A DNA stretch of 4,458 bases from IMG/VR virus record IMGVR_UViG_2740892270_000002, one strand, 5' to 3'. The position numbers and the translations under genes are program-made. The number at the start of each line of letters is the position of its first letter. Positions within the stretch are counted from its first letter, which is position 1. Under the pieces are notes generated by a model that saw only the letters and a list, made by a program, of their open reading frames with translations, was not told the DNA's origin and ran no database searches. The stretch comes from a virus (taxonomy: Duplodnaviria; Heunggongvirae; Uroviricota; Caudoviricetes). Below are positions 1-4,458 of this stretch, piece after piece.

Positions 1-13
1 GTCCAATGTGCAT

Positions 14-48
14 AAAAAAATCCGGAAACAAGTGAGCGTTTCCGGATT
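14..48 (-). terminator. Putative Rho-independent terminator downstream of the portal gene (minus-strand sense)
   Basis: Seen in sequence: perfect 11-bp inverted repeat AATCCGGAAAC (19..29) / GTTTCCGGATT (38..48) with an 8-nt loop. Read on the minus strand the hairpin is followed directly by a run of 7 T (complement of the A-run 14..20). It lies about 35 nt downstream of the portal TAA stop (81..83). On the plus strand the hairpin is followed by CTTACAC, not a T-tract, so it is unidirectional. Confidence 0.6.
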
Positions 49-80
49 CTTACACAGCCACTGGATCGGTCAACTGATCC

Positions 81-1328
81 TTAACTGATCGGCATTACAC
101 CACCGGGACGCGGATTCATATCTTCCAGGTCGCGGCAGTCATTGGAAGAGTAAATTCCCCAGTTGATCCCGGTGGCGTAGGCTTCAAAACGGGACTTCAT
201 ATCCCCGCGCAGTAACGCCCCGGCGTTAAATTTGGCGTAATAAACGCCCTGCTTACTTTTTCGTACCAGTCCGGTGTTGATCCGCTGTTCGATGCGGGTC
301 AGATACGGCACCAGTGAATAGTTGATAAATCCCAGCCCCAGCTCTTCGATATTGTTGAAGGTGGCGCGATCGGTGTTCTGCACCATGTGCAACGGCACCC
401 GGAACAGACGACAGATTTCTTCCAGCTGAAACTTGCGGGTTTCCAGGAACTGACTGTCCTCGGCGTTCAGCGCCATCGACTTCCAGTCCAGCCCCATTTC
501 CAGAATCATCGGGCGGTGAGCATTGCCAAGCCCCGTGTGACACTCCTCAAAATCTTTCTTCAGACGCTCGTAAGCATCCGGCGTGAGCTTTTGTTCCGTA
601 CGCAACACACCGGATGTCACCGCACCATTACTAAACAACCTGGCACCGTGCTCCTCGGTTGCCGCTGCCAGTGAAATGGCCTCACGCGCATACGCAATGG
701 GATTCAGCCCGACAAGTCCATCCAGCGTCAGGGTGCGCACATGCCAGATTTCATTCTGGGTCAACACATCCACGGAACCATCCGGAAACGTCACCTGATA
801 AACCGGCTGCCACTGGCTGTTCAGCTTCGGTTCCACACAGCCCGGATCTATCGGAAGAAGCTCCACCACTTCTCCCAGTGCCTTTACCTTGTAGGCGTAA
901 AAATTCCCCCGTAGACACAGGCAGACAATAACCAGCTCCCAGAATTCCTGCGGTGTCATGTAGCCATTAGGTTTTGCCGAAACCAACTTATGCAGTCGTT
1001 CATCCACCGCCCGTGTTTTCAGGGTACCGCTGATTTTGTAGAGACTGCAGGGCAGCATACCAACAGACTCTGCCAGCACCCTGACGCAAGAATAGACCGC
1101 CGTCAGGCGCATGGCCCGCTGGCTACTGATCCGCTTTCCGGTATAGGTGTCGTATGACAGCCCGATAGCATCAGCAGTTCTGCTGGCGTGGTCACCGGCA
1201 CATCGCTTTTTCGTTGAAATAATCCCGAAAAGAACACTATTTACCTCCGCCGACAGACTGCCGTGTACGGTCGAGATATCGCGCCACCAGCCACGACCAG
1301 AACAGGCACAGCGCCCCGGCAACAACAA
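81..1328 (-). CDS. Phage portal protein, HK97-family-like; stop at 81..83 is clear, start codon uncertain
   Basis: 415-aa minus-strand ORF. The motif [26 protein letters not shown] resembles the conserved N-proximal region of HK97-type portal proteins (recalled from memory, not searched), and the gene sits immediately downstream of the large terminase as in HK97-like head modules. The ORF-track start at 1326..1328 is TTG (the first three codons are TTG TTG TTG), has no good Shine-Dalgarno, and overlaps the small ORF 1237..1419 by 92 nt in another frame. The next in-frame ATG is at 1110..1112 (M73), which would remove conserved N-terminal sequence. The real start probably lies between about 1112 and 1328. 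Confidence 0.85.
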
Positions 1329-1419
1329 AACCCGCCGGGGGATAAATCAGCCAGGCACCATACGCCAGCAAAAGCGCACCCAGCACGCCCACCAGAGGCG
1401 CGAGAATCAGCATGATCAT
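1237..1419 (-). CDS. Small hypothetical membrane protein (60 aa, two predicted transmembrane helices) between large terminase and portal
   Basis: ATG start at 1417..1419 preceded by GAGGT (1424..1428), 11 nt after the large terminase TAA stop. The translation [60 protein letters not shown] has two hydrophobic stretches separated by YPPAG and a basic C-terminal tail. Codon usage (CTG, GCG, GGC rich) looks like real coding sequence. I do not recognise a named homolog. Confidence 0.5.
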
Positions 1420-1430
1420 AATTACCTCAG

Positions 1431-3164
1431 TTAAAGCGAGCGGATCCCGTAGGACTCAATGTGGTCAGACAGCGTGTCTTCTTTCTCGTACAGCATGGCT
1501 CTGCCAACCGCCATAATCAGCGCAACTGCACCATCGATTTTGTTTTCCGCCTGCTCTTTGACGGGTTTCACCACATCATCGTTACCCGGCATGTTTTTGC
1601 CGACCACGTTGCCGATACACCAGGTCATGATGGGATTGCCGTCATGATGAAAACGTCCCGATTCAATCGCTGCTTCCAGCTCTTTCATCGGATCGGACAT
1701 ATTGGTGAAGTTCTGGACGATAGTGACGGGATTCAGGTCTTCATCAGCAAGGTCATGTGACAACCCGGTCGCCCCGAAGGGGTCGATGGGTGACTCACTG
1801 ACCGGGCTGATTTTGTTCGCCGCTTTGGCCTCCTCGAGGATGTAGCGATAATCCACCTCCGCACCATCGGTAACGGTCAGAACGCCCATTTCCACCCATT
1901 TCTGAAAGCGTTCGGCTGTCCGTCGATCTTCATTTTTCTCGACGCTGTACACCGTGTCATACGGTACCCAGAAACGCGGGGCCACACTGTAGTAATGCGT
2001 TTTACCGTCAATCTCGCGGGTATAAAGTCGCGCCATGCTGTTCATATCCAGCTTACGCGCCAGGTCAAAGGCCAGAATGCACGGCTGCCCCTCGAACTGC
2101 TCAAGGGTCAGTGATTTATCCTCGCAGCTCTGCCAGCTCACCAAGTTGAAATACGCCGAACGCGCCGACACCCAGATATTGAGGTGTTTTGTTTTAAAGA
2201 CGTTTGCCAGACGGGCGTTATTTTTCGCACGCTGCTGCTGACTTAACAAAAATTCGCGATAAACCGACACGCCAATATTTGGATTGGCTTTTTCCAGCAC
2301 CTGCGGGCCGGTCCAGTCGTCACCTTCATCAACGGTATAGATGATCCCGAACAGTTCATCGTTAGGCACCGAGCCGTTGAGCATCTCGATGACTTCCCGC
2401 CGCTTGTCGTAGCACGGCCCCTCAATGTTGTACCCGGCGGTGGTGATGGCCCACATCAGTGGCTGACGTCGCGCCCCCATCCCGGTAAGCATTGTGGTAT
2501 AAAGCGCATCGGTGGCATGCTCGTGATATTCATCAACCACGGCACAGTGGGGTGATGAACCATCACCTGGGTTGCCGATCAGCGGTTCAAACCGCGCGCC
2601 ATCCTCCGGACGGTTCATGTTTGAGGCGTTAACCTCAATCCCGAACGCTTCCGTCAGCATGGGTGTGCGTTTACACATCAGTCGCGCCGGGCGAAAGACT
2701 TCCCACGCCTGTTTCTCTGTCGTGGCACCGGAATACACTTCCGCGCCAAACTCGTTATCACAGGCAAAACAATACAGGGCAACACCGGCAGAGATTGCTG
2801 ATTTGCCGTTCTTACGGGGGATTTCGGTGTACACCTCCCGGAAGCGGCGCAACCGGGTGCCTTTATTGACCCAGCCAAACGCACAGCAGATCACAAATAG
2901 CTGCCACGGCTCCAGCGTGATGGGCATCCGTTTGAATGCCCACTCCCCCTTGGTGTGCGGCAACAGCTGAATAAATTTCGCGGCCCGTTCAGCCAGGTCC
3001 TTGTCGAAGCGGTAACGAAACGACTTACTTTTTTCCGCCATCAGGTCATCAAGATGGCGCTGGCAGGCCTGAATCACAAACTGGCAGGCAACAATCTTTC
3101 CGCGCACGACATCCCGGGCATACTGATTTGCAGCATTTACGTTGGGGTAAGATTTCCGGCTCAT
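1431..3164 (-). CDS. Phage terminase large subunit (ATPase plus nuclease)
   Basis: 577-aa ORF, the size expected for a large terminase. It has a Walker-A-like segment ([12 protein letters not shown]) in the N-terminal half and an acidic C-terminal half of the kind seen in terminase nuclease domains. Its ATG (3162..3164) overlaps the small terminase TGA stop (3161..3163) as ATGA, implying translational coupling. Gene order small terminase, large terminase, portal. Confidence 0.95.
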
Positions 3165-3550
3165 GATTCGATAATTTTCAGAAACGGGTTAGTGGCTTTC
3201 TTCTGCCCCGCCAGGCCAATCAGACGCTGGCGGCTGCTGGGGTCGAGTCCGAGCATTGCCCCCGTGCTGCTCATCTCGGACTCCTGTTCTTTTTTGGCGG
3301 TCAGCTCCGGATTTTTGACCCTGCCGCCCATTGCACCGGTGATGGTGTTGCCCTGTATGGCAATATTTTTCACGGCACGTCGCCAGAACTCATAGGCCAC
3401 GCACCACCGCTCAAGTACCGCCAGGTCAGTCACGCACAGCAGGCCCTGACCGCAGAGTTCTTTGGTTGTCAGTTGCCACATGATCGTGGCGAGAGGGAGA
3501 TCTTCTTCAGCGAACCACTCTGGTGGCTCAACACCTTTGATGGGCGTAAA
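3161..3550 (-). CDS. Phage terminase small subunit (P27-family-like), 5' end lost in the assembly gap
   Basis: The C-terminal portion [31 protein letters not shown]...[33 protein letters not shown] matches the conserved core of P27-type small terminase subunits as I recall it. The reading frame stays open upstream of the ORF-track ATG (3479..3481) all the way to the N-run, encoding ...[23 protein letters not shown] before MWQL. The true start is therefore most likely inside the gap, and the 106-aa ORF-track call is truncated. Stop TGA at 3161..3163. Confidence 0.85.
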
Positions 3551-3815
3551 NNNNNNNNNNNNNNNNNNNNNNNNNNNNNNNNNNNNNNNNNNNNNNNNNN
3601 NNNNNNNNNNNNNNNNNNNNNNNNNNNNNNNNNNNNNNNNNNNNNNNNNNNNNNNNNNNNNNNNNNNNNNNNNNNNNNNNNNNNNNNNNNNNNNNNNNNN
3701 NNNNNNNNNNNNNNNNNNNNNNNNNNNNNNNNNNNNNNNNNNNNNNNNNNNNNNNNNNNNNNNNNNNNNNNNNNNNNNNNNNNNNNNNNNNNNNNNNNNN
3801 NNNNNNNNNNNNNNN
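3551..3815. other. Assembly gap (265 N)
   Basis: Uninterrupted run of n. It interrupts the HNH gene and the small terminase gene. All ORF-track translations containing X (3462..3884, 3469..3834, 3473..4030 and the tail of 3528..4028) are artefacts of reading through it. Confidence 0.99.
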
Positions 3816-4028
3816 ACGCAGACACAACTGACACAGACCTTTATCGCGCTTCAGAATACGGGCACGAATCACCGTCCATTTTGAGCCATAGCCACGCTGG
3901 TGGCGGCTCAGTCCGCGCTGGTGCTGCACCCAGCCTTCACCGCGATGTTTATCGCAGTAACCCGAACTGTCTGTGGTTGTACCTGCACATCCACGCTTAC
4001 GGCAGGCACGTGGGATTAGTGATGGCAT
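3816..4028 (-). CDS. Phage HNH endonuclease, terminase-associated type; N-terminal 71 aa only, 3' end lost in the gap
   Basis: ATG at 4026..4028 with GAGGT four nt upstream. The N-terminus MPSLIPRACRKRGCAGTTTDSSGYCDKHRGEGW carries a Cys/His-rich cluster, followed by GYGSKWTVIRARILKRDKGLCQLC, which is the typical lead-in to an HNH motif. Its position directly upstream of the small terminase gene is the standard arrangement in HK97-like cos phages. The ORF-track C-terminus YAHQRC (stop at 3528) is on the far side of the gap, so its frame is unverified and is probably small terminase sequence read in the wrong frame. Confidence 0.8.
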
Positions 4029-4070
4029 AAATACCTCATACCCTGCGAAATGTTTACCACGATAAAAAGG

Positions 4071-4458
4071 CTACTTAATGCACTGAGTGCGGATATACTC
4101 CTGTGCCCCTTCCAGTTGCATCTGCATCGTCATCAGCCGCTCTCTGAGGGTGAAATAATCCCGTTCAGCGGTGTCTGCCAGTCGGGGGCTGGTTGCATTA
4201 TCCACGCCGGAGGCGGTGGTGGCTTCACGCACTGACTGACAGACTGCTTTGATGTGCAACCGACGACGACCAGCGGCAACATCAGCGCGCAGAGTTTCAT
4301 TTTCAGCTTTCGCATCAGCTAACTCCTTCGTGTATTTAGCATCGAGTGCATTAACATCACGCTGTCTCTGCTGCATGTCAGTAATGGTTGCGTTCGCCAG
4401 CTTCAGTTCTCTTGCGTTTTTGTCGCGCTGCTCTTTGTAGGTAATGGCGTTATCACGG
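4071..4458 (-). CDS. Rz: Rz i-spanin (lysis protein), 5' end outside the window
   Basis: The translation ...[128 protein letters not shown] closely matches phage lambda Rz as I recall it. The frame is open from the window edge (4458) to the TAG stop at 4071..4073. The ORF-track start at 4376 is an internal Met. Confidence 0.95.
4133..4315 (-). CDS. Rz1: Rz1 o-spanin (outer-membrane lipoprotein), embedded in Rz in the +1 frame
   Basis: The 60-aa translation [60 protein letters not shown] has a lipobox (VVVGC) and a proline-rich stretch, closely resembling lambda Rz1. It lies entirely inside the Rz reading frame, the classic embedded-gene arrangement. Confidence 0.9.

Follow-up and report, generated by a model that had tools for sequence, protein, structure and literature searches.

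The closest described relatives of the gene under study are YmfR of the cryptic E. coli element e14 (b1150, an 'IPR020297 domain-containing protein'), L37 of phage phiP27 and Sb3 of phage ST64B, which belong to the same family as the protein analysed here and share its length of 60 aa, its terminase–ymfR–portal gene order and its sequence motif. The YmfR gene itself is already known and annotated and is not new: PGAP calls the gene in this place ymfR, the region is carried by 1604 of 5426 complete E. coli genomes, the annotations of phiP27, ST64B, SfI and SfII read 'membrane protein', and PHROG, where the family (phrog_502) is likewise a 'membrane protein', assigns it to the category 'moron, auxiliary metabolic gene and host takeover'. 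A literature search found no functional study of YmfR, Sb3, L37, the mycobacteriophage homologues or any 'membrane protein' encoded between terminase and portal. The gene is often missed altogether (SfV, BtCS33), filed as a moron or mislabelled, and the portal start codons beside it are mis-called; several GenBank records give the ymfR homologue as 'head-tail joining protein W'. Lambda gpW, a soluble head-tail joining protein of 68 aa, is indeed encoded in the same slot between A (terminase) and B (portal), but the ymfR product is a hydrophobic hairpin without any sequence relationship to it, and the 'W' labels seem to go by gene position and are probably annotation errors. What is new with respect to the searchable literature is a hairpin with a single motif that is tied to the HK97-type portal by codon overlap and co-inheritance.

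The window, i.e. the whole 4,458-nucleotide stretch of caudoviral DNA that was analysed (IMG/VR record IMGVR_UViG_2740892270_000002), carries ymfR on its minus strand at 1237..1419, as an ORF of 60 codons plus TAG that runs from an ATG at 1419-1417 to the stop at 1239-1237. Directly upstream in the same operon lies the gene for the large terminase subunit TerL (577 aa, 1431..3164, minus strand), identified by its TerL_ATPase and TerL_nuclease domains and by phrog_9, and downstream follows an HK97-family portal gene (81..1237, minus strand; PF04860 at E 3e-107, TIGR01537). The TerL stop codon TAA (1433-1431) is separated from the ymfR ATG by the 11-nt spacer CTGAGGTAATT (1420..1430, minus strand), which contains the ymfR Shine–Dalgarno (SD) sequence GAGGT 4 nt before the start codon; the spacing is 11 nt in every enteric relative, too. 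At the other end the portal SD sequence GGAGG (1244..1248, minus strand) is embedded in ymfR codons 57-59, which puts these bases to dual use and accounts for the conservation of a C-terminal GG[KED] in the YmfR family. In the adjoining TAGTG (1235..1239, minus strand) the ymfR stop shares one base with the portal GTG start (1237-1235), an arrangement also found in relatives, and judging from the sequence this is a termination–reinitiation junction. GC content by codon position in the ymfR ORF (0.68/0.48/0.67) is similar to that of TerL (0.58/0.41/0.65) and also to that of TerS. An antisense ORF of 95 aa on the plus strand (1147-1434) was considered and rejected, being open in just 5 of 29 alleles.

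An earlier note, made from the letters of the window, had described the 60-aa ORF, its distance of 11 nt from the TerL stop, its GAGGT and two hydrophobic helices, all of which are borne out: hydropathy places the two segments at residues ~2-25 and 27-46, and AF2 predicts helices at 2-25 and 27-57 (pLDDT 74). The same note had been unable to assign the ORF to a known family, which a profile search readily does; residues 1-55 align with positions 3-57 of the 58 in phrog_502 (E 2.8e-28, 98.2 bits), and the ORF is thereby placed in the YmfR family of E. coli e14 b1150, phiP27 L37, ST64B Sb3 and PHROG 502. The window protein is 88-97% identical to E. coli proteins named YmfR or hypothetical. Other resources were less informative: neither the ORF nor any of 126 family members had a meaningful match in Pfam or NCBIfam, with 0 Pfam matches for the 126 members and, for the ORF at E<=1, just weak transporter-like matches and no gpW or holin family. 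A sequence-profile search of the PDB returned chance matches to membrane proteins only (E of at least 0.05), and a Foldseek search of the PDB with the AF2 hairpin found no match at E<=0.001, as expected for a query that is a bare two-helix hairpin.

The ymfR ORF has a GRAVY of 1.16, which exceeds that of every other unmasked ORF of 40 aa or more in the window, and its two hydrophobic stretches are separated by Y-P-P-A-G. This turn belongs to a signature motif between the helices (codons 20-31, 1327..1362, minus strand) which across the family reads YGAWLIYxPAGFIVxG, and in an alignment of 126 members G35 is invariant (126/126), while G21 (125/126), P28 (114/126) and W23 (105/126) are nearly or largely so. 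Selection acts on this frame, as dN/dS is 0.39 in the ymfR frame versus 0.93 and 1.60 in the two other frames of the same strand, and variable sites are distributed 25/16/39 over its three codon positions. The ORF is a genuine protein-coding late gene, whose product is a two-helix hairpin of ~60 aa with a 5-residue Y-x-P-A-G turn. The N-terminal tail has a net charge of +1.25, the turn is about neutral and a basic residue follows helix 2 (R/K47 in 83 of 126 members); by the positive-inside rule, the predicted topology is that of an inner-membrane hairpin whose termini both lie on the inside (N-in/C-in). The tails, which are predicted to be cytoplasmic, are the least conserved parts of the protein, and residues 53-54 are hypervariable among near-identical prophages.

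The YmfR family is old and widespread. An exhaustive search recovered 173 representative clusters of relatives, nearly all of them 45-120 aa long with the YGAW..PAG..G motif, and each of the 126 aligned members matches phrog_502. A scan of DNA with a hand-made degenerate pattern that used the peptide motif only, so that the neighbouring genes were not selected for, yielded 79 distinct ORFs, whose sources are Alpha-, Beta- and Gammaproteobacteria as well as an actinobacterial-type lineage. Among close relatives (TerL 99-100% identical) the ORF is intact in 79 of 80, and it is intact even in e14, where terminase and portal have decayed, and in the window, where the portal is frameshifted. Only 8 of 19 sampled phages have the hairpin gene, and many HK97-type modules lack it, among them those of HK97 itself, Bcep176, Xanthomonas NP1, Javan100 and phiBT1. 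The gene is therefore not generally required for portal function; it is conserved but dispensable. The earlier remark that this slot is usually empty thus holds for HK97 itself and fails for the many HK97-type modules in which a hairpin relative resides. The idea that hairpin-less portals carry the hairpin as an N-terminal fusion was rejected: 10 of 10 such portals have no comparably hydrophobic N-terminal stretch, their best 19-residue hydropathy mean being <=1.6 versus 2.0-2.7 (as a 15-residue mean) in YmfR helix 1.

Of 70 loci from the motif-only scan, 68 have a gene for an HK97-family portal next to the hairpin on its downstream side, TerL precedes the hairpin in 62 of 71, and most of the apparent exceptions among the neighbours were resolved by tblastn; in loci L144, L203, L213, L217, L232 and L234 extra DNA lies between TerL and the hairpin, which still adjoins the portal. 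Inheritance follows the same lines: 19 pairs of loci have TerL proteins that are less than 50% identical, yet hairpins more than 80% and portals at least 89% identical, while 0 pairs combine portals below 50% with hairpins above 80%. Phage SfV has a TerL that is 99% identical, but a divergent hairpin and a different portal have been swapped in together. The SfV hairpin, a 53-aa ORF in which BLASTP with YmfR finds nothing, is visible as a homologue with the family HMM only, where it scores 26.4 bits as compared to at most 7.3 for 500 shuffles. Upon exchange of TerL by recombination the hairpin stays with the portal, and the reverse was never seen. The portal start overlaps the hairpin stop by 1 or 4 nt in 74 of 76 loci, across phyla; in 53 of the 76 the small ORF contains an SD-like sequence within its 3' end, and in the remaining 23 there is none. 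In comparative terms, hairpin and HK97-type portal gene thus form one genetic unit, and the pairing occurs in phages of Proteobacteria, of mycobacteria and, probably, of Bacillus. In three hairpin-less phages, HK97, Vibrio 1247 and Paenibacillus NHScienceFair, it is the TerL stop that overlaps with the portal start, and the hairpin ORF would therefore have been inserted into an existing coupling chain.

Several alternative readings of this unit were weighed, one of them being that there is no gene at all, that the portal starts further upstream and that the 60-codon frame is fortuitous. In the window the main portal frame is indeed open up to a TTG at 1328 and overlaps the ORF, but this extension is artefactual and exists only because of a 1-nt deletion near 1175/1176, 20 codons past the portal start, which shows as a gap in alignments with phiP27 and ST64B and as a result of which the 5' piece of the gene ends at 1103 and the main frame runs to 81. 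The deletion is confined to the window and its identical IMG/VR contig, and the site is intact in 155 other loci. A portal start within the ORF, which the earlier note had named as an observation that would speak against the gene, was looked for in the relatives, and the ORF stands: in phiP27, ST64B and e14 the portal begins at the GTG overlapping the stop of the small ORF. With the selection pattern following the 60-aa frame and conservation throughout the family, the comparative data have already refuted this reading, whose probability is practically nil. It is unlikely, but conceivable, that the ORF is a device acting in cis for translation control or localisation, which hands ribosomes from TerL to portal and sets a low portal dose while the peptide has little or no function in trans; a membrane-inserted peptide may even drag the polysome and nascent portal to the membrane. 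A mere spacer ORF would not keep G14, G21, W23, P28 and G35 from Enterobacteria to mycobacteriophages, nor is a dN/dS of 0.39 expected of it, and Bacillus phage BtCS33, with a gap of 16 nt between hairpin ORF and portal and a strong SD for each of the two, shows that the coupling is not obligatory. What a cis-acting device would explain well is the near-universal stop/start overlap, including the 23 loci that have no SD-like sequence for the portal, the location of the portal SD inside the last codons of the ORF, and the TerL–portal overlap in the three hairpin-less phages.

Two further alternatives give the peptide a different role at the membrane. Small inner-membrane proteins of phages often target the host or competitors, e.g. 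HK97 gp15 and T4 Imm, and YmfR could likewise be a moron-like peptide expressed from the late operon that excludes superinfecting phages, inhibits a membrane protein or a membrane-bound defence of the host, or depolarises the membrane, with no part in head assembly. Morons are said to be autonomous cassettes that bring along a promoter and a terminator, are active in the prophage and are patchily distributed among close relatives. The HK97 gp15-type morons resemble YmfR in being small inner-membrane proteins, in their case for superinfection exclusion, encoded among virion genes; they differ in that ymfR is near-universal in close relatives, overlaps the portal by its codons and has no flanking promoter or terminator signals, since a consensus scan of the minus strand around 1237-1419, a simple scan from which weak promoters may escape, detected no sigma-70-like promoter and no intrinsic terminator. 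The dispensability of ymfR in many lineages, its intactness beside decayed or frameshifted head genes in e14 and the window, and its PHROG category speak for a moron-like role, whereas a gene that is expressed only late could not protect a lysogen, the position of the gene and its codon overlap with the portal are fixed in phages facing envelopes as different as those of Proteobacteria, mycobacteria and a Bacillus host, and the hairpin is co-inherited with the portal. No defence-system model matched either, the 2 marginal LeoBC matches of the family among the PADLOC models (E 0.0035) being taken as noise. The mRNA of ymfR rises along with that of the other e14 genes (PMC10012262), as it would for a gene that is not autonomous. 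Overall a host- or competitor-directed function of this kind seems unlikely, if conceivable, and the 'moron' category of PHROG is not supported by synteny. The earlier note had raised a moron for superinfection exclusion and proposed presence in only a subset of related prophages as its sign; the comparison of synteny was carried out and revealed the opposite of a patchy distribution, and the other option considered there, an unrecognised packaging or head accessory, is the better fit of the two. Because of its portal linkage, coupling, co-inheritance, dN/dS and the lack of flanking signals ymfR is not a classical moron, and it gives the impression of belonging to the head module and not of being a stray gene. 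A lysis protein, i.e. a class II holin, pinholin or antiholin-like hairpin linking the timing of lysis to head assembly, is very improbable. Class II holins such as phage 21 S68 have two transmembrane helices, an N-in/C-in topology and a charged C-terminus, and YmfR is similar in its size, its predicted topology and its basic C-terminal tail, and its M-I-M start recalls dual-start motifs. The second Met is not conserved, though, as other alleles begin MFLIIL or MILMIL, and YmfR differs from the S68 type also in its place in the head module: the remnant of the lysis cassette (Rz/Rz1, 4071-4376) lies ~2.7 kb away, separated from ymfR by the HNH, TerS and TerL genes, and an endolysin is not found beside the gene in any locus examined. 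Holins are notoriously diverse, while the YmfR family has the same motif and the same place in the genome in all phyla concerned, and no Pfam holin family is matched at E<=1.

The best explanation, which we regard as quite possible if still short of probable, is that ymfR, a genuine late gene that forms a unit with the portal gene, acts together with the portal in assembly. The late head-gene mRNA would be translated as a chain from TerL via hairpin to portal, and ribosomes that terminate on the hairpin would therefore reinitiate on the portal. The hairpin would sit in the inner membrane, its two ends facing the cytoplasm, and could serve as a membrane anchor or assembly chaperone for nascent portal subunits and aid formation of the dodecameric portal ring from which the procapsid is nucleated at this membrane. 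Taken by itself, this specific role as anchor or chaperone is less likely than not and is put forward tentatively. Since there are HK97-like lineages that manage without the hairpin, it would be a factor for efficiency or fidelity and not a universal requirement. A membrane requirement is not known for HK97 procapsid assembly, which counts against a role in portal assembly. Conservation is lowest in the very tails that would have to contact the portal, and linkage and coupling would equally be expected of a gene that exploits a well-expressed late slot or mainly sets portal translation; both points weigh against such a role.

That the PHROG 502 hairpins constitute a widespread, ancient and portal-specific assembly factor of the inner membrane is, as a generalisation, rather doubtful. 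If it were true, the cytoplasmic membrane would be the site of portal ring nucleation, procapsid initiation or packaging for much of the HK97-type phages, namely for prophages of enteric bacteria and of Alpha- and Betaproteobacteria, for Vibrio phages, for cluster J mycobacteriophages and for some phages of Bacillus. A hairpin working with the portal would point to a membrane step in the assembly of the best-studied capsid lineage, with a single 60-codon gene as a handle on it.

With regard to its immediate relatives the window copy is just another allele that shows no essential difference from those of e14, phiP27 and ST64B; phiP27 L37 differs from the window protein in one residue. A start of portal or procapsid assembly at the membrane has so far been documented essentially for T4 only, where the genes for gp40 and the portal are not known to lie side by side. 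T4 prohead assembly begins at the membrane-attached portal and needs the viral chaperone gp40, with which the membrane-bound gp20 portal initiator is assembled (PMC9958956). The role that hairpin and gp40 may have in common is that of a phage factor that ties the formation of the portal ring to the inner membrane. As far as this can be tested gp40 is not homologous to the hairpin, and the likeness between them would be one of function.

Every gene of the window lies on the minus strand. The lysis cassette ends with Rz (4071-4376; Pfam Phage_lysis, E 2e-45) and the Rz1 lipoprotein gene (4133-4315; E 6e-20), the latter nested in the +1 frame of the Rz spanin gene, directly upstream of an HNH-endonuclease-like ORF (3528-4028) and the genes for a P27-type small terminase (TerS, 3161-3481) and the large terminase (TerL, 1431-3164). 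These are followed by the 60-codon small ORF (1237-1419) and an HK97-family portal gene (81-1237). A run of 265 Ns at 3551-3815 masks the 3' part of the HNH-like ORF and probably also conceals 5' sequence of the small terminase gene; as read in the window, TerS is 106 aa long, versus 156-164 aa annotated in phiP27 and ST64B. The junction upstream of the small ORF is as the earlier note had described it: 11 nt (CTGAGGTAATT) separate the TerL stop TAA from the ATG at 1419, which GAGGT precedes at a distance of 4 nt. The two hydrophobic stretches of the product were likewise recovered, with YPPAG between them and a GRAVY of 1.16. Overlooked at the time was the other end, where the stop codon overlaps the GTG start of the portal gene (TAGTG) and the portal Shine-Dalgarno sequence, GGAGG, sits within the last codons of the small ORF.

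The small ORF had been assigned to no known family, a view that no longer holds. Its product matches PHROG 502 'membrane protein' (E 2.8e-28), with no model in Pfam or NCBIfam; every defining feature of YmfR/PHROG 502 that was tested is present, and its membership is almost certain. The DNA is 90-95% identical to phiP27, ST64B, SfI, SfII, SfIV and 118970_sal3, in whose records the ORF (L37, Sb3) is labelled a (putative integral) membrane protein. PGAP uses the name ymfR for the gene in E. coli, 1604 of whose 5426 complete genomes have the region, and the K-12 copy is b1150 of the cryptic prophage e14, flanked by a terminase remnant and the portal remnant beeE. The small ORF is already known as an annotated gene without an assigned function, and by itself the feature is ordinary. 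Some GenBank records (ON470584, ON470603, ON470580, PQ793804) call a ymfR homologue 'head-tail joining protein W', a name apparently carried over from lambda on the basis of position, not homology; despite these labels, a gpW identity was rejected for the small ORF.

A word-indexed search gave 166 clusters at 90% identity, from Escherichia, Salmonella, Shigella, Citrobacter, Yersinia, Hafnia, Klebsiella, Enterobacter and Buttiauxella, and an exhaustive phmmer search of 1.84 billion representatives gave 173 clusters at 50% identity, nearly all of 45-120 aa and with alignments spanning both helices. All 126 aligned members match PHROG 502 and none matches Pfam. The turn is sharply conserved (roughly [SA]YGAWL[IV]Y.PAG[FY]IV.G), the consensus residue being kept in 122 (G14), 125 (G21), 105 (W23), 114 (P28) and 126 (G35) of the 126; judged by this alignment, hydrophobic composition alone cannot account for the motif. 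The family proteins P0141, P0150, P0168 and P0179 carry the whole hairpin as a tandem duplicate of ~100-120 aa with two YGAW..PAG copies, which may point to a hairpin dimer as the functional unit. Searches of the PDB and of defence-system models returned no structure or model covering the family, and a fold search with the predicted hairpin was uninformative.

The 28 distinct enteric alleles yield a dN/dS of 0.39 for the small-ORF frame, versus 0.93 and 1.60 for the two remaining frames; their variable sites fall 25/16/39 by codon position, and an antisense ORF over the small ORF shows no conservation. The small ORF is a real, conserved protein-coding gene, and the chance that it is not a gene is negligible. 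Across loci L006-L085, with TerL 99-100% identical, nearly all variation in the hairpin protein is at residues 53-54 (window 1257-1262; RQ, QS, QM, QL, QP, QT, QQ). This looks like a single hypervariable NNG codon ~20 nt upstream of the portal start and may stem from a mutational hotspot or else from selection, whether on the tail or on the portal translation-initiation region. AF2 with 38 homologues predicts helices at 2-25 and 27-57 (pLDDT 74). Net charge is +1.25 in the N-tail and ~0 in the 5-residue turn, with a basic residue after helix 2. This is the pattern that the positive-inside rule expects of a hairpin with N-in/C-in topology, and the protein would insert in the inner membrane in this orientation. 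A simple promoter scan found no promoter-like or terminator-like site flanking the small ORF on its strand, and in K-12 ymfR transcripts increase together with the rest of e14 (PMC10012262). Expression is presumably late, and the small ORF is not an autonomous cassette.

Genomic context was scanned in IMG/VR and one genome per GTDB species with a degenerate DNA pattern back-translated from the peptide motif alone, so that neighbours were not selected for. The scan, which detects only members retaining the motif, returned 151 loci with 79 distinct small ORFs, from hosts including Mangrovibacter, Acidovorax, Xanthobacter, Castellaniella, Bradyrhizobium, Reyranella, Sulfitobacter, Shinella, Roseateles and Halopseudomonas, and reached an actinobacterial-type lineage (L170, L223). 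The same-strand gene downstream of the hairpin is an HK97-family portal in 68 of 70 cases and the one upstream a large terminase in 62 of 71, with no cross-hits (portal match upstream, TerL match downstream). By tblastn, most apparent exceptions are ORF-calling problems in GC-rich DNA; thereafter the upstream gene lacks an assignment only in the two actinobacterial-type loci, and only one locus, a 1.4-kb contig, lacks both neighbours. Six loci have TerL and the hairpin set apart by 0.3-1.5 kb of other DNA (including a DUF6527 gene in L203), with the hairpin still abutting the portal; its close association is thus with the portal and not with the terminase. Two sequences with Gram-positive labels, a Bacillota MAG (L224, JAEWTL010000102; TerL 98.8% identical) and 'Enterococcus phage Efm 3-10' (OR844959, 1764 bp), are 96-99% identical in DNA to the enterobacterial prophage module of the window; contamination or mislabelling is the probable explanation, not a genuine Gram-positive host.

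The portal start codon overlaps the hairpin stop in 74 of 76 junctions, by 1 nt (TAATG, TGATG, TAGTG) in 59 and by 4 nt (ATGA-type) in 15; an SD-like sequence is absent upstream of the portal start in 23 of the 76, and, counted from the TerL stop, the hairpin starts at -4, -1, +8 or +11. Read as sequence, such junctions are the signature of a termination-reinitiation chain from TerL through the hairpin to the portal. Among 31 complete triples, 19 pairs combine TerL below 50% identity with hairpins above 80% and portals of at least 89%, and no pair has a diverged portal with a conserved hairpin. The converse is seen in SfV (L003, NC_003444), where TerL keeps 99% identity to that of the window up to ~80 nt before the stop and hairpin and portal both differ thereafter. 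The SfV slot holds an unannotated 53-aa ORF (2289-2450), in ATGA overlap with the TerL stop; with the family HMM this ORF reaches 26.4 bits, against 7.3 for the best of 500 shuffles. The annotated SfV portal start, GTG 2392, falls within this ORF, which ends 11 nt past a GTG at 2440 preceded by AGGGGG; the latter is the more likely start. The small ORF and the portal gene form one genetic unit, bearing a sequence signature of translational coupling.

The portal gene of the window is itself short of 1 nt at ~1175/1176, 20 codons past its GTG start (GAACT-GCTGAT versus GAGCTGGCGGAT in phiP27 and ST64B); its 5' piece ends at 1103 and the remainder runs on in another frame. Because of this loss the portal frame reads open up to a TTG at 1328, within the small ORF, and a portal start there was rejected as an artefact. 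The deletion is confined to the window and a 100%-identical IMG/VR contig (L006, UViG_2734482591_000008), the site being intact in 155 other loci, and means either that the prophage is defective or that an error was made in sequencing.

With the phiP27 portal as tblastn query, 2069 phage records were matched, and the slot was inspected in 19 named phages, a small sample for prevalence. A hairpin ORF with a significant HMM score is found in phiP27 (84 bits), Ralstonia YO106_2 (29.7), SfV (26.4), Mycobacterium phage Klein (gp11, 24.5), Vibrio K315 (21.4) and Klebsiella vB_VIPKPNMC05 (18.1), and the same architecture with a weak score in Vibrio Va_178/90_p41 (7.3) and Bacillus BtCS33 (4.3; unannotated, with its own SD). 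In BtCS33 (L246, NC_018085) a 366-nt 'gap' from TerL to the annotated portal start at 1678 holds this 53-aa two-helix ORF (1323-1484, SD GGAGG), and portal similarity starts at TTG 1501 (SD GGGAGGTG), 59 codons upstream of the annotated start. The other 11 of the 19, including HK97, Bcep176, Xanthomonas NP1, Javan100 and phiBT1, have no hairpin ORF, BP-4795 and Gordonia Gudmit carrying a hydrophilic small gene instead. Four hairpin subtypes match 20, 18, 57 and 82 phage records, portal-adjacent every time, the 57-record subtype including cluster J mycobacteriophages such as Omega; given these matches and the hairpin-less phages, the gene counts as widespread and old, yet dispensable. The hairpin-less portals examined have no hydrophobic N-terminus, and hence no hairpin-portal fusion.

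What this means for function we infer throughout. A role tied to the head or portal is probable, ahead of that of a moron, which the earlier note had considered and which is not borne out, the small ORF showing neither a promoter or terminator of its own nor a patchy distribution among close relatives. More specifically, it is possible, by analogy, that the hairpin and the portal act together, the hairpin providing a membrane anchor or a chaperone for nucleation of the portal ring or procapsid. That it serves mainly as a cis-acting device for coupling or localisation is unlikely, since such a role is weakened by the conserved peptide motif; a membrane peptide directed against the host or a competitor, exploiting the late operon, seems no more plausible in view of the cross-phylum linkage to the portal and the lack of expression signals. 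A description of the cross-phylum rule, a hairpin glued to the HK97-type portal, was not found in the literature searched; this rule is the added value of the analysis and opens the way to a cheap, decisive experiment.

A holin-like lysis factor is very improbable: the small-ORF protein has its predicted topology in common with class II holins, but the genomic context is different. For action with the portal, the reading that we prefer, the sole documented analogue is the membrane-bound gp20 initiator of T4, which depends on gp40 (PMC9958956).

Follow-up and report, generated by a model that had tools for sequence, protein, structure and literature searches.

The closest described relatives of the locus analysed here are the Shigella phages SfIV, SfII and SfI and related E. 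coli prophages, in which the genes for an HNH endonuclease, the small (TerS) and large (TerL) terminase subunits, a ymfR-like small membrane ORF and the portal protein follow one another in the same order. In the E. coli prophage relatives the GTG start of the portal gene overlaps the stop codon of the small ORF, and in both the SfIV group and E. coli the portal is an uninterrupted protein of 413 amino acids which is followed by a prohead protease. The window, i.e. the whole stretch of 4,458 nucleotides analysed (IMG/VR record IMGVR_UViG_2740892270_000002), has this same gene order and the same overlapping GTG, and the SfIV, SfII and SfI phage records match its positions 98..3550 at 94-95% DNA identity over 3.45 kb (megablast). 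The portal copy of the window, however, is one G short and is cut by an IS4 element.

The nearest described analogue of this portal copy is beeE in e14, a cryptic prophage of E. coli K-12 (locus L016). There, ymfR occupies positions 3550..3732 and beeE positions 3732..4205, so that the last base of the ymfR stop is also the first base of the portal fragment, as in the window, and the pseudogenised aaaE and jayE flanking it represent the same kind of decay. While beeE has been cut to 157 amino acids by a different lesion, the copy described here keeps 380 codons, is split by a frameshift and ends in IS4; e14 is thus an independent decay of a related module. More generally, IS-driven pseudogenisation and prophage decay are features of Shigella genomes, and the locus is one specific instance of this process which shows no difference in kind, with an IS4 end at the portal junction, a second IS element of the IS3 family in four complete genomes and a locus that is fixed across S. 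sonnei assemblies. With a probability of about 95%, we regard the portal gene of the window as a frameshifted and IS4-truncated pseudogene of a decayed Shigella sonnei prophage, natively started at GTG.

Gene layout and the native portal start

All genes of the window are located on the minus strand. First comes an Rz-type spanin gene, represented by its 3' part (4071..4376; a Phage_lysis Pfam domain is found in matching loci), which contains a 60-aa ORF in another frame (4133..4315). This ORF has a proline-rich stretch and, in …LPLVVVGC, a signal of the lipoprotein kind, and we take it to be Rz1 in the classic nested Rz/Rz1 spanin arrangement. The spanin gene is followed by an HNH endonuclease gene starting at 4028, the 3' end of which is lost in a run of 265 Ns (3551..3815), and by the small terminase gene, the 5' part of which is hidden by the same run and the readable part of which extends to 3161. 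The large terminase subunit (1431..3164; 577 aa, with TerL_ATPase and TerL_nuclease Pfam domains) is intact. Between the two terminase genes, too, stop and start codons overlap, here as ATGA (3161..3164), which makes a second case beside the overlap of ymfR and the portal gene. The ymfR gene (1237..1419) encodes a hydrophobic small protein of 60 amino acids, and an identical entry in the protein collection bears the name YmfR [Shigella sonnei]. A ymfR gene is conserved between the terminase and portal genes in the phage group to which the window belongs, and in the E. coli relatives, where it is annotated as ymfR, its neighbours in complete genomes are annotated as terminase large subunit and phage portal protein.

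Where the window has the N run, 364 real bases are found in one draft contig and in the four complete genomes compared, one of which has 363. The gap thus falls about 99 nt short of the true length, as would be expected if its size had been estimated in scaffolding. It conceals the 3' end of the HNH gene, the intergenic region between the HNH and small terminase genes and the first ~100 bases of the latter, and the 106-aa small terminase ORF of the window (3481..3161) is a truncated reading of a 164-aa protein.

The portal pseudogene extends from 1237 to 98, from its GTG start to the IS4 junction, with a 1-nt deletion at codon 21/22 and the last 33 codons gone. Its membership of the HK97-type portal family is evident from the family models TIGR01537 (263.7 bits against a cut-off of 112, covering profile positions 3-343 of 343) and PF04860 (359 bits against a cut-off of 39.1, positions 2-321 of 321). 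An uninterrupted ORF of ~413 aa is nevertheless lacking: the frame opened by the GTG runs into a stop after 44 codons, the portal body lies in another frame, and IS4 sequence takes the place of the last 33 codons. The locus thus belongs to the family as a pseudogene and not as a functional member. Since the matches to the models do not set in before residue 39-47 of the repaired protein, the N-terminus was decided by direct alignment to homologs.

The native start codon, as read directly on the minus strand, is the GTG at 1235..1237, which overlaps the ymfR stop TAG (1239..1237) as TAGTG. It is preceded, at a spacing of 5 nt, by a Shine-Dalgarno-like GGAGGT (1243..1248) located inside the 3' end of ymfR, and this hexamer is invariant in the DNA alignment with homologs. 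Annotations of E. coli A36, STEC276 and UPEC129 show this 1-nt overlap as well, as do those of ymfR/beeE in e14 of K-12; in the first three the portal CDS encodes 413 aa and its first base is the last base of the ymfR stop, and the portal CDS of SfIV opens with the same GTGTTCTTTTC as the window. Upstream of the gap, 20 of 21 residues encoded in the GTG frame match the N-termini of the homologs, while downstream the portal continues in another frame. The GTG frame itself ends at a premature TGA (1103..1105). Its 44-aa product is absent from the protein collection searched, and could therefore not be used for counting carriers.

The frame that encodes the portal body is open from 1328 but contains no ATG, GTG or TTG between 1239 and the ATG at 1110..1112. 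Such a start-codon-free stretch of 41 codons was seen in 14% of mononucleotide shuffles, so the missing starts are in themselves unremarkable, and the significant feature is instead the switch of frame relative to the homologs. The coordinates given in the original prediction for the ymfR stop, the GTG and its TAGTG overlap, the GGAGGT, the TGA and the start-free body frame were all reproduced on the minus strand, apart from a run of A placed at 1206..1210, which lies one base off, at 1211..1207. That the GTG frame reads as a portal N-terminus is borne out by the 20 matching residues. The companion claim that the body frame encodes a portal-like N-terminus over the same stretch is mistaken, as this is an out-of-frame reading of the true N-terminal codons and only the GTG frame matches the homologs.

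The one-base deletion and the in-frame sister allele

The deletion is located at 1175..1176, where CTGGCT (Leu21-Ala22) has become CTGCT on the minus strand by loss of one G of a GG pair, the missing base being either position 3 of codon 21 or position 1 of codon 22. In the DNA alignment the window reads GAACT-GCTGATGCT against GAGCTGGCGGAGGCT in the homologs. The window is exactly one base short compared to every relative examined (3453 bases against 3454 in the alignment to SfIV), and the blastn trace against in-frame S. sonnei contigs gives '-G' after 1989 bases counted from window position 3164. When the G is re-inserted in silico, a frame of 380 codons without a stop is obtained, and the repaired portal is identical to that of E. 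coli A36 at 371 of 380 residues and to that of SfIV at 348 of 380, with the residues PAELADAIGL also present in SfIV. The intact allele GAACTGGCTGATGCT was found in seven further sequences (L015 and L017-L022); one of these, the metagenome contig L015, carries it exactly within an uninterrupted 413-aa portal starting at the TAGTG overlap. The locus thus combines an indel that breaks the frame relative to intact orthologues with a single-base repair that restores the match, as in a frameshift pseudogene.

The original prediction of a 1-nt indel between the true, GTG-started N-terminus and the portal body is hence correct, and the comparison with homologs that it had proposed places the start of the relatives at the overlapping GTG in a single frame, with none starting at the TTG cluster or at ATG 1112. 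The homopolymers to which the indel had been tentatively assigned are not the site: both the A run and the T run are identical in the window and in the homologs, and the lost G belongs to the GG dinucleotide 1176/1175. A low-quality stretch around the gap was also considered, on account of three neighbouring substitutions (GAG>GAA, GCG>GCT and GAG>GAT), and was rejected, as the same substitutions occur together with the G in L015 and in the in-frame S. sonnei contigs; they encode ELADA, which is also found in SfIV.

The possibility that the base is missing merely as an artefact of a draft assembly, the real genome having an in-frame portal start, draws on the facts that the window, a draft contig, contains an N run (3551..3815) and ends inside an IS element, and that an in-frame version of the locus is present in some S. 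sonnei assemblies. The distribution of the deletion makes this highly improbable. The exact large terminase protein of the window is listed in 4305 blocks of the collection, and ten of these places, seven of them complete chromosomes, were fetched. An identical 100-nt core carrying the deletion was present in all ten independent assemblies, and in seven of the ten the exact match covered all 1450 nt, from ymfR up to and including the IS4 junction. One of the seven complete chromosomes is CP000038.1, identified in the literature as S. sonnei Ss046 (genome of Yang et al. 2005, as cited in PMC5447701). Over 3164 nt, neither Ss046 nor the locus L008 differs from the window at any base (100% identity). 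Moreover, the deletion site is a GG dinucleotide and not a long homopolymer. An error private to the assembly of the window is, for practical purposes, excluded by its identity to independent assemblies, and the suspected draft-assembly origin of the indel can be set aside.

The in-frame version likewise has the properties of a genuine allele. The 343-aa protein encoded by the fragment that follows the deletion is found on at least 1000 contigs named S. sonnei, and the repaired, IS4-truncated protein of 385 aa, ending in VMPIS, also exists exactly, as 'portal protein [Shigella sonnei]' on 19 contigs. Six of the latter were fetched and five align across the deletion site. Over 3164 nt, the G and one SNP at window position 2144 are all that separates four of them (L017 and L020-L022) from the window, and L019 has one further SNP; L018, which has N runs within it, gave a partial alignment and carries the intact allele. 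L017 extends into IS4 with the same junction as the window. The SNP at 2144 lies in the large terminase gene and is a T (minus strand) in the window and a C in the in-frame lineage. The fact that it co-segregates with the portal G argues for a real sub-lineage, that is, for lineage structure as opposed to random error.

Two exact-pattern scans of the genome collection, directed at the deleted as well as the intact allele, gave no match, presumably because this collection holds one genome per species, without an S. sonnei-like representative. None of the complete E. coli genomes has the allele of the window, identity reaching at most 95% over a stretch of 600 nt and 94% over the 121 nt that surround the deletion. 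These genomes served only as intact outgroups.

The IS4 junction and the probable loss of the downstream module

The 3' end of the portal gene has been affected by a second lesion. Positions 1..97 of the window are the terminal 97 nt of IS4, the end of which reads TAATGCCGATCAGTTAAGG on the minus strand from 97; the stretch 1..104 matches annotated IS4 ends in E. coli genomes at 100%, and homology to portal genes begins at 98. The window copy is thus cut after codon 380, the last 33 portal codons are missing, and what looks like the portal stop codon (83..81) belongs to IS4. The identity of the element is further supported by its transposase: the IS4 of L008, 1426 bp in length (7068..8493), codes for a protein of 442 aa in which Nterm_IS4 and DDE_Tnp_1 domains are recognised. 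The original prediction of a defect in the portal gene accordingly stands as far as the indel is concerned, while the truncation of the 3' end by IS4 had been overlooked.

A simple IS4 insertion generates a direct target duplication of 11-13 bp. No repeat was found around the IS4 of L008, the flanks of which read ...GTCCCGGTGGTG and CAGCCCTTGAGC..., which is more in keeping with a deletion or recombination next to IS4 than with a simple insertion. Upstream, the context of the portal gene is that of its relatives, with the large terminase and ymfR genes; downstream, the protease is absent from the stretch read and IS4 is followed by an IS3-family element or by genes with raiA/pheL/pheA-type domains. 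The latter follow IS4 in L008 and L009, with Ribosomal_S30AE, PheL and CM_2/PDT domains identified in L008. Neither a portal C-terminus nor a prohead protease was found in the 2.6 kb read beyond the junction in any complete-genome locus, and the other head and tail genes are likewise missing from these 2.6 kb. What is left is a remnant, the rest of the prophage having been lost to a deletion associated with IS4.

The nesting of IS elements at the locus varies between S. sonnei strains. In L005, L006, L007 and L011 (~7130..9470), a transposase of the IS3 family (rve) adjoins IS4 or lies inside it on the opposite strand. The IS4 transposase has the full 442 aa in L008 and L009, 374-380 aa in L006 and L011, and is uncalled in L005 and L007.

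Origin of the pseudogene and its meaning

The notion that the portal is translated as a functional variant protein from the TTG cluster at 1320..1328 or from ATG 1112 finds some basis in the body frame, which is open from 1328, and in public annotations. The three successive TTG codons lie in the body frame inside ymfR, and this cluster provides the start in the Ss046 annotation AAZ89394.1 (414 aa, 'putative portal protein'), a reading that spans the deletion, while the ATG at 1110..1112 is the first of the body frame and the start chosen by gene callers for the 343-aa fragment. No homolog, though, begins at either codon; the residues encoded from 1328 to 1176 match no portal sequence, and the family models match the TTG-started ORF only from residue 69-77. 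The conserved GTG, the ribosome-binding site and the N-terminus sit in the other frame. A product started in this way would lack the native N-terminal 21 (TTG) or 42 (ATG 1112) residues as well as the C-terminal 33 residues, and would end in the IS4-encoded VMPIS. Such a functional variant is consequently hard to credit, the ATG is not the native start, and the initiation at the TTG codons overlapping the small ORF, raised in the original prediction, has no support among homologs in spite of its use in AAZ89394.1.

The public annotations of 81..1325 (minus strand) disagree, with 414 aa from TTG in Ss046 and 343 aa from ATG 1112 in most assemblies. The 343-aa product is called in L006-L009 and L014; in L005 the portal gene is not called at all. 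The deposited 414-aa AAZ89394.1 and the widespread 343-aa 'portal protein' are artefactual ORF calls on a pseudogene.

Even less probable is a programmed -1 ribosomal frameshift or other recoding that joins the GTG-started N-terminus to the portal body, as the two frames do overlap by 45 codons (1237..1103), the body frame would be reached by a -1 shift and a partly slippery A_AAA_AGC (1211..1205) could allow rare slippage into it, but the overlap (1237..1103) contains no canonical X_XXY_YYZ heptamer, a shift at A_AAA_AGC would replace ~11 conserved residues, all intact relatives are single-frame with the same CGAAAAAG sequence, so that a two-frame architecture is not conserved, and the sister S. 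sonnei allele is in frame. In addition, the C-terminus and the partner head genes are missing, so there is no function to rescue and nothing that selects for a rescue. The genuine frameshift or non-canonical initiation that had been suggested is thus a mutation and not a translational mechanism, the intact relatives using one frame from the same GTG.

The portal pseudogene is best understood as the result of two lesions. The window is the packaging-gene end of a prophage in Shigella sonnei which is of the SfIV/SfII/SfI type, with HK97-like head genes, and has decayed; its portal was natively started at the GTG overlapping the ymfR stop (TAGTG) behind the GGAGGT ribosome-binding site. An IS4-associated deletion would first have removed the last 33 codons, and the remaining structural module is apparently gone too. 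One G of CTGGCT (codons 21/22) would subsequently have been lost in the majority sub-lineage of S. sonnei, where the GTG frame now ends after 44 codons and the portal body is left in another frame without a proper start. This order of events, with the IS4 truncation first and the G loss later in the lineage now dominating the assemblies, is suggested by the IS4-derived C-terminus shared by the 19 in-frame contigs, and not by a rooted phylogeny. Neither of the two portal fragments is likely to make a working portal.

It is conceivable, if very doubtful, that a fragment is nonetheless expressed, whether by initiation at ATG 1112 or at the TTG codons or through rare slippage (-1) on A_AAA_AGC, and has been kept as an exapted defence element. 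The fragment would in that case interfere with the assembly of the portal ring of superinfecting SfI/SfII/SfIV-type phages, and would not be neutral debris.

As a pseudogene, the portal of S. sonnei instead reflects the routine way in which cryptic prophages decay in a pathogen rich in IS elements, and its biological importance is minor. The feature is already known in public genomes, the sequence having been public since the Ss046 genome. The G/ΔG polymorphism, together with the linked SNP at window position 2144, may serve as a small lineage marker within S. sonnei.
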